Positions 1 to 64,000 of a stretch of 64,000 bases of DNA are shown here, in pieces. Source of the stretch: a virus; the IMG/VR virus record IMGVR_UViG_3300031977_001585, positions 14,535-78,534 of that record; one strand, given 5' to 3'. The position numbers and the translations under genes were made by a program. Under the pieces are notes generated by a model, which saw only the letters and a list, made by a program, of their open reading frames with translations, made no database searches and was not told where the DNA came from. Numbering within the stretch: position 1 is the first letter of the stretch; the number at the start of each line of letters is the position of its first letter.

Positions 1-3000
1 TTCGCATCGGTCACAAGATCACTTGATCCACGTGGGTGACTTGTTGCGTCAGAGAACTCACTGCCTACCTCAGTTGGATTGTCAGAGAATTGAGTGAACG
101 GTTCTTGACGCACCCACTCTGATACTGACTTGTTTCCAAAATAAGGGAACATACGAGTGTTTGGACGCAGACCCTTGACAGAGAATGAGACCTCACGAGA
201 TCGCATGAATGGAATGATTTCGATGTCAACAACACGTTGTCCTACGAACTCTTGAATAGTACGAGTCGTCGTTGTTGTTACTGTACGTCCACGTCGACGT
301 GCACGTTCAGACGATAGGTCGATAGATTGACGACGTACAGTTGTCTGTATGATGTCCGGTAGACTACGAGTCTCAACCCACTCATCCGAAGCAGGTGATA
401 GCACCATGTGCCCTGTCTGTGTGATCACGGCAAATGGGTTGACGTTCAGTGTCGACGTTGCCAATTTCTGTTCGATCAGTGCTTCGTGTGAGAATGGTAG
501 AGTAACCAAATCACCCTTCTTGAGACTCGACTGAGTTGGGTCTAGTTGTAGTCGTACCGACTGTTCACGGAATGATGGTTTTAGTTCACCCGCAAATGTT
601 TCGATCGATGCACGGTAGTCATCTGCAAACACGTCAGAGAAACTGAATCCACTGAAGTTGTCCGCAATAAATCCGGTCTTGGTTCTTGGTAGATTCGCAT
701 CGTCAAGTATTAGAATCGAGTTAGTGTCTTGCTCAAGTAAGCTGAGTGTAGTCAATTCGAACAGAGTATCGACACGTTCTTCGAGTGCCGCAATGTCTTT
801 CATTGTGAATCGTTTGTTCGGGATGTAGTTGACTCGCACGTCGTCACGTGAGAAAGTATACGCACCAATCTCTACGTTATAGAGTGGTAGAGTACCTGCC
901 GGAAGAATCGGTGCCTTTGGTGCCGGTGCTGGTTGACCTTGAATCAACTTGACCTCACCAATTCCGATCGTGTTCTCATCTGTGACGATGTTTGCCACAA
1001 GGGTGTCGATTCTTGGACGGTGGTACTGTAGGTTCTCGATAGTGATCGCAGAATTGTTCTGAGGCAATGCAAGTGTAGTGAATTCAGTAGCAGATGTCTT
1101 GGTTGGACGGAAGTCCAATACACTGCGTAGTTGTAATGTCTCACCTGATGCGGTCGTGTACGAAGGTACATCATCATATGCAACCAGAGTGTTGTCACTG
1201 TTCTTGTACGAACTTGCCGCAAAGAATACTCCATCCGTTGAGTGGACGTAGTGAGTGAACGTCACAGAGATGCTAGTTACATCACTTGGTAGACTTGATG
1301 TCGCAGTTCGTTGAATAGAAACGAAGTCATAGAAGTTGTCACGTTGGCCACCGTCCATGTTGTACATGAAAGTAGCATCTTGAACCTCTTCGTCTGTCGT
1401 ATAAGAGACAGACTTTAGTTCAACCCCATCGACCTGAGTTAGTTGATAGTACTTACCATCATCAACGGTTACTTGCTTGACCGCATAGAATTCTCTATCG
1501 TTGTTTGGTTGAGAGTTTACAGAGTCATATGCACCTACGATATAGACCTCACCATTCCATTCGATAGATGATCCTTCAGACAGATTATACCAGTACTGAT
1601 CATCCGGAGTTCTTTTCTGTAGAGTACCATCCAAGTAGAACAACCAACGATCACGATCTTCGTTATAAAAGAAGTAGTTGTTGTTTGAACCGTTCGGTAC
1701 ATAAGCAGGAGATAGTGTAGTCTCCGTACGAGTGCCCACAGATAGATCAACTGTAGTTTCTGTCAGTACCTTTGTCTTGATACGTTGACCGTCGAGAGGT
1801 GCATATCGAACTAGAGTGTAAGAACCACTCAGTCCACTGTATGTACCATCTGAAGTGGTCACGTCTAAAATACCACTATCGTCTGATAGTATCCACTGAC
1901 CAAACTCACTACCTGTTCGGTTGATCTGACCGTTAGTGTCTGCAGTGACGTTCTCGATAATACGAGCAGTGTAACTAACCTCTTGAATGCTATCCTGTAC
2001 TGGAGTAGATTCTGCTAGAGGGAATAGTAGATTGCTGTTTGAAGTTTCTTGCAGTGCGGCCGTCTTGATGCTAAGATTGACAAGACTTCCGTCCACAGTA
2101 TCTACTAGACTGGTTGCGGCACTGAATGCTTTATTAGGAAGCATCTGCACGTCAAACAGGTATGCACGGAAACCTGAACCGTAACGGTCGACACCTCGTA
2201 GTACCGCAGTTCCTAAAATATCATCATTAGTATCTTGAATGTCAACTTCAATCGTTGAGGTTGCACCACTAAAGGTAGATCCTGAATTGATCTCTACCCA
2301 ACTGCCGACACCACCAATGATGGACTCAGTGTTTGCTTCTGCTGGATCTCGTGCCTTTACGATATCGACATTAGATCGACCGACCTCTAGTCGGTATCCG
2401 TCGACGTATGCGACACCTTCAGATACATCTAAACTTAGATCGTCACCGTCTTCTTCGACGACGACTTTGAATTCTTGTGCGACGTAATCACCCGACTCTT
2501 CTTTGGTACGTACCGCAAGTAGGTCGTTGATTACATTATATGCGTCCGTGGTCTTTACTTCACGAGTGATCTTGCCTTCAACAATACGGCAGACCCATAC
2601 GAAGTTATCTGTAGATCCTTCCTCTGGACGAATGCTTGGAGTTAGTTTGATCTTGTATCGGTGTGCGCCTGGTGACGTGCGGTTAGGAACGTCCCCTTGG
2701 TTGTCATATAGATTTGGGTCTTCACCTTCTGTGACAATAGACTCTTCGATCAAGAAACCTAGATCAACAGTAGGAGTAGAACTGTACTTGTCAAGGAATA
2801 CCTGTGACTGCTCGACATAGACAAAGTGTCCCTGTACAAAGAACTCACCTTCTGCAAAGTAAGCACGTGTACCACGACCCGAAGGTTCAATAGTGCGAAC
2901 CGATCCATCGGGAAGATCGACATTCTTTGGTTGAGCAACAACCATGCCTGAGACACCACCGTTTAGATAGGTGATGACATTGCCTTCCTTGACACGGGCA

Positions 3001-3404
3001 GGTTCTTCTGTGTTAGTAGATGCTAACGTATCAGTGTATCGAATGTATAGAGTTGTTGGATCACCGTTCTCTGCAGACACGACCTCAGTCACGACGAAGT
3101 TTAGTCCTTCTTCGTTCGTGAATGTGACCTCTGTAACATTGCTAGGGACGACACTTGAGTCAGACAGACGAATGTACTCTAACGAGTTGTCGATAGTCGA
3201 ACCACCCGGTTTGACCAGAGCACCTTCACGGAAGATGTTACGACCGAAACGAGCAATCTCCTCTTGGATGATTGTCTGTGCTTCGTTTAGTTCTCTTGCC
3301 TGTAGTGCACGGCCTGAGTTGAACAAGACACGGTGGTAGTTATCACCGTCCTCATAAAAGTCACGGTACGTCTCTCTAAAGGTTTTACTTGTAAAATCTG
3401 ACAT
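1..3404 (-). CDS. Large virion structural protein, DUF4815/VrlC-like (3' end runs off the window)
   Basis: Not in the ORF track because it has no stop in the window. N-terminus translated by hand from ATG 3404: MSDFTSKTFRETYRDFYEDGDNYHRVLFNSGRALQARELNEAQTIIQEEIARFGRNIFREGA, the typical start of the large tail protein that follows gp8 in T4-like phages. Confidence 0.8.
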   Translation of the reverse strand, partial: MSDFTSKTFRETYRDFYEDGDNYHRVLFNSGRALQARELNEAQTIIQEEIARFGRNIFREGALVKPGGSTIDNSLEYIRLSDSSVVPSNVTEVTFTNEEGLNFVVTEVVSAENGDPTTLYIRYTDTLASTNTEEPARVKEGNVITYLNGGVSGMVVAQPKNVDLPDGSVRTIEPSGRGTRAYFAEGEFFVQGHFVYVEQSQVFLDKYSSTPTVDLGFLIEESIVTEGEDPNLYDNQGDVPNRTSPGAHRYKIKLTPSIRPEEGSTDNFVWVCRIVEGKITREVKTTDAYNVINDLLAVRTKEESGDYVAQEFKVVVEEDGDDLSLDVSEGVAYVDGYRLEVGRSNVDIVKARDPAEANTESIIGGVGSWVEINSGSTFSGATSTIEVDIQDTNDDILGTAVLRGVDRYGSGFRAYLFDVQMLPNKAFSAATSLVDTVDGSLVNLSIKTAALQETSNSNLLFPLAESTPVQDSIQEVSYTARIIENVTADTNGQINRTGSEFGQWILSDDSGILDVTTSDGTYSGLSGSYTLVRYAPLDGQRIKTKVLTETTVDLSVGTRTETTLSPAYVPNGSNNNYFFYNEDRDRWLFYLDGTLQKRTPDDQYWYNLSEGSSIEWNGEVYIVGAYDSVNSQPNNDREFYAVKQVTVDDGKYYQLTQVDGVELKSVSYTTDEEVQDATFMYNMDGGQRDNFYDFVSIQRTATSSLPSDVTSISVTFTHYVHSTDGVFFAASSYKNSDNTLVAYDDVPSYTTASGETLQLRSVLDFRPTKTSATEFTTLALPQNNSAITIENLQYHRPRIDTLVANIVTDENTIGIGEVKLIQGQPAPAPKAPILPAGTLPLYNVEIGAYTFSRDDVRVNYIPNKRFTMKDIAALEERVDTLFELTTLSLLEQDTNSILILDDANLPRTKTGFIADNFSGFSFSDVFADDYRASIETFAGELKPSFREQSVRLQLDPTQSSLKKGDLVTLPFSHEALIEQKLATSTLNVNPFAVITQTGHMVLSPASDEWVETRSLPDIIQTTVRRQSIDLSSERARRRGRTVTTTTTRTIQEFVGQRVVDIEIIPFMRSREVSFSVKGLRPNTRMFPYFGNKSVSEWVRQEPFTQFSDNPTEVGSEFSDATSHPRGSSDLVTDA

Positions 3405-3412
3405 CACCTATC

Positions 3413-4762
3413 CTATATTGTAATGACAACTTTAATGTCTTCCTGCTGCTCGGCATCCCTACGAATGCGTGAACGGTTCTCGATGTAAAGAACATCACCA
3501 CTATGTCTATCTATCTCGTACTTATCAGTCTTTAGTGTGATAGAGGATGGGGTAGTCCCATCGGTAACACCTTCGTTTTCATCGAATGGAATAAATCCGG
3601 TCGACTCGTTTTGGTGATAGAACACGAACTCATCAACAGACTCGTTAACGTATGCACGTGCACCACTGTTCTCTTGATAGATGACATCCCCAGACTTATA
3701 TGGAGACGAACTAGTTAGAGTCAATGACGACATGACCTTACCGGACACATGAGTGTATGGTTGACCTTCTGGTGTCAGTGGGTTCTTGATGACACCGATC
3801 TGACGGAATGTGTTTTCGACGATGAAGGTGTTGCCTTCTTTACCGTCTGGTTTGATGTTCAGTAGCACTGAACTTGTTTTTAAATCATCTACTGGATCAG
3901 CACCAAGACCTGACGGTGGAGTGATCACGGCACGGACAACACATGGTTCAGTGTTAGCACCTACAATCTCTAGGGTTGCTTCTGTGTATCCTGCACCAAA
4001 CTCAATCATGCGAACACCGACGACAGATCCGTTATATACGATTGCTTCTGCCGTAGCCTCGGTTGTGCCGTCACCGTGAACGGTTACCGTGGTGGATTCT
4101 TGAGTGTACCCAGCACCACCTGATATAACCTCACCACGAAGAATCTCACCACCGACTGCGGCATTCATTACGTTCAATTGTAGATCTTCAATCCCGTCTG
4201 CGTTACACTTAGAGGTAGGTCCAGTTAGACCCACTGGGATGTGGTTGGTTGATAGGTACTGATAGATGTTTTGTGGTGTCAGTGCAAACAGGAACTTCCA
4301 AACGTAGTTGTCTGCTGTCCTAAACGGTTTCTTGTAGTCGACGTTTAGTTCGCAGTAGTTTGGTTCGATAGTCGATGGGATTGTTTGACCATCGTATCGA
4401 GTCCCTTGCTCAAGGCATAGGTATACCTCTTTCGCACTGTTCATCACGAAAAAGTTTGTTGCTTCGTCTGCATTGACGTTATCTGACCATGCGTCGTAGA
4501 TGTCGTTTGCATTCCAGTTAACACGTGTTGCGACGAAGATTGCACCTTCGACTTTCTTGATAGACTGAAGGTTGTGTCTGAATTCTCGTTCTTCTAAGGA
4601 ACCATCAATAGGAGTATACGGATGATCTACGTCATCCCCCGATGTTGGGAATACATCCGACTTACCAATGCCGATGTAGTACTCATTGCTAGAGTTGATG
4701 ACATCCTCAAGAAACTGTCGAGCCAGAGTTCGACTCAATGTTTGTCTGACAATTGCTGGCAT
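3413..4762 (-). CDS. gp8: Baseplate wedge subunit, T4 gp8-like
   Basis: YYIGIGKS, YVWKFLFAL and C-terminal GDVLYIENRSRIRR..QQEDIKVVI motifs; baseplate context. Confidence 0.85.
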   Translation of the reverse strand: MPAIVRQTLSRTLARQFLEDVINSSNEYYIGIGKSDVFPTSGDDVDHPYTPIDGSLEEREFRHNLQSIKKVEGAIFVATRVNWNANDIYDAWSDNVNADEATNFFVMNSAKEVYLCLEQGTRYDGQTIPSTIEPNYCELNVDYKKPFRTADNYVWKFLFALTPQNIYQYLSTNHIPVGLTGPTSKCNADGIEDLQLNVMNAAVGGEILRGEVISGGAGYTQESTTVTVHGDGTTEATAEAIVYNGSVVGVRMIEFGAGYTEATLEIVGANTEPCVVRAVITPPSGLGADPVDDLKTSSVLLNIKPDGKEGNTFIVENTFRQIGVIKNPLTPEGQPYTHVSGKVMSSLTLTSSSPYKSGDVIYQENSGARAYVNESVDEFVFYHQNESTGFIPFDENEGVTDGTTPSSITLKTDKYEIDRHSGDVLYIENRSRIRRDAEQQEDIKVVITI

Positions 4763-4804
4763 TATAATTTCCTATTAAAAAGTCCTAACTTATATATAGT
4801 GATT

Positions 4805-6718
4805 TTACGATAATTTGCCAAGAATTACTCTTGGATTTCCGTCCGAATCGTTAATTGTTATGGTATCATTGTCTAATACCATAGATGATAGATCTCCAGA
4901 AGCCTGACTAGTACTGTTCTGTACCGCACCTAAACTTATTGAATTACTTTCGATACGACCCCCGTTAATCACAGTCGATCCATTAGCACCGACCGATGTC
5001 GGATCAAGAATTGGGATACCGTCTCCACCGTTAGTTAATTCTAAGCTTCCAGCAGTGCTATTCGTGAACGACACAACACCGTTGAAACTAATCAATGACT
5101 GTACAGCACTACCTGTGTCTGTAGAAGTTGCCGCAACACCAGTGGAATCAACGAAAACGAGATCTGACCAATAGACGGTCGTGGACGGTGATACTGCAAC
5201 TGTCGGGGCAGACAAAGACCAATTCGTAGTATCGTCTAAAACGACAACACCCGTTGCCCAAGTAATGGTGCCACTTGGTGCAGTAGTGCTTGTTGTACTA
5301 TATGCACGGAAGGTTGAGTATCGACCTGCTGGAGTACCGTTACTTCCAACGAATGGAACATAAGTAGCAGAAAGAAGGGTATTTGGAAGATCACTGTCCT
5401 GAGTCGGTTTAGGTGCTGTCCATTCATAGAATGTAACAAACTTCTTCGTATCTAGAGTCAATGAAATCTGATTCATAGCACTTGGATTTTGCACCGAAGA
5501 ATATACAGGCATCACACCTTGTGCTGGTGGTGCGTTCGGAGTCTCACCTACGAACTTGATCCATGTACCACTGATATCATTGATTGTTGGTTTAGTATCA
5601 GTCCACTCATAATACAGTACATATTCTTGTCCGGCCTGTCGGTCAAAGTTTTTATTAGTACCACTCGCATCGTCTGCGTAAACTACCAAGACACCTTCAG
5701 AAGTACCATTGTCACCGTCGGTGATATCAAAAGAGGTATCTCCGATTGTAACTGTAGTTACTCCGGTAGAAGCATTATAAGAAGTCGATACACCAGGTGG
5801 TTGTGCATTTTCACCACCAACACCGACAATCTGTGCGTCACCAAATTCAGAGGCCGCAATGATGTCTGTAGTCCCACGTGCAACGACAGATCCCTGAATG
5901 ATCCAAAGATACTCACCATTCGTGATAGAAGGAGCACTCTGAGTCCATCCGTTAAAATCAGCACCGGACTCTGCAGTCAACAAACCACTAGAAAAGGTAT
6001 GCTTGAAATCTCCCGACGGATCTGTTGGAGCACTTGACGCATCACTGTTTTTGTTGTATAGTTGTACAACTGCAGTATTGTATCCGTCCAGTCCCGTTCC
6101 TGACAGAACGGTTGCGGCACTAAACTCACCTGCTGGGATGATGTCTGTACTGCCCGTGTTCGATGCAGTTGCTTGCTTGACCCAAACATAGTTACCTGGT
6201 GCAACTGTAGGTAAATCTTGAGACCACCCATTTAGAGTTCCACCTGACAAAGCACCTGTTTCGTAAGTGTAGGTAAAGTCCCCCGATGGGTTTCCAGTCG
6301 GTGCCGTAGTATTGCTTGTGCCTGGCTTGAATATGAAGACCGTCGCAACACTAGTTGCTGGGTCTGGTTGTGTCGGTTGGAAACCAACACGTGAAAGAAC
6401 AACAGGACCGTTCCAATCATCGTTATCAAACGTTGCGGTAGATCCTACTGGTCCTTCTAGTGTGATCGACACCATCCACAGTGCTTCCGAAAAGGAAAGA
6501 CTGTCGGGTACGGTCGACCAGTTAGCAAAAGCAGTGGAGACACTGGCAGTCAGTACTCCACTTAAAAAGTTGTATTCAAAGTTCCCCTGTGGTACAGTTG
6601 GTGCACTAGCATCTGCACTAGTCTTATAAAAGTACTGCAGTGTTACTCGTGACGTGCCGTCTTGTAGATCTACAAGAGAGACAGAATCAGAAGCATATCG
6701 TGTCCATAATACCGACAT
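4805..6718 (-). CDS. Tail fibre/adhesin-like protein with internal domain repeats
   Basis: S/T/G-rich. Three to four repeats of about 100 aa (APT.P.G.F.Y.F..G.L....NGWSQ..P....Y.W), two YYEWT..KP repeats, C-terminal RVILGKLS typical of tail proteins. Confidence 0.65.
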   Translation of the reverse strand: MSVLWTRYASDSVSLVDLQDGTSRVTLQYFYKTSADASAPTVPQGNFEYNFLSGVLTASVSTAFANWSTVPDSLSFSEALWMVSITLEGPVGSTATFDNDDWNGPVVLSRVGFQPTQPDPATSVATVFIFKPGTSNTTAPTGNPSGDFTYTYETGALSGGTLNGWSQDLPTVAPGNYVWVKQATASNTGSTDIIPAGEFSAATVLSGTGLDGYNTAVVQLYNKNSDASSAPTDPSGDFKHTFSSGLLTAESGADFNGWTQSAPSITNGEYLWIIQGSVVARGTTDIIAASEFGDAQIVGVGGENAQPPGVSTSYNASTGVTTVTIGDTSFDITDGDNGTSEGVLVVYADDASGTNKNFDRQAGQEYVLYYEWTDTKPTINDISGTWIKFVGETPNAPPAQGVMPVYSSVQNPSAMNQISLTLDTKKFVTFYEWTAPKPTQDSDLPNTLLSATYVPFVGSNGTPAGRYSTFRAYSTTSTTAPSGTITWATGVVVLDDTTNWSLSAPTVAVSPSTTVYWSDLVFVDSTGVAATSTDTGSAVQSLISFNGVVSFTNSTAGSLELTNGGDGIPILDPTSVGANGSTVINGGRIESNSISLGAVQNSTSQASGDLSSMVLDNDTITINDSDGNPRVILGKLS

Positions 6719-6734
6719 GGGGAACCCTTAATAA

Positions 6735-7907
6735 TTAAGATGTTGACTTAGTTACAGTGACATCACAACGGATGCTGATTGGTGCAGATGTATCTGGCAC
6801 AACGTCTGGACCTGCAGTAATCGCAGAGAAGTTGTTGTTGGTACCATCGGCAAAAACACCACCAGCTGTTACTACAGTAGAATCACTTGCTGAAGCGACT
6901 CGTACCGAAGATCCATCTCCGTATTCCCAACTGTACTTAATCTCGAAACCACCAACACCGTCAGTAATCTCATTATCACCTTCACTCGTTGCATCTGTAA
7001 CAACCGCAGTTAGTGTTACTGGAGTACCTGAGTTGTTACGGAATATGGTTGAACCACCAGAAGTTTCGATGTCTACCTTGATAGCACCACGACCAGCAAG
7101 CAGTTTAGCAACACTTACTACGTCTTGACCCTGATCACCAGAAACCTTCATAGTATATGAGAATGCAGAGTCACCTACGTTAGATGGAGCAATCTTGATC
7201 TGAGATCCTGTTGTCCAACCTTCGGTAGGAAGTGATCCGGTTGTTGTGAAACTATCTGATTGAGATAGTCGATATCCAGCAATCTTTCCTGCTTCAGTAC
7301 CTACAGTTGTGGCACTGAATGCTCCACCGTTTGTCTTAGTAGAGATTGCAACGTTAGTGGCAGTACCAGTAACAACGAACTCGACGATTACATCGTTTTG
7401 ATCAGATGCCAATACACCGTCTGCGTCTGCAAGGAATGTGTGGTCTGACTGGATAAGATTGATGACCGTACTGTCCGCACCGTCACGTACAATAGTAACA
7501 CTTAGTTCTAGGTCGATAGTGCCTGTGAACTTACCTGTGTTATATGCAACAGTAACGATTACTGTACCACTACGCTTATACTCTGCGGCATCTGGTGCCA
7601 CAATCGCATCACATGTGATAGTACCGTCTGCACCTTCTACGAAAGTGAACCCTGTTGCTTGTTGAATATCATCAATAACAAACTCTCCATCACCCGCAGT
7701 TGCGTTTGATGAGTATGCTAATTCTGTTCCTCCAACATATGCTTGCACGTTAGTTTGAAAATCTGTACGTGCAGCGTCTCCGACTTGACCTGTAGGACTA
7801 CTGATAAAAGTATGGTTCGCATTGGTCAAGAAAGCAGATACCGCACTTTGACCGTCAATTACGTCGGTTAAGGTAACGGCCGCCGTGGCAGTTCTTACAA
7901 TTGCCAT
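6735..7907 (-). CDS. Tail-associated beta-rich (Ig-like) structural protein
   Basis: T/V/G-rich; AVTLTDVIDG start and IFRNNSG.VTLTA motif seen in phage tail-fibre-associated proteins. Confidence 0.55.
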   Translation of the reverse strand: MAIVRTATAAVTLTDVIDGQSAVSAFLTNANHTFISSPTGQVGDAARTDFQTNVQAYVGGTELAYSSNATAGDGEFVIDDIQQATGFTFVEGADGTITCDAIVAPDAAEYKRSGTVIVTVAYNTGKFTGTIDLELSVTIVRDGADSTVINLIQSDHTFLADADGVLASDQNDVIVEFVVTGTATNVAISTKTNGGAFSATTVGTEAGKIAGYRLSQSDSFTTTGSLPTEGWTTGSQIKIAPSNVGDSAFSYTMKVSGDQGQDVVSVAKLLAGRGAIKVDIETSGGSTIFRNNSGTPVTLTAVVTDATSEGDNEITDGVGGFEIKYSWEYGDGSSVRVASASDSTVVTAGGVFADGTNNNFSAITAGPDVVPDTSAPISIRCDVTVTKSTS

Positions 7908-7909
7908 GA

Positions 7910-8686
7910 TTAACCCTCTTCTTTATCGTTAATAGTTAATTGAATTGGCAGTGTCCCAGAATTAGGAACTGCCTTTGCTTCGATGAAAATAGACTTCAGT
8001 TCACCATTACTAAACTCTTGCGCAGTTGATTCAGCCGGTATGCCAAAACCAATTGGACAAGTGCCGTCGTCTCCTACAGTAACAATAGTTCCGTCTATAT
8101 GTGACACGTAACGTGTCGTCTTATTAATGCACACGGGTTTACCCCCCGATGTCCATTGATAATCATAATCCCCGTATTGGTTTTCATCAATACCCAATCC
8201 GTTGATTGAAATTCGTGCTTGCAATTCGGTCTCACCCGAATCGTTTAAAAACACTGTTCCGTTCACTGCCGTGATTGCGACGTTAAGATCCTCGTAACCA
8301 CGATCGTAAATAAGTGCTGGAGCAGTCCACTCCCCCGGTAGAATAGTCTTCTGAGACACACCATCCACGCGTGGTACAGATGTTTGAATAAGAAATACGT
8401 ATCTTCCGTCTGTTGGAATGCTCAACTTCCATCCCTGTAGAGTTGGATCTTCTGGCATGGTAATGTCGTTGCCAGAGAAATCGTAAATCGTAGGTAGGGA
8501 AATATCTTCTGACTCGGGAAGAGTCGGTTCATTGAATGCTTTGTAGAGTTCTACTCGTAGACCACCACTAGCAGAAAGACGGTACAGTTCTTCGAAGTTG
8601 TCGTTGACCTTTTCTGCGGTTGTGCGGAGTGTATCTCCGGTACCATCGTTACCTGCACCACCAGTGTTAATAATTTGTCTTGGCAT
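7910..8686 (-). CDS. Baseplate-attached fibre protein with gp9/gp10-like N-terminus
   Basis: MPRQIINTGGAGNDGTGDTLRTTAEKVNDNFEELY is the NDGTGD.LR...K.N.NF baseplate-attachment motif; preceded by a late promoter. Confidence 0.7.
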   Translation of the reverse strand: MPRQIINTGGAGNDGTGDTLRTTAEKVNDNFEELYRLSASGGLRVELYKAFNEPTLPESEDISLPTIYDFSGNDITMPEDPTLQGWKLSIPTDGRYVFLIQTSVPRVDGVSQKTILPGEWTAPALIYDRGYEDLNVAITAVNGTVFLNDSGETELQARISINGLGIDENQYGDYDYQWTSGGKPVCINKTTRYVSHIDGTIVTVGDDGTCPIGFGIPAESTAQEFSNGELKSIFIEAKAVPNSGTLPIQLTINDKEEG

Positions 8687-8713
8687 GAAAATTGTCTCTC
8701 AATTCAATGTCAG

Positions 8714-8721
8714 TATTTATA
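8714..8721 (-). promoter_or_regulatory. T4-type late promoter TATAAATA
   Basis: Exact TATAAATA on the minus strand, 28 nt upstream of the 8686 start. Confidence 0.75.
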
Positions 8722-10903
8722 CCTGATCTACCTCTGGATTTTGACCAGGAGGAGTATCTGGTTCCGTCGGTTCTGTAGACCCATCATCTGGTTCCGTCGG
8801 TCCTGTAGACCCACCCGCAATCTTAATAGGAATGACTTTGCTGAATGTGACGTTCACATTGTCAAACCAAGAAGATACCGTAACCGACAGATCCTCTCCT
8901 CCAGTGACGGTACCTATGTTGGCAACATAGACTAACTCCGGTATTGTATTTTGTGTCCCGTCTTCGCGAAGGTCAATATAAACCGTACCTAATGGATTTT
9001 CTTGCAAACTCTTATCTACCCATCCGTCACCAAACTCTAGCACCAACTGTTGCCCTGCAAGAGAACTACCCATAATTAAAAACTCAACACTCTCTGTTGA
9101 TGGATCGAGTACTAATTCTTCGTCAGTAAATCCTTGCTGATTACTAGGGTATGGTATATTAGGTTTCGCAATGTGAAGGGCAAAGTGAGTAAATGCATCA
9201 TCCGGATACTCATTCGCTGCACCTGGTGACATGCTAATCACAACGTTTGGATCTGTAAGATCTGTGCTAGGGTTAGCAATTCCAGAAAGATTAACGTCGG
9301 CAGTAATTGTGTGCTCAGACGTTGATACCTTCGATAAACCCTTCACCCTAGATTTAAATACGACCGTGGTCTCTAATGGTATTGACGGATCTGAATCAAG
9401 GTTAGTTTCTTCGACCGTACACTTAAACGACACTACTCCACTGCTTGTAATTGTTTCTCGTGTGTCATTCAGTAGAACCGAAACGTTAGGGTTACTCTCA
9501 CTGCTGTTGGATTCTATATTAAAGAATATTTCATAACTTTCACCAGCACCGACGGAACCATCTAACCATCTACCAGAGGATAATATTCCAATACCATCAC
9601 TACCTGACGATTTGACTGCGTAGGTTCCGTTGGGTGAATACTCAACGGTAACACTGGTTCTTCGTACCAACTGGGTCATCCACGAACCAAGATTACCTGT
9701 GCCAGCAGTGTTTACAATAAGTTTACGACGACCACTTTCAGTTACAACAGTTAACGGGTCCGGCCAGATACCTGTTGGATATTCGGTTGGTTCGGTCGAT
9801 GTAAATGGTAGATACATCTTAGGTTGTCTATCTGGAGAAACAAAACTACTTGTGCTAGGATACTCTATGAACGAGTCTGGAGAGTTGATGAAATCATAGT
9901 ATAGATTACCATCTACAAAATATGATGATCCATTTAACTGTCCACCAGAAAACGATTTTGGTACTATAACAGGTTCAGACCATGATCCTGCTACGTATTC
10001 ATACACTTCAGTTTTATACCCATCCGAAACAATTAACTGATCGGTACTTGCAGTGATGACCGGAAATGGTTTATACTCTACAACCGTTCCTGCTTCAGGA
10101 CCAAGACCTTCCGGTACTGATATAGGATAATTGCCACCAAGCACCGCACTCCTTTCATGTATCAATTCTTTCATGGTACCATCACCAACGAACACATCAA
10201 GGGTCTCTTCTGCTTCTACTACAACCCCTGTCCCTAGGTTAGTAAGACCAGCAGTGATCATGCTCTCTACGTCATGTACCCAAACAGTAGGAATCCACGG
10301 GTCAGTGCCAGCATGAAACTCTGGGGCACTACTCCACTGTGTGTTTATAATCTTCTGCTTACCACCTATCGTTACTACCTGAGCGTTTTCTACACTAAAT
10401 TCATAACGATATATGTTCGTTGGAATAATGAATGATAGGTTTGTGTACTCATATGTGATACCATATTCGTTGGTATGTTCATATTTAAGATTATCCAAAT
10501 TGTCTAAATCTAAAAATCCGAACGACCGACCATAATGAATCCAATCAGATCCTGTCCATTTACGAGTATATCCCGCAGGGAATACTAGCCATCGATCATC
10601 GACAACAAAAACATCTGAAACTAGGTTAGTAGCAGACTCAGTAGTAGAACCCCCTGCCATAAATCTGTATGTTGCCCAGTTTTCAATGTTTGGTAGGTAC
10701 TGTAGTTCTTCTACCAGATTCCAGTTGCTGTCATATAACGTTATTGCGGCACCATATGGCAATTCATTTTCTATCTGTGCCTCTGCAACAAAGTGCCCTT
10801 TAAGAGAATTGAATACAATGTTTCGTGTAGGAGTTGATACTACTTGAGAACCAAATAAACTTTTAGCATACATTCCACTTACTGCGTATGTCCCATCTGC
10901 CAT
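8717..10903 (-). CDS. Putative virion structural/receptor-binding protein (728 aa)
   Basis: Long acidic, beta-rich ORF in the tail module with a P/T/E-rich C-terminal linker. Confidence 0.5.
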   Translation of the reverse strand: MADGTYAVSGMYAKSLFGSQVVSTPTRNIVFNSLKGHFVAEAQIENELPYGAAITLYDSNWNLVEELQYLPNIENWATYRFMAGGSTTESATNLVSDVFVVDDRWLVFPAGYTRKWTGSDWIHYGRSFGFLDLDNLDNLKYEHTNEYGITYEYTNLSFIIPTNIYRYEFSVENAQVVTIGGKQKIINTQWSSAPEFHAGTDPWIPTVWVHDVESMITAGLTNLGTGVVVEAEETLDVFVGDGTMKELIHERSAVLGGNYPISVPEGLGPEAGTVVEYKPFPVITASTDQLIVSDGYKTEVYEYVAGSWSEPVIVPKSFSGGQLNGSSYFVDGNLYYDFINSPDSFIEYPSTSSFVSPDRQPKMYLPFTSTEPTEYPTGIWPDPLTVVTESGRRKLIVNTAGTGNLGSWMTQLVRRTSVTVEYSPNGTYAVKSSGSDGIGILSSGRWLDGSVGAGESYEIFFNIESNSSESNPNVSVLLNDTRETITSSGVVSFKCTVEETNLDSDPSIPLETTVVFKSRVKGLSKVSTSEHTITADVNLSGIANPSTDLTDPNVVISMSPGAANEYPDDAFTHFALHIAKPNIPYPSNQQGFTDEELVLDPSTESVEFLIMGSSLAGQQLVLEFGDGWVDKSLQENPLGTVYIDLREDGTQNTIPELVYVANIGTVTGGEDLSVTVSSWFDNVNVTFSKVIPIKIAGGSTGPTEPDDGSTEPTEPDTPPGQNPEVDQV
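8756..8813. repeat. 30-bp tandem duplication encoding GSTGPTEPDD/GSTEPTEPD
   Basis: ATCTGGTTCCGTCGGT(T/C)CTGTAGACCCA occurs twice. Confidence 0.85.
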
Positions 10904-10905
10904 GA

Positions 10906-11874
10906 TTATTCTCCTTGCCTTATAATGCTATAGTATTTTGATAGATCGTCAGTCCCGTAGACCCCACGTTCTTCACCTCGTAGATAAACTCTTCCGTCCG
11001 TTCCAATAACTTGAGTCGGCACTTCTCCGGTAGAGATCTCTTCACTGTATACAATGGTATCGTTCCATGTTAGTAGAAGAGATACAGGTGCATCAACATT
11101 TTCAATATACTCTGACCACTCGTATCTCGGACTCGACCCTGACCAATGTGGTTCGTTATCTGGAAGATCCGGTACAGGTTCTCCGACATATGGTGCAAAA
11201 TTATACCCACCGTTAACCAACTTGATCGGGTTAAGTAGGAAATACGTTAGTGCTTTTATCTTACCTTGACGACCCGAATAAGCATTCAGTGCATCGGCAA
11301 GATCATATTGTTGTGCGATATCATATAGTGCTGTCACCGACAACGTCTCGATTGCTAGATCTTTTAGCAGTTTAATATTCTCAAACGGATACGCATATAG
11401 GGCACCGTACGCAACAGTTCCGTCGGACATCGTAGTTTCTTCTTTAGTGTTGAAGACAACATGCGTATCGGTTATCGATACCAATTTTTCTGGAGTGTCA
11501 CCATTTGCGGATGTGTAGAATGTGAAACTAGGAGAGTGTTCTTGTGACCAGTCTTGATATAATACGTTATCCTCTAACGGTGAGTTTACGATAGACTCGA
11601 AATATAGATTATCACCAACGATGACATTCTCATCAATCGGATCTGTAGGTTCGAGAGGTTCTGGTTCTGCCTCTGGTTCCGGTTCTGGTTCTGGTTCCGG
11701 CTCTGGTTCAGGTTCTGGTTCAGGTTCCGGTTCTGGAGTTGGGGTTACACTACCAATTTCCTCACGGATGAAGTATAAGGTGTCCTCATTCTTTTCGGAT
11801 AGGGCATCGTACTGCTCCTGTGTGCCGATCCAAACCTCGACTGCCTCACCTGTATTCTTGTCTATAATACTCAT
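10906..11874 (-). CDS. Tail fibre-associated protein with (PE)n linker
   Basis: N-terminal W.GTQEQYDAL..K..DTLYFI motif common in phage tail fibre proteins, followed by a Pro-Glu repeat. Confidence 0.6.
   Translation of the reverse strand: MSIIDKNTGEAVEVWIGTQEQYDALSEKNEDTLYFIREEIGSVTPTPEPEPEPEPEPEPEPEPEPEPEAEPEPLEPTDPIDENVIVGDNLYFESIVNSPLEDNVLYQDWSQEHSPSFTFYTSANGDTPEKLVSITDTHVVFNTKEETTMSDGTVAYGALYAYPFENIKLLKDLAIETLSVTALYDIAQQYDLADALNAYSGRQGKIKALTYFLLNPIKLVNGGYNFAPYVGEPVPDLPDNEPHWSGSSPRYEWSEYIENVDAPVSLLLTWNDTIVYSEEISTGEVPTQVIGTDGRVYLRGEERGVYGTDDLSKYYSIIRQGE
11657..11736 (-). repeat. Degenerate 6-bp tandem repeat encoding a (Pro-Glu)n linker of about 13 units
   Basis: Repeated GGTTC(T/C/A) units. 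Confidence 0.9.
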
Positions 11875-12971
11875 TGTTCATTTCCCACGATTACTTGATC
11901 GCCGACATATTCGATAGATGATATCTCAACACCACCTAGTTTGATTCCTTCGATTACCAGATCACCATAGAATACGGTGTAGTCTGCTACACTGTACACT
12001 TCAGGGTTGCCTTCTGGCATCGGTTGCATTCTGCCTGGTGACGGTGGAACTAGAGAAACGTCAATCGTAACCTCTGTTTCCTGTGCATCCATGAATTCGA
12101 TATCGTCACCCATATGTAGGTCTGTCGCATCCATGCGAGGTGCTGCAGGTGATGCCCAGTACGCAAGGGTGTCGTAGATATCTTCGATTCGTTGCAGTGA
12201 CATGTTTTTATAACGACCCAGAGTCTCTTCGGAACTCAAGATGAATGTCTCATCGACCGGATCGGTTTCACGCATCGTCATCAATGCGTATAATGGTTTG
12301 ACCTTGTTCTCTGCTTCACTCTCCAAGAACAGGTACGCAGTCTCTAGTGGATCTGTCTGCTTCCCTGATTCGGTCTCGATATCAGCAAGTCCCAGTGTAG
12401 ATACTTCGGTAGCAAGATAGAATCCCGCAGGGTGGACAAACTTCTTGTAGAACTCTTTGAAGTCCGATGTCGACATCCCCACCTTCAGTAGAACAGAGAA
12501 GACTTGGAATCGACGATCGTCTGTGATAAACTTGACAGACTCCGGTCCTATCTGTGAGTCGGCCTCACCGATCTTGAATATGTACTGCTTCGGGTAGACG
12601 ACCTCGACATCATGATGGAAGAATGCCTTGAAGAACTGCTCGACCGACATCTGTGTGCCCTTGGCACGGTAGAAGTTGGCAAGCAGTTTGGTTGATAGAC
12701 GTGCGGTTGCTTCGTCTGGGAATGCAGTGGTGTCGATACCGTTACCGATACCACGTAGTAATAGATCGAGTGCGTCTAGTGTTGTTGTGCTAATGTCACG
12801 GATGCTAAAGAGTTCTTGGATCTTTGCCTCGAACGATCCCGACGGATCCTCTTTAGTGTACTCATAGTAGTTCTCCAAGAACTCGATAAGTCTTGGATAG
12901 TCGGACTGGTAGAACTCTGGTAGTACCCCAGAGATCTCACTACTATGGAATCGAACCTTAGCACGTGCCAT
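11871..12971 (-). CDS. Baseplate wedge initiator, short gp7-like
   Basis: LPEFYQSDYPRLIEFLENYYEY, FYRAKGT and K.FVHPAGF motifs; directly follows gp6. Confidence 0.75.
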   Translation of the reverse strand: MARAKVRFHSSEISGVLPEFYQSDYPRLIEFLENYYEYTKEDPSGSFEAKIQELFSIRDISTTTLDALDLLLRGIGNGIDTTAFPDEATARLSTKLLANFYRAKGTQMSVEQFFKAFFHHDVEVVYPKQYIFKIGEADSQIGPESVKFITDDRRFQVFSVLLKVGMSTSDFKEFYKKFVHPAGFYLATEVSTLGLADIETESGKQTDPLETAYLFLESEAENKVKPLYALMTMRETDPVDETFILSSEETLGRYKNMSLQRIEDIYDTLAYWASPAAPRMDATDLHMGDDIEFMDAQETEVTIDVSLVPPSPGRMQPMPEGNPEVYSVADYTVFYGDLVIEGIKLGGVEISSIEYVGDQVIVGNEQ

Positions 12972-14794
12972 TATAATAGAACTCCGATGGTATCGGTCTC
13001 AACGTTAGCAGTTACGGATGATCCTATGGCATCTAATCGTAGGATATAGTTGCGCAGTGGTTTGATCGTGCTTTGGTTAGCAGGTACTGCGTTTACTCTC
13101 AACGTATCCGATGTCCCTTCTTCGATGCGAAGACCTCGAAGATTGACCGCACCCTTCGCGGGGTCATATGACCCCACGTTCGAAAGAATGACGTTCCCGT
13201 CGGTATCAAAAATCTGCAGACGATACGACCCCAGTTCATTCTTTACAACGGCGTTCTTTCCGTTGTACCTGAAAGCAGACGTTGTGACAACATGTTCATC
13301 CTTGTCCGGTGCGGCAAGCAAGAACGGGAAGTTGACATCAAAGTCTCTTACGATAAAGTTCTCTGGCAGTAGACCGACAGTGATACCAGAGTTGTATGTG
13401 ATAACCTCATCAAACAGAACTCGAATGTTGATACGAGACTGTGCGGAGACAGACATCTTAGAGTTTAGGATTGCCGGACTTAGATCGTCGACCTTCGACA
13501 ATAGAGGAGAACGACGGAACGATGAATTGAACTTGTTCATCTCTTCGGCAAAGTGGTCGGTAATGATCTCTTCGACTCGTGAACGATACGTCTCTTTCGT
13601 TTCGGTAGATATCGTCGGATCGATATTGAACATCGTCGTTGCGGTAATGTATACGACTTCCGGATCGGTGAACTCTGTGTCGATCGACATGATCGATAGG
13701 TTGCTTGTTAGTTCATCTTTGATACGGGTACGTAGATCGTCAACGTCGATTCCGAATCTCGGGTTCAGACTTACGAATACCTTTCCATACTCTGGTGGTA
13801 CGTTGTCGTTACCACCCCATGCTACTACGTCATTAATGAACGGAGCATATTTGTTACTGATCATCGACGTGTAGTCTTCGGCAGTGACTAGTCGACGTTG
13901 TGATGCGAATCCACGAGGTGCGTTTAGTTTGATCGACTCAAGTGACTCTTTTGCCGAACCACCGGCCGATCGAGTTGCACTTAGGATCTCTAAACCGTTA
14001 CTGACTCCCTTCGTTGTAAACGTTGCGGCACCGTTACCTTCGGTTCCGGATGTCTTCAGATAGGTAACGACAATCTTACTACCCACTTTCGGTTTTTGAC
14101 CTAATACGTTACCGTCACTGAATAGGATTTCGTAGTGACCGTTCGACGTTTCCTTTATGAAGAAGATACGAGAGTTGTCGGTGATGCCGGAGACAGAGTC
14201 GATGTTCAGATACGACGTTGAACTATCGGATGTATACGAGTCGAATACTTCGACCTTTAGTGTGGTTGCGTCTAGGTCTTCGTCTGGAATGACGTACTGC
14301 GAGTATTCGACATCTGCTTGGAATGTGCGTCGACGGAGACGACCTTCGGATACCTTAACAAGACCCACTGCCAGACCGTCGTCGTTTACCTTGATAGTCG
14401 TTGGATCGGTTGTACGGAACGTGTATCCTACCTCATCGACCTGACCAATGAACTCATGACCTTCGGGAACCACGACTTCGACTTCACCTGCTGCCGGTGT
14501 AATGCTTACGGTTAGGAATGAAGATGCACCGACCTTCGACTTAGGAGTATACCCTAAAGTCTCTGCATGTGCAAGTGCCGACGCACGAATCTGAGACGAA
14601 CTAAGGAACGACTCATTGATTGCCATGTTTGCCGTTAGACCGTTCAGATGGGTGTTGTATGCCAGAACATCTAAGATAGCAGCGAGACCACTTCCCTCGA
14701 AGTTGTAGTCTGAGAATGTGCCCGACTGTCTTAGGTGTGCCTTTAGACTCTTACGTAACTCAAGAAAGTCAAGATCAGAGGTTTTGATTGTCAT
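12971..14794 (-). CDS. gp6: Baseplate wedge subunit gp6
   Basis: DLDFLELRKSLK..FSDYNFEGSGL..LLDVLAYNTH, QRRLVTAEDY, WGG.DN.PPEYGKVF. Confidence 0.95.
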   Translation of the reverse strand: MTIKTSDLDFLELRKSLKAHLRQSGTFSDYNFEGSGLAAILDVLAYNTHLNGLTANMAINESFLSSSQIRASALAHAETLGYTPKSKVGASSFLTVSITPAAGEVEVVVPEGHEFIGQVDEVGYTFRTTDPTTIKVNDDGLAVGLVKVSEGRLRRRTFQADVEYSQYVIPDEDLDATTLKVEVFDSYTSDSSTSYLNIDSVSGITDNSRIFFIKETSNGHYEILFSDGNVLGQKPKVGSKIVVTYLKTSGTEGNGAATFTTKGVSNGLEILSATRSAGGSAKESLESIKLNAPRGFASQRRLVTAEDYTSMISNKYAPFINDVVAWGGNDNVPPEYGKVFVSLNPRFGIDVDDLRTRIKDELTSNLSIMSIDTEFTDPEVVYITATTMFNIDPTISTETKETYRSRVEEIITDHFAEEMNKFNSSFRRSPLLSKVDDLSPAILNSKMSVSAQSRINIRVLFDEVITYNSGITVGLLPENFIVRDFDVNFPFLLAAPDKDEHVVTTSAFRYNGKNAVVKNELGSYRLQIFDTDGNVILSNVGSYDPAKGAVNLRGLRIEEGTSDTLRVNAVPANQSTIKPLRNYILRLDAIGSSVTANVETDTIGVLL

Positions 14795-15235
14795 TTACCT
14801 TATCCTCGCAATATTCACGTTAACCGAAACCTCTTGCTCGAAGTCTACCACATTGAACTTCACAAGAACGTCAACCGAATTATAATCTGGTTTAATGTTA
14901 ACTATGACCTGATTCACGATTGCTCTTGGTTCATAGTTAGATATAGTTGATTCAACGAGAGTCTTGATGTCTCGTTTGTTTAAATCTGTATCGAGTTCAA
15001 ACAGCAAACTGCCCAAGTCCGCACCCAACAAAGGACGGAATGGTCGAGACCCATGATTCGTCATCAACAGATTCTTTACAGACTGTATGACTGCCTGTGC
15101 GTCTTTCTTCTGGTAGATGTCCCCCGATGGTTTCTTCATGAAGGTACAATCGATATCAGAATTAACGACGGCTACCGATACAGTGATCGGTCGAGTTGAC
15201 AAATTTAAGTCTTGTAAAGAACTAATCTTAGGCAT
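14795..15235 (-). CDS. gp25: Baseplate wedge subunit gp25
   Basis: AVIQSVKNLLMTNHGSRPFRPLLG..L..LLFE and YEPR motifs. Confidence 0.92.
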   Translation of the reverse strand: MPKISSLQDLNLSTRPITVSVAVVNSDIDCTFMKKPSGDIYQKKDAQAVIQSVKNLLMTNHGSRPFRPLLGADLGSLLFELDTDLNKRDIKTLVESTISNYEPRAIVNQVIVNIKPDYNSVDVLVKFNVVDFEQEVSVNVNIARIR

Positions 15236-15256
15236 TGCGTTAAACTCTTTTTTGTG

Positions 15257-15264
15257 TATTTATA
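15257..15264 (-). promoter_or_regulatory. T4-type late promoter TATAAATA
   Basis: Exact motif upstream of gp25. Confidence 0.75.
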
Positions 15265-16669
15265 TGAGTCCACCGATGAATTCTTCAAATTCTTCGGGAG
15301 TCATATTTTCGGTGTCCGGTGCCTTGATATCATCAAGGTTCGGCAACTCTGGTGGTCCTTTGTGTTTCAGTTCATCGACCCCTTCCGGTATGTCGACAAT
15401 GCCGTCTATTATATCCGGTAGAGCAACACTGAATGAGATCGGTAGTCCGATCAACATTAACACGTCGCACAGTGTTAGATCTAGGAACGACAGCAGTTTA
15501 CCCAGACCGATTGCATCAAGGAACTTCTTGATCTTCCTGATCCAGATGTTCAGCAGTTCCTTCATGGAGATTGTCTTCCAGTCACGTGCGGCCGTTACGA
15601 GTTGGTGTACGTGCTCCTCGATAGACTCTACTGTCTTATCTATCTCTCCCCCCATGATGTCACTCAATTTGATATTGAACGGTGCTGGTAGGGGAATGCC
15701 TAGATCCATGAGTTCATCGACAAACGCATTCTTGATCTTACCGATCTCCTTGTTGAGGTCAAAGTTCTCGAAGTCTTCCTTGAGTTGCTCTGCCTGTTGC
15801 TTGACCCTTTCGATCTCTCGATCCATCTTCTCCTTTGCCGCGTCGATCATAGAACGAATCCATTCAGCAACATCGAATGACAATGGGATAGGTAGATCGG
15901 GCAACCCTAATGCGTCCCAGATCACCTTGAACTTACCGATCAGTTTGTCGAACAGTTTGAACAAAGAGTTAGTGCAGTACTCCATGATCTCGTTTTTAAT
16001 ATAAGACCACGTAAGTTTTGCCTTGTACTCATCACACAGTTGTCCGAACTCTCCTTTATAGTACTGGTATTCGGCATCAACCATAGCATAGAACTTGTCG
16101 ACACCTTCCTCGATCTGCTTCTTTAGTTCTTTCTGATAGTCCGGATTGGCAATCTGTAGCACATCAATCTGTAGACCAAGTATCGATACCTCGAACTCAA
16201 CAGGGATAATCTTAGAGATCATCTCCATCATCTTGACCGGAACAAAGATGTGGTATTCCTGAATCAGTTCAGTGAATGCGTCCTCTGCTTCCTTTTCCCA
16301 GTCACGTACATCTCCTTTTGACCACCACGGGGCAAACAAGTCGGAGACGGTTTCGATCGTTTTCTCGACATCCTCGACCGTACCCATGATCTCATCGTAG
16401 ACTTCAGTGCCTAGGTCGAACGATTCGAGTGCTTGGATCTGTGACTGCAGTTCTGCCCTTGCATCCTCCGGAGCATTCTTAATCTGCTTCTCTAGGTCAC
16501 GTATCTGTGTCTCGATTTCTTCACTCTTTCCTGAGAGGTCGAGTTTTGCAGCGTCCACGTACGACGTGATCTGAGGTGGTATGTCACTCAGTTTATTGAA
16601 CAGGTTGACAATGTCTGCCTTCTTCGGTAGTCCACCACCTTCGCAAGACAGTTCAAGAGTTAAGTCCAC
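15260..16669 (-). CDS. Hypothetical acidic helical protein between gp5 and gp25
   Basis: 469-aa ORF abutting the gp5 stop codon; coiled-coil segments and internal ILGL/LGLP repeats. Confidence 0.6.
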   Translation of the reverse strand: MDLTLELSCEGGGLPKKADIVNLFNKLSDIPPQITSYVDAAKLDLSGKSEEIETQIRDLEKQIKNAPEDARAELQSQIQALESFDLGTEVYDEIMGTVEDVEKTIETVSDLFAPWWSKGDVRDWEKEAEDAFTELIQEYHIFVPVKMMEMISKIIPVEFEVSILGLQIDVLQIANPDYQKELKKQIEEGVDKFYAMVDAEYQYYKGEFGQLCDEYKAKLTWSYIKNEIMEYCTNSLFKLFDKLIGKFKVIWDALGLPDLPIPLSFDVAEWIRSMIDAAKEKMDREIERVKQQAEQLKEDFENFDLNKEIGKIKNAFVDELMDLGIPLPAPFNIKLSDIMGGEIDKTVESIEEHVHQLVTAARDWKTISMKELLNIWIRKIKKFLDAIGLGKLLSFLDLTLCDVLMLIGLPISFSVALPDIIDGIVDIPEGVDELKHKGPPELPNLDDIKAPDTENMTPEEFEEFIGGLI

Positions 16670-17274
16670 TAGAATGTCTTGCCATTGATACTGACACCAG
16701 CACCCGATATGAGGTTGATGCCCTTGGTTGAATCGATTGTTGTAACACCCTTGACAGTGATGTTGCAGTCATTGATCACCTCGATGATGCAGTCGTTCAT
16801 CACTTTAATCTTAAGGGTACCGTCCTCTAGCATCTCGTAGTGCGTACCTGAACGATGTCTCTCTTTGATTCGTTCCTTCCCTTCGGTATCGTCATACTCT
16901 TTGTAGTGACCTCTCTCGGTCTCGTACACCTTGTTGTACGGATAGTTCTCTTCTGCCAGTGAATTGTCATCACCTTCCTTCGGCATTGCCCCGATGACCA
17001 ACGGCAGCTGCGAGTTAGGTCCGTCAAGGAACATACCGAATACGTTAGTACCCACTAACAGACCAACGTACTGTCCGGTACTCTTGTGTACCCCCTGTGT
17101 GACGGGAACAACGATCTGTGCCCACGGTAGATCTTCGGGTGCGATATCGTCATAGACACCGTACACACTGACCTTCACACGACCCAACTTCTTCGGATCT
17201 TTGTTGTCGACGACCTTACCGACGAACCATCGGGTCTGGTCTCCATAGTAATCAATAAAATGCTTCGGGATCAT
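16669..17274 (-). CDS. gp5: Baseplate hub/spike protein gp5 (OB-fold plus short beta-helix, no lysozyme domain)
   Basis: WFVGKVVDNKDPKKLGRVKV, LPWA, VFGMFLDG..SQLPLVIG, YPYNKVYETERGH..EYDDT.G.ERI. Confidence 0.9.
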   Translation of the reverse strand: MIPKHFIDYYGDQTRWFVGKVVDNKDPKKLGRVKVSVYGVYDDIAPEDLPWAQIVVPVTQGVHKSTGQYVGLLVGTNVFGMFLDGPNSQLPLVIGAMPKEGDDNSLAEENYPYNKVYETERGHYKEYDDTEGKERIKERHRSGTHYEMLEDGTLKIKVMNDCIIEVINDCNITVKGVTTIDSTKGINLISGAGVSINGKTF

Positions 17275-18587
17275 TCTTCGACACCACCATTAGATAATTT
17301 AACACAAGAAAGGGATACGTCATACCCCTCCGTTTTGAATGAATGTTTTGCCGCAAAGACCAAGTAGTCACCGGACTTATGCGGATCATACTTTGCTTTT
17401 TCGTCGACCATGTTCGCAGACTGGAATAGTATGCGTGTTGGGATACCAATCGTCAGATGCGACATGGTAAGATAGTCGAACCCGTCGACGGTTACGGTCA
17501 TTGGATTGAATGTCATGAGGTTCTTGATCGTTCGACTGATTATATTCAATCGATATTCGGATGTCTCCTTGGATTGGTTGAACGAGTCCGTACCCTCGAA
17601 CCCTTGGAACCCACCGATCTGGGTGATCACTCGACTGGTCATCTCGTTGAACGGTTCATCGTCAACCTTAAAGTCATCGGTATAGAAACGTTTGCGGCCT
17701 AGCAATCCATCCTTGTCTAATGGTTCCATCACGTGCTTCACGATATCGAACCCTACTTCGGTTGACTTATCTGCAAGTACATCGTAGTACTGATACTTGG
17801 AACCGATCAGTGCCTTGTCGATCATATCCAATAGGTTCGATGTCGATCGATGGTCGTGGTTCTTGATGACACGTCGACGTTGAGTTGCTCCTGCATTGCT
17901 AGAGGCATTGTTTACGTAGGGCACACCATCCTTACCTCCGTTCCACGGTCCTAGTTGCATCATGGTCTTGATATCGAGTAGGTACAGTTTGTCGTCGTTC
18001 AGTCGAGAGTGTAGGTAGAACGGATACCCTTCGGTCGTCGTCATGCGGTTCTTCACCCAACATATTGCATCGATCGGAGTGAGATTCGGTATGATCATCT
18101 TCATGTCTTGGATGTCGTTAGCAGTGCCCTTGACATCCTTTCCAACGAACTCCTTAGCAATCTTTGCGACAATGGTCGACGGTGTACCGGAGTAACTCTT
18201 GTTGACATTCTTGAGGTTAGACTCATACCAGTGCGCCTCGATAAGGTGCACGATGAACACTTCGGTATCTTCGTTCTGATCGGCACGTGAGGACATCAAG
18301 ATCTTGTCAATGCGGAACGTCTTGTCAACGTAAGGCATCATGATCTTAGGATCGTCAGTAAAGTAGTCGATCTTTACCGTCACGACATCACTGCTACGAA
18401 TATCGAAGTCAGTCATGATTGCACGAGTGTCTGTGAACATCATCGTCGCAGTGAGATACGGTTTGTCTAGGTGCTCGAAGATATCGATATCGGTCACTAA
18501 GTACTTGATATCAATAGTTGTATCGTACGAACTTGAATGTAAAACAACCGACTCAAGTTTGTACGGAGTGTTCTGCTCGACAGTCAT
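17271..18587 (-). CDS. Baseplate hub protein, gp27-like
   Basis: Lies between gp53 and gp5; IDIFEHLDKPYLTA, IPNLTP..AI.W, SGDYLV...KH motifs. Confidence 0.65.
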   Translation of the reverse strand: MTVEQNTPYKLESVVLHSSSYDTTIDIKYLVTDIDIFEHLDKPYLTATMMFTDTRAIMTDFDIRSSDVVTVKIDYFTDDPKIMMPYVDKTFRIDKILMSSRADQNEDTEVFIVHLIEAHWYESNLKNVNKSYSGTPSTIVAKIAKEFVGKDVKGTANDIQDMKMIIPNLTPIDAICWVKNRMTTTEGYPFYLHSRLNDDKLYLLDIKTMMQLGPWNGGKDGVPYVNNASSNAGATQRRRVIKNHDHRSTSNLLDMIDKALIGSKYQYYDVLADKSTEVGFDIVKHVMEPLDKDGLLGRKRFYTDDFKVDDEPFNEMTSRVITQIGGFQGFEGTDSFNQSKETSEYRLNIISRTIKNLMTFNPMTVTVDGFDYLTMSHLTIGIPTRILFQSANMVDEKAKYDPHKSGDYLVFAAKHSFKTEGYDVSLSCVKLSNGGVEE

Positions 18588-18589
18588 AA

Positions 18590-19336
18590 TTAACCTATTG
18601 CGTCACGGAATGCCTTCACTACGTCACCGACGGCCGATTCCTTGAGTGCTCGAATTCTTCTTAGTTCGTTGTTGGTTGTTCTATAGTAGTCGTAGTGACT
18701 GACCTGTGCTGGTGTGACGACCTCATTATCAATCGTCGTGTGCTTCCCTGTGTAAGGATCGATGTCTACCTGTTCACCGTTGTACGTGTGATACTTAGTC
18801 GATAGATATTGAGGTTCGATCGAGTAGGCAGTCAGTGTCTGAATCTCTTCGGACTCACCAACCACCGATGTGAGGTCTTCACCGGACGATGCGAACGTGC
18901 CTTCGTATACCTCGATCACGAGTTGACCTAGGTTCACATCACGTGATAGGACTCTACCTGACGCACCTGACGTTTGCCCTGTGACCAACTGACCGACGAA
19001 CATCTTGTCTAGCATGTTTTGGTTAGTGTTTACTACGGTATGTGGTAGATCCTTCTTCACCTGATCGAGCACTTGAATGTCCGTGCGAGGCCATCCACAC
19101 TCTCGTAGATCCGGATTCATGAGGTAGAACGTCCAGTGCAACTGTGGGTTATTGTACAGTTTGTATGCGACGTGGTCTGCACGTTCACCGTGTTGGATGT
19201 AATAGTCGACATAGAAGGAGTCGTTCACTCGCAAGGTGTCTAGAACCTCTGCGTATACCGTTAGGTCTTCGGTAAAACTCAGTTCGTCGGCATCTCCGAA
19301 TCGATATGACGTGTACGGAAACATTTTGAAAAACAT
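18590..19336 (-). CDS. gp53: Baseplate wedge subunit gp53
   Basis: MFFKMFP, Y.I..GERADHVAYKLY.NPQLHW.F.LMN, N.E.RRIR.LK. Confidence 0.9.
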   Translation of the reverse strand: MFFKMFPYTSYRFGDADELSFTEDLTVYAEVLDTLRVNDSFYVDYYIQHGERADHVAYKLYNNPQLHWTFYLMNPDLRECGWPRTDIQVLDQVKKDLPHTVVNTNQNMLDKMFVGQLVTGQTSGASGRVLSRDVNLGQLVIEVYEGTFASSGEDLTSVVGESEEIQTLTAYSIEPQYLSTKYHTYNGEQVDIDPYTGKHTTIDNEVVTPAQVSHYDYYRTTNNELRRIRALKESAVGDVVKAFRDAIG

Positions 19337-20667
19337 TAGTAACCCTCCTCAATGTCTGTTCTGTTGAGTGCGATATCTTCCTTAAAGGTAAGTGCTAGAT
19401 CATACTCTACTGGACGACCGTCTTTATGGTATGCCATGCTGGACGGGTTATAGTTAGTTGCAATACTCTCTAGGTAGCACTTCTTGATCTTGGTACCGAT
19501 TTGTACTTCGTTACCCTCAGAGTCTGTCGACGTGAGTTCGATGTTGAACATCCACGGATATTTGTAACCGACGATCGTACCACCTCGGGCATTGATCGGT
19601 TCTGGGAATGCATAGTGACGGAAACGATAGATGATTGCTTCGACCATCTCTGCTTCTGCCTCACTCACGGGAATGAACTTGAACTGGAATTGGAACTGAC
19701 GTAGGTTTACACCCTTGAACATTGCACGGGTGTTCGGGTTGATCGTTACCTGTGCGGCAAGGCTCATTGCTCCACGTAGTTCATCCGGTATTGCTTTACC
19801 TACCAGACTCTGTGCTCCACGTAGTGCGGCAACCTTAGCAAGATCATTTCCGTCGGTAGTGCCAGAGAACAAATCACCGATTGACTTGAATCCATTAACC
19901 AATGCCTGACCTATAACACCCGTCATCGTGCTACCACTATTGAATGCATTCAATGCAGCCGCACCTGACATACCTAAGTCAACGTTAGTGTACTGCATAG
20001 CATCGTTTACTGCAAACCCGACAGGTAGGTAGAGAGCAATCTGTTCTGCTACTTGGGGTTGAGTTTCCGGTGCCATTTCCGGTGCGTTCTCATCACCTGC
20101 TTCTCCGGACTTAGGTTTGTCCCCTTCACTCATTTCCTTGAGAGTCTTGTCTGCAGCTGCCTTCTCTGCTTCACATGCATCTAGTTCGTTCTGTGTCTGT
20201 TTGATCTCAGTCTGACACTCATTATATTCTTTTTCTGCTTGAAGTGCCTTAGCATTATCCATCCTACCTTGACCTTCAGATTTGACTTCATTGATTGTAT
20301 CTTCTGCGTCTTGGGCACGTGCTTTAAGTTCTGTCAGTTTTGCCTGCAAGTTCTTCTTTCTCTCTTCGAACTCATCGGTAATCTTCTTTGACTTTTCATG
20401 TTTCTTTGCAATCCCATCAACGCTTTCTTTACCTGCCTCTACTGTCGATAGAGTCTTGACAGGTTCGAATAGAATTTTAGTAGGGCATCGTTTACCGGCA
20501 GTTGTGCCGTCGGCAGGATACTGCAGTTTACCAGACTTCTGCTTGTTCTTCTTCTTTGCCTTGGTTTCGGTAGGACCGTCTTCACTACCACCTGCTGCGC
20601 GTCGTAGTTGTTCGGGGGTTAGTTTGTCCCCAACCTCCACATCAAAGATGTCGTCGTTATCTGCCAT
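19336..20667 (-). CDS. gp48: Baseplate tail-tube cap gp48-like, with a charged coiled-coil insertion
   Basis: IALYLP, NPNTRAMFKGVNLRQFQFQFKFIP.SE.EA, YP..F.I, C.L.SI..NY.P motifs. Confidence 0.85.
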   Translation of the reverse strand: MADNDDIFDVEVGDKLTPEQLRRAAGGSEDGPTETKAKKKNKQKSGKLQYPADGTTAGKRCPTKILFEPVKTLSTVEAGKESVDGIAKKHEKSKKITDEFEERKKNLQAKLTELKARAQDAEDTINEVKSEGQGRMDNAKALQAEKEYNECQTEIKQTQNELDACEAEKAAADKTLKEMSEGDKPKSGEAGDENAPEMAPETQPQVAEQIALYLPVGFAVNDAMQYTNVDLGMSGAAALNAFNSGSTMTGVIGQALVNGFKSIGDLFSGTTDGNDLAKVAALRGAQSLVGKAIPDELRGAMSLAAQVTINPNTRAMFKGVNLRQFQFQFKFIPVSEAEAEMVEAIIYRFRHYAFPEPINARGGTIVGYKYPWMFNIELTSTDSEGNEVQIGTKIKKCYLESIATNYNPSSMAYHKDGRPVEYDLALTFKEDIALNRTDIEEGY

Positions 20668-20683
20668 GAGAGAATCTCGTGTC

Positions 20684-20708
20684 TATAAATATGATTTAAC
20701 TATTTATA
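20684..20708. promoter_or_regulatory. Pair of opposite-strand late promoters (TATAAATA + at 20684, TATAAATA - at 20701)
   Basis: Two exact motifs in the 53-bp gap between the divergent gp48 and gp4 genes. Confidence 0.8.
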
Positions 20709-20720
20709 CACGAAATCCAA

Positions 20721-21233
20721 ATGAAGACTTACAAGGGACGATACAAACCAAGCAACCCGTCGAAGTACGTAGGTGACATCGACAACGTGGTGTATCGTTC
20801 GGGGTGGGAACGTCACGTAATGAAGTGGTGTGACACCAACCCCGATGTCGAACAATGGATGTCCGAAGAACTAATTATACCATACATATGTGAGACTGAC
20901 AAGAAACCTCACCGATACTTTATGGACTTTGTGATCAAGTATCGATCCGGTCGAGTGACACTGGTTGAAGTCAAACCAGAGAAAGAGACCAAACGTCCAG
21001 AGAGGACGCAAGGCAAGTCACGACAGAGACTGCTCAGTGAGGGTCTCACCTACGTTAAGAATCAGTCCAAGTGGAAGGCTGCATCCGAATACGCAAAGGA
21101 TCGGGGATACCACTTCGAGATCTGGACAGAGAAAGAACTCACCGCAATGGGCATCATGCCCAAGTCGACGCAACGCATGCGTACTAAGAAACCCCTGAAA
21201 AAATTACCCCCGTTCAGAAAAAAGAAAAAATGA
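20721..21233 (+). CDS. gp4: Head completion protein gp4 (TnsA-like nuclease fold)
   Basis: YKG.YKP.NP.KY.GD..N.VYRS.WE...M.WCD, HRYF.DF, EVKP, Y.KNQ.KW.AA. Confidence 0.93.
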   Translation: MKTYKGRYKPSNPSKYVGDIDNVVYRSGWERHVMKWCDTNPDVEQWMSEELIIPYICETDKKPHRYFMDFVIKYRSGRVTLVEVKPEKETKRPERTQGKSRQRLLSEGLTYVKNQSKWKAASEYAKDRGYHFEIWTEKELTAMGIMPKSTQRMRTKKPLKKLPPFRKKKK

Positions 21234-21234
21234 G

Positions 21235-21242
21235 TATAAATA
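21235..21242 (+). promoter_or_regulatory. T4-type late promoter TATAAATA
   Basis: Exact motif upstream of gp2. Confidence 0.8.
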
Positions 21243-21273
21243 GAACCATTAGGTCTTAACAGAACGGATACAC

Positions 21274-21873
21274 ATGTCTAACATCTTTCAACGACTAGAG
21301 TTACAGGCGTTCCGTGCTGGGGTCACTCCACGTACCAAGGAGTCCCGTGCATGGTTTCAAAAGAAAATTAAGAACCTTCGTAGCATCAATCGTGAAGAAC
21401 TAATGAAAGAAGATCCCCTGAAGCAGACTTCAGAGGAGATTGTGGGTAGTATGTACATGTTCTTCTATGACCCAAAGTTCAAGAACGATCGAGTCAAACT
21501 ACCGTACTTCGATTCGTTCCCTTTGGTTGTAGTTGTCGGTCCAGCAAAGGGTGGGTTCTTGGGGTTAAACCTCCACTATCTACCTCCAGTGCTACGAGCA
21601 AAGATGCTCGACGCATTGATGGATATCACCAACAACGAGAAGTTCGATAAAACGACTCGGTTCAAGATGTCGTATGAGTTGCTGGTTAAGACAAGCAAAT
21701 TAAAATACTTCAAGCCGTGCCTCAAGCACTACTTGAACGAACATGTCCAGAGTAGATTCGCAATGGTACCTCCACCAGAGTGGGAGATTGCTACGTTCTT
21801 GCCAACACAGCAGTTCCGTTATGCAAGCAATGCGAAGGTCTACTACGACTCGAAACAGATGATAGGTGACTAA
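21274..21873 (+). CDS. gp2: DNA end protector protein gp2
   Basis: G.MYMFFYDPK.K...LPY.D.FPL, GLNLHYLPP..RA, K.YL..HV.SRF. Confidence 0.93.
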   Translation: MSNIFQRLELQAFRAGVTPRTKESRAWFQKKIKNLRSINREELMKEDPLKQTSEEIVGSMYMFFYDPKFKNDRVKLPYFDSFPLVVVVGPAKGGFLGLNLHYLPPVLRAKMLDALMDITNNEKFDKTTRFKMSYELLVKTSKLKYFKPCLKHYLNEHVQSRFAMVPPPEWEIATFLPTQQFRYASNAKVYYDSKQMIGD

Positions 21874-21875
21874 TC

Positions 21876-22505
21876 GTGGCAGGGATAGAAGAATTAAAGA
21901 GCAAGGTGATCTCGAAGAATGGTATGGCATTCTCGAACCAGTTCGGGATCGAGTTGCCTAGCATAGGTTCAGAAGACAAAGACACCCTGAACATCCTATG
22001 TAAGACTGCTGAACTTCCTGGTAAACAGATCACTACACTTGACCGTAATATAGGATTGCAGTTTGAAAAAGTAGTAAATGGATTTGCGGTTGCTGACGTT
22101 ACGGTATCATTCATCATGCTGAATGACTACGGTGTCAAGAAATACTTTGACAAGTGGCAGAGTCTTATGGTAGACGAAGAGGGTGGTCGTGTAGCATATA
22201 AGACAGACTACGCAAAGAAGATCACCATCCACCAGTTGTCAAAACCGCAAGTACGACTAGGATTCGACCTAGGTCCACTTGATTTCAATTTCGATCTTTT
22301 CGGCAACTCTATATACAGTGTAGAGTTAGAGGACGCATTCCCGACATCGATCAATGCAATCTCTCTAGCAAACGACGCAGACCAGTTGGTTGAGTTCTCA
22401 GTGCAGTTCTCATTCACTCGATGGTCTGTCAAGCAAGACAAACGTGATAGTCTATCAGACATCATTGACGCTAAATTTAACGTGAACTTGGGCAAGTACA
22501 TTTAA
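21876..22505 (+). CDS. gp54: Baseplate-tail tube initiator gp54-like (gp19 fold)
   Basis: N.F.IELP, C..AELPG.QI.T, FD.WQ, L.DAFPTSI; position. Confidence 0.75.
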   Translation: MAGIEELKSKVISKNGMAFSNQFGIELPSIGSEDKDTLNILCKTAELPGKQITTLDRNIGLQFEKVVNGFAVADVTVSFIMLNDYGVKKYFDKWQSLMVDEEGGRVAYKTDYAKKITIHQLSKPQVRLGFDLGPLDFNFDLFGNSIYSVELEDAFPTSINAISLANDADQLVEFSVQFSFTRWSVKQDKRDSLSDIIDAKFNVNLGKYI

Positions 22506-22520
22506 ATTATAGGATAAATT

Positions 22521-23228
22521 ATGGCATTACCAAAACTAAACGATAATCCTAGTTATAGGGTTACGGTACCGTCGACGGGGCAAGAAACTTCGTTCCGTCC
22601 GTTCTTGGTCAAAGAGCAAAAGGCATTGTTGATTGCATATGAGACACAAGACAAGAAGGATATGATTCGTGCTGTTTTAAGAACGATCGAAGCATGTGTT
22701 GAAGAACCGTTAAAGGGAAATCTTACTACATTCGATGTAGACTATCTGTTCACGAAGATCCGTGCTAAGTCTGTCGGTGAAACTGCGGACATTCAAGTAA
22801 AGTGTTCGAAGTGTGAAGCAGTAAATGAAGTATCGGTTGAATTGGACGAAGTTGTGATGTCCGGTGAGGTTTCCGAAAATGTTATCGCACTCAATGATGA
22901 CGTATCTATTGAAATGAGATACCCGACCTACGAGCAATTTATGGACAGTCAAACCTTGCTCGAAGACGGTTCTCCAACAGAGACCTTAATGGATCTTTTG
23001 GTGGTTTGCATGGATAGTGTGTTGACAGAAGAAGAACGTATCGATATGTCCGGAGAAACTCGGGAGTCGATCAATGAGTTCTTAGAGTCGATGACTGCAG
23101 ATCAGTTCGAACGAGTCACGACATTCGTAAGTAATATGCCTACAGTTTCGCAGGACATAGTCTTCAAGTGTACCTCATGTAAGACTAAGAACACACGAAC
23201 CCTCAAGGGGATGGATGATTTTTTTTAA
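22521..23228 (+). CDS. gp26: Baseplate hub assembly protein gp26
   Basis: MALPKL..P.Y...PSTG....FRPFLVKEQK.LL.A, FD.DYLF..IRAKSVGE, two CxxC motifs, ends L.G..DFF. Confidence 0.92.
   Translation: MALPKLNDNPSYRVTVPSTGQETSFRPFLVKEQKALLIAYETQDKKDMIRAVLRTIEACVEEPLKGNLTTFDVDYLFTKIRAKSVGETADIQVKCSKCEAVNEVSVELDEVVMSGEVSENVIALNDDVSIEMRYPTYEQFMDSQTLLEDGSPTETLMDLLVVCMDSVLTEEERIDMSGETRESINEFLESMTADQFERVTTFVSNMPTVSQDIVFKCTSCKTKNTRTLKGMDDFF
23219..23228 (+). promoter_or_regulatory. Putative -1 ribosomal frameshift site (T TTT TTT, then TAA)
   Basis: Run of 8 T immediately before the gp26 stop; the -1 frame is open into gp51. Confidence 0.65.
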
Positions 23229-23251
23229 TAAACCTCTCTCACGATAACTTG

Positions 23252-23410
23252 ATGAACTACTATCAAGTCAATTTCCAACTACTAACAAATTTCAGTTACT
23301 CGTTGGATGAAGTCGAAAGAATGATACCGTGGGAGAGAGAAATTTATTTGACGATGCTAATCGAAGACATCAAAGAGAAGAACGAAAGAGCAAAGCAACA
23401 ACAAGGATAA
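23252..23410 (+). CDS. gp51: Baseplate hub assembly catalyst gp51-like (probably also made as a gp26-gp51 fusion)
   Basis: Not in the ORF track. MNYYQVNFQLLTNFSYSLDEVERMIPWEREIYLTMLIEDIKEKNERAKQQQG; the YSL.E.E.MIPWERE.Y motif is characteristic. Confidence 0.85.
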   Translation: MNYYQVNFQLLTNFSYSLDEVERMIPWEREIYLTMLIEDIKEKNERAKQQQG

Positions 23411-23414
23411 AAAA

Positions 23415-25067
23415 ATGGCAGCCACTCTTGATTCTGTTGTACAAGAACTTCAAACGCAGAGAACCGAAAATAAGACCAATTCGGAATCTGTTACTGAAGT
23501 TATGGGAGACGTACGCAATCGTGTAGGGATGTCTAACAGCACTCTGCTTGACATGGTTGGTAATGTTCGTCGTCTCGATAGAAATATCATCGCAATAAAG
23601 AATGCTCCAAACGGAATGTCAGATGATTTAGTAAATGCTCTTGTCCCTTTGCGTATAGGTATCATGACACTAGTTGCTGATACTAAAAGCATGTTAAGGG
23701 CAGTCACCTCTCCACCTCCAGTAAACCCAGACGATTTAGAAACAGCAAGAGACGACGCATCATATAAATCCAACGTGCTCAAGTTGTTGACTGAAATTCG
23801 TGACCGTAGTAGTAGTGGAAACTCCAACGACGACGACGACGAACCAAGTAATTCTCCTAGGAGATCTGGTGGTGCATTGGGTGTTCTTATTGGTCCTGCC
23901 GCAACACTTGCGGTTATATTAGGATCATTAGCAGGTGCAGCTGCTGGCATAACAAAACCTCTTCGAATGATGGCGGGTGCAGTTGGTAGACTCTTAAAAT
24001 CAATGAGTCCTCAATTCATTAAAGACTTTGCAAAACGAATAAAAACTTTTGCTGTCGATATGGGAAAGAGAGCAAGGGATGTCTTCGTTGCATTCGTTAC
24101 CACTGTTAAATCTACTGCTAGTATGATAGGCAACACTATAAAAGCAGTGGTTGTAGAAAGTAAACTTGGGCAGACAGTAAGTCGTGTTAAGGATGGATTT
24201 AAATCACTTGCGGCACCATTCAAAACCCTAGGAGATACTTTGGGTAGAGGAAAGGGGATGCTAAGTGGTATCGTACAACCGTTTCAAAAATTTGGTGGGT
24301 TCTTCAAATCCTTTGTGGGTACAATCGGTGCGGTCTTTAAAATTGTAGGAAAATTATTTGCTCCACTATCTGCTATCATCATCATAGGTAAAAATATTGT
24401 TAGTGATTTGATGAGTGGTGACTTTGGATTCGGTACCATAAAAAATATCATCGATGATCTCATAAAATTCTTCGTCACCGATTTGCTTGATTTGATTAAA
24501 GGAGCATTTGCTTGGATCGCAGAAAAACTTGGGTTTGACGGCATAGCAGAATCTTTAAACTCTTTCAGTTTCTCGGGACTGTATCAAAAATTATCAGACA
24601 CTATCTCAGACACCATCGGTGGTTTCTTTGATGCCTTTAAAGATGAAGGTGGGAAACTAAATTTTGGTAAGATGATAGGATTTGTTCTACAAAAATTTAT
24701 CTCTGTAGCAACGTCTATTCCACGAGCAATATTGAGAGGACTTGCAACAGCCGCAGAAGAGTACCTCCCAGACTTTTTAAGTTCCAAAGTTGCGGATGGT
24801 CTAAGGGGAATGGAAGGTAAACTTGATAAAGCATTCGGTATCGATGCGGACGTAAGTGGAGCAATTGCCGCACGTAAGTCTGCTCGTGCGGCAGAACTGA
24901 ATGAGGCAACTCAAGAGTCAGATGAGTTGAAAAGAACTGCTGGCAACGTCACCATCATGGACAACTCTCAGAAGAATACTGTCTCCGGTGGTGGGGGTGG
25001 TGGATCACCGTCACTGGGTACGTCGTCTGCAACAGACGCACACGATCCAGCAACAAGTCACATATAA
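23415..25067 (+). CDS. Tape measure/baseplate hub protein, gp29-like
   Basis: Follows gp26/gp51; long amphipathic G/A/F/K-rich helical repeats. Confidence 0.7.
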   Translation: MAATLDSVVQELQTQRTENKTNSESVTEVMGDVRNRVGMSNSTLLDMVGNVRRLDRNIIAIKNAPNGMSDDLVNALVPLRIGIMTLVADTKSMLRAVTSPPPVNPDDLETARDDASYKSNVLKLLTEIRDRSSSGNSNDDDDEPSNSPRRSGGALGVLIGPAATLAVILGSLAGAAAGITKPLRMMAGAVGRLLKSMSPQFIKDFAKRIKTFAVDMGKRARDVFVAFVTTVKSTASMIGNTIKAVVVESKLGQTVSRVKDGFKSLAAPFKTLGDTLGRGKGMLSGIVQPFQKFGGFFKSFVGTIGAVFKIVGKLFAPLSAIIIIGKNIVSDLMSGDFGFGTIKNIIDDLIKFFVTDLLDLIKGAFAWIAEKLGFDGIAESLNSFSFSGLYQKLSDTISDTIGGFFDAFKDEGGKLNFGKMIGFVLQKFISVATSIPRAILRGLATAAEEYLPDFLSSKVADGLRGMEGKLDKAFGIDADVSGAIAARKSARAAELNEATQESDELKRTAGNVTIMDNSQKNTVSGGGGGGSPSLGTSSATDAHDPATSHI

Positions 25068-25071
25068 GAAA

Positions 25072-25099
25072 AAGGGGACTCGATGTCCCCTTATTTTTT
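25072..25099. terminator. Bidirectional intrinsic terminator
   Basis: AAGGGGAC-TCGAT-GTCCCCTT flanked by A and T tracts, between convergent genes. Confidence 0.85.
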
Positions 25100-25344
25100 T
25101 ACTTCAAGTGTGTTTCAATTTCACCTAAGATTCTTGACTTACTCCAAGACTTGCGGACAACAATGCCGTTAGTCTCAGCAGTCTCGATCAACTGTGCCTT
25201 AGACAAGTTGACCAAGTCTGGTTGACTTGGGGTGGTAGGTCGACCACCACCCGTAGTCTTTTCTGGTTTGCTTGATACCGATCGGTAGATCAGACCAAAC
25301 GCAACCAGACCCGCAAGAATCAGAATAATCATATTAGTATCCAT
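25099..25344 (-). CDS. Small membrane-anchored protein with Rho-N/HEH-like C-terminus
   Basis: N-terminal TM; L..LSKAQL.E.AE..GI......SK..I. Confidence 0.55.
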   Translation of the reverse strand: MDTNMIILILAGLVAFGLIYRSVSSKPEKTTGGGRPTTPSQPDLVNLSKAQLIETAETNGIVVRKSWSKSRILGEIETHLK

Positions 25345-25347
25345 TGA

Positions 25348-26298
25348 TTAGTCCTCCGCAGCCATCTGAGCAAAATAGGAAAGAGTGTCGTCTTCTTCTG
25401 CGGCAACCGCAGGAGTTGGTGCCGCAGCAGGTGCGGAAACGACAGTCGGTTCATCTGCAGTTGCGAAAGGTGCCGCCTCTGCAGTCTGAGCAAGTGCTTC
25501 GTTCTTCAACGTTGCACCAGCACCAGTAGCAAGACCCAGTACAGTCTCCAGTTTTGCCTTCAGATCATCGTAAGACTTAAACCAGTTAGGATCGTGTGCA
25601 TTCGGATAATTAGGTACCACAAACTCGTTCAGATCATATAGAGAGTTGTAGATTGCTTCAAGTTGTGTCTCATCGGCACCAGCAAGAGGAGCAGTTGTCT
25701 TGAAGTCAGACTTATCGTAGTTACGGTATCCAGCAACGTTGCGGATCTTCAACTCGAAGTCTGCTCCACCCCAAAAATCAAATGGGTTGACAGGTTCTTC
25801 TCCAGGGAATTCTGGTTGCATCTGATCCATGATCTTGTCGAAGATCTTCTTGCCGAACTCATAGATGAATACCTTGCCGTTGTTGGCAGGGTTGGCAGGA
25901 TCGTTGATGACTTGAATGTTAGTGACGTAGTGCAGACGACGCTTCTGTCGACGTGCAGTCTCTTTGTCCTCTTCAATGCCAGAGTTCCACAGACGTGAGT
26001 TTAACTCACCGACTGGGTCGTTCTGACCTAGAGTTGTAAGAGATCGTTCGATATACCACTGACCAGTTGGACCCTTGAATGCGTGGTCCCAGTAACGTAC
26101 CCACGGAAGATCTTGACCTTCGGTCGCAGGTAGGAAACGAATGACTGCGTAACCGTTACCCTGTTCATCAACAGTCGGTTTCCACTTTCGGTCGTCTTGG
26201 TATTTGTTGGTGTTTGAGACCTGACCAGATGCTTCAGTTGCCGCACTGACCAGTTTAGAGATGTCCATAGATCTGGACTTGAGATTTGCAAAAGACAT
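25348..26298 (-). CDS. gp32: Single-stranded DNA-binding protein gp32
   Basis: DDR.WKP.VD..GNGYAVIRFLP, H.F.GP.G.WYIE.SLTT, GKKIFDKI, NPFDFW.GA.F.LK, C-terminal DD.LSYF. Confidence 0.97.
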   Translation of the reverse strand: MSFANLKSRSMDISKLVSAATEASGQVSNTNKYQDDRKWKPTVDEQGNGYAVIRFLPATEGQDLPWVRYWDHAFKGPTGQWYIERSLTTLGQNDPVGELNSRLWNSGIEEDKETARRQKRRLHYVTNIQVINDPANPANNGKVFIYEFGKKIFDKIMDQMQPEFPGEEPVNPFDFWGGADFELKIRNVAGYRNYDKSDFKTTAPLAGADETQLEAIYNSLYDLNEFVVPNYPNAHDPNWFKSYDDLKAKLETVLGLATGAGATLKNEALAQTAEAAPFATADEPTVVSAPAAAPTPAVAAEEDDTLSYFAQMAAED

Positions 26299-26359
26299 AA
26301 TATGTTCCTTGTATAAACTAAAATATAAACTTAAGTATGAATTACCTCTAGGGCATATG

Positions 26360-26367
26360 TATTTATA
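26360..26367 (-). promoter_or_regulatory. T4-type late promoter upstream of gp32
   Basis: Exact TATAAATA followed by an A/U-rich leader. Confidence 0.7.
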
Positions 26368-26599
26368 CGTCCAGAGTGTTCTGCTTCGGCAAAAAGTTTA
26401 ATTGCCGTGCCTCCGATTCGAGATGCTCAACGATAGTAGGTGTTAGATACTTTTTGATATCCTCCAACTCCAATCCGTTCTTTTCGCATAGGTGCACAAT
26501 GCTGTCCATGTAGGACATCTTGTTTTGGTACACGAAGGTTTCGATCATCTGAGAGAAAGACTTTTTCGTTAGAAATTTTTCTTCTGTGTTCTCATCCAT
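26363..26599 (-). CDS. gp33: Late-transcription co-activator gp33
   Basis: F...IE..V.....YMDSIV.LCEKN.LE.E.I.K.L.....E.LE.EA..LNFL; directly upstream of gp32. Confidence 0.88.
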   Translation of the reverse strand: MDENTEEKFLTKKSFSQMIETFVYQNKMSYMDSIVHLCEKNGLELEDIKKYLTPTIVEHLESEARQLNFLPKQNTLDV

Positions 26600-26858
26600 T
26601 GATTACCTCAATGTTGGAGACGCTATCCACACGGAAAGACCTCCAATCTTGTGAGTCAATCGAATATGCTCGAACGACAGATCGGTTAGCAGAGTTTGCT
26701 TCCACACGTGACACCTTATCTCCGGAGAGTTCAGGCATGTATTCAGTGAGCAGAGTGCATGCCATGATGCGTTCCTCACCGTTTACCTTTGTGAAAGTAA
26801 CTTCAAGAACATTCTTGCGTAGTTGGTCTACGATTTTTTCATAATCAAAAAATGTCAT
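26592..26858 (-). CDS. WYL-like/SH3-barrel protein
   Basis: V.EVTFTKVNGEER.M.CTL and D...WRSFRVD motifs. Confidence 0.7.
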   Translation of the reverse strand: MTFFDYEKIVDQLRKNVLEVTFTKVNGEERIMACTLLTEYMPELSGDKVSRVEANSANRSVVRAYSIDSQDWRSFRVDSVSNIEVING

Positions 26859-26869
26859 GGTAGACCCCC

Positions 26870-27178
26870 TTAGAAACGTTCGAATTCTTCGTCCTCTTCT
26901 GCGGACTCTTCTGAGTCTGCTTCTTGATGGACAAATTCAAGGAACTCTTCACTCTGGTCCAAGACAGCAATTGTGTGCTCGAATGCTTCCAGAGTACGAA
27001 TAACTGCTTGTCGAGTTTCGTCATCTTCGGGTTTTTCACCGTGCTCCTTGATAAACAAATCAAGTGTATCAAGGTAGGCACAACGCATGTACTCACGGGT
27101 AATGAGTTCCACGTCGTTACGTGGGTACTGACCTAGGTCGATCAGATTTTCAGGTTGTGGGATTGCCATTAATTCCAT
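26870..27178 (-). CDS. Hypothetical acidic protein
   Basis: ORF in operon, tightly packed. Confidence 0.6.
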   Translation of the reverse strand: MELMAIPQPENLIDLGQYPRNDVELITREYMRCAYLDTLDLFIKEHGEKPEDDETRQAVIRTLEAFEHTIAVLDQSEEFLEFVHQEADSEESAEEDEEFERF

Positions 27179-27390
27179 TCCTCTGAGTTTGTAGTAACTA
27201 AGTCTGAAAATTGACCTTCAATAAAACGATCAGTATCAGACCAACTAATGTTGGACTTGTAATCTTGACGATCCAAGACCTCAACTTCTTTTGCCAGTGC
27301 TTCATTAGCACGTGCGATTTTGCCACGTTTCTGAATCTTAAGGGCAGCCTTACGAATCATTGCGTAACGTTCCTCTTTCGAGATTGCCAT
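27169..27390 (-). CDS. Hypothetical protein
   Basis: ORF with upstream GAGGT SD-like sequence. Confidence 0.6.
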   Translation of the reverse strand: MAISKEERYAMIRKAALKIQKRGKIARANEALAKEVEVLDRQDYKSNISWSDTDRFIEGQFSDLVTTNSEEWN

Positions 27391-27425
27391 AATTATACCT
27401 CACTATGTATATGCCTGTCAAGCGG

Positions 27426-27572
27426 TTAAAACCCGTTGTTTGGATATAACTTATCCTCGGGGTAACCACGTTTCTTTACTTCTTTCTTACGATCGATGTG
27501 GGTAGATGGCCGATTGAACTTCGGAGCATTCTTTGCTACCGGATTCGATCGTCTGGTAGACTTCTTCTTCAT
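27426..27572 (-). CDS. Small basic protein (48 aa)
   Basis: MKKKSTRRSNPVAKNAPKFNRPSTHIDRKKEVKKRGY; NPVAK..KFN....H.DRKK type of phage protein. The start is shortened relative to the track. Confidence 0.6.
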   Translation of the reverse strand: MKKKSTRRSNPVAKNAPKFNRPSTHIDRKKEVKKRGYPEDKLYPNNGF

Positions 27573-27972
27573 AACGATATGCTTCTTCTTCCCAAGGTTG
27601 ATCAGCATACCCGACGTTAACGTACTCGACTCCGTCGAAGATATGCTTGTAAACAATACTGTGCCTCTGGTCACACCAAGTCAAACCGATGTGGAGCAGT
27701 CGACCCGTGAGGATCTGAACTGCGTGAATCAGTTCGTGTGCGATATGCACTTTCAATTGAGTATCGTCGACATCGTTGGTTCGCAATCGGACATCGACAC
27801 GATCCTCTGTACCGTCTGCCTCACCCGAAAAGATTCCGATATCATCGGCAAAGGACACCTTGATGTATCCTCCTAAACGACCAATCCCAAGTGACTCCGC
27901 ACAACGAAACACGTAGTCAGAGATCTCGAAACTGGGAGAGTCCTCGACGATGACGTTCTCTGCAATATTCAC
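27487..27972 (-). CDS. HExxH zinc metallopeptidase-like protein
   Basis: IAHELIHAVQ and Y.DQPWEEEAY. Confidence 0.7.
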   Translation of the reverse strand: MNIAENVIVEDSPSFEISDYVFRCAESLGIGRLGGYIKVSFADDIGIFSGEADGTEDRVDVRLRTNDVDDTQLKVHIAHELIHAVQILTGRLLHIGLTWCDQRHSIVYKHIFDGVEYVNVGYADQPWEEEAYRYEEEVYQTIESGSKECSEVQSAIYPHRS

Positions 27973-28199
27973 TTCGGCATTACCATCTTGTTATCACGGA
28001 ACTCAACACCCTCTGGTCCGGTCAACTTACCAAGCAACCACCAATCCTCTGCCTTCATAGCAGGAACGAACTGGTCACGGTCATCCTTGAACTTCGGACC
28101 CATCTCGTTGTAGTTGTTAAGGTACTCAACTGCTTCCATAAAAGATTCGAACTCTTGGACACAAAGACGATTATTCAATTTTGGTTTTGCTGTAAACAT
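27969..28199 (-). CDS. Hypothetical protein
   Basis: ATG at 28199 with AAGGAG SD, overlapping the upstream stop. Confidence 0.6.
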   Translation of the reverse strand: MFTAKPKLNNRLCVQEFESFMEAVEYLNNYNEMGPKFKDDRDQFVPAMKAEDWWLLGKLTGPEGVEFRDNKMVMPK

Positions 28200-28360
28200 T
28201 ACTGATCTCCTTTCATTTCGTGACGGTACTCTCTCTTCAACCACCACTTGTACATTCTAAAATATTCTGCTGAATCGTAGAGGGGACTGCGACCCGTGAA
28301 CTGTGTCACTTCGTCGCAGTGCTCGTACCACTTCTGACTACACCAATGACGGAAACTCAT
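28199..28360 (-). CDS. Small W/Y-rich hypothetical protein (53 aa)
   Basis: Not in the track: MSFRHWCSQKWYEHCDEVTQFTGRSPLYDSAEYFRMYKWWLKREYRHEMKGDQ; TAATG overlaps on both sides. Confidence 0.7.
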   Translation of the reverse strand: MSFRHWCSQKWYEHCDEVTQFTGRSPLYDSAEYFRMYKWWLKREYRHEMKGDQ

Positions 28361-28914
28361 TATGCGTACCAACTACGGTAGAAGTCTTTGCCTTCTTCGG
28401 CAGGACTAGCATATCGAACGTCGTCGATGTTGATGCCACGACCAGTGATTCGTTTCTTGAACTCAGCACCGATGAACTCATCCTTGACAGGAACGACACG
28501 GTCACTCATGAAACCTTCACTACCCTCAACAGAGGCAACCGCAATCTCACGCAGAGTAACAGTCGCACCCTTCTTGGCAACAACCTGGTAAGCATCAATG
28601 TTAGTCTGCTCCCAACCCCAAGACGCAACGTAGAGATCACCTTCCTTGACACTCTCAAGGGCAGCTGCCTTAGCAACAGCACGGGCAATCTTACGATCTT
28701 GCTTCTGAACTTCAGCACGATCAAGATCAACAAGGAACTGCTCAACGTGCTCGATCATGCGAGCAACACTACCGTAACGGTAAGCAAACTCAGTCTTGTA
28801 ACCCAGACGGGCACGTTTGCTAGGACGTTGACAAACCGCAGTGATCTTATCTTCGTCGATGTTCAACTCAAGACCACGTGCTTCGTACTTCTCAATCAAT
28901 GTTTTCATAATCAA
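28360..28914 (-). CDS. Early hypothetical protein
   Basis: First gene behind an early promoter; SWGWEQTNIDAYQVV motif common in phage early ORFs. Confidence 0.7.
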   Translation of the reverse strand: MIMKTLIEKYEARGLELNIDEDKITAVCQRPSKRARLGYKTEFAYRYGSVARMIEHVEQFLVDLDRAEVQKQDRKIARAVAKAAALESVKEGDLYVASWGWEQTNIDAYQVVAKKGATVTLREIAVASVEGSEGFMSDRVVPVKDEFIGAEFKKRITGRGINIDDVRYASPAEEGKDFYRSWYA

Positions 28915-28937
28915 TCCTCAACTCAATTTACACAGTA

Positions 28938-28975
28938 ATTATAGCAAATCTGGAACAAATGTCAACACTTTTTTA
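28938..28975 (-). promoter_or_regulatory. Sigma70-type early promoter
   Basis: A-tract, GTGTTGACA-N16-TATAAT. Confidence 0.8.
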
Positions 28976-28983
28976 AAACTTTT

Positions 28984-29220
28984 TTATGGTAATTTCTCAC
29001 AATAGATCGGATCTATTTTTCGTTCAACAATCTCCATCGCACATGGGTCACTGGCAAAAACCTTCCAAGTCCCATCGTACTGACTTGCAATCGTGATCTC
29101 GAACTCCTCTCCGTAAACGTCATACGCCTCAAACTTGAACTCGTAGAAGATGTTAGGTTCTCCTAATCGTTCTACTAACCGTTCATAAGACGCATCAATA
29201 TATCCCTGTAAACAACTCAT
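28984..29220 (-). CDS. Hypothetical protein
   Basis: GAGGT SD; LQGYIDASYERLVERLGEP motif. Confidence 0.65.
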   Translation of the reverse strand: MSCLQGYIDASYERLVERLGEPNIFYEFKFEAYDVYGEEFEITIASQYDGTWKVFASDPCAMEIVERKIDPIYCEKLP

Positions 29221-29231
29221 GACAACCTCAC

Positions 29232-29398
29232 TGGGGAAAGGAGAAACAGTGAACCCCGAAGGTTCCTAGTCGAGAGACTCCTGATCTCCTCAAAACTGAG
29301 GGGAGAAACAGTGAACCGTAGTTCCTATTCCGACTCCAGATGTCCCTGGGGGACAAGCAGTGGACCGAAGTCCCTAGTCGTGAGTCCAGATCTCCCCA
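29232..29398 (-). ncRNA. Putative structured non-coding RNA of three tandem modules
   Basis: Three copies of A-UC(U/A)GG-N9..12-AG-GRAC(UNCG)GUYC-ACUG-YU with compensatory changes, starting right after a sigma70 promoter. Confidence 0.65.
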
Positions 29399-29411
29399 AC
29401 TCACAATACAC

Positions 29412-29448
29412 ATTGTACCTGTTTTGGAAACAAAGTCAACACTTTTTT
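29412..29448 (-). promoter_or_regulatory. Sigma70-type early promoter driving the structured RNA
   Basis: AAAAAAGTGTTGACT-N16-TACAAT. Confidence 0.8.
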
Positions 29449-29462
29449 GACTATTTCTTAGA

Positions 29463-30080
29463 CTATTTTGTTATATCAAAATTACTTTTTATAGGAGCAC
29501 GTTCGACTGCCTTCAACCATGCCACGGGTTCTTTGATCACTGGTCGAGTGTACTTCAGTTTATGCTTTCGGAACGATTCCTTTAGACCCTTTGCTTCCGC
29601 CTGACCTAGGAACCGTGACACCAGTTTGAGCAGTGCCCAACGGAACCGATAGTCGTGACGATTGAATCCTGCAGCATGTGCCAGTTCATGTAGGATCACG
29701 TACTTGTTGGTTCCCGACTGACTGTCGAGTTTGATCATATTACCATAGCAGAGACCTGCCCATGACCTCGACTTGAATTCATAGAGATTGACTTTCTTGT
29801 ATGCCTTGCGAACACGTCGCATGTCCATATCGTCGTTAGCAAACTGCTCCCACAGTTTAGACTTGAGCACTCGTTTCACAAACTTCTCGCAGTCTTTGAA
29901 CTCCATCCTCTCTCGCACGTGGGGAAAGTTCTGCTCGAAGTCCCACTCTGCATTGTAGGTCTTTTGACGTTGAGAGTCACGGGTTGGTAGTCGAGACTTG
30001 CGGCGGACATAGTCGTCGTAGTCCCATGCTTGGGTCTTGGTCAGACCCGCAGAAATTGCTTTGCGATATGCTACTGTCAT
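29463..30080 (-). CDS. HExxH metallopeptidase-like protein (SprT-like)
   Basis: RDSQRQKTYNAE, VILHELAH....H...F. Confidence 0.7.
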   Translation of the reverse strand: MTVAYRKAISAGLTKTQAWDYDDYVRRKSRLPTRDSQRQKTYNAEWDFEQNFPHVRERMEFKDCEKFVKRVLKSKLWEQFANDDMDMRRVRKAYKKVNLYEFKSRSWAGLCYGNMIKLDSQSGTNKYVILHELAHAAGFNRHDYRFRWALLKLVSRFLGQAEAKGLKESFRKHKLKYTRPVIKEPVAWLKAVERAPIKSNFDITK

Positions 30081-30412
30081 GCCTTCTTCTTTCTCACCGT
30101 CTTCTTAACCGGAGTCTTCTTGACAACTGCCTTCTTCTTGGCAACTGCTTTCTTCTTGGTAGGTGCCTTTCTTTTGGTGGGTGCCTTCTTCTTGGGGGGT
30201 TCCCAAGTCTTTGCGAGGAACTCCTCAACGGACAACCCACACTCACGAAGTGCTTTGTGAAATCTCTTTACGTCCGACATCTCCCATGAGTTGTTAATGA
30301 ACGATCCAAAGTGGTCTGCTACTTTATCACCCAACTGAATGTTTTCTTCAGTCTCTTTATCGAAGATGTAGCGCACCTTCTTGGTGAAGTTTAACTTGAC
30401 GATTTTAGACAT
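30077..30412 (-). CDS. Protein with histone H1-like Lys/Ala-rich C-terminal tail
   Basis: KKKAPTKRKAPTKKKAVAKKKAVVKKTPVKKTVRKKKA. Confidence 0.7.
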   Translation of the reverse strand: MSKIVKLNFTKKVRYIFDKETEENIQLGDKVADHFGSFINNSWEMSDVKRFHKALRECGLSVEEFLAKTWEPPKKKAPTKRKAPTKKKAVAKKKAVVKKTPVKKTVRKKKA

Positions 30413-30420
30413 AGGACTCC

Positions 30421-30633
30421 TTACGCAATACCGTGAATGATACCGATTCGTTTCTGTTTATTGACGACAACCGTCACAGTCGAACCGACAGGACGTTCGG
30501 GTTCACCTTCGTAATCAAGGTAGGTGAGTTCCTCGAACACTCGTTTACCGTACTTAGTGAACTCGACCAAGTAGGTACGCCAGACATGTCGACGCAAGTA
30601 CTTTTCAAAGTCTTTCAGGGGCATTATGCACAC
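30421..30633 (-). CDS. Hypothetical protein
   Basis: ORF in early operon; the likely start is MPLKDF near 30624. Confidence 0.55.
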   Translation of the reverse strand: MCIMPLKDFEKYLRRHVWRTYLVEFTKYGKRVFEELTYLDYEGEPERPVGSTVTVVVNKQKRIGIIHGIA

Positions 30634-30875
30634 TCCTCTATAATTGGTTTGGCAATCAAGTAAACACCGACTGCACTAGGGACATCACCGAAGTAGTACT
30701 CACTGGTGAGCAGTCTCCACTTGGCAAGGTACTTGACCTCAGAATCATCTGCACTGTCGATTGGTGGGAACCAAACTGCAACCTGTTCACCACGGTCACC
30801 AATGACCTCACCAAGACGTGTTGGATGCATCGCACCCGAATTGATCTGAACTACACGACCTTTCAAATTCTCCAT
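30624..30875 (-). CDS. Hypothetical protein
   Basis: ATG (MENLKG) with GAGGAG SD behind a promoter. Confidence 0.6.
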   Translation of the reverse strand: MENLKGRVVQINSGAMHPTRLGEVIGDRGEQVAVWFPPIDSADDSEVKYLAKWRLLTSEYYFGDVPSAVGVYLIAKPIIEECA

Positions 30876-30903
30876 AACAACTCTCCTCTCATTCAATACA
30901 AAC

Positions 30904-30932
30904 ATTATCGCACATGTTTCAAAAAAAGGCAA
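30904..30932 (-). promoter_or_regulatory. Sigma70-type early promoter (variant)
   Basis: TTGCCT-N17-GATAAT. Confidence 0.55.
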
Positions 30933-30952
30933 GAACTATTTTTGTTAATTTG

Positions 30953-32038
30953 TCACAATCCGACATATTCGTGCGAGAAGCAATCCCTAGCTGCGTGTCT
31001 CAGCATGAGATCCTCACTGAATCCTCCGAACCCGATCCCCTGCTCGATTCTCTTAATGTAGTCATTGCGACCACCGATCTTGTTCTTTGATGTTGCTCTC
31101 CACTTAGGGGATGCCTCTCGATACGCACCTAACTTAGGATGGGCAACCTTACTGAAGTATCTCTTGCCCTGAGACAGAAGGATCTCACCAATCGACTCTG
31201 ACAGTCTCACTCCAACACCCAAACCTTGGAAGTCTGGAAGAACCACTGTCCGGTGCTCTCTCCAAGCACGTTTGAGTGACCCACTGGGCATCGAGATTAC
31301 ACTAGAAAATCCGATAGGTCTGCCGTTCCAGATTGCGATCCAGCAGTGTGCACCTGAATTAATGTCTCCCGTGAGATAGTGATGTTCACGGAACATTGAC
31401 CACGCCTCGACCCCGCAAGGTAAGACTTCCACCTCGATGTCAGGTCGCCGAAGTAACCTCCGATCTTCACAGGTCTTCGTATCAGTGTCGAAGATCCAAT
31501 CGGGTTCCAACCATTCGATGATGTCATAGTGACACGATGCGAATACAAGGTTCTTAAGTCCTTTCCGTTTTACGTATTTGTTGATCGCAACCGAACAGGA
31601 TCGAGCAACGTTACGATCGACCACTGAGGTGTACTCATCGATCACTGCACCATCACCCAACTGACGTGCGAGGTCTGCTCGAAACTTCTCACCATTGGAT
31701 AGCACGTGATAGGGTTTCAACCAAGACGGAATCGAGTTGAACCCAACTGCAGAGAGACGGTCTTCTGCATCTTCTGCATCCTCGAAGTGAGAGCAGACTG
31801 CCTTGTCCGGATTCCATTCCCCTGGGGACTCAGTTCCGAACTCACTCAACAGGATAGACTTACCCGTACCCGACGGTCCTACAATAAGACCAATGCCCCA
31901 CTCATCTCCGATCGTTGATACACGATCTATGGTGGGGATCTCGATGGGTTCGAAGGTAGACACCCCCGTGAACTCGTAATCGAATGCTCGACTGATTTCG
32001 TCGGTGATGCTGTCTGTCTGTACTTGAGATGTTTTCAT
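30953..32038 (-). CDS. ABC-type ATPase fused to a GNAT acetyltransferase
   Basis: Walker A GPSGTGKS, signature LSNGEKFR, Walker B IDEYTSVVDR, SCHYD, then GNAT motif RTVVLPDFQGLGVG. Confidence 0.85.
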   Translation of the reverse strand: MKTSQVQTDSITDEISRAFDYEFTGVSTFEPIEIPTIDRVSTIGDEWGIGLIVGPSGTGKSILLSEFGTESPGEWNPDKAVCSHFEDAEDAEDRLSAVGFNSIPSWLKPYHVLSNGEKFRADLARQLGDGAVIDEYTSVVDRNVARSCSVAINKYVKRKGLKNLVFASCHYDIIEWLEPDWIFDTDTKTCEDRRLLRRPDIEVEVLPCGVEAWSMFREHHYLTGDINSGAHCWIAIWNGRPIGFSSVISMPSGSLKRAWREHRTVVLPDFQGLGVGVRLSESIGEILLSQGKRYFSKVAHPKLGAYREASPKWRATSKNKIGGRNDYIKRIEQGIGFGGFSEDLMLRHAARDCFSHEYVGL

Positions 32039-32107
32039 AATAAAAATAGGGGAGCAGTCCACATACCTGTCAGTCGGAATCTTCGCAAGACCGACTCCCC
32101 TCTTAAC

Positions 32108-32569
32108 CTATCGTTGCTCTACAAGACCAATGCCGTCACAAAAGTAACAGTCTTCTTCATCGACATAACCGTAACCTGAACACTCTGGGCACGTCTCATC
32201 GAGATCCTCATCTGAGTAGTCGAGCATGTCTTCGGTGTTCTCCATCGTCATCAACTGGGGATTGAAGGTGACCATCTTGGTGGTCATCTCGACGATGCGA
32301 TCGATCGAGTAGTGAAACAGATCGTTCTCGTACTTACCCTGATAAAGTCGACCAGTAGTGAAGGGTAGGACGTACTCGAACAGCTGTGCGTCGATGGCAC
32401 CTTTGTCACGTAGGAACTTCAGGGCACCGGATGTGTTGTTGCCCATCCCGTTATTGTAGAAGTCATACCGCAGTCGACCTGCAGCACGGATCATTTCACC
32501 TGCAACTGTATCGCACTTACCTTCTCTAGGAACTAACTCTTCCCAGATTCTTTCAAACGTAGCACTCAT
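32108..32569 (-). CDS. Hypothetical protein with C-terminal CxxCxGxG zinc finger
   Basis: LVPREGKCDTVAGE..RA..RL.YDFYNNG; CPECSGYG...CYFCDGIG. Confidence 0.65.
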   Translation of the reverse strand: MSATFERIWEELVPREGKCDTVAGEMIRAAGRLRYDFYNNGMGNNTSGALKFLRDKGAIDAQLFEYVLPFTTGRLYQGKYENDLFHYSIDRIVEMTTKMVTFNPQLMTMENTEDMLDYSDEDLDETCPECSGYGYVDEEDCYFCDGIGLVEQR

Positions 32570-32673
32570 CGGGTTCTCCCTTTCAGTAGAGCATGAATTG
32601 CTTTTGCTTCCTTGCCTTTGATCCGACGATCCTTGTCGATCTGTTTCTGAACTGCTTGCTTGTTATACTTCAT
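32566..32673 (-). CDS. Small basic protein (35 aa)
   Basis: MKYNKQAVQKQIDKDRRIKGKEAKAIHALLKGRTR fills the gap with overlapping start/stop codons. Confidence 0.6.
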   Translation of the reverse strand: MKYNKQAVQKQIDKDRRIKGKEAKAIHALLKGRTR

Positions 32674-32978
32674 TCTACCACAACCTCCACACGGTTGTCA
32701 AATTCACCAGCACCAGCAACCTCGAAGGGGACGTACATGATTCGACCCACACGTTGGATGTCGTGATCGATAGAACCAGTCACAGAGTCCTTGACGAAGA
32801 CGGTGTACCCGTTACACATGTAGACCTTGCGAGGGGCAGTGTAGTGGGGTTTTGCGTAGATCTCACCCTTCTCAAGAACCTCACCAACCAAGTAAGAATC
32901 GGGACGATCGGGCATCGGTTCGAAGTCGTATGCACGGATGATGTCTCCGACGTTAGCAGTGTTTTCAAATTTCAACAT
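32670..32978 (-). CDS. Hypothetical protein
   Basis: AAGGA SD; VGDIIRAYDF motif. Confidence 0.65.
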   Translation of the reverse strand: MLKFENTANVGDIIRAYDFEPMPDRPDSYLVGEVLEKGEIYAKPHYTAPRKVYMCNGYTVFVKDSVTGSIDHDIQRVGRIMYVPFEVAGAGEFDNRVEVVVE

Positions 32979-32987
32979 AATAAATCC

Positions 32988-33119
32988 TTAGTAGACGTAG
33001 GGTTCGACGGGGTGACCAGCTGCAAGATTCATTGCGGCATAGACAAACATCCAGAGAATTGCTTGACCGAAGATCACTTCGGCAATTCGTTGGGGGGTTG
33101 CGGGTTTCAGTTTAATCAT
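32988..33119 (-). CDS. Small membrane protein (43 aa)
   Basis: MIKLKPATPQRIAEVIFGQAILWMFVYAAMNLAAGHPVEPYVY. Confidence 0.5.
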   Translation of the reverse strand: MIKLKPATPQRIAEVIFGQAILWMFVYAAMNLAAGHPVEPYVY

Positions 33120-33288
33120 TGAGAGCAATCTCCATCCTGGGACCAACAAACTCGTTCAGTCGACGTTCAACCTCTTGAAACATCAAAGTGTACTTGCGTC
33201 CTTCAAGTTGACGGATGCGCATCGGGCACACTTCGTACTTGAGTTTCTCATCGTACATCGCAATCTTTTCTTCGTAAGTCATAATCAT
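33112..33288 (-). CDS. Early hypothetical protein (58 aa)
   Basis: GAGGAG SD directly behind a promoter; MIMTYEEKIAMYDEKLK... Confidence 0.6.
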   Translation of the reverse strand: MIMTYEEKIAMYDEKLKYEVCPMRIRQLEGRKYTLMFQEVERRLNEFVGPRMEIALND

Positions 33289-33307
33289 CTCCTCATCAAC
33301 AGTACCT

Positions 33308-33345
33308 ATTATACTGATTTTGAGAACAGAGTCAACCCTTTTTGA
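33308..33345 (-). promoter_or_regulatory. Sigma70-type early promoter
   Basis: TTGACT-N16-TATAAT. Confidence 0.8.
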
Positions 33346-33364
33346 AAACTTTTTTATGGTAATA

Positions 33365-33766
33365 TTACCAAAACATCTCGGTCAACCAGCCTTCGGTGGC
33401 GTATGCCTCGATCTCCCAAGGTTGACTACGGTAAGGGATCATCACGTCTTCAGGGATGTGATTCTTCTTCCATCGAGTCATGTCACCGTTCAACTCTTTG
33501 CGAATGAACTGCTTTGCATGAACCAACTCATGGGCAAGGGTCTGTGCGATCTCACCTGCACTCTGGTTGGTGTTGATCTGGATACCGATCAAGTCGGTGT
33601 CCTCAAGGTGACACAATCCCATCTCTTCGATGGTCTTAGTGAAATGAACCACAACGTCGATCTCTCGTTTGAACGGACGGGGCAATAACTCATTCACCAC
33701 ATTACAGGCAAACTCTTCGTACCGTTTGCGGTTCTTGACTCGACCTTGGAAGTAGATATTGATCAC
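33365..33766 (-). CDS. HExxH metallopeptidase-like protein, paralogue of 27487..27972
   Basis: LAHELVHAKQ and Y..QPWEIEAY. Confidence 0.7.
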   Translation of the reverse strand: MINIYFQGRVKNRKRYEEFACNVVNELLPRPFKREIDVVVHFTKTIEEMGLCHLEDTDLIGIQINTNQSAGEIAQTLAHELVHAKQFIRKELNGDMTRWKKNHIPEDVMIPYRSQPWEIEAYATEGWLTEMFW

Positions 33767-33847
33767 GGGTCACCTCTCTCAAATACAGTAGTATTGTCTC
33801 ACAGACAGGGGGTGGGGTCAAATGAAATTTTGGAATACAATATATTC

Positions 33848-34039
33848 CTATTTTTCATCCTTTAGGTTCTGAGGGTACGAGTTCTGAGGTTTGTACAACT
33901 CGTAGAGTCGTGCGTACATGTCCCGATCAATGGTCATATTGCGCAACTCATACTTCAGGTTATCGACGTATAACCAGAGGGACATGCCTCCAAGTCCAAG
34001 TAAGATCAACCCATAAAATAGTAGTGTTTGATTTTCCAT
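33848..34039 (-). CDS. Small membrane protein
   Basis: N-terminal TM; GAGGAG SD. Confidence 0.6.
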   Translation of the reverse strand: MENQTLLFYGLILLGLGGMSLWLYVDNLKYELRNMTIDRDMYARLYELYKPQNSYPQNLKDEK

Positions 34040-34040
34040 C

Positions 34041-34379
34041 TCATCTCCTCATAGACGCAAGGTCTTTCATCTGTTGTTCGTCGATCACCGGAATGGCATT
34101 CGACTTGTGCATTGTACCGATACCCTTGACTAGGGTACCAGTGTATCTCTTTGGTTCGACTTTGGTGCCGACACCATTGCCAACGGAGAAGTCGTCTCTA
34201 CTTGGGTACTGTGCGAGTTCCTGTCGTCTCTGCTCTGCATAAGAAAGGATGCGCGACGGTTTCGTTGACTCGATTGGACGGAACGGTGGCGGTTGGTACT
34301 TCTCATAAACTTCTCCTTTGGGTTTCACTTTCTTAATCTTACGACCACTCGGGGTATGTCTCATTGAACCGTGGATCAT
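34041..34379 (-). CDS. Conserved T4-like phage hypothetical protein
   Basis: YTGTLVKGIGTMHKSNAIPV motif. Confidence 0.7.
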   Translation of the reverse strand: MIHGSMRHTPSGRKIKKVKPKGEVYEKYQPPPFRPIESTKPSRILSYAEQRRQELAQYPSRDDFSVGNGVGTKVEPKRYTGTLVKGIGTMHKSNAIPVIDEQQMKDLASMRR

Positions 34380-34523
34380 AACTCTTTCTCCATTCGACGC
34401 AATATCTGTTGCATTGCACCCAACTCTGCTGTAAGGAAGTGCAATTTGGTGTTGGGTGTCATGTTATCAACAGGCAGATTCCGGATCTGATCCATCTTCT
34501 CGTTGATCTCTTCCTTAACGATC

Positions 34524-35090
34524 TTAAGCACTTGCTCTTTCACTCTTTACCTCAAACCACTCTGGCACTGGACGGTTAGTCCAAAGCATAGTAAACCGAT
34601 CTTGCTTGGTCTGGTAGAATGCACGGTATGACTTGACAGGGTCAGACATTATGCACTCAGGGTTAGAACCCATTGCAAGTTTGAACGGGGTGCGTTCTAC
34701 CTGGGGGATTGCCGCAGGTGGAGTTTGTAATATATCACGCAGTAGAGTGTCTGTCAAGTGCTTCTTACCATATCGATAAGTATACTCATCACAGAGAGCA
34801 ACAAAGTGCCGGTAGTGCCAGATGTAATTGCAGACGGATTCCATTGTCCAGACGGTACACGGGTGGCCGTGGTGGACTGCTTTGTAGAGTTTGTCCTCTA
34901 GGGTGGGATGATCATAATATTTGATCATGGTCTTGCCAGACTTGGATGGTTTGCGGTATACTTGACCGTCTAGCATTCGATGTGCCGTAGACAGCATTTG
35001 TGCCGACTCGACCACCATCTTTGGTATGTGTTTATCGCATTGCTCTTGCGCAGCTATGACAGGATCTTCGTTCAGTATAAAAATATTCAT
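34524..35090 (-). CDS. Pyrimidine-dimer DNA glycosylase family protein
   Basis: MNIF.L..DP..AA...CDKH..KM.VESAQMLSTAH, H..HPCT.W, EYT.RYGK.H. Confidence 0.8.
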   Translation of the reverse strand: MNIFILNEDPVIAAQEQCDKHIPKMVVESAQMLSTAHRMLDGQVYRKPSKSGKTMIKYYDHPTLEDKLYKAVHHGHPCTVWTMESVCNYIWHYRHFVALCDEYTYRYGKKHLTDTLLRDILQTPPAAIPQVERTPFKLAMGSNPECIMSDPVKSYRAFYQTKQDRFTMLWTNRPVPEWFEVKSERASA

Positions 35091-35117
35091 ATAGTATATC
35101 CCCCATTAGGTTAGAAT

Positions 35118-35146
35118 ATTGTAACAGAAGATTTTTAGTCTGTCAA
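35118..35146 (-). promoter_or_regulatory. Sigma70-type promoter
   Basis: TTGACA-N17-TACAAT. Confidence 0.7.
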
Positions 35147-35158
35147 GCCCCCAACTTG

Positions 35159-35166
35159 TATAAATA
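35159..35166 (+). promoter_or_regulatory. T4-type late promoter; transcript probably leaderless
   Basis: TATAAATA ends 5 nt before the ATG at 35172. Confidence 0.7.
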
Positions 35167-35171
35167 ACCGT

Positions 35172-35426
35172 ATGACTACAGATTTATTTGATTTTGGTTT
35201 CACTGCCGTTGACGAATCGGAACTAGAGGCTGCACAGCAACTGGAGACGGTTACGTCGACTGTGGACGAAACTCAAGATCGACTCGATCGACTGTTCAAT
35301 GCGATTCAACCACTGTTGACCAATCTCAAGTTAAACCCTGAGAAAGAGTACATCCTGTGGCCGAATCGATTGGAGAAGATTGAGGAGTTTGAAGCATATA
35401 TTCAAAACATCTATAAGGGATCCTAA
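35172..35426 (+). CDS. Conserved hypothetical late protein
   Basis: DFGFTAVDESEL..., PLL.NLK.NPEKEYILWPNR. Confidence 0.7.
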   Translation: MTTDLFDFGFTAVDESELEAAQQLETVTSTVDETQDRLDRLFNAIQPLLTNLKLNPEKEYILWPNRLEKIEEFEAYIQNIYKGS

Positions 35427-35429
35427 CCA

Positions 35430-36275
35430 ATGTTTTACAATCCAAAACTAGAATCTATTCAGTCGAATAGTTCCACGCAAAAGTACGTATCCGAAATGAG
35501 CAAGGAAATGCTTGCTGGCAGACTTGAGGGATGCGTCAAGAATGTAACTACCAATCAAGGCAAGTACCTACGCACATGGAACGGTGAAGTTGATGTCGTC
35601 GAAGAGGCAATATCACGTGCACCAATGTTCGCAAACGTATTAAAGTCTCGTGGATACAAGAACATCCTTTTTGTCGGTCACTTTAATGACCACCAGACAT
35701 CGTGGATTCTGGACAAGTTTGCTGGTCGTATGATCGATCTTGTACCAGAAGAACGTGGAGATGCTCAGACATATCCAGATCTAAACGTAGTTGTACAATT
35801 CATTCCAGTAATAATGAAAGAATTCGGATACGAAGATTCGTTTACTGTAGCACGTCCGTCAGAGAGCAAGCACCAAGGTGTTATGCACGAAGTATACTCT
35901 GAATGCGGAGTTCCTGTATCTCCTTGTGGTCCTCAGTACAAGCATGGACATCAATCTTTCGGTATGGAGCACTCCGGTGAACCATTCGATGCGGTTGTCT
36001 TCCTAGGAGTTCCAATGAGTACTCCGGATGTCGGTTTCGAAGAAGATCTAGTACGCAGTGTGTTCGCACCAATGTGTACAGAAGACTTTGAGATGGTTGA
36101 CCTATACTATGGTGCACCATCTTCAGTTAAGTGGCAGAACGGTGAAGAGAAATCTTCCCTACCAGAAGTACAGTCTGCCTTTACTACTCGTGTTTCATGG
36201 GATCATGGATTTGCCCGTCAAGGCGGTTCCCCAGAAGAGTTTGACATTATGGCACGTATGTTTACCGTTTACTAA
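35430..36275 (+). CDS. Hypothetical protein, possibly Rossmann-like
   Basis: 281-aa ORF; KNILFVG and FDAVVFLG strands. Confidence 0.6.
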   Translation: MFYNPKLESIQSNSSTQKYVSEMSKEMLAGRLEGCVKNVTTNQGKYLRTWNGEVDVVEEAISRAPMFANVLKSRGYKNILFVGHFNDHQTSWILDKFAGRMIDLVPEERGDAQTYPDLNVVVQFIPVIMKEFGYEDSFTVARPSESKHQGVMHEVYSECGVPVSPCGPQYKHGHQSFGMEHSGEPFDAVVFLGVPMSTPDVGFEEDLVRSVFAPMCTEDFEMVDLYYGAPSSVKWQNGEEKSSLPEVQSAFTTRVSWDHGFARQGGSPEEFDIMARMFTVY

Positions 36276-36298
36276 CGGTAGGAACTTACCCGACAGTG

Positions 36299-36332
36299 AA
36301 AAAAAGAGGGGGACGCAAGTCCCCTTTCTTTT
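36299..36332. terminator. Bidirectional intrinsic terminator
   Basis: GGGGAC-GCAA-GTCCCC with A and T tracts between convergent genes. Confidence 0.85.
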
Positions 36333-36474
36333 ATATGCAATATAAGATACCACCTAGAACACCACACCATATCAAGACATTTGGATAGTCTATCCAGCAG
36401 TCCTTAAAATCAACGGCAGTGTACCGGATGAAATCTACAGTGTATCTAAGATACTTCGTCACCTTCTGGTTCAT
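36331..36474 (-). CDS. Small membrane protein (47 aa)
   Basis: MNQKVTKYLRYTVDFIRYTAVDFKDCWIDYPNVLIWCGVLGGILYCI. Confidence 0.5.
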   Translation of the reverse strand: MNQKVTKYLRYTVDFIRYTAVDFKDCWIDYPNVLIWCGVLGGILYCI

Positions 36475-37111
36475 TGATTGTCCCCACTTCTATCTTTACA
36501 TTCTTAGGTAAGATTAGTTTTATATCTGAGTGAACGTGATGTATCACGAACTGCGTGTTACTGAACTCTTGAAAAAACTTAGACCAGATCGGTCTCCAGT
36601 TAGATGCCATGCGGTGCACGTTCAAGGCACTGCGATCTGCCTGTAAAAAGTTGTCAGTATAACTGGCAAGGTTCATATCGAACATAGCATCGAATCCGTA
36701 TATGTGAACTTCGGTTGCTCTCATGATACGACAAGCATAGTCAACTGCCATGTGACCGCATGAGTAGTTCGATGCGGCATCTGCCAACTTTTGCCCTGGT
36801 AGTCTTGCGTATGGTGGTACGTGGGTATGAAACCCTTTGATGTTTTGAGAATATTTTAGGTAGAACGTCGGGTTCTTTTCCATCCATCGACGTGGACGTG
36901 TGCCTAGAATCCAATCATAGTGATCTAGTTGAATCTCACCTCGTTCAAGTGCACCCATGATCTTGAAGTCTACCATACAAGACGCAAAGACCTCGTAAGG
37001 TGTCAGAGGGAGAGGGGGCATGTTGCAAACAAGGAGTTCTCCCTTCACACCACGTTCGAAGAGAGGCCAACTGTCACCGTTGCCCAGTATGTGAACTGTT
37101 CTCTGTTTCAT
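36446..37111 (-). CDS. Sialyltransferase/Maf-like (GT29/MptE fold) protein
   Basis: HILGNGDS, CN, SCGHMA, EVHIYGFD pattern. Confidence 0.55.
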   Translation of the reverse strand: MKQRTVHILGNGDSWPLFERGVKGELLVCNMPPLPLTPYEVFASCMVDFKIMGALERGEIQLDHYDWILGTRPRRWMEKNPTFYLKYSQNIKGFHTHVPPYARLPGQKLADAASNYSCGHMAVDYACRIMRATEVHIYGFDAMFDMNLASYTDNFLQADRSALNVHRMASNWRPIWSKFFQEFSNTQFVIHHVHSDIKLILPKNVKIEVGTINEPEGDEVS

Positions 37112-37482
37112 CGTTCACCCTCTTTATGAAACGATCCGTAGATGCAGTGTGCTAGTTCATGTCCCCAAGTAGACATTCGATTGGTGTCTCGAACACTCCT
37201 TGGTTCCACTACGTATATATCGCAACGTTTTACCTTAGTCAGATCTCCCTTTGGATGTACCCATCGAGCAAGACCATCGACCTCTTGCTTGCTAAAGTCT
37301 GCGTCCTCCAAATACTTGTTTAGAGCACGTTCTGTTGGAAACGTCTGAATTCGAATATCGATGTACTCTCCGGTAACATCGTGCGTCTTGGTGATGCTCT
37401 TCTCTGTGGTGTCGCAACTGGATAGTACCAGCAGCAGGACAACTAGAGATCCTAGTGCTTTAATATTCATACCTGACAGCAT
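37108..37482 (-). CDS. Putative lipoprotein with HExxH motif
   Basis: Lipobox LSSC; GHELAHC.YG.FH. Confidence 0.6.
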   Translation of the reverse strand: MLSGMNIKALGSLVVLLLVLSSCDTTEKSITKTHDVTGEYIDIRIQTFPTERALNKYLEDADFSKQEVDGLARWVHPKGDLTKVKRCDIYVVEPRSVRDTNRMSTWGHELAHCIYGSFHKEGER

Positions 37483-37795
37483 GTCCTTTCTCTGTTAGTA
37501 GGGTGTTGATCATGGTCTCTCCTAGATATATCTCACCTAGGATGCGACCATACTTGCCTTCCTTGAATGTTTTTAGTTTTATTTTGGTACCAACAGGTGC
37601 GACCTGATTCACGAACTCCTTTGCGGCAAGTCCTTTCTTTTTTTCCTCAAGGTCTCTCGTGCGAGATTCCCAAGCATCAATACCGAAAAGACGAATGCGC
37701 TGGTTGTGGTAAATAAGACCAAACCCAAGATCAATATCAACGTCGACGGTATCACCATCAACCCATCTACGAACTGTCGCATTGTATTCGTACAT
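37460..37795 (-). CDS. Thermonuclease (SNase) family protein
   Basis: VDGDTVDVDIDLGF, RIRLFGIDA.E, GKYGRILG. Confidence 0.9.
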   Translation of the reverse strand: MYEYNATVRRWVDGDTVDVDIDLGFGLIYHNQRIRLFGIDAWESRTRDLEEKKKGLAAKEFVNQVAPVGTKIKLKTFKEGKYGRILGEIYLGETMINTLLTEKGHAVRYEY

Positions 37796-38014
37796 TTACT
37801 CCACATCTGGAACGATCGAGTAGGCAACCTCCAAGATATCTTGGTATTCAGCAACCTGTTTTAACTCGTGTTCCAGAGCCTCCATTACGTCTGAGTGTTC
37901 ACCGATACCAGCAGGATTTTGTAAGTATACCTCTACGTTTGCTTTATGCATAGAGATCTTACCTTTCATATGTGCGATAGTCGCATCAATCATTCTATTT
38001 CTCAAAGTTTTCAT
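37796..38014 (-). CDS. Conserved hypothetical protein
   Basis: HKANVEVYLQNPAGIGEHSD motif. Confidence 0.7.
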   Translation of the reverse strand: MKTLRNRMIDATIAHMKGKISMHKANVEVYLQNPAGIGEHSDVMEALEHELKQVAEYQDILEVAYSIVPDVE

Positions 38015-38475
38015 TACCCTTCCCTTGCTTTCTCTATTGCACGAGAACCGAACCAGAACGATATGATTGCCGCAAAGATTGCTTTGGTGTCATCATCCCA
38101 TAGGATGTTTAATGCTTGCGTCAGTGACATACCGTCGTTGACTGCTTCTCGTAATAATGTAATTTCTATTGTGGTGAACAGTATGAAAAAGGCATACGTG
38201 ATCACCGGCCTTACCGACTTCTGCAATCCGGACATAAATCCTGTGCCCTGAGAAATTGCAGTGTCGTGTGCCAAGAGTGCCTTCTGCTCTTCGTGCAGAC
38301 CCATCTCTTGAAACCTTTTTATCTCATGGTCGTACCCTTTCATCTGGAGTTCTGCCATCTTCTCCATCTTCTTGAGTTCGAACTCCATCGTTCTTTTGGA
38401 CTTGTAGTGTTCTGTGATGGCTGGTACTACCGAACTACCGAATCCAAGGATCGACCCTATTAAACCACTTAACAT
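38014..38475 (-). CDS. Holin-like membrane protein (3TM type)
   Basis: SVRPVITY.F and IISFWFGSR motifs. Confidence 0.6.
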   Translation of the reverse strand: MLSGLIGSILGFGSSVVPAITEHYKSKRTMEFELKKMEKMAELQMKGYDHEIKRFQEMGLHEEQKALLAHDTAISQGTGFMSGLQKSVRPVITYAFFILFTTIEITLLREAVNDGMSLTQALNILWDDDTKAIFAAIISFWFGSRAIEKAREG

Positions 38476-38476
38476 A

Positions 38477-39157
38477 TCACTTCCTCCAATATTGACCTAC
38501 CCACTCTTGTGGTTCGTAGGTCTTTCTAGGGGTTACGACTGTTTCCGTCATAGACTGTTTAATGCTTGGTCGTCCGTGGAAACAGACAATAGATGCACTC
38601 CCAATGTTACTTGGGTACACTTCATACTTATATGATTTTATCTGTTGCGGAAATGCTCTCTGCAATAAAACTCTCTGTATGGTGGGTATTGTGCTCTCCA
38701 GATATTCACCGTCTCCTCGATAGGTTTTCATTGCTTGCTCTTTACCGATCTGCCACTCGTGCCACACCCAGACCATTGTCGAAGATTCCCAAGACATGAT
38801 AGGAGACTGCAGTTTACCCTTGAGGTATTGTTGATGATCATTGGTTGCACCCAGATCTTCCACACCCGCAAACTTACCGTCATATGACAGCAACCAATCG
38901 ATGTTGCCTGTGATCACAGTGTCCAAGTCAAAGTAGACAACCCGTCCATCCATTCGACCATCGAACAGTTGGAGTTTATTCCACCATCCTTCGAGACCAC
39001 CTCGAAGTGGGACAGTAGATACTCCCGGAATGATTCGGTCGCTATAGCATACGAACTTGTGAGGCACCGTAGTGTTGCGTTCTACAGATGCTTTCAAAAC
39101 ATGTACGTACTCTTTGGAGAATTTGTCTCCCCATAGCACACAACAAACTGTGATCAT
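38477..39157 (-). CDS. GT-A fold glycosyltransferase (GT8-like)
   Basis: CVLWGDKF...YV..L, GWWNKLQLF, YFDLDTVI, GDGEY, VCFHGRP. Confidence 0.8.
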   Translation of the reverse strand: MITVCCVLWGDKFSKEYVHVLKASVERNTTVPHKFVCYSDRIIPGVSTVPLRGGLEGWWNKLQLFDGRMDGRVVYFDLDTVITGNIDWLLSYDGKFAGVEDLGATNDHQQYLKGKLQSPIMSWESSTMVWVWHEWQIGKEQAMKTYRGDGEYLESTIPTIQRVLLQRAFPQQIKSYKYEVYPSNIGSASIVCFHGRPSIKQSMTETVVTPRKTYEPQEWVGQYWRK

Positions 39158-39795
39158 ATTATCTCGTAATTGCTGTCAAAACCGTGTTTTGCCAGACACC
39201 CTCTCTCGTTTTGGACTGTGGTGAAGTCGTCCTGTGCGTATGCACAGTACGGGTAGTGTTCTTGTAACCAACCGAATCGACTTAGATGTAGATAGACATC
39301 CGGTGTGTTTGCCTCTTTCCTCGCACGTTTTGTGAGGATCTTGGCACCCATTGGTGTAACTATATATGCGTGAGTCCCGGGAAAGTATGGTTTAGATACG
39401 AGTCCACCCCACCCAATCGTTGCTGGAGTATTGAACTTTCCGTAGGATGGTGCTCCTATGTTGCCACAGAAGTTAGGAAGCACGGTTGGTAGAGGCGCAG
39501 TGATCACTGCGTCGTGCTCGAACACTGCAATAGGTTCGTTTAGATGCATGCATGTATTCCACAAACTGTAGTGGGATAGGAAGCATGCGATTTGATTCTC
39601 TAGTCGTGAGTAGGTGTCATTGAAGTGCTCTGTGCTGATACCTGATCTCTCACATATTTTGAAAACGTCATTCTTAGGTGTGATTGCCGCAAACTTTTCG
39701 ACAGATACTCCATGAAGTTTCCCTGACTTGATACATCGATCGGCTGCCTGTTGTGACTTTGCATGCCCACCGATAGCAATTACAACTGCTCTCAT
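39154..39795 (-). CDS. GT25 (LPS biosynthesis-type) glycosyltransferase
   Basis: ACFLSHYSLW..C...EPI.VFEHDA, GTHAY.VTP.GAK.L, DVYL. Confidence 0.85.
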   Translation of the reverse strand: MRAVVIAIGGHAKSQQAADRCIKSGKLHGVSVEKFAAITPKNDVFKICERSGISTEHFNDTYSRLENQIACFLSHYSLWNTCMHLNEPIAVFEHDAVITAPLPTVLPNFCGNIGAPSYGKFNTPATIGWGGLVSKPYFPGTHAYIVTPMGAKILTKRARKEANTPDVYLHLSRFGWLQEHYPYCAYAQDDFTTVQNERGCLAKHGFDSNYEII

Positions 39796-39811
39796 ATAGT
39801 TTCCTTCAGAC

Positions 39812-39839
39812 AAAAAAAAGACGGGACATGCCCGTCTTT
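39812..39839 (-). terminator. Intrinsic terminator
   Basis: AAGACGGG-CATGT-CCCGTCTT followed by a U-tract. Confidence 0.75.
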
Positions 39840-39857
39840 CTATTTAGAGTATGCGCA

Positions 39858-40553
39858 TTATAGTGATGTTACGAATTCGTCAATCTCTTCTGCTTGTGCT
39901 GGAGATAGGAACTCTTTCCAGATTCCTACTTTTTCGACAAGACCTGAATCAGACCATTCACGTAGTGAACGGACTTCTGACTTCTCTACAGCAACGTCGA
40001 TACAACCTAGATCAATGCTCTCTTTTTTCTGACCAAAACTTTCCAACTCCGGATTGTCTTGTTGAGGTAGTACACTGAATACGAAATCCATTAGTACACG
40101 TTGAGGTTCAGCAACCAACTCTTCGTATGATATCTCTTTCTCGAATACGACATCTGAGACTGCCGATTCGAATTCTGCTACCATACTTAAACCTAGACTT
40201 GAATCACGGAAACCTTCCCATGACATTTCTGGTTCGAATGTTTGCCATACCTGAACTAGGGCATCTTTCCAATCACGACGGATTAGATAACGACGGTCAG
40301 TTGTGCACTGTAGAAGTGCCTCTTTGCTGATACCGTCTCTTGCTGGAGTATAATCTAATGAAGTAGTCACTACAGGTTTTAGGTTAACGTGATGTGCTTC
40401 TACAGCAACTTCCAAATTTGTACTACCTGGAGGAACTGCTTTTTCAGCACGAACCCACATGCCGTACATGTTCTGTAGAAAGTCTGCACCACAACCTGCA
40501 CCACCTACTAGTACTTGATCCGACAGATCACGCATAGATATTGCTTCAGACAT
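39858..40553 (-). CDS. Divergent sulfotransferase-like protein
   Basis: YLIRRDWKDALV (3'-PB-like), ISYEELVAEP, KVGIWKEFLSPAQAEEI; the 5'-PSB loop is degenerate (GGAGCGAD). Confidence 0.6.
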   Translation of the reverse strand: MSEAISMRDLSDQVLVGGAGCGADFLQNMYGMWVRAEKAVPPGSTNLEVAVEAHHVNLKPVVTTSLDYTPARDGISKEALLQCTTDRRYLIRRDWKDALVQVWQTFEPEMSWEGFRDSSLGLSMVAEFESAVSDVVFEKEISYEELVAEPQRVLMDFVFSVLPQQDNPELESFGQKKESIDLGCIDVAVEKSEVRSLREWSDSGLVEKVGIWKEFLSPAQAEEIDEFVTSL

Positions 40554-40632
40554 ATTTCTTTCCTTGTTTGAACGTTCTAAGAATACTGTGATGTGTCCAT
40601 ACTCTGGCCAGTGGTCACCATCACAGTTTAAT

Positions 40633-40640
40633 TATTTATA
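40633..40640 (-). promoter_or_regulatory. T4-type late promoter
   Basis: Exact TATAAATA immediately after a terminator. Confidence 0.75.
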
Positions 40641-40665
40641 AAAAAACCGGACCCGAAGTCCGGTT
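40641..40665 (-). terminator. Intrinsic terminator
   Basis: AACCGGAC-TTCGG-GTCCGGTT followed by a U-tract. Confidence 0.8.
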
Positions 40666-40673
40666 CTTGTGGA

Positions 40674-40880
40674 TTATTTTTGCTCTTCTTTCCAAATAGT
40701 CCATAATCCGTATAGAACACCAGCATATGCTACCAGTGAGATCAAGGATTCAAAGAGAATGTAACTACCACAGACTGCGACGATTACTGTCCCGTCCCAC
40801 GTGGTTCGTTCACCGATTCGTTCGTTGACCCATTCCTTTGCTTTTGCTACCCATACAGCTGCTTGTGTAAATCCCCACAT
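40674..40880 (-). CDS. Small membrane protein
   Basis: ERTTWDG motif and two hydrophobic segments. Confidence 0.65.
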   Translation of the reverse strand: MWGFTQAAVWVAKAKEWVNERIGERTTWDGTVIVAVCGSYILFESLISLVAYAGVLYGLWTIWKEEQK

Positions 40881-41872
40881 TATTTGTTATCCCTATAGTC
40901 GTTGAGTGTGAAGTTTGTGCCGTGCATCTTCATAAGATCACGTTCGTGGTTGGTGTAGACTAAGACTTCCGGATCATCAACTAGGAAGTCACATTCTTTG
41001 CAGAAACCAGGATAGTCTCCTGTCTTGTGCTGTTGCCTCAGTTTTTCATATTCTTCACCGAAGAAAATATCTTCGATAGTATCGTCTTGACAGTGCCCCA
41101 GAACGGCCTCTTCGTCCCGTCCCAGTACCTGACAACATGGATGTACAGCCCCATGTTTACCGTCAAGACCGCCAGCACGTATAACCACATCGGGACTAAA
41201 TGGTCTACCACAACTTTTTACCTTTCCTGTTCTTGCATTATCACCAATTTCGTATGCTCCTGACCAGTTGTGCATCTTCCAGATCTCTGTCTTGACACCC
41301 AACTCTTCGACCAGTGCTTTGTATTTGGTTAGTTCTTCATCAATCTTATCGTTGTCTGTGATAAGGTGATAGGTTGACACTACGCAATCTGCGCCTGTTT
41401 CGTTTACATAGGAAACCATTTCCTGAATGTTGCGTTTGATTTGTGCGTAGTGCCCACCTACAGCGTTGTACATCCATTTGGTGTAGTCTTGTTCGTCTGA
41501 CCCAATGAATGAAAACCGATAGAAGTCCAGACCTGCGTCGACACAGTCTCGCATGTACTGACCTTCCATTTTAAATCCGTTCGAGAAGATGAAGCACTTT
41601 GCCCCATACTTCTTCACTACCTTTATATATTCAGGTAGGTTCTTTGCCATTGTTGCCTCACCAGAACCATCAAGGTTCACGACACGGAGTCCATGCTTCG
41701 CACAGTCTGCAACGTATCCCTCGAACTCATCGAGTTTCATGATGCGACGGAACCCTTTGTGACGACCACCTTCACGCAGATCTTGTGGGCACATGCTGCA
41801 GGAATAGTTACACCCTCCAGCAACCTCGATAACCGCACGATCGATCGTGAATGTTTCTCTAGTCATTTCCAT
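40880..41872 (-). CDS. Radical SAM enzyme with SPASM/twitch domain
   Basis: CNYSCSMC, GSGE, C.RPF, G.VHPCC, C..CD. Confidence 0.92.
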   Translation of the reverse strand: MEMTRETFTIDRAVIEVAGGCNYSCSMCPQDLREGGRHKGFRRIMKLDEFEGYVADCAKHGLRVVNLDGSGEATMAKNLPEYIKVVKKYGAKCFIFSNGFKMEGQYMRDCVDAGLDFYRFSFIGSDEQDYTKWMYNAVGGHYAQIKRNIQEMVSYVNETGADCVVSTYHLITDNDKIDEELTKYKALVEELGVKTEIWKMHNWSGAYEIGDNARTGKVKSCGRPFSPDVVIRAGGLDGKHGAVHPCCQVLGRDEEAVLGHCQDDTIEDIFFGEEYEKLRQQHKTGDYPGFCKECDFLVDDPEVLVYTNHERDLMKMHGTNFTLNDYRDNK

Positions 41873-42740
41873 AGTATTTACTCAATCTTGTTTCGTAATC
41901 AACTGCTCTTTTTTTAGTTTCACCTAAGAGAGTTCCCATGTTATTTATCCACCACCAAGGACTGTGCATCTCATGAGGTTCTAACTGCGGATGCATTCTA
42001 AGTGCATTTGGTGTGTGATATTTAGTGACACCTTCACCTGACGTTACTGCCAAAGGTCTAGCAAAGTTCTTTGCGACGTAGTGCCAGATGCCATCATAGC
42101 ACAGTACCAGTCTCGATGTAGAGATCAGATACATTGCCTCGGATGCTGGTGTACGATATGATACTTCATATACCTCAAACCCCAGTCCTTTCAGATGGGC
42201 AATTGCTCGTTCCCAGTCATCGTTTGTGAATAAACGTTTCCACGTCCTTGGAGTCTCTGCGTTCCATGTAGGTCTCCAAATGGTGATCCGATTATCCACG
42301 TAATCTCGAAATGCATCTTTTCGAAAGATCCAATCGTTGTCTGGGGCACGGCCACCTTGTTCATCGGTATACACACCAGACTCGAAGTAGAATCGTGCTT
42401 TTGCTCTATGAATAGATGCAATCCTACTCGTACCATTCTTCTCCTTAACCACATCATCAAAAAACTTCCAGTCTCGATATCTGCCTTGCGCATTATAGAT
42501 GTGGTGGACTTCTACACGATCCTTGTCGTGGTAAAAGTTATGGATGTAGTCACACCTCTCGATGATTGTCTCGGGATCTTCAAAGTGGTGTAAATATTCA
42601 GGACCATGCTCCCAATGGAACTCTAGGTTGATTTTCCTGACATTATAGTCTGCGGCATATTTGTGGCACGAGTTAAGTGCCCACATAAAATCACCTACAC
42701 CCGGTGTACCTCTCCAGGTTACGAGTTCCGACGGTTTCAT
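41859..42740 (-). CDS. Putative GT-B glycosyltransferase (GT9-like)
   Basis: GVGDFMW near the N-terminus; W.R.F...DW, IS.S.LV.CYDG.WHY.A pattern. Confidence 0.5.
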   Translation of the reverse strand: MKPSELVTWRGTPGVGDFMWALNSCHKYAADYNVRKINLEFHWEHGPEYLHHFEDPETIIERCDYIHNFYHDKDRVEVHHIYNAQGRYRDWKFFDDVVKEKNGTSRIASIHRAKARFYFESGVYTDEQGGRAPDNDWIFRKDAFRDYVDNRITIWRPTWNAETPRTWKRLFTNDDWERAIAHLKGLGFEVYEVSYRTPASEAMYLISTSRLVLCYDGIWHYVAKNFARPLAVTSGEGVTKYHTPNALRMHPQLEPHEMHSPWWWINNMGTLLGETKKRAVDYETRLSKYYGND

Positions 42741-43084
42741 TAGTTAGTCTTAATACTCTTTACTTTACGTGCTGATCCAGTAGAAGTATATAGACCAAAC
42801 CATGCGGCACCTGCACCGACCACGACAGAGATAAGACCTGCCTGTGATGGGTTCGGTTCCGGTATAGTCATGAACCACTTAGTGGTCTCAATTAGTAGAT
42901 ACAGATATGTACCGATGAATGCACGAGGGAAGATGCGGTAGGCATCGATCACATCTGCGAATTGCATTAGGGTTTCGAACTTATTAGCAACGGCAGTCTT
43001 CTGAGTTGTATCTAACTCAATCTCAACTTGTAGTTTCTTCTTCTCTATTGTTGGTACTGCTGTCTCTGTTGTTTCTTCAGACAT
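42740..43084 (-). CDS. Two-TM membrane protein (holin-like)
   Basis: DAYRIFPRAF...WFM..P.P...QAGL.SV.VGAGAAWFGLY. Confidence 0.6.
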   Translation of the reverse strand: MSEETTETAVPTIEKKKLQVEIELDTTQKTAVANKFETLMQFADVIDAYRIFPRAFIGTYLYLLIETTKWFMTIPEPNPSQAGLISVVVGAGAAWFGLYTSTGSARKVKSIKTN

Positions 43085-43357
43085 TTAACTAAACCTCTTT
43101 TGTATCCATTTGAATATGGCATATATGGACAGTCCGTAGAATGCGAGCACGCTCATCGGTAAACCAATGTAAATCAACTCCCATGGGTGAAGGAATAACA
43201 ATTCCCACGAAAGATCTACGATTGCCTGTACATCACTTGTCCTAGAAACATCTGAAGTCATGTCCATGGCAAGATCGTATTCTTCTACAATCCCATTCCA
43301 TGTGTCGATGTCTAGACAGACCTGATCGTCTGGGCAGATAAAGCCCTCTTCCATCAC
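43085..43357 (-). CDS. Membrane hypothetical protein
   Basis: C-terminal TM. Confidence 0.6.
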   Translation of the reverse strand: MMEEGFICPDDQVCLDIDTWNGIVEEYDLAMDMTSDVSRTSDVQAIVDLSWELLFLHPWELIYIGLPMSVLAFYGLSIYAIFKWIQKRFS

Positions 43358-43515
43358 TTCACCTTAAAATCTTGAGGGTCACCGTTGACTAGTTCTTTTG
43401 CTTTGTCTTCCCAGATGAATGGGAATAGTCCGTGCACGAATGAGACGAATGCAATCGTCCATGCTCTGTATAGGTGCTCGAAATAGTTGAGACCCACGTC
43501 CTTTAGATGACTCAT
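43354..43515 (-). CDS. Small protein, DUF6356-like (53 aa)
   Basis: MSHLKDVGLNYFEHLYRAWTIAFVSFVHGLFPFIWEDKA; HL...G..Y.EH...A...VH..FPF motif. Confidence 0.65.
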   Translation of the reverse strand: MSHLKDVGLNYFEHLYRAWTIAFVSFVHGLFPFIWEDKAKELVNGDPQDFKVK

Positions 43516-43536
43516 ATATTGCCTTATTATTATTTT

Positions 43537-43560
43537 AAAAATGGGGGTCCGAAGACCCCC
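43537..43560 (-). terminator. Intrinsic terminator
   Basis: GGGGGTC-TTCG-GACCCCC followed by ATTTTT. Confidence 0.8.
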
Positions 43561-43582
43561 GATCGAAGTTGCGTTAGGGTTC

Positions 43583-45103
43583 CTAGAAAACCTTCACATC
43601 ATACTTCTGTTCCCACATCTCGGCGTCCAGTTCGTCATTAACCATAGGACGACCGCGAATGTTGAGACTTGTGTTAAGTAACATAGGCACTCCGGTTCGA
43701 TCGAAATACTCCTCGATCACTTTTCGGAATACCGATTGACAATCCTTCCTTACAATCTGAACACGAGCAGATCCATCAACGTGTGTTACTGGTGCATAAT
43801 CATGCTTTGCCCAAGACGTGAACTGCATGTACTCGTTCATTGGACCATCAAAATATTTGTGCGCAAACTCCTCTAGGATAGCAGGAGCAAACGGACGATA
43901 CTTCTGTCGTCTCTTAATTGTGTTGACCGTATCCTGTACGTCGTATCTCACATCGGCAATAAGAGACCGATTGCCAAGTGCTCTAGGACCGAACTCAGCC
44001 CTTCCATTAGCAATACCACAATAACGATATTCGAGCAGATGATCAACGACAGCACTGGGATCAATAGGATTGGTAATATCATATCCCGCATATGGACTCC
44101 AAATAAGTTTATCCTTACCTGTTGCTTTTGCCCATGAACGTGCGGCAGTACCTAGACCTGAACCAGCATCCGTCGGTGATACTGCAATGTGCACTTCGTC
44201 GAACAACTCAAACAGACGTGAGTTGATTACGACGTTCTGTGCGCACCCCCCAGAGTAACACAACTTGCTACCATATTTAGCAGCTTCACGCATTATACCC
44301 ATGATTGCATAGTCTGCGAAGTCTTGGACGGCACGTGCCGCAACCTTGTCTTCTACTGAGAGGATCTTTTCTTTGAATGATGATCTCCACTTCTGACGTG
44401 CTTTCTCTCGTGGAGATGTTTCGAAATCACCTACTGCGATACCTTTCTCGATTTCTGGTGCAATGTCTTCAAGGTTATCGTACCAGTTGATCAACCATTG
44501 AGTGATGCCCCAAGATTCTTCGTCGGTCTCGTGGTATGCAGATAGACCCATGACCACGTACTCATCCTCAAGTGGACGCAGTCCCATAATCTTAGTTGCG
44601 GTTGTATAGACTAGACCGACAGACTTCGGGTAGTGCCACTCTTTGATCAAATTGAAATTGTGATCCATGATGGTCGCAGTCTGCAACTCACCGACACCGT
44701 CAATCGATACTAGGACAGTATCCTCAGATGAGTCCCAAGGACGGGTGTAGAATGCGGAAGCACAGTGCGACTCGTGGTGTAAGTGATTGACATCAAAGTG
44801 TTGTGCGTTAGGAATGATGAGACGGTTGAAGGTCTCTTCTGCGGTGTCCGGACGATCCTTTAAATGATCTGTAGATCCCGTGACACCGATGCCTCCACGC
44901 ATATCAAACTTGAGGGTTTGGTCTTCGTAGAAAGAAACATGGTCGTCTTCATCAACCATGTCCCAGAGAACTTCCGGAAGGTGAGGATCGTTTTTCTTTT
45001 TGGAGTAACGTTCCCCGTGGGTTGCGAACTCGACTACACCATCTTCGTTGATGATTGCGAATCCTGCGTCATGATAATATTCACTGTATCCTACGTATTT
45101 CAT
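43583..45103 (-). CDS. O-carbamoyltransferase (NodU/CmcH/TobZ family)
   Basis: HDAG, ERYS.KKND, HHESHCASAF, DGVGE, SGGCAQN, D.G..LG.A, GRAEFGPRALGNRS, RPFAP, THVDGSARVQ, LLNTSLN. Confidence 0.95.
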   Translation of the reverse strand: MKYVGYSEYYHDAGFAIINEDGVVEFATHGERYSKKKNDPHLPEVLWDMVDEDDHVSFYEDQTLKFDMRGGIGVTGSTDHLKDRPDTAEETFNRLIIPNAQHFDVNHLHHESHCASAFYTRPWDSSEDTVLVSIDGVGELQTATIMDHNFNLIKEWHYPKSVGLVYTTATKIMGLRPLEDEYVVMGLSAYHETDEESWGITQWLINWYDNLEDIAPEIEKGIAVGDFETSPREKARQKWRSSFKEKILSVEDKVAARAVQDFADYAIMGIMREAAKYGSKLCYSGGCAQNVVINSRLFELFDEVHIAVSPTDAGSGLGTAARSWAKATGKDKLIWSPYAGYDITNPIDPSAVVDHLLEYRYCGIANGRAEFGPRALGNRSLIADVRYDVQDTVNTIKRRQKYRPFAPAILEEFAHKYFDGPMNEYMQFTSWAKHDYAPVTHVDGSARVQIVRKDCQSVFRKVIEEYFDRTGVPMLLNTSLNIRGRPMVNDELDAEMWEQKYDVKVF

Positions 45104-45130
45104 GCTTCATCCATACTGAGGTTAAACTTG

Positions 45131-45138
45131 TATTTATA
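45131..45138 (-). promoter_or_regulatory. T4-type late promoter
   Basis: Exact TATAAATA after a terminator, upstream of the carbamoyltransferase. Confidence 0.75.
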
Positions 45139-45139
45139 T

Positions 45140-45168
45140 AAAAAAAAGGGGGGTCACGAAGACCCCCC
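45140..45168 (-). terminator. Intrinsic terminator
   Basis: GGGGGGTC-TTCGT-GACCCCCC followed by a U-tract. Confidence 0.85.
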
Positions 45169-45191
45169 GACATGCTACCTTGAGCGGGAAC

Positions 45192-45764
45192 TTACTGTCC
45201 TAAGACGTAGTCGTATATATCTTTCCAGTTACGCATCAACGGGAACTCACTGTTCTGATTGTAACCGTGTGACATTACTACAGACTCAAGACCTACCTTC
45301 GCACCTGCGACGGCATTCTCTACCTTGTCTTCTACCCACAGACACCCTGTGTCTCGATAGAACTCCAACTCTTCGTCCTTGTCCGCACCTGTGTCGAGAT
45401 ACACATACTTCTCGAAGACGGTAGGACCGAACAACTCTTGGAGATTCTTGGTACGCAGATGTTGCGCATATTCGTCGTTACTCAAAGAGGTGATTGCGTG
45501 AAACACGTAACCGTGTTCTTCGTGCAACTTTCGAACGTACTTGATTGCGTCACGGAGTGGTGGGATCTTTCGAACCGTCGCACTCTCGTTGAACATACGA
45601 CAGAGTCGTCGTTTCTCGTTGCGTTCCAAACCGTACATGACACCTACGTCGTATACGTCTGGGTTCTTAATCGTATAGTTGTGGCGTTTCATCCACTGTT
45701 GAAATGCGTACATCCAGTCTAACAAGACACCATCACAATCAACGAGTATTACTTTATCCCTCAC
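45192..45764 (-). CDS. HAD-family 5'(3')-deoxyribonucleotidase-like protein (T4 30.2-like)
   Basis: ILVDCDGVLLDW, ITS, WVED, H.YN. Confidence 0.85.
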   Translation of the reverse strand: MRDKVILVDCDGVLLDWMYAFQQWMKRHNYTIKNPDVYDVGVMYGLERNEKRRLCRMFNESATVRKIPPLRDAIKYVRKLHEEHGYVFHAITSLSNDEYAQHLRTKNLQELFGPTVFEKYVYLDTGADKDEELEFYRDTGCLWVEDKVENAVAGAKVGLESVVMSHGYNQNSEFPLMRNWKDIYDYVLGQ

Positions 45765-45934
45765 GGGGCAACTCCCTCCTCTCGAACGTTTTGCATAACA
45801 ACATAGACCTCACTGGATGTCAAGCCCTCATCGTACAGGGCAACTTGCATGTTTGCCCAGTCCGGTGCATAATCGCACTGGTAGATATAGTGAGTTACGA
45901 TGTCGTCGATTTTGATTTTCATTTCTTTAGTCAT
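45761..45934 (-). CDS. Hypothetical protein
   Basis: ATG overlapping the upstream stop (MTKEMK...). Confidence 0.5.
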   Translation of the reverse strand: MTKEMKIKIDDIVTHYIYQCDYAPDWANMQVALYDEGLTSSEVYVVMQNVREEGVAP

Positions 45935-46116
45935 ACCACCTTGCCCTCTCGTATAAATTTGTCGGCGTACCACTCCAAATCGTGTTTGTTATTGCCGAAC
46001 TTTACTCCAATGGATAGATCGTCCTGGTACATCACTAGACGGTATTTAAATCGATCGGTTGGTGATTCATCGACCACCGCACGACGATTGTATTTGTAGT
46101 TTACTGCTTCGTACAT
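45931..46116 (-). CDS. Hypothetical protein, possibly leaderless early transcript
   Basis: Starts 8 nt after TATAGT. Confidence 0.55.
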   Translation of the reverse strand: MYEAVNYKYNRRAVVDESPTDRFKYRLVMYQDDLSIGVKFGNNKHDLEWYADKFIREGKVV

Positions 46117-46124
46117 ATGCGTAT

Positions 46125-46153
46125 ACTATACCCCACTAAGTGCCATATGTCAA
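46125..46153 (-). promoter_or_regulatory. Sigma70-type early promoter
   Basis: GTGTTGACA-N17-TATAGT. Confidence 0.7.
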
Positions 46154-46178
46154 CACTTATTTTTAAAAAATGTAATTA

Positions 46179-47003
46179 TTACTGCGTTTTATATCTTCGG
46201 TCTTTCCAATGACGGAGCATGTCGACTTTCCACTCACCCCCAGTGTAGTGGCAGAATTTTGCCTTCTCGAAGAATTCTTCTTCGGATGCGTAGTGTGGAG
46301 AGTCGTTCCATGTCTGATTAATAGTCTCGACATCGAAGTCGTGCTTCATCAATTGAGAAGAGATGTAGGGTTGGTCGTTCATGATGGACATATGGAAGTT
46401 CCCAGTGTAGCACCAGTCTTCCCACGGCATGAACAATTCACGTGCACGTAGGCGTGCTTCTTTTGTCCACAGAACGACACCCGTGTTCATTATCATTATC
46501 TTGGATGGTCTATTGGGGGGCATGACAGGGACGATCGGGCAGTCATGCATAGAGAACTTACGACAGAAATCTCTGTACGTATCGTCTTTGTAATCCCAAG
46601 AATTGTAACCACCACCATTGGCAGTGACAAAGTCTGACTCAAGGACACCGTAGACATCGGCACCAGACTCCATCACATCGAATATATTTTCTTCTGTATT
46701 GACGACGATGTCAGTGTCTGCGAACAACACATTGTCGTAGTCATCGAAGATTGGGTCTAACCAGACACGAGCACACTCGTGTAGTAGGGAAGTAGAACAA
46801 CCGTGTCCTTTAGTTGCGACACGTTCGTCTGAATAGAAATGCTTGGCACCTATCTTTTCCGCATAGTCCTCGAAAGACGTTTTGGAAATGTCTGCTACCT
46901 CTTGGTATAGTTGGGATCGGGTGCCGTCGTATCCTTTAATGTTGCCTCGTTTGTCAACCTCATTGGTGACAATCATATACTGGAATATTGCGTTCTGGGA
47001 CAT
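46179..47003 (-). CDS. GT-A fold glycosyltransferase
   Basis: YAEKIGA, YDNVLFADTD, NTGVVLW, DQPY, WN, F.HY. Confidence 0.75.
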   Translation of the reverse strand: MSQNAIFQYMIVTNEVDKRGNIKGYDGTRSQLYQEVADISKTSFEDYAEKIGAKHFYSDERVATKGHGCSTSLLHECARVWLDPIFDDYDNVLFADTDIVVNTEENIFDVMESGADVYGVLESDFVTANGGGYNSWDYKDDTYRDFCRKFSMHDCPIVPVMPPNRPSKIMIMNTGVVLWTKEARLRARELFMPWEDWCYTGNFHMSIMNDQPYISSQLMKHDFDVETINQTWNDSPHYASEEEFFEKAKFCHYTGGEWKVDMLRHWKDRRYKTQ

Positions 47004-47448
47004 TCTCTAACCTTGTCATAAGTCGTTCGGCACGATTGCCTACTTGACGATACCATCTCGAATCACGACCTTCAATTGCCGCATTCTTCCAATCACCCAT
47101 TTCTAGGTGACCATACATTTTCTTAAACTTACTTAGTCTTGGTCTACCAAGGTTAAACATCATGTTGACCAAGATCTCTTTGACCTCATCTGGAAAATTA
47201 GACCAGCTGTGTCCGTATAGCACACCACACTCTCTGAGGGACACGTCGAGATCTGCTTCGAATGCCTGTGCAACTCTTTCTTCGGATATCGACGTTCCCA
47301 CTGGGAACCCGTACTCGGGGTCACTCTTTGTGATGAGATGTCCAACACCGAACGTGGGATAGCCGAGATGGTCTCTGTAAATCTCATACACTACTCCTTC
47401 GTCAATCTTTAACTGTTCGTAAACAGACTCTTTGCTAAAACTTTTCAT
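46960..47448 (-). CDS. e: T4-type lysozyme (GH24 endolysin)
   Basis: LKIDEG....Y.D.LGYPT.GVGHL, NMMFNLG..RL..FKKM, SRWY.QV..RA.RL. Confidence 0.93.
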   Translation of the reverse strand: MKSFSKESVYEQLKIDEGVVYEIYRDHLGYPTFGVGHLITKSDPEYGFPVGTSISEERVAQAFEADLDVSLRECGVLYGHSWSNFPDEVKEILVNMMFNLGRPRLSKFKKMYGHLEMGDWKNAAIEGRDSRWYRQVGNRAERLMTRLENVPERNIPVYDCHQ

Positions 47449-47449
47449 A

Positions 47450-48130
47450 TCATTTCGGTGCGAATATGTAGTCGTTCCTCACGAAGTCTACCAGTTCATA
47501 TTCAATCTCTTTGAAGAACTGTAGTAGATCTTGTCGTGCATTGAAGTTGGGTAGACTGTCTCGTTGAGAGTGAAACTCTAGCATGATTAGAGGTCTATGC
47601 TTTTGTATCAACTCGATGCCACCATGCAGTGCCTTCAGTTCAGCACCTTCAATGTCTAACTTTATGAATCGCACGTCTCCTTCAATTGGATAACTATCTA
47701 ACTTTACTGACTCAACCTTTATTCTACCACTATCGTCCGGCAGCAGGTAACAGTGTCCCGATGGGTTACGGGGCATATAGGACAATACCTCATCTTTGTC
47801 ACTGACTGCCTTGTGTACCAATGTTACGTTCGAGATGTCGAGTGCTGATATGTTGGCATAAAGACAGGTCAGCACATCCAACTGCATATCAAACGCATAC
47901 ACTTTATCGAAGTGAGAGGCAAACGGAATCGTGAAGAATCCATAGTTAGACCCAAGGTCTAATGCTACACCACCTCTCCCTGCGAGAAAGTTGTCTCTGA
48001 GCATCGGCCACAGATTACCGTGCCATTGCTCGAAATCTTTACTTAATGGATAGTTCTTAAAATTCTCTATTGCAAAGTGATCGTTTTCTTGTACTGTGCA
48101 ATGCCACCCATTAATGTATTTTGCTTCCAT
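47450..48130 (-). CDS. FkbM-family methyltransferase
   Basis: LDLGSNYGFF, V.AFD, IKLDIEGAEL.AL.G, P.IMLE. Confidence 0.9.
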   Translation of the reverse strand: MEAKYINGWHCTVQENDHFAIENFKNYPLSKDFEQWHGNLWPMLRDNFLAGRGGVALDLGSNYGFFTIPFASHFDKVYAFDMQLDVLTCLYANISALDISNVTLVHKAVSDKDEVLSYMPRNPSGHCYLLPDDSGRIKVESVKLDSYPIEGDVRFIKLDIEGAELKALHGGIELIQKHRPLIMLEFHSQRDSLPNFNARQDLLQFFKEIEYELVDFVRNDYIFAPK

Positions 48131-48322
48131 CTACAACTTGACGACCAGTGCAGTCAAGATCCCTGCTAGAAGAACGTTGGTCATCAACAGTTCTAGTGCT
48201 AGGATTGTGTGGTACCAGATCCAACGAGTCTTGTATGCATTGTCCACAGAGATGTCCTGTGGGTCTGGATCGTTATCTACTTTATTCACCTTCGCATGCT
48301 GAAACAACTTTGAAAAAATCAT
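48131..48322 (-). CDS. Small membrane protein
   Basis: NAYKTRWIWYHTILALEL plus a TM segment. Confidence 0.65.
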   Translation of the reverse strand: MIFSKLFQHAKVNKVDNDPDPQDISVDNAYKTRWIWYHTILALELLMTNVLLAGILTALVVKL

Positions 48323-48330
48323 GCTCTTGC

Positions 48331-48573
48331 CTACACGTTAATTGTATTGTCTTTGCCCGAACCCTTCTTGATTGCGGACAGTTTATCTTCCCATTCCTTA
48401 CCAGCAATAGACAAAGTAGATCTCACTCCGGTAACCATTTTAGGTGCGGATGTGGGACTGTGGTATCGTTCCCATTGTGGGTTGTCCGATTTCCACTGAT
48501 CGTATTCGGATAACCGGAGAGACACTTCTGTGACCTCTCCGGTTTCCTTATTTTTAAACTCATACTGTGGCAT
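48331..48573 (-). CDS. FmdB-like small protein
   Basis: MPQYEFKN.ETGE..E......EY.Q....NP. Confidence 0.65.
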   Translation of the reverse strand: MPQYEFKNKETGEVTEVSLRLSEYDQWKSDNPQWERYHSPTSAPKMVTGVRSTLSIAGKEWEDKLSAIKKGSGKDNTINV

Positions 48574-48651
48574 TATCTAACCATCCAAAACGTTGATCAT
48601 TCACTACGACAAAGAACTCAATATATGTCTCTGAAGAGATACGTCACCCCC

Positions 48652-48810
48652 TTATGCAGAAAGTTGTTGAATAGAAACTAGCAAATTTCGATAATTCGTC
48701 AGAGTCGTCGTTCGATTACTCTGCGAATAAAGTGCTTGCTTTCTCGTATCGTGTACGAACTTCTGTAGTTCGTTAATATCTTGGTTCAACTTTTTTTCTG
48801 ATATCGACAT
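48652..48810 (-). CDS. Hypothetical protein (52 aa)
   Basis: AAGGAG SD; MSISEKKLNQDINELQKFVH... Confidence 0.5.
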   Translation of the reverse strand: MSISEKKLNQDINELQKFVHDTRKQALYSQSNRTTTLTNYRNLLVSIQQLSA

Positions 48811-48853
48811 AAGGTACTCCTTGTTATAGTTTTGTTTGTCGAATTATGAGATT

Positions 48854-49303
48854 TTACTCACGGATCAAGTTTGGATATGCCTCCTGTACAAGTTTTTTGG
48901 TTATGTAACGACACGGTGGTTTCTTTGCCACCATCTTTATCACGTACTCTGCATCCTCCGGATGAACGGATTCCAGTAACTGGATGAACTTATTCTCTCG
49001 TTGGAACGCAGGTAACGTCTCTCCCCGACCACCCTTAACAAACAAAGCAAAGTCTTTGTGTTTTCTGAGTAGACTACTAGGGACAGATTCTGGTTTATTG
49101 GGGGTGAAAGGTGGGCGTCCTTCGGGGAGTAGGAACTCCAAAGATTCGTCGAACGACCCACGGATGATATCTAGGAATGCCCAGTTATCGGAGTATTTTT
49201 TTAAAACATCTAGTCGATCTTCTCGACCATCTGCCTTCTTGAATTCTTCGAAAATTTCGAAAACTTCTCTACGATAGTTCGTAATCATACTATGCCTTCT
49301 CAA
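48854..49303 (-). CDS. Conserved T4-like hypothetical protein
   Basis: FLLPEG.PPF.PN, RE..FIQLLE.VHP.DA. Confidence 0.75.
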   Translation of the reverse strand: MRRHSMITNYRREVFEIFEEFKKADGREDRLDVLKKYSDNWAFLDIIRGSFDESLEFLLPEGRPPFTPNKPESVPSSLLRKHKDFALFVKGGRGETLPAFQRENKFIQLLESVHPEDAEYVIKMVAKKPPCRYITKKLVQEAYPNLIRE

Positions 49304-49559
49304 TTTGATAGCAGACGTATCGTTTCCTCTCTATGAGTATGTCCTGTTTCGTTTGACAAGCAAACAGGAACTGACGTAGTCCGATATCATACCTAATGAT
49401 TGTATTGCGATCTTGTCCAGTCTTTCTCTCTAGTTGAGCAATCCGACTGTCTTTTTGATCGATCACCTTTATATATTCATCATGTAACTCTGCTATGCTT
49501 ACAACCCAGATCAGAGAGCACAGCAGGGCAGTTACGCCTACGGTATATAAAGTGCGCAT
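49290..49559 (-). CDS. Membrane-anchored coiled-coil protein (i-spanin-like?)
   Basis: N-terminal TM, coiled coil, two C-terminal Cys; late-gated translation. Confidence 0.5.
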   Translation of the reverse strand: MRTLYTVGVTALLCSLIWVVSIAELHDEYIKVIDQKDSRIAQLERKTGQDRNTIIRYDIGLRQFLFACQTKQDILIERKRYVCYQIEKA

Positions 49560-49560
49560 T

Positions 49561-49603
49561 AGACCTCTCCTCTGTCTACATTTATTTATAGACAGAGGGG
49601 TCT
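49561..49603 (-). promoter_or_regulatory. RBS-sequestering hairpin containing a late promoter
   Basis: AGACC-CCTCTGTCTA / TAGACAGAGG-AGA-GGTCT inverted repeat with TATAAATA at 49583-49590. Confidence 0.8.
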
Positions 49604-49804
49604 TTAGTCGGGTAGTTTATCTACTTTTGTTTTGACGAATGTGCGTCCCTTCGTACTAAACAATCGAGACACAAAAGGGATGAACTTACCACCCTCTTCG
49701 GTCTGGTAACCGTGAAGGTGCGTGTTGCGTTCGGACGTGTAGTAGATATAGTTGCGAGCCGCACCACCCCACTCAGTGGTCTCTGTAAGTTTGTTATAAC
49801 TCAT
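49604..49804 (-). CDS. Hypothetical protein
   Basis: ETTEW....NYIY..., F...GR.F motif. Confidence 0.6.
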   Translation of the reverse strand: MSYNKLTETTEWGGAARNYIYYTSERNTHLHGYQTEEGGKFIPFVSRLFSTKGRTFVKTKVDKLPD

Positions 49805-50000
49805 TATGCATTTCCTTGATCAAGTCAATAGAATGGGTGAGACCGTTGATCTCACCCTCAAGTAACATCCACGAAGTCTTACGAGTCTCAATCTTCGTAC
49901 TCGCAAGCACCTCATGATGTACGATGTCGATTTGAGACTGCAGGTATCTCACCTGACGCAGTCTCTCTTCGAGTCGTGCTACTAGCAGTTCTACGTTCAC
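49794..50000 (-). CDS. Hypothetical protein
   Basis: Overlapping ORF in operon. Confidence 0.55.
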   Translation of the reverse strand: MNVELLVARLEERLRQVRYLQSQIDIVHHEVLASTKIETRKTSWMLLEGEINGLTHSIDLIKEMHNEL

Positions 50001-50953
50001 GCAGCGACTGCCATTTCAACAGCAAGTTCTGCCGCCTTCTTCTTCTTGACACCGTTAGCACCGTACCATGCAGAAGTCATACGACCGTCCGCAGAACGAC
50101 CCAACTGGTGGTCAGTCAAGTAGGTCACAGAGTTGAATGCTTGCCACCATGAACCACGACCAAACTCTGCCCCTGGTTGAGTCTCTAGCAACTCATATGC
50201 CTTCTTAGCATTGGGTGCGAGATCACGGTACTCACGTACCTCATCCGCAGGTGACTGCGAGGGGAACAAAGAATTGTAGTACTGGATCAGTGTATCAGCA
50301 GTGAACTGCTTGGACGACAGGAACTGTGCCATCTCTTTGTACTGGTCGAACTTCTCGTGTGCGAGACCCAAGTGTTGCTTGACCATCTGAGGATCGAATG
50401 CACGACGGTGGTTAACCTTGATGCCGTTGTTCGCAGAACCCTTCAGTGCCAGAGATAACGTGTTCATGCACGTCACACGGATCGGAGTGAATCGGATGTC
50501 GATCGACTTACCGTACTCGTGTGGATTAGAGAACAGAAGGTACGAGTCCACTTGGTCACCCTTCAGCACGTCGAACGACTCTTTGATCTTTGCGAGTGCG
50601 TAGACGAACTTACCACCCTTGAGTGAACCCGCAGAGTTCATCTCCATGTCACCTGCAGCACAGTACTCATTGAAGAACGTGAATGCATCGATGTTCTGAC
50701 AAGGTTCCCAGTTGCCACCCACCTGAGTGAGAACTGCGTTGTCAGAAGAACGTACCAGTGCTTCCATACCCGTAGGGATCAGATCAACACCTTCCTTTGC
50801 GGCATACGTGGGAACCTTCTCGACTTCCCAGTTCACACCTGCTTTCTCCATCATCTGTATCGGAGTCATGTCGTTAGACACCTCAGTTCCGATACCCCAA
50901 GGACATCCACCTACTGCGGCAGACGATTCGATTTGCAAAATATCATTCATCAT
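49997..50953 (-). CDS. DUF932-family protein
   Basis: PW.G.G..V, W.P.QN..AF.FF, AGSL.GG, YLLF.N.H, FTPIRV.C.NTL, W.AFN.VT...DH. Confidence 0.88.
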   Translation of the reverse strand: MMNDILQIESSAAVGGCPWGIGTEVSNDMTPIQMMEKAGVNWEVEKVPTYAAKEGVDLIPTGMEALVRSSDNAVLTQVGGNWEPCQNIDAFTFFNEYCAAGDMEMNSAGSLKGGKFVYALAKIKESFDVLKGDQVDSYLLFSNPHEYGKSIDIRFTPIRVTCMNTLSLALKGSANNGIKVNHRRAFDPQMVKQHLGLAHEKFDQYKEMAQFLSSKQFTADTLIQYYNSLFPSQSPADEVREYRDLAPNAKKAYELLETQPGAEFGRGSWWQAFNSVTYLTDHQLGRSADGRMTSAWYGANGVKKKKAAELAVEMAVAA

Positions 50954-51156
50954 TATATAAACTCCGGTCGGTATTTTTCGTACAGTTCTTTTGCTTGGTC
51001 ACCTTGACCAGCTGCTTCAAGACGTTCCATCATGATGCGGATTTTGTGTGCCTCATCACGACCCTTAGTGTAGTAACGATGATCGTCACTGTAGTGATAC
51101 GTCCAATCGTGGTTCTGGAGCATCTGCTCAAACAGATCCATTTCAACCTGGGTCAT
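50953..51156 (-). CDS. Hypothetical protein
   Basis: HDWTYHYSDDHRYY..G motif. Confidence 0.65.
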   Translation of the reverse strand: MTQVEMDLFEQMLQNHDWTYHYSDDHRYYTKGRDEAHKIRIMMERLEAAGQGDQAKELYEKYRPEFI

Positions 51157-51455
51157 TACGCAACCTCCTTTCGTTCACGAGCATCCAAGATCATGTCACG
51201 GACATACTCACGGTCGATGGTGTCACCATCAAAGTCAACAGAAGGACGGTAGTTGAATCGGTCGATCATGCCTTGGCAGATCTCTGCGATAGTGAAGTCG
51301 TAACGGTAGATCGCCTCTTCACCAACGTAGAACATGTTCATGTACTCGATGAAGTCAAGGACTTCGGCAACAGTCAACTCTGGATCGTTGGGACGAAACG
51401 CACAACGGTAGTACTCAGTCACTGCGTGGATCTCTAAAATGTCACTCATAATCAA
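51156..51455 (-). CDS. Early hypothetical protein
   Basis: F.GDT.DRE.VRD motif; first gene behind a promoter. Confidence 0.65.
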   Translation of the reverse strand: MIMSDILEIHAVTEYYRCAFRPNDPELTVAEVLDFIEYMNMFYVGEEAIYRYDFTIAEICQGMIDRFNYRPSVDFDGDTIDREYVRDMILDARERKEVA

Positions 51456-51483
51456 CTCTCTCTTATCATCAAATTACAGGGTA

Positions 51484-51520
51484 ATTGTAACACGATTTCA
51501 AAACGTCTGTCAACACATTT
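51484..51520 (-). promoter_or_regulatory. Sigma70-type early promoter
   Basis: GTGTTGACA-N18-TACAAT. Confidence 0.7.
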
Positions 51521-51532
51521 TGAAAAAAAGTT

Positions 51533-51745
51533 TTAGTGAATTGTACCATTATTTTCGGGGAATGAGAGCAGTGCTTTTTCGTGGATATCGATCTGCTCTT
51601 TCAGTAACTCCAATTGCTCCTCGACCGACAGACCTAACCTGGTTAACTCTTCTGCGAATCCGATATTGGTTAGGAACCCTTCTAGGAAACTCTCGACGAC
51701 TAGATCGACTGCTTCTCCGATCTCACCTACTTGATACCATTTCAT
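51533..51745 (-). CDS. Hypothetical acidic protein
   Basis: AAGGA SD; overlaps the upstream stop. Confidence 0.55.
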   Translation of the reverse strand: MKWYQVGEIGEAVDLVVESFLEGFLTNIGFAEELTRLGLSVEEQLELLKEQIDIHEKALLSFPENNGTIH

Positions 51746-52185
51746 GCGACATCCTTATAATTGACATATGTGAGAGGGAACTGTTCACCATCTTGGTGCT
51801 GAATCCAAGTGCTCTTAGAAACAGGAGTGAGATCGAAGAACGACTTCGACTCACGGGTGCAGTGAAGGCAGTCACCTGCCGACTGAGCATAAGTGGGTTC
51901 TTCCCACTCCTCTACGTGGTCTGATTCCACGAAGTCGATAGCATCGACAACGGTCTCAGAGATGACGTACTCCACAGAGTACTCAGAAGAGTGCGAGATG
52001 CACTTAGTCACCATGTCCCACCACTGCGGATCGGCAATCTCCGCCGCAGACGCAGAGACGATATAGGTGGAACCCCCCTTGGACTTCCAGTACTGAGGGC
52101 ACTCACCCTCACCGTCCCAATCATGGGCACCGTAGTTCTCACGGTACTGAGTGTGGAAAACAACACGAATAGACAGATTAGACAT
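51742..52185 (-). CDS. Hypothetical protein
   Basis: TQYRENYGAHDWDG.GECPQYWK.KGG.TY motif. Confidence 0.7.
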   Translation of the reverse strand: MSNLSIRVVFHTQYRENYGAHDWDGEGECPQYWKSKGGSTYIVSASAAEIADPQWWDMVTKCISHSSEYSVEYVISETVVDAIDFVESDHVEEWEEPTYAQSAGDCLHCTRESKSFFDLTPVSKSTWIQHQDGEQFPLTYVNYKDVA

Positions 52186-52197
52186 AACAAAACCCTC

Positions 52198-52338
52198 TTA
52201 AGTATAAAGTAGACCGTAACCGAACATGAATCCCAGTGCCATGCCCATCGCAATTAGGACACCCCAGGCAACGAACCCCTCACTAGAAATTTCTTTCTTC
52301 TTCTCAGGACGGGGTCGAAAATCTCTCATAGAACTCAT
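52198..52338 (-). CDS. Small membrane protein (46 aa)
   Basis: AAGGAG SD; MSSMRDFRPRPEKKKEISSEGFVAWGVLIAMGMALGFMFGYGLLYT. Confidence 0.6.
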   Translation of the reverse strand: MSSMRDFRPRPEKKKEISSEGFVAWGVLIAMGMALGFMFGYGLLYT

Positions 52339-52364
52339 AGAACATCTCCTTATCAACAGTACCT

Positions 52365-52398
52365 ATTATACTTGTTTTGGAAATAAAGTCAACACTTT
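52365..52398 (-). promoter_or_regulatory. Sigma70-type early promoter
   Basis: GTGTTGACT-N16-TATAAT. Confidence 0.8.
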
Positions 52399-52411
52399 AT
52401 TTGTGTGAATT

Positions 52412-52714
52412 TTACACATCTAACGAGGTATAGTTCTGTGTACGATACCAAGTTCCCACTGCATAGAGACCTTCATTAGCATCTTTACATTTTGCAGTAT
52501 TCATCATGATACCTTGCTTTTTACCTGCTTCAGCACCAAACCCAATGTTAGGAATTCCATAAAGTTCTTCTTGCAACCCCACAGGAAATTCACTGACATC
52601 AATACCATAATCTGCGAACAGATCATCGATTACAATTTTAGACCATTCTTTCTTTTTACGAGGCACCTCTAATGCCTTATAAATTCGAACCATTAATTTT
52701 TTAGTAACACTCAT
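52412..52714 (-). CDS. Hypothetical protein (AT-rich)
   Basis: GGGAG SD. Confidence 0.55.
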   Translation of the reverse strand: MSVTKKLMVRIYKALEVPRKKKEWSKIVIDDLFADYGIDVSEFPVGLQEELYGIPNIGFGAEAGKKQGIMMNTAKCKDANEGLYAVGTWYRTQNYTSLDV

Positions 52715-52863
52715 AAATTACACTCCCGTACTTTACAGTACTCCTCAGTGACACGGGTGATGGTGTAGAGACGACCATCCGCCTCCAACACCTCAACGGT
52801 GGAACCGACGGCAAGGTTGCCGACGGCAAAGTTTTGGGTAACACAATCAAAAGATAAAGTCAT
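52711..52863 (-). CDS. Hypothetical protein (50 aa)
   Basis: AAGGAGG SD; MTLSFDCVTQNFAVGNLAVGSTVEVLEADGRLYTITRV... Confidence 0.55.
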   Translation of the reverse strand: MTLSFDCVTQNFAVGNLAVGSTVEVLEADGRLYTITRVTEEYCKVRECNL

Positions 52864-53141
52864 TACGCAGCCTCCTTTGGGGCAAACAGTTTACCGAAAC
52901 CTTCGACCAGAAGGTTGTAAGAGTAGACTTCGTATCTCCACTCGTGGTCGAAATCGTAGTCGTCAGTCTCAAGAGCATCAACCTCTGCTTTCGCATAACG
53001 TTTCTCAAAACCTTGGAGAGCATCAAGAGTGTCGTCAGTGCCCATGAAACCCTTGATGATTCGAAGTGCTTGGTTAAAGTCAATACCAGCATCCTTCATT
53101 TCTTCGATTTCACACTGAGTTTGGTAGATAATCCGTGCCAT
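52863..53141 (-). CDS. Early hypothetical protein
   Basis: First gene behind a promoter; AAGGA SD. Confidence 0.65.
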   Translation of the reverse strand: MARIIYQTQCEIEEMKDAGIDFNQALRIIKGFMGTDDTLDALQGFEKRYAKAEVDALETDDYDFDHEWRYEVYSYNLLVEGFGKLFAPKEAA

Positions 53142-53172
53142 AACTATTTCCTTATCATCAAATTACATAGTA

Positions 53173-53210
53173 ATTCTACTTGATTTGGAAACGTATGTCA
53201 ACACTTATTT
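53173..53210 (-). promoter_or_regulatory. Sigma70-type early promoter
   Basis: GTGTTGACA-N17-TAGAAT. Confidence 0.75.
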
Positions 53211-53242
53211 TCGAAATAAATGAACTTTTTTTCGGTAATTTA

Positions 53243-53656
53243 TCACACTTCCGGAAGGTGCTTTGCGTGGATCTTACAACCGATGAATGCGTTGTAATAG
53301 TCGTCTCGCAGGAGTACGTCGTACTCGAACTGGAGTTTTGCTTCGTAGTAGGAACACTCTCCCTTGGTACGGCAGAGTTTGAGGATCTCACGTTTGTAGT
53401 TTTCAGGTCCGTGAGAGGCAACCTGTTCTTTGAGTTCTTGACTCGAACCGTAGTACTTCATCCAGTCAGACTCTACTCGTGTCTTCACACGACGCTTTCG
53501 AGTCTTGGTCACTGGCAGTGTTTTCGGTTTCCAAAAGAACTTCTTACCGATGTACTTCATTCCGGTATCAAGTTCTGTAATCTGGTAGACGAATCCCTGA
53601 TAGAACTCAAGGAAGTCTTCGTCTGGAGTAAATTCTTTATCTTCGTATAACCACAT
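53243..53656 (-). CDS. GIY-YIG nuclease family protein
   Basis: GFVYQIT...TG.KYIGKK, Y.GSS, REIL..C, E...QF, YYN..I. Confidence 0.85.
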   Translation of the reverse strand: MWLYEDKEFTPDEDFLEFYQGFVYQITELDTGMKYIGKKFFWKPKTLPVTKTRKRRVKTRVESDWMKYYGSSQELKEQVASHGPENYKREILKLCRTKGECSYYEAKLQFEYDVLLRDDYYNAFIGCKIHAKHLPEV

Positions 53657-53660
53657 GCAA

Positions 53661-54191
53661 CTATATAGAGTTGCTGTAAACCTCTATGAAGTGTGGTTCA
53701 CCGTTCGCAACGGTCTTGCTCCATTCTTCTGCCGCACCGTCATCTGCTTGATCACTGACGTACTTGTAGCATCGGAACTCGACACCAGCATCCTGACAGA
53801 CTTTGGCAATTGCGTATGCCTCCATCTCAACCAAATCTGCTGGGATCGCAAGGTTAGGGTCTGCAACGAAATCGTCACCTGTGCTGCAGGTGAGTCCGTC
53901 CCCTTCCCCAAGAACAACCCCATTCTCGAACGGAGTCTGTCCTAGACTGTAACCCAGTCCAGCACACGACATATCTCGTTGTACGAACTGTGTCACCTTG
54001 TGGATACCACCATCGACAGTGATACCACCTGCGGTACCGAAATTCCAAACCACGTTCGGTTTGTGTCGTTCGATTAGTTTTGCGGCAGTGAGTGCCGCAT
54101 TGACCTTACCGACTCCGGTAAAAAAGACGTTGTCCCATTGGGACATTTTTGGTGCCTCTAACTCTAAGGCAATGAGAATGATGTCTGACAT
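53661..54191 (-). CDS. MTA/SAH nucleosidase-like protein (PNP_UDP_1 family)
   Basis: ALELE, TGVGKVNAA, NFGTAG, CSTGDDFV, VEMEAYAIA.VC, KYVSDQAD. Confidence 0.88.
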   Translation of the reverse strand: MSDIILIALELEAPKMSQWDNVFFTGVGKVNAALTAAKLIERHKPNVVWNFGTAGGITVDGGIHKVTQFVQRDMSCAGLGYSLGQTPFENGVVLGEGDGLTCSTGDDFVADPNLAIPADLVEMEAYAIAKVCQDAGVEFRCYKYVSDQADDGAAEEWSKTVANGEPHFIEVYSNSI

Positions 54192-54192
54192 C

Positions 54193-54720
54193 TTACTTAT
54201 CATATGTTACTACACTGTAGGTTTTAATCTGTTGACCACGGAGTTGCTCCGTGCCACCCAAGTACTCTAGGTCGATGACACAACCATAGGAGATCTGCGA
54301 GACATCAAATGATTGTAATAGTTCTATGATAGCAAGTGCCGTCCCACCTGTCGCACTCACGTCATCGATGATGCATACCTGACTGTTCTTGTTCAGGGGT
54401 GCAGTCGTTTTGATTTCGAGTGTGCGTGAAGCATACTCGCACTTGTACTTGCGAGACTTCACGGGTGGGGGCAACTTACCAGGTTTACGTACGATGTGCA
54501 GAGGTATGCCTAGGTAAAGTGCAATAGGTGCACCCCACAGAAAACCACGAGCATCTGGTGCAACGATGTCCGTATACCCTTTGCCTTCTATTTGATTCAC
54601 AAGGGTTCGGACACTCTGTTGGAATGCCTGTGGGTTGTGTAGGAGACTGGTCACGTCTTGGAAGTTGATTCCTTCCTCTGGCCAGTCTGGTACCGATTGT
54701 ATTACCTGTTTAAGATTCAT
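54193..54720 (-). CDS. apt: Adenine phosphoribosyltransferase
   Basis: PDWP.EG..F.D.T.LL, ARGF, RKPGKLP, EY, IIDDV.ATGGT. Confidence 0.92.
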   Translation of the reverse strand: MNLKQVIQSVPDWPEEGINFQDVTSLLHNPQAFQQSVRTLVNQIEGKGYTDIVAPDARGFLWGAPIALYLGIPLHIVRKPGKLPPPVKSRKYKCEYASRTLEIKTTAPLNKNSQVCIIDDVSATGGTALAIIELLQSFDVSQISYGCVIDLEYLGGTEQLRGQQIKTYSVVTYDK

Positions 54721-54857
54721 TCGTCGTCTGACTCTTCTGCTTCGACATCTGCACCGCACATAGGACAGTGCCTAGGCACCTCATCCTCATACGGGACACG
54801 AACAACACTCGTGATGTCGCAGATAGGACATTCAATTGTGTATTCAGTATCCATCAT
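54717..54857 (-). CDS. Small zinc-ribbon protein (46 aa)
   Basis: MMDTEYTIECPICD...CPMCG..; GAGGT SD. Confidence 0.7.
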   Translation of the reverse strand: MMDTEYTIECPICDITSVVRVPYEDEVPRHCPMCGADVEAEESDDE

Positions 54858-55828
54858 GCTACCTCTAGTTCTATATCCTCCCAGCCGAAATCGTCACCTT
54901 CCATACCTACGACTGAGTATTCGGTCACACGTTTCTCAAAGAAGTTGTCGTGTGATGCTCCATTTAGTACCCAATCCAACCAAGGGAGTGGGTTGTCCTT
55001 TTGCTTAAATTTTGGTTTTAGTCCCAACTGAAGTAGCCGACGATCGGCAATGTGTCGGATGTAATCCCTAACCTCTTGCTTGGTGATCCCCTGTACTTCG
55101 TTGCCGTCAAACGCAAGATCAATAAACTTGTCCTCTAGTTTGACTGCATTTCTTGCCATTTTATATATCTTCGACTTAAGTTCGTCGTTCACGATGCGAG
55201 GATGTTCCTCACAGAACTCACGGAACAACTTTGCATTACCTTGTACGTGGATGGTCTCATCACGAATAGACCACTCAACGATTGTTGCCATACCCTTCAT
55301 CTTGCCGAACCTCTGGAAGTTCAGTAGCATGACAAACGATGCGAAGACAGACATGCCTTCGTTAAACACCGACTGTGCCAATGCAAGTGCCAGTCCAGTG
55401 TGAGAGTTCGTGTCACCCTCTTTCATAAAATCAATCTTGTCTGCCATTTCCTTATACTCTAGGAACTTGTGAAAGTCTTCGTCTGGCAGACCAAGTGTAT
55501 CATTGAGAAGTGCGTACGCACGTTGGTGTACTGCTTCTCGTGCCGCAAACGATGACAACATGTTGCGGACTTCATTGTTCTTGAACTTTGGTATCAACAG
55601 TTCGTGGTAGTTCTCCCCTACCTGTACGTCCGACTGCGTGAATAGTCGTAGTACATGAGTAATAAACTCTTTTTCAGACACTGTCAGTTTGGTCTTCCAA
55701 TCCTGTACGTCTTCTGATAGTTCTGCTTCGTCCTCAATCCAGTGGATTTCCTCGTGTTTCTTTGATAGTTCTACCGCCCAAGGATACTTGAACGGTTTAT
55801 AGGTTTCCGATGTTTTTAGTAATGACAT
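54854..55828 (-). CDS. nrdB: Class Ia ribonucleotide reductase beta subunit
   Basis: YKPFKYPWA, FTQSD..V, REAVH..AY, EG..F.SF, DET.H, NFFE.R.TEY. Confidence 0.97.
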   Translation of the reverse strand: MSLLKTSETYKPFKYPWAVELSKKHEEIHWIEDEAELSEDVQDWKTKLTVSEKEFITHVLRLFTQSDVQVGENYHELLIPKFKNNEVRNMLSSFAAREAVHQRAYALLNDTLGLPDEDFHKFLEYKEMADKIDFMKEGDTNSHTGLALALAQSVFNEGMSVFASFVMLLNFQRFGKMKGMATIVEWSIRDETIHVQGNAKLFREFCEEHPRIVNDELKSKIYKMARNAVKLEDKFIDLAFDGNEVQGITKQEVRDYIRHIADRRLLQLGLKPKFKQKDNPLPWLDWVLNGASHDNFFEKRVTEYSVVGMEGDDFGWEDIELEVA

Positions 55829-55853
55829 ACTAATCCTTTATTTGAATTGTTTA

Positions 55854-57851
55854 TTAACCCTCGCAGGCCCGACATTCGTCGCCACCGTCACTTGGTTCGT
55901 ACTCCACTTCACCTTTTAGATGCATCATAAGATCTTCATAACCACCTATGTACTTGCCTTCCAGATAAATTTGAGGAACTGTCTTGACTTTCCGTCCGGT
56001 GACCTCTGCAGCCGACTTTCCAATCTCTTCAAGGTCGACGTAGTCATATTCGATGCCCCTTAAAGACAGTTCCTCTGCGGACATCTTACAATACGGACAA
56101 TCTTTCTTGCCGTAGAGTATGGTTCGGTTGTCGTCTTCTAACGCAACCCTTTCTACCTTATCCGAAACAGTCTCTGCCCTTGACTTTGCTTCGGTACGTA
56201 GATAGTACAATCCCTTTAGACCCAATCTCCATGCGTTGAAGTGTACCTTGTTCACATATCGTTTTGGTGTCCCTGCAGGGAAGAACAGGTTAACCGACTG
56301 ACCCTGACAGATATACTGCTGTCGGTCTGCGGCATGAGTGACCACCCAGTTCTGATCTAACTCTTGGGCAGTCTTAAATATTGCCTTCTCACCCTCGTTA
56401 AGGAACGGTAGGTGTTGAACCGATCCTTTCCGTGTAATGATGCTAGACCACGTAGATTCGTTATTGTACCCCTTTTCCTCTAACAACTTGGAGAGGTACG
56501 GGTTCTTAACTAAAAACGAACCAGCACGTGTTCTGTGCGTGTATGCGCATGCTTTGAGAGGTTCGATCGACGGTGATGTCGAAAGGATCACTCCGGATGA
56601 GGCATTCGGTGCGATAGCAAGTAAGTGTGCGTTTCGAGTGCCCCAGCCTTCTCCATCGGGATACTCACCCCGTTCTTCTGCCAGAGTTCTTGATTCTGCT
56701 TTTGCCTGTTCACTAATGTGTTCAAAAACGACTCGGTTAATTTCCCTTGCCTTATCTGACTCCCAAGCAACACCGTGTTTTTGTAGGAGTGAGTGGAATC
56801 CCATTGCTCCCAGTCCAATACTGCGTTCTCTCTCTGCCGAATAACGGGCCCTTGAAATACTATCGGGCGCATGGTCGATGAAGTATTGGAGAACGTTATC
56901 CAACATACGAACAAGATCACGCACGATATTAGTGTCTTTCCATTCGTCATAATATTCTAAGTTTAGTGATGACAAGCAACACACTGCAGTCCTCTCTGCA
57001 GAAGTAGGTAGGTGGATCTCATTACACAGATTAGATCCGTGTATCTTTAGTCCCTTCTCTTTTAATGGCATAGGAAGGGATCGGTTGGCAGTGTCGATAA
57101 AGTTCAGGTATGGTTCACCTGTACGGAAACGGATCTCAAGGATGCGTTCCCATAGTTTACGTGCATTCACAGTATCCTTTACCGCACCATCCTTTGGGTC
57201 ACGCAAATCAAAGTCCGTGTTGTTCAAGACTGCCGCCATGAACTCATCGGTGAGGTTGATTGCGTTGTGTATGTTTAGTGCCTTACGTTGCACGTCACCC
57301 GTAGGAATACGGATGTTAATAAACTCGATAATGTCCGGATGTGAAATGTCCAGATATGCCGCATACGATCCCTTACGGGTTCGTCCCTGTCTGTATGCAA
57401 TCATGTCTGCATCGACCGTGTGCAGGAAAGGAATCGGTCCTGGTGCTATGTCTGAGACGGTACGCACATCACGCCAGTGTCCACCGACACCACCACCCAT
57501 GACAGACAACCAACGTAACTCAGAAGAGTGTTCGATCAACCCTTCGAGTGTATCTGGTACGTATGTAAGGAAGCACGAGATCGGAAGACCCTTTCCTTTG
57601 GTCTCCCCGTCACGTGGTGCATTGGATAATACAGGAGATGCATACATGAACCATTTCTTACTCACGTACTCGTAGAGACGTTGTGCAAGACCTTTATCAA
57701 GTTCCCCTTCGTAGTGTGCCCATGCCTTAGATGCTCTGGCATATGCTTCCTGTGGAGAAGTCTCCCCCTCCATCATATAGAAATCTTTCAGCATACCCAC
57801 GGCATAGTCGGTCAGCAGATCATCCCGCGAGTATTGTATATCAAGTTTCAT
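55854..57851 (-). CDS. nrdA: Class Ia ribonucleotide reductase alpha subunit with internal glutaredoxin domain
   Basis: SPVLSN, ISCF, SNLCNEI, IAPNASS, CQGQSVN, KGLYY; then CPYC...TVPQI...YIGGY (Grx) before the terminal CRACEG. Confidence 0.97.
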   Translation of the reverse strand: MKLDIQYSRDDLLTDYAVGMLKDFYMMEGETSPQEAYARASKAWAHYEGELDKGLAQRLYEYVSKKWFMYASPVLSNAPRDGETKGKGLPISCFLTYVPDTLEGLIEHSSELRWLSVMGGGVGGHWRDVRTVSDIAPGPIPFLHTVDADMIAYRQGRTRKGSYAAYLDISHPDIIEFINIRIPTGDVQRKALNIHNAINLTDEFMAAVLNNTDFDLRDPKDGAVKDTVNARKLWERILEIRFRTGEPYLNFIDTANRSLPMPLKEKGLKIHGSNLCNEIHLPTSAERTAVCCLSSLNLEYYDEWKDTNIVRDLVRMLDNVLQYFIDHAPDSISRARYSAERERSIGLGAMGFHSLLQKHGVAWESDKAREINRVVFEHISEQAKAESRTLAEERGEYPDGEGWGTRNAHLLAIAPNASSGVILSTSPSIEPLKACAYTHRTRAGSFLVKNPYLSKLLEEKGYNNESTWSSIITRKGSVQHLPFLNEGEKAIFKTAQELDQNWVVTHAADRQQYICQGQSVNLFFPAGTPKRYVNKVHFNAWRLGLKGLYYLRTEAKSRAETVSDKVERVALEDDNRTILYGKKDCPYCKMSAEELSLRGIEYDYVDLEEIGKSAAEVTGRKVKTVPQIYLEGKYIGGYEDLMMHLKGEVEYEPSDGGDECRACEG

Positions 57852-57863
57852 AAAATATCCGTC

Positions 57864-58199
57864 TTATTTCGAGTAGTCGTAGAAAGGTTCGTCCCTTTGA
57901 TACTCGTAATTTTCAATCAGCATTTGTTTTCCTGTTTCCCAGAATTTCTTACAACACTCTGCTATGTATTTTTCCTGATCCTCGGCGTCAAAACGTCCCT
58001 CCCACATGAGATGGTTCTCAAAGGAGTCTTTGAAGTTTCGGACTAGGAATCGATCTGAGGATAGTTCTGACCCGTTGTATCCTTGCAAGGGGACATAGAT
58101 CAAGTTGTCTTCGTTGTAAGACTGTAGGATTAGATCTGGGTCTTCATTATTTGTTTCAAGAATGACTATCTTGTAGTCATTGAAATCTATAATCTTCAT
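57864..58199 (-). CDS. Hypothetical protein
   Basis: GAGGA SD; upstream of nrdA. Confidence 0.6.
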   Translation of the reverse strand: MKIIDFNDYKIVILETNNEDPDLILQSYNEDNLIYVPLQGYNGSELSSDRFLVRNFKDSFENHLMWEGRFDAEDQEKYIAECCKKFWETGKQMLIENYEYQRDEPFYDYSK

Positions 58200-58262
58200 C
58201 GGGTTTCCTCAAATTTCAATGTAGAATTATATAGTAATTTGAGGACTTTGTAAAGAGGGATT

Positions 58263-58430
58263 TTAAGGTTTTTTTGGAAGCAATCGTCTTAAAATTTCGA
58301 CATTATCTTTACGTTTGTTCTTACGGTCACCCTTCTTACGAATGATGACTGTGTTCTGAACACCAGTGCTACTAACGTTGTTGGTGATTTCTTCTTCGAA
58401 CTGCTTCAAAAATTCTTTATACGTCTTCAT
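58263..58430 (-). CDS. Small basic protein with capsid-targeting-like N-terminus (55 aa)
   Basis: MKTYKEFLKQFEEE..., resembling the T4 internal-protein CTS MKTYQEFIAE. Confidence 0.65.
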   Translation of the reverse strand: MKTYKEFLKQFEEEITNNVSSTGVQNTVIIRKKGDRKNKRKDNVEILRRLLPKKP

Positions 58431-59020
58431 CTGCGTATCTCGTTTGCTGTAAACAGCACTCTCTTGCCTGACAACATGTGGGTGCCTTCATAGACAGAGA
58501 TGCCCAAGATGTTGTGTACAAAATTATTTTCATGAATTCTGACTTTATCGTCTTTTTTGACTATAACGTCGGTGGTATCGGAGATGGTATCGTTTGCCAT
58601 GCGATAGACACCCTGACCTAAGTGACCACTCTCCAGCACATACCACTTGGAATCTTCAAGTAGTACATCGAGCAAATCGATACCTGTTTCTGCATGGATC
58701 TTCTCTAGGTTACGATCGGACAAGTTGCCATGCTCTTTGATCAGTGCAAGTGCGGCCCCGTAACGTGCGACGACCGAAGATCCCCCTGGTGCCTTTGCCA
58801 TGATTCTCTTTAGGTTGTACACCAGACGGTGAAACGACGTGTAGTGTTCACGATAGTTCTCACGATCGTCCATCGAGTCTGTAGTGAAATCCTTCCTCTT
58901 CTTACCTTCCTTGTCGATGATACCTGCCTTGTATGCAGGTGTATCCTCGAACGGAGTCACGAGTAGTTTCAAGAATCGAATTGTATAGACGACATCTGCC
59001 GCAGACTTCAGGATTCCCAT
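58427..59020 (-). CDS. Conserved T4-like hypothetical protein
   Basis: D.VYT.RFLKLLVTPF..T.AYK.GIID..GK, YT.FHRLV.NLK. Confidence 0.75.
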   Translation of the reverse strand: MGILKSAADVVYTIRFLKLLVTPFEDTPAYKAGIIDKEGKKRKDFTTDSMDDRENYREHYTSFHRLVYNLKRIMAKAPGGSSVVARYGAALALIKEHGNLSDRNLEKIHAETGIDLLDVLLEDSKWYVLESGHLGQGVYRMANDTISDTTDVIVKKDDKVRIHENNFVHNILGISVYEGTHMLSGKRVLFTANEIRR

Positions 59021-59376
59021 CGAAGTTCTCTCAATTTGCTTATAACGTATTTATCCATTTTCACACCTGTAATCTCATCATTCTTGATCGCACGGAGAAA
59101 TACGAGGAATGGCTTGATTGTTGACCACTGTTCGAGTGGGATCTTGTATGCCAACATCTCCACCCCTGCTTCATGACCAAACACATTAAAGAACACGATC
59201 AAGTGATTGAGGATCAGTCTCTCTGATAGTTCACCTGTTTGATGATATCTGTTGACCAACCTCTTGATGTACTTGAGTCTTTTCAGGTCGTCGAAGAATT
59301 CATCCCCGTCGATACAAGATGGGTTGTAATAGTTCTTTGCCGCATAGACTACAATGTTCTTACTATTTAACTTCAT
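59008..59376 (-). CDS. Conserved T4-like hypothetical protein
   Basis: YA.K.Y.NP.C....EF..DLKR.KYIKRL, RLILNHLI.F.NVFG. Confidence 0.75.
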   Translation of the reverse strand: MKLNSKNIVVYAAKNYYNPSCIDGDEFFDDLKRLKYIKRLVNRYHQTGELSERLILNHLIVFFNVFGHEAGVEMLAYKIPLEQWSTIKPFLVFLRAIKNDEITGVKMDKYVISKLRELRWES

Positions 59377-60316
59377 AATATGGATCGTGAAACTCTCTTA
59401 GTTTATACCCTAATGGGAACATATCCATGCTATTTAGTTTGATTACAAGAGGTTCGATCCAAGACAGATCCAACACACCGTTGCGAGTCACACTGTCTAC
59501 GTCTTGCATGTACAGATAGGAGTAGCATGGATTTTCGTTCCTTACTCTCATATCTATCTTACCTTCATAGGACAGTTTCTTCAGTTCGTAGTATTGTAGT
59601 ACATCCTCTCCGATCATCATATCCTTATCGTAGTGCATCATCTCTGCGGATTTCTTAGAGAAGAACACCAGACGATTCAAGGAATTCATTTTGTCACCGT
59701 AGCTGACCGCATACTCTTCTGAGATTTTTCGGGCAGTCAACCATGCTCTAGCAGTCTCTCGACGGATTCCGTCTCCCACCATGCGATCAATTTCATTTTC
59801 ACTAACTTTGGGAGTATACCTGTGCGGACCCCTTTCTGTCAAGGAGTGAGTGTGGTGAGCATTGTTCTTAGGAGAGATGTAGAAGTGCTTTCTTTTGACG
59901 GTGAGGGAGTCTACCTGATTTCGAAACAAGTCAAAGAAGTCTTCTTGAGGAGTTTGTACTGCCAGTTGATTTGCTAGACATATCACGTCCGGTGTTTCAC
60001 CTATACCATATGCTACTGTCCTGTATAGGTTTCTACCGTACGGTGTTATGATGTCGTCACCGTCTACGTGTACCATATAGTCGTAGTCACTGGCAAGGAA
60101 GAGTTTCAAAACGGAATTCTTTCCGGTGGACGGAGTACCATCGGAATCAGTGACGTAGTGTTCTATGTTGTTACGCGAACAAAACTCCGCAACCTCATCG
60201 ACGTACTCTTTGTTGAGTGAGTTGATGACGACTACGGTCTCGTTTGTTTTTAAGAACGTGAATTGACGTTCCAGTGACCACAGAGGGCCACTGGTGAGAA
60301 TGTAGTACCGAAACAT
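59363..60316 (-). CDS. GT2-like glycosyltransferase
   Basis: SDGTP..GKN..L..F, YDY...VDGDD, IGED. Confidence 0.65.
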   Translation of the reverse strand: MFRYYILTSGPLWSLERQFTFLKTNETVVVINSLNKEYVDEVAEFCSRNNIEHYVTDSDGTPSTGKNSVLKLFLASDYDYMVHVDGDDIITPYGRNLYRTVAYGIGETPDVICLANQLAVQTPQEDFFDLFRNQVDSLTVKRKHFYISPKNNAHHTHSLTERGPHRYTPKVSENEIDRMVGDGIRRETARAWLTARKISEEYAVSYGDKMNSLNRLVFFSKKSAEMMHYDKDMMIGEDVLQYYELKKLSYEGKIDMRVRNENPCYSYLYMQDVDSVTRNGVLDLSWIEPLVIKLNSMDMFPLGYKLREFHDPYYEVK

Positions 60317-60331
60317 ACCTAGTTGGTATTA

Positions 60332-61387
60332 TTACTGACCTTTGTTCGGTTCTTTTGCTTTCTTCTGTGACTTACCACCTGCAGCAAAAGTCTTCTTGAT
60401 TGCGTCTTCTACGTTGTCTTCGATCTTCTTGTCAGACTTCTTGTGTTGCGCAATGACTTTCTTGTCGTGCTCAGATGAGTGATCGTCGTACTTCTCTGGA
60501 GCAAGTGCACCTTTCTTAGGATCAATAGCCTCTTCGATAGCAGACCACATCTCTAGGAATGATTGAGTTAGATCTACCTCGACGGATTCACGTTTGTACC
60601 AGTTCTCTTTACCACGGTAAGTGTCACCTGGTTCATGTCGATCCGTTCCACCAACTGCACGACCGTTCTGATTTTGGAAACTCACAGAATATCCTGCTTT
60701 GTACTTTGCGAAGAATTGGTCCTTGCCCATCTTACCACCCTTGTCACGATATCTTTTATAAGCATCGGTAGCAGACTTATCGTCGGCATCTCGGGACTTG
60801 AATTTCTTTGCCTGTGCATCTTTCTTATTTGCAATGTCTTGATTCTTCTTGAATCCCTTAGACTTCAATGCGTCTGAATGAGACATGCCTTTTGCTTTAT
60901 TTCTGTCGTATGCTTTATCCGCACGATCAACTGCTTGGTCTGCTTTCGCATCTGCCGCAGCTGCCGCACGACGAATAAGACCAGTAGATAGTTCATCTAC
61001 TTGCTTGGATTCTTTGGCAGGTTTCTTAGCATATTCGTTTGCAGGTTTCTTGCCACCGTCGATCGCATCGTCGGTTGCTTTACGTTTCTTGTGTAGATAT
61101 TCGTCAGAAGAATCTACATCACCATCGTTGTCGATGTCCTTGTCCTTACGATCCTTGAACTTCTTGTCGTTCTCTGCATCGTCTACTGGGTCAAGTTTCT
61201 TTTCTGCTACATCGTGGTAACCTTTGTCATCGCAGTGATCACAACCTTTACCTTCGCACTTAGGACATTCTTCCTGTCCTTCTTTGTACGACTTCTTACC
61301 TGTACCACAAGATGATTCATCTAGTTCGGCACGGTCGGAGACCATTCCCAAATATGCCTCCATAATTTTATTAATATCTGACATCAT
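60332..61387 (-). CDS. Putative prohead core/internal head protein
   Basis: Highly charged; ELDES/VDE/IEE sites, CPKC.G.GC.HC finger, DKDIDNDGDVDSSDEYL..R motif. Confidence 0.55.
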   Translation of the reverse strand: MMSDINKIMEAYLGMVSDRAELDESSCGTGKKSYKEGQEECPKCEGKGCDHCDDKGYHDVAEKKLDPVDDAENDKKFKDRKDKDIDNDGDVDSSDEYLHKKRKATDDAIDGGKKPANEYAKKPAKESKQVDELSTGLIRRAAAAADAKADQAVDRADKAYDRNKAKGMSHSDALKSKGFKKNQDIANKKDAQAKKFKSRDADDKSATDAYKRYRDKGGKMGKDQFFAKYKAGYSVSFQNQNGRAVGGTDRHEPGDTYRGKENWYKRESVEVDLTQSFLEMWSAIEEAIDPKKGALAPEKYDDHSSEHDKKVIAQHKKSDKKIEDNVEDAIKKTFAAGGKSQKKAKEPNKGQ

Positions 61388-61401
61388 AGTCTCCGTTAAT
61401 A

Positions 61402-61710
61402 TTATGCGTCAAAAAACATTTTGACGACTACACCAGCAAAGATTGTTGCGGTTAGAGTAATGATATACTGCATCACCTTAACAGTCTTGCCCTGTTCATT
61501 CACACTATCTTCGATGTCGTCCATTCTCTGAGAGAATCGGTTCATACGTTCAAAGTGTTGTGCGTTTGCCTTTTCTATGTTAATCAACTTCTCCTCTGCA
61601 CGAGCTAGGTTGATCATTGCATCGGAAAGTTTGTCAATTTTATCCTCGATTCTTGCGAGGCGTTGTTCTTCACGTTGCACATGCTCATGTAGAATATCTT
61701 TGTCTGCCAT
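61402..61710 (-). CDS. Coiled-coil protein with C-terminal TM (XhlA-like topology)
   Basis: RL.RIE.KIDKL..A...LAR.EEK and a hydrophobic C-terminus; alternative start at 61749. Confidence 0.65.
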   Translation of the reverse strand: MADKDILHEHVQREEQRLARIEDKIDKLSDAMINLARAEEKLINIEKANAQHFERMNRFSQRMDDIEDSVNEQGKTVKVMQYIITLTATIFAGVVVKMFFDA

Positions 61711-61794
61711 TTCGATCAGTCCATTAGATGTGTTGATTATATAAGTCATCTATATGATCTAAAAGGATCCTTGTTTTGACTTACGGGTTGCTTC

Positions 61795-61802
61795 TATTTA
61801 TA
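61795..61802 (-). promoter_or_regulatory. T4-type late promoter
   Basis: Exact TATAAATA. Confidence 0.7.
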
Positions 61803-61829
61803 ACGAATCAATTGTCTATTTTGGATCGA

Positions 61830-62147
61830 TTACCATGCCCTACACGACCAGTACCGTGCTTTCCACTTCGGACCAGGGTTATCACAGTTGTGACGTGCCC
61901 TGAAACTTTTTCTACGAGCAGGGTTGTCTTTCTTGATCTCCATGTTCGGATCACCGAACGAGACCTTGACGACATTGCCCTTATCGTTTGTTGTATATAC
62001 ATAGAACTTCTTAGAACCACCACGTACAGGTTTGTTCAGAGTAACCTTCTTACCTTGATACTCTGCTTCGGTCAGTTCTAACTCTTCGTCGAGTGACGCA
62101 CAATCGTCACAGCAACGTTCTTCTATGTACTGCTTAAACCTTTTCAT
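61830..62147 (-). CDS. Conserved basic head-associated protein
   Basis: MKRFKQYIEE; EAEYQGKKV.LNKP, KV.FGD, RRKSFRARH.C, ARYWSC. Confidence 0.75.
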   Translation of the reverse strand: MKRFKQYIEERCCDDCASLDEELELTEAEYQGKKVTLNKPVRGGSKKFYVYTTNDKGNVVKVSFGDPNMEIKKDNPARRKSFRARHNCDNPGPKWKARYWSCRAW

Positions 62148-63178
62148 GATTCCTTCTTGAAACTCGTCATCGTTGCACCCATATCACCAAGTGCAAGTGT
62201 CGCATCCTTACCACTGCGACTATACAGGAAGAACTTCATGCCACCTGGCTTGCCCTTCAACTGCATTGATACTTTGTCGACATTATACTTAGCACTGCGT
62301 GATTTACCTTTCACGACGAAGGTGTTGGTTGTGCCCTTGCGGATTGATGAGTCATAGGTGATCGTAACTTCGTCACCCTTCTTCAATTTGTCAAACTCAG
62401 CACGAGGTACTGTGACTGCCTCAGTCAGATCGACTGATTCTTCGACCGATTCGTTATACTTGCCCTTGCCTAGACGTGCAAGGATCTTTTTTGCCTTAGC
62501 ACGATCGTGGAAAGTGTACTGACGGTTCTTGCCGTCCTTCTCATCCTTGACAATGTAACCTTTTGGTGTTACCTTTGTAATCTTTCCCATTCTCTTGGTG
62601 CCAGAACCATCATAGTAGTCTAACTCAAGACCGACACGTGCCTCACCTTTGGATTCTGTTCCCATACCAGCACGTGCAAGAGTGCGGTAGTTCTCATTGA
62701 TGTCGGTAGACTCAACAACGGTTAGGTCTGATTTATTGCAAGACATAGTCTTACCGTCTACAGCAATAATGTAATCACCCTTACCTGCTGCACGAACGGT
62801 GCCGACTTTACCGTCAGATGTCTTAACCTTCTGTCCAATCTTGAGATGATCTTCGGTTAGACTCTCTCTCAAATTAAAAAAATCTTTCACTTCGACCGAT
62901 TCATTTGCTTGTTGAAGTGCCGCTCGTACTGCCTTGTGTTTAGACAGACCTTTCTTCATTTTCTCAATCTCGCGAACAGCACCTGTCATATTACCACCCA
63001 TTTTTTCGGCAGTCTTAATTGCTTTGATAAGCAGATTTCGGTTAGCAAGCTTGTTGTGAATTTCCATATCAGAAAGCTTTGCTTCGTCAACTTCGACCGA
63101 CTCTTTTACAGGTTTGCCGTCTTTCTTTCCATACCGCTTACTGATTGCGGATTCTCTTAATTCAAAAAAATCTTTCAC
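62144..63178 (-). CDS. Multi-domain putative internal head protein
   Basis: GTG start with GAGGA SD (MKDFFELRES); basic domains separated by ESVE/DINE/DLTE linkers. Confidence 0.6.
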   Translation of the reverse strand: MKDFFELRESAISKRYGKKDGKPVKESVEVDEAKLSDMEIHNKLANRNLLIKAIKTAEKMGGNMTGAVREIEKMKKGLSKHKAVRAALQQANESVEVKDFFNLRESLTEDHLKIGQKVKTSDGKVGTVRAAGKGDYIIAVDGKTMSCNKSDLTVVESTDINENYRTLARAGMGTESKGEARVGLELDYYDGSGTKRMGKITKVTPKGYIVKDEKDGKNRQYTFHDRAKAKKILARLGKGKYNESVEESVDLTEAVTVPRAEFDKLKKGDEVTITYDSSIRKGTTNTFVVKGKSRSAKYNVDKVSMQLKGKPGGMKFFLYSRSGKDATLALGDMGATMTSFKKES

Positions 63179-63179
63179 T

Positions 63180-63368
63180 TTAACTTCCTCTTGATGCTCC
63201 TCGAAATACCTTCGTTCCCGCAACTGGATTGACTGATTTGGTGTTACTACCCTTATTATTTAGTGGGTTGAAATTCAGTCCCCCGTAGTTATTGTCGGAT
63301 GTCTGCTGTAGTCTTTGTTTCTTTGCGGCAGACATTTTCTTGTTACGTGGTTTCTTCGATCTGCTCAT
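63180..63368 (-). CDS. Small basic protein
   Basis: MSRSKKPRNKKMSAAKK...; AGGA SD. Confidence 0.55.
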   Translation of the reverse strand: MSRSKKPRNKKMSAAKKQRLQQTSDNNYGGLNFNPLNNKGSNTKSVNPVAGTKVFRGASRGS

Positions 63369-63375
63369 AACTGTC

Positions 63376-64000
63376 CTATGTGATGTACGTGTTGAGTTCG
63401 TACTTGCCACCACCCATACCATACACTTGGACAGCAAGCATCTTCTTAGGATTGTCCTTGAGTTTCAACGTGAAACTGTTAGTACGACCCTCACTTGGTT
63501 TCTTTGGTCCGGACGCAACCTTCGAATCGATGTCGTCCGGATCTACTGTGTAACCTTTTTTCTTTGCCCATGCGTATGCGTGTTGTAACGCACCTGAGTA
63601 GGACTTGTGGTAAAGGTCATAACCTGAACCTGATTTGGAACCCATCTTTGGTGGTTCCTGTTTCTTTGGTGTTGCCTTGCGTTGACCACGGTAGTATGCT
63701 TCGTCTACCGACTCAAGTGACATCACCTGATTTGCTTTCTTAGCAATTGCTATCGCTGCCTGTTGTGCAGGATTCTTTGCCTCATCCACCTCTGCCTGAA
63801 TATAGAACTTTTTAAGGTCACGATTTAGTGCAGGTAGCATTGCCTTCTTCAGGAGATTAAATCCCTCTCCTTTGTCGGTGGTGAATGCGTGTTTGATAAC
63901 ACCTTTTTTGATATATGCGTCAAGTATTTTATTTACATCATCTTCTTTTTTACCAAGGTGGTCCATGCGAACATGGACCTCCGTTGATTCAACTGCATAT
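63376..64000 (-). CDS. Putative internal head protein (5' end probably outside the window)
   Basis: EAKNPAQQAAIAIAKK, VDEA linkers, QVYGM..GKYELN.YI. Confidence 0.6.
   Translation of the reverse strand, partial: YAVESTEVHVRMDHLGKKEDDVNKILDAYIKKGVIKHAFTTDKGEGFNLLKKAMLPALNRDLKKFYIQAEVDEAKNPAQQAAIAIAKKANQVMSLESVDEAYYRGQRKATPKKQEPPKMGSKSGSGYDLYHKSYSGALQHAYAWAKKKGYTVDPDDIDSKVASGPKKPSEGRTNSFTLKLKDNPKKMLAVQVYGMGGGKYELNTYIT

What the first reader, a model, noticed from the sequence alone, without database searches (positions are those of the whole stretch)
29232..29398. Promoter-proximal non-coding RNA made of three tandem structured modules
Seen on the minus strand right after TTGACT-N16-TACAAT. 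Module A: GGGGAGA-UCUGG-ACUCACGACU-AG-GGAC(UUCG)GUCC-ACUG-CU-UGUCCC. Module B: GGGACA-UCUGG-AGUCGGAAU-AG-GAAC(UACG)GUUC-ACUG-UU-UCUCC. Module C: GAGGAGA-UCAGG-AGUCUCUCGACU-AG-GAACC(UUCG)GGGUUC-ACUG-UU-UCUCC. The hairpins covary (GGAC/GUCC versus GAAC/GUUC) and keep cUNCGg loops. The flanking stems pair between modules: UGUCCC/GGGACA joins A-B, UCUCC..UCA/UGAGGAGA joins B-C, and 5' UGGGGAGA can close with 3' UUUCCCCA, giving a ring of three equivalent junctions. The variable loops are mutually complementary (GACUC/GAGUC, CGACU/AGUCG), so kissing contacts are possible. No U-tract follows, and I do not recognise a known family. Inference: an immediate-early multivalent RNA. Candidates are a decoy for a host defence or regulatory protein (type III antitoxin mimic, Cas or CsrA sponge), a tandem aptamer controlling the downstream ORF whose SD abuts the closing stem, or a tandem ribozyme. 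This is the best candidate for an undescribed system.
Basis: partly seen in the sequence, partly recalled or inferred. Interest (0 to 1): 0.8.

Follow-up and report, generated by a model that had tools for sequence, protein, structure and literature searches.

The report
Three-way-junction RNA in phage early leader
A small, strongly conserved three-armed RNA fold, present here in three copies just after an early promoter of a T4-like phage, belongs to a family that matches no catalogued RNA family and whose job is still unknown.

Summary
On the minus strand, about 7-8 nt after the predicted start of a sigma70-type early promoter (29439-29412), lie three copies of a ~50-nt module (29397-29238). 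About 35 distinct relatives from T4-like phage contigs show that each module is a three-way junction. It has a closing helix P1, hairpins P2 and P3, and near-invariant junction strands U-CUGG / (U)AG / A-CUG-YU.

All helices covary. In 14 diverse single modules, 10 of 19 pairs carry compensatory changes (0 of 500 shuffles reach this).

Relatives carry one module, or two interlocked ones in which P2 forms between the modules and a covarying hairpin replaces the inner P1. The window holds such a double (A+B, closed by 29397-29391 with 29306-29300) plus a separately added single (C).

No Rfam family, tRNA, ToxN gene or reading frame fits. There is one locus per genome, close relatives lack it at the same promoter, and the downstream genes vary.

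Function is unproven. I favour an aptamer-like leader domain whose anti-SD-like P1 3' strand competes for the downstream SD (about 0.35). A ribozyme, a decoy RNA or an RNase barrier remain open. No transcript data could be obtained.

The parts
29412..29439 (-). Sigma70-type early promoter: -35 TTGACT (29439-29434), 16-nt spacer, -10 TACAAT (29417-29412). The predicted start lies near 29405.
   Evidence: 10 of 12 consensus. The same promoter-plus-leader cassette is found in all close relatives. The start site is inferred, not measured.
29300..29397 (-). Interlocked double module A+B. P1 is 29397-29391 paired with 29306-29300. The junction strands UCUGG are at 29390-29386 and 29340-29336. P2 forms between the modules (29385-29376 with 29335-29327). 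P3(A) is 29373-29362 and P3(B) is 29324-29313. The ACUG strands are at 29361-29358 and 29312-29309. The inner closing hairpin is 29355-29341.
   Evidence: 20 distinct doubles share this fold: P1 99%, inner hairpin 100%, P3 99% and P2 91% standard pairs, with compensatory changes in every helix.
29238..29291 (-). Single module C. P1 is 29291-29285 paired with 29244-29238. UCAGG is at 29284-29280, the local P2 hairpin at 29279-29268, AG at 29267-29266, P3 at 29265-29251, and ACUG-UU at 29250-29245.
   Evidence: the MFE is this three-way junction; 72 bits. Module C is absent from the nearest relative L244.
29292..29299 (-). Spacer between the A+B unit and module C. Together with 29291-29287 it repeats the leader and SD (UUUUGAGG) that precede the start codon in relative L244.
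   Evidence: That this is the junction of an insertion or duplication is an inference.
29218..29237 (-). Pyrimidine-rich tail, SD GAGG (29229-29226) and ATG (29220-29218) of the 78-aa early gene (28984-29220).
   Evidence: The gene is conserved in relatives both with and without the RNA element.

Best explanation
What it is (high confidence, about 0.9): a new family of compact RNA modules made from the first ~170 nt of a phage early transcript. Each module is a three-way junction. P1 carries a U.U (or A.A, or G-U/C) position, a one-nucleotide bulge and a C-G / U.U / G-C extension. P2 and P3 are short hairpins whose loops are free to vary (UNCG, GNRA, CUUG). The junction strands (U)CUGG, (U)AG and ACUG-YU are almost invariant. 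Any arm can be closed by a loop or continued into a neighbour, so the function must sit in the junction core. The window has three cores: a dyad-symmetric double (A+B sharing P2) and a single (C).

How it most likely works (low confidence, about 0.35; inferred): each core is a specific binding pocket, aptamer-like, for a small ligand or a possibly dimeric protein. Occupancy stabilises P1. The P1 5' strand is SD-like (GGGGAGA, GAGGAGA) and the P1 3' strand is anti-SD-like (UCUCCCC). When P1 is formed, the anti-SD-like strand is locked away and the true SD 10-25 nt downstream is free. When P1 is open, that strand can mask the SD. The element would thus gate translation of the first gene of one early operon, and in a few relatives termination as well.

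Shown here: the fold, its conservation, its position and its copy-number variants. Inferred: transcription, binding and the switch.
For: Fold and family:
- 14 diverse single modules: 19 pairs, 86% standard pairs against 40-57% for slid controls, 10 pairs with changes on both sides, 0 of 500 shuffles as high.
- 13 doubles: 30 pairs, 94% paired, 10 compensatory pairs.
- 52 junctions parsed: P1 99%, P3 99% and inner hairpin 100% standard pairs.
- Divergent members change all three helices yet keep the junction strands: L473 (P1 GGGAU/AUCCC, P2 with a GAGA loop), the L429 group (P1 GAGAGG/CCUCUC) and L424 (8-bp P1).
- Fifteen G-U cells in the doubles make the fold specific to this strand.
- Single-module lengths of 51-57 nt exclude a conserved reading frame.

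Position: always the same orientation as the downstream genes. In the main clade P1 starts 13-14 nt after the -10 hexamer.

Switch idea: forbidding the P1 5' strand from pairing lowers the predicted probability that the SD is unpaired. The drops are window 0.39 to 0.01, L026 0.71 to 0.02, L244 0.59 to 0.04, L108 0.45 to 0.03 and L031 0.75 to 0.26.

Tandem aptamers and junction-core pockets are the usual anatomy of riboswitches (own knowledge).
Against: - The downstream genes differ: 78 aa, 184 aa, 175 aa, an HNH endonuclease, an SprT-like protein and a small membrane protein. None has a known pathway, unlike typical riboswitches.
- The SD effect is absent in about half of the leaders (L048, L114, L029, L178, L282). 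It is also partly trivial, because any CU-rich strand complements an SD.
- In three lineages a terminator-like hairpin follows the element. That would imply the opposite regulatory logic.
- One locus per genome with its own consensus promoter also fits a free-standing RNA gene.
- There are no distal tertiary contacts (loop-loop or pseudoknot) of the kind most natural aptamers have.
- No ligand, protein partner or transcript evidence exists.
- The junction 'invariance' is partly ascertainment, because most relatives were fetched with patterns containing those motifs. One group does have AA instead of AG (L431).
Confidence: 0.35

Rival explanations
1. Free-standing early non-coding RNA that acts in trans as a decoy or sponge. 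It would be made at high level from its own consensus promoter and cut from or terminated before the mRNA. Each junction core would titrate a host protein, for example a defence or RNA-metabolism factor. Copy number (1, 2 or 3 cores) would set the capacity, and the dyad-symmetric double would suit a dimeric protein.
For: - One locus per genome, always with its own strong promoter.
- Independence from the identity of the next gene.
- Presence/absence polymorphism at the same promoter in close relatives, as for accessory counter-defence genes.
- Copy-number variation.
- In L034, L248 and L443 a long hairpin plus a U6 run follows the element before the next SD, which would give a discrete RNA.
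Against: - In most members the next start codon is only 15-31 nt away, with no terminator.
- No partner is known.
- It does not resemble ToxI-type repeats, a CsrA sponge or any Rfam family.
- Similarity to a host CRISPR repeat cannot be tested because the host is unknown.
Confidence: 0.2
2. A new class of small self-cleaving ribozyme, or a processing signal for a nuclease. It would be a three-helix junction with a conserved core that cuts the leader and gives the early mRNA a new 5' end.
For: - A conserved junction core with freely varying helices.
- Tolerance to closing any arm with a loop, much as hammerhead types I-III are circular permutations (own knowledge).
- No gene association, and a phage context where hammerhead, twister, pistol and HDV-like ribozymes are common (own knowledge).
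- for the anatomy.
Against: - No match to any ribozyme family in Rfam even at E up to 10.
- Hammerhead core motifs are absent.
- There are no tertiary loop contacts or pseudoknot of the kind that natural fast ribozymes use.
- Interlocked doubles would be cut into pieces that stay base-paired.
- Cleavage could not be tested.
Confidence: 0.15
3. A passive but very stable 5' roadblock. The compact junction with UNCG-capped arms would protect the early mRNA from 5'-end-dependent decay (RNase E scanning, or a 5'-3' exonuclease in hosts that have one). More copies would give more protection.
For: - Position within about 10 nt of the predicted 5' end in the main clade.
- Ultra-stable tetraloops.
- Tandem copies, as with exonuclease-resistant RNAs of flaviviruses (own knowledge).
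Against: - Simple stability does not explain near-invariant junction nucleotides.
- Only one of many early promoters per genome carries it.
- In L473 it lies about 110 nt from the promoter, after a 19-codon ORF.
- About 7 unpaired nucleotides remain at the 5' end.
Confidence: 0.1
4. A nascent-RNA modifier of transcription elongation (like HK022 put RNA, or an anti-Rho element). It would act in cis on the polymerase that makes it, to read through terminators of the early operon.
For: - Promoter-proximal, and independent of the next gene.
- One per genome.
- Followed by a C-rich, G-poor tract.
- In three lineages a terminator-like hairpin lies directly downstream.
- putL also lies just downstream of an early promoter (PMC9378689).
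Against: - put RNA is about 70 nt with two long stem-loops and a triplex (PMC9378689), a different fold.
- One polymerase has one exit channel, so 1-3 copies are hard to explain.
- Most members have no terminator nearby.
Confidence: 0.08
5. One reading: a ring of three equivalent junctions acting as a type III antitoxin mimic or a CsrA/Cas sponge.
For: The complementarities exist in this one sequence, and the ring fold is energetically competitive (-65 against -62 kcal/mol).
Against: - 20 doubles and about 17 distinct single-module sequences close on themselves.
- The nearest relative has A+B only.
- The modules are not near-identical repeats.
- No ToxN-family gene was found (though the control genomes were silent too).
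- There are no GGA motifs in hairpin loops, and the AGGA at the junction is AGGG in 17% of cores.
Confidence: 0.02

Closest known systems
Small tandem riboswitch aptamers (for example glycine, or the glutamine glnA RNA of marine cyanobacteria and cyanophages)
   Same: A compact multi-helix junction with a conserved core, a 5' leader position, frequent tandem copies and occurrence in marine phage DNA (own knowledge).
   Different: No hit to those or any other Rfam model. There is no E-loop or pseudoknot, no consistent downstream gene class and no known ligand. The doubles share a helix (P2) rather than lying side by side.
Hammerhead ribozyme
   Same: Three helices around a conserved junction. 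Any helix may be the open one, and it is common in phage DNA (own knowledge).
   Different: The core strands differ: U-CUGG, AG and A-CUG-YU here, against CUGANGA, GAAA and NUH. No Rfam hit was found. Cleavage is untested.
HK022 put RNA (PMC9378689)
   Same: A phage RNA element just downstream of an early promoter that works without its own ORF.
   Different: put is about 70 nt with two long stem-loops in a V shape and a triplex, from a lambdoid phage. The element here is a 50-nt three-way junction in T4-like phages, present in 1-3 copies.
Type III antitoxin RNAs (ToxI) and phage pseudo-ToxI mimics
   Same: Tandem structured RNA units, and phages can carry mimics (own knowledge).
   Different: ToxI units are near-identical 34-45-nt direct repeats that are cut apart and lie next to a ToxN-family gene. 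Here the modules differ, interlock and covary as one fold, and no ToxN-family gene was found.
PeSL promoter/stem-loop cassettes of T4-like phages (PMC2839356, PMC4122927)
   Same: The same genomic setting: conserved early promoters in hyperplastic regions whose recombination shuffles the adjacent small genes. This explains why the gene after the element varies. L473 has classic PeSL hairpins abutting its -35 hexamers.
   Different: The PeSL stem-loop is a simple terminator-like hairpin upstream of the promoter. This element is a complex junction downstream of it and occurs once per genome.

Membership tests
Any Rfam 15 family (riboswitches, ribozymes, sRNAs, leaders) | Score at or near the family's gathering threshold | tested here: not met
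   There were 0 hits at gathering level in the 64-kb window. At E up to 10, on the window element and on two relatives, only unrelated chance hits of 8-15 bits appeared.
tRNA / tmRNA-like | Cloverleaf recognised by ARAGORN | tested here: not met
   No gene was found in the window or in L034.
Riboswitch | Conserved aptamer with covarying helices in a 5' leader | tested here: met
   The leader position rests on a predicted promoter.
Riboswitch | Expression platform that overlaps the aptamer | tested here: inconclusive
   The P1 3' strand can mask the SD in about half of the leaders. No consistent platform exists, and a terminator-like hairpin occurs in only three lineages.
Riboswitch | Consistent association with genes of one pathway | tested here: not met
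   At least eight different downstream genes, none with an informative Pfam or PHROG match.
Riboswitch | Direct ligand binding | not testable with these tools
   This needs in-line probing or ITC.
Self-cleaving ribozyme | Site-specific self-cleavage | not testable with these tools
No known ribozyme class matches.
Type III antitoxin (ToxI-like) or its mimic | Near-identical tandem direct repeats of 34-45 nt that fold independently | tested here: not met
   Modules A, B and C differ in every helix. A and B share P2 and depend on each other.
Type III antitoxin (ToxI-like) or its mimic | Adjacent ToxN/AbiQ-family toxin gene | tested here: not met
   No PF13958 match in G000, G001, G003 or G006 (the control genomes did not ring either). 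The neighbours have no such family. A mimic of a host antitoxin cannot be excluded without knowing the host.
CsrA/RsmA sponge | Multiple GGA motifs presented in hairpin loops | tested here: not met
   The loops are UNCG, CUUG or GNRA. The only recurrent GGA spans the junction and the first P3 pair, and it is GGG in 9 of 52 cores.
HK022 put-type antiterminator RNA | About 70 nt, two long stem-loops with a triplex, promoter-proximal | tested here: not met
   The position is similar. The fold differs: a closing helix plus two 3-5-bp hairpins (against PMC9378689).
PeSL | Terminator-like stem-loop immediately upstream of an early promoter | tested here: not met
   The element lies downstream of the -10 hexamer. 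Definition from PMC4122927.
Protein-coding ORF (61 aa, 29413-29228) | Reading frame conserved in relatives | tested here: not met
   The ATG lies inside the -10 hexamer. Relatives differ by 1-2-nt indels and by whole modules.

The most novel reading that the evidence does not exclude
The junction core is the active site of a new natural class: either a small-molecule aptamer (a new riboswitch class sensing host state at the onset of infection) or a new small self-cleaving ribozyme. A naturally occurring helix-swapped, dyad-symmetric dimer form would be used by T4-like marine phages in one immediate-early transcript.
Probability: 0.3. Interest if true: 0.85.

Novelty: new member of a known kind. 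Interest (0 to 1): 0.62.

Why it matters
It adds a well-supported, very small (about 45-55 nt) natural RNA fold with an almost invariant junction core and no catalogued relative. It is found only in the early, hyperplastic region of uncultured T4-like phages.

Its size, its tolerance to closing any arm, and its natural single, helix-swapped double and triple forms make it easy to test in vitro for cleavage, ligand binding or protein binding.

If the core binds a metabolite or cleaves itself, it is a new riboswitch or ribozyme class. If it titrates a host protein, it is a new kind of RNA counter-measure made in the first minute of infection. If it is only a stabiliser, it is still a compact natural insulator part.

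Tried and rejected
- Rfam at gathering and at permissive thresholds, on the window and on relatives: nothing.
- tRNA/tmRNA scan: nothing.
- Folding energy against shuffles: not significant for the whole element and only weakly so for the units. It was not used as evidence.
- blastn of the element and its flanks against cultured phages: no element found. The closest cultured relative, Phage C48C1, lacks it.
- Search with the upstream 205-aa protein: no related loci.
- Genome-contig scan: 120+ rows, essentially all chance. One true hit was a phage contig binned into a Porticoccaceae MAG.
- Fremin et al. 2023 catalogue of 10,006 viral structured RNAs (PMC10690425): no supplement is held, so membership could not be checked.
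- A literature search for 'C48C1' gave nothing relevant.
- RegB (a GGAG-specific nuclease) as a partner: no RegB was found in relatives, although the control genomes were silent too. RegA is present both with and without the element.
- Pairing of UCUGG with CUAGG as an extension of P2: rejected in favour of CUG/CUG pairing with J3/1. Module C's U-to-A change makes an A-U pair in the latter and breaks the former. This rests on a single observation.
- Ring-of-three topology: the energy comparison is indecisive and the comparative evidence is against it.
- A DNA-level palindrome or iteron reading: rejected because of strand-specific G-U pairs and UNCG loops.
- Earlier scan notes by sequence: only this same stretch was found.

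Full report
**Observation.**
- A sigma70-type promoter lies at 29439-29412 (TTGACT, 16 nt, TACAAT).
- A second early promoter with a perfect consensus lies at 28965-28938 and has no such leader.
- A pattern for the module core occurs exactly three times in the 64-kb window, all here, against 0.08 expected.
- A covariance model built from relatives scores the three modules 72, 45 and 33.5 bits; nothing else scores above 15.7 bits.
- Rfam 15 gives nothing at gathering level or at E up to 10, and ARAGORN gives nothing.

**Where it comes from.** The window is part of a 78.5-kb IMG/VR virus record, about 46% complete.
- The neighbouring 184-aa gene (28360-28914) retrieves 79 related viral loci. It also retrieves one cultured relative, Phage C48C1 (156 kb, filed under Kyanoviridae), where gp33- and gp32-like genes lie a few kb downstream.
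- RegA is present in relatives.
- An earlier scan note had called the genome a T4-like myovirus. These results agree with that note.

**The family.** I used regular expressions on the protein-anchored loci. I also ran five pattern scans of the viral collection, one of metagenomes and one of genomes.
- After filtering out chance hits, these give about 17 distinct single-module sequences, 21 distinct double-module sequences and one triple. The triple is the window.
- All lie in the orientation of the downstream genes.
- In the main clade P1 begins 13-14 nt after the -10 hexamer (TATAAT or TGnGATAAT types). That is about 7-8 nt after the predicted start.
- There is one locus per genome: a 160-kb, 93%-complete record has one; 106-kb, 37-kb, 32-kb, 30-kb and 25-kb records have one each; C48C1 and a 116-kb record have none.
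- Close relatives L002, L007 and L015 have the same promoter and the same 78-aa gene but no element. It is therefore an accessory insertion or deletion.

**The fold.** Single modules read: P1 (7 bp) - U - CUG - G - [N, P2 hairpin, U] - AG - [P3 hairpin] - A - CUG - Y - U - P1'.
- In 14 diverse singles, 19 modelled pairs are 86% standard, against 40-57% when the 3' partner is slid. Ten pairs carry changes on both sides, and no shuffle of 500 reaches the observed covariation.
- P1 changes wholesale: the common GGGGAGA/UCUCCCC is replaced by other complementary pairs in L429, L443, L424, L426, L473 and L029.
- P2 alternates between GUC/GAC, GCGA/UCGC and GCC/GGC.
- P3 changes at three of its four outer pairs.
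- The loops are UUCG, UACG, CUCG, CUUG, GAGA and others.
- The junction strands hardly change. The position next to P1 is U.U, A.A, G-U or G-C, followed by a one-nucleotide bulge. CUG faces CUG (C-G, U.U, G-C), and in window module C the U.U becomes A-U.
- Caveat: most relatives were fetched with patterns containing CTGG, TAGG and CACTG, so the invariance is partly built in. Still, the roughly 11 distinct elements found through the protein gene alone show the same core. A covariance search of the element-less protein-anchored loci found no divergent copies. One group has AA for AG.

**Doubles.** In 20 distinct doubles the 'variable' segment of module 1 pairs with that of module 2 over 7-9 bp.
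- Examples with compensatory changes are CUCAAC/GUUGAG, CCCGACU/AGUUGGG and CCUGAUU/AAUCAGG.
- The segment between the modules is a hairpin that covaries at three of its four outer pairs.
- The outer ends form P1.
- Written as a nested structure, this gives two three-way junctions of the same kind sitting at the two ends of P2. The unit is dyad-symmetric, with the inner junction closed by a hairpin in place of P1. MFE folds of the window's A+B and of L085 recover it.
- Fifteen G-U cells in the doubles would be A.C mismatches on the other strand, so the fold belongs to this strand.

**The window.** A+B form such a double, with P1 at 29397-29391 paired to 29306-29300. C is a self-contained single, with P1 at 29291-29285 paired to 29244-29238.
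- The nearest relative (L244) has the same A+B, with one compensatory change in the inner hairpin, followed directly by UUUUUGAGG-UUGUC-AUG.
- In the window the same UUUUGAGG precedes module C, and a second GUGAGG-UUGUC-AUG follows it. Module C therefore looks like a unit added at the SD, whose first strand it reuses as P1.
- Likewise, element-less relatives have GGUUGAGGAG-N8-AUG where element-bearing ones have GAGUUGGGGAGA followed by the element.
It has no comparative support.

**Context.** The downstream genes differ from case to case:
- the 78-aa gene and the 184-aa gene;
- a 175-aa gene, an HNH endonuclease and an SprT-like protein;
- a 68-aa membrane protein, and homologues of the window's 70-aa and 102-aa genes.

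None has an informative family. This is expected in the hyperplastic early regions of T4-like phages, where conserved promoter cassettes (PeSLs) mediate gene shuffling (PMC2839356, PMC4122927).

A divergent member (L473) comes from a different T4-like record with classic PeSL hairpins. There the element sits after a 19-codon ORF, about 110 nt from the promoter, and is followed by a long CA repeat. A position at the very 5' end is therefore not obligatory.

In three lineages (L034/L217, L248, L443) a long covarying hairpin with a U6 run lies between the element and the next SD.

**Function.** None of this was tested directly.
- Because every arm can be looped, lengthened or shared, the function must lie in the junction core. 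That is the anatomy of a specific binding pocket or a catalytic core.
- The P1 5' strand is SD-like and the P1 3' strand is anti-SD-like. Forbidding P1 in silico lowers SD accessibility sharply in about half of the leaders and not in the rest.
- I therefore rank a cis-acting binding (aptamer-like) leader first (0.35). Next come a trans-acting decoy RNA (0.2), a new self-cleaving ribozyme (0.15), a passive 5' roadblock (0.1) and a put-like or anti-Rho element (0.08).
- No transcript evidence could be obtained.

**Verdict.** This is a real, conserved, strand-specific structured RNA family that is not in Rfam. It is limited, as far as these searches reach, to uncultured T4-like phages. The function is open but cheaply testable.

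Noticed in passing
L034:2388-2455; also L217, L248 and L443 (about 4020-4110): A second structured element follows the three-way-junction RNA in some relatives. It is a long hairpin whose closing stem covaries (GUGGGG/CCCCAC against GACGGGG/CCCCGUC). It has an inner stem and a conserved ~30-nt loop, then a U6 run and the next SD. It looks like a terminator or attenuator and has no Rfam hit.
   Followed up: partly
window 29285-29299 and 29226-29233: The leader and SD (UUUUGAGG / GUGAGG) occur on both sides of module C. Element-less relatives have an SD exactly where P1 begins. The module seems to be inserted at, and to reuse, an SD.
   Followed up: partly
L002:2560-2730, L007, L015: Close relatives (83-91% identity in the neighbouring protein) keep the promoter and the 78-aa gene but lack the RNA element entirely. 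This is a clean presence/absence polymorphism.
   Followed up: yes
L473 (record G006), 1560-1850: A different T4-like record has PeSL-type cassettes (a CCCC-AUA-GGGG hairpin abutting TTGACA-17-TATAAT) repeated several times. Each is followed by a ~19-codon hydrophobic mini-ORF. A (CA)n microsatellite of about 40 nt follows the RNA element.
   Followed up: partly
window 29228-29413 (minus strand): A 61-aa ORF spans the whole element. Its ATG lies inside the -10 hexamer and the frame is not kept in relatives, so it is spurious.
   Followed up: yes
window 30077-30412 (minus strand): A 111-aa early protein has an extremely lysine-rich, histone-H1-like C-terminal tail. It has no family match and is a possible nucleic-acid binder, two genes upstream of the element.
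   Followed up: no
window 29463-30080 and 27487-27972 (minus strand): Two small proteins carry HExxH motifs with weak WLM/SprT-like or PHROG 10499/16532 matches. A homologue of the second is the gene directly downstream of the element in L132.
   Followed up: partly
L351 (JAYQEC010000010.1): A 36-kb contig carrying a double element is binned in a Porticoccaceae MAG. It is almost certainly a phage contig, and it is the only, weak, hint about the host.
   Followed up: no
window 28938-28965 (minus strand): A second early promoter with a perfect 12/12 consensus and a TG extension lies 450 nt downstream. It drives the 184-aa gene through a plain 30-nt leader without any structured element.
   Followed up: partly
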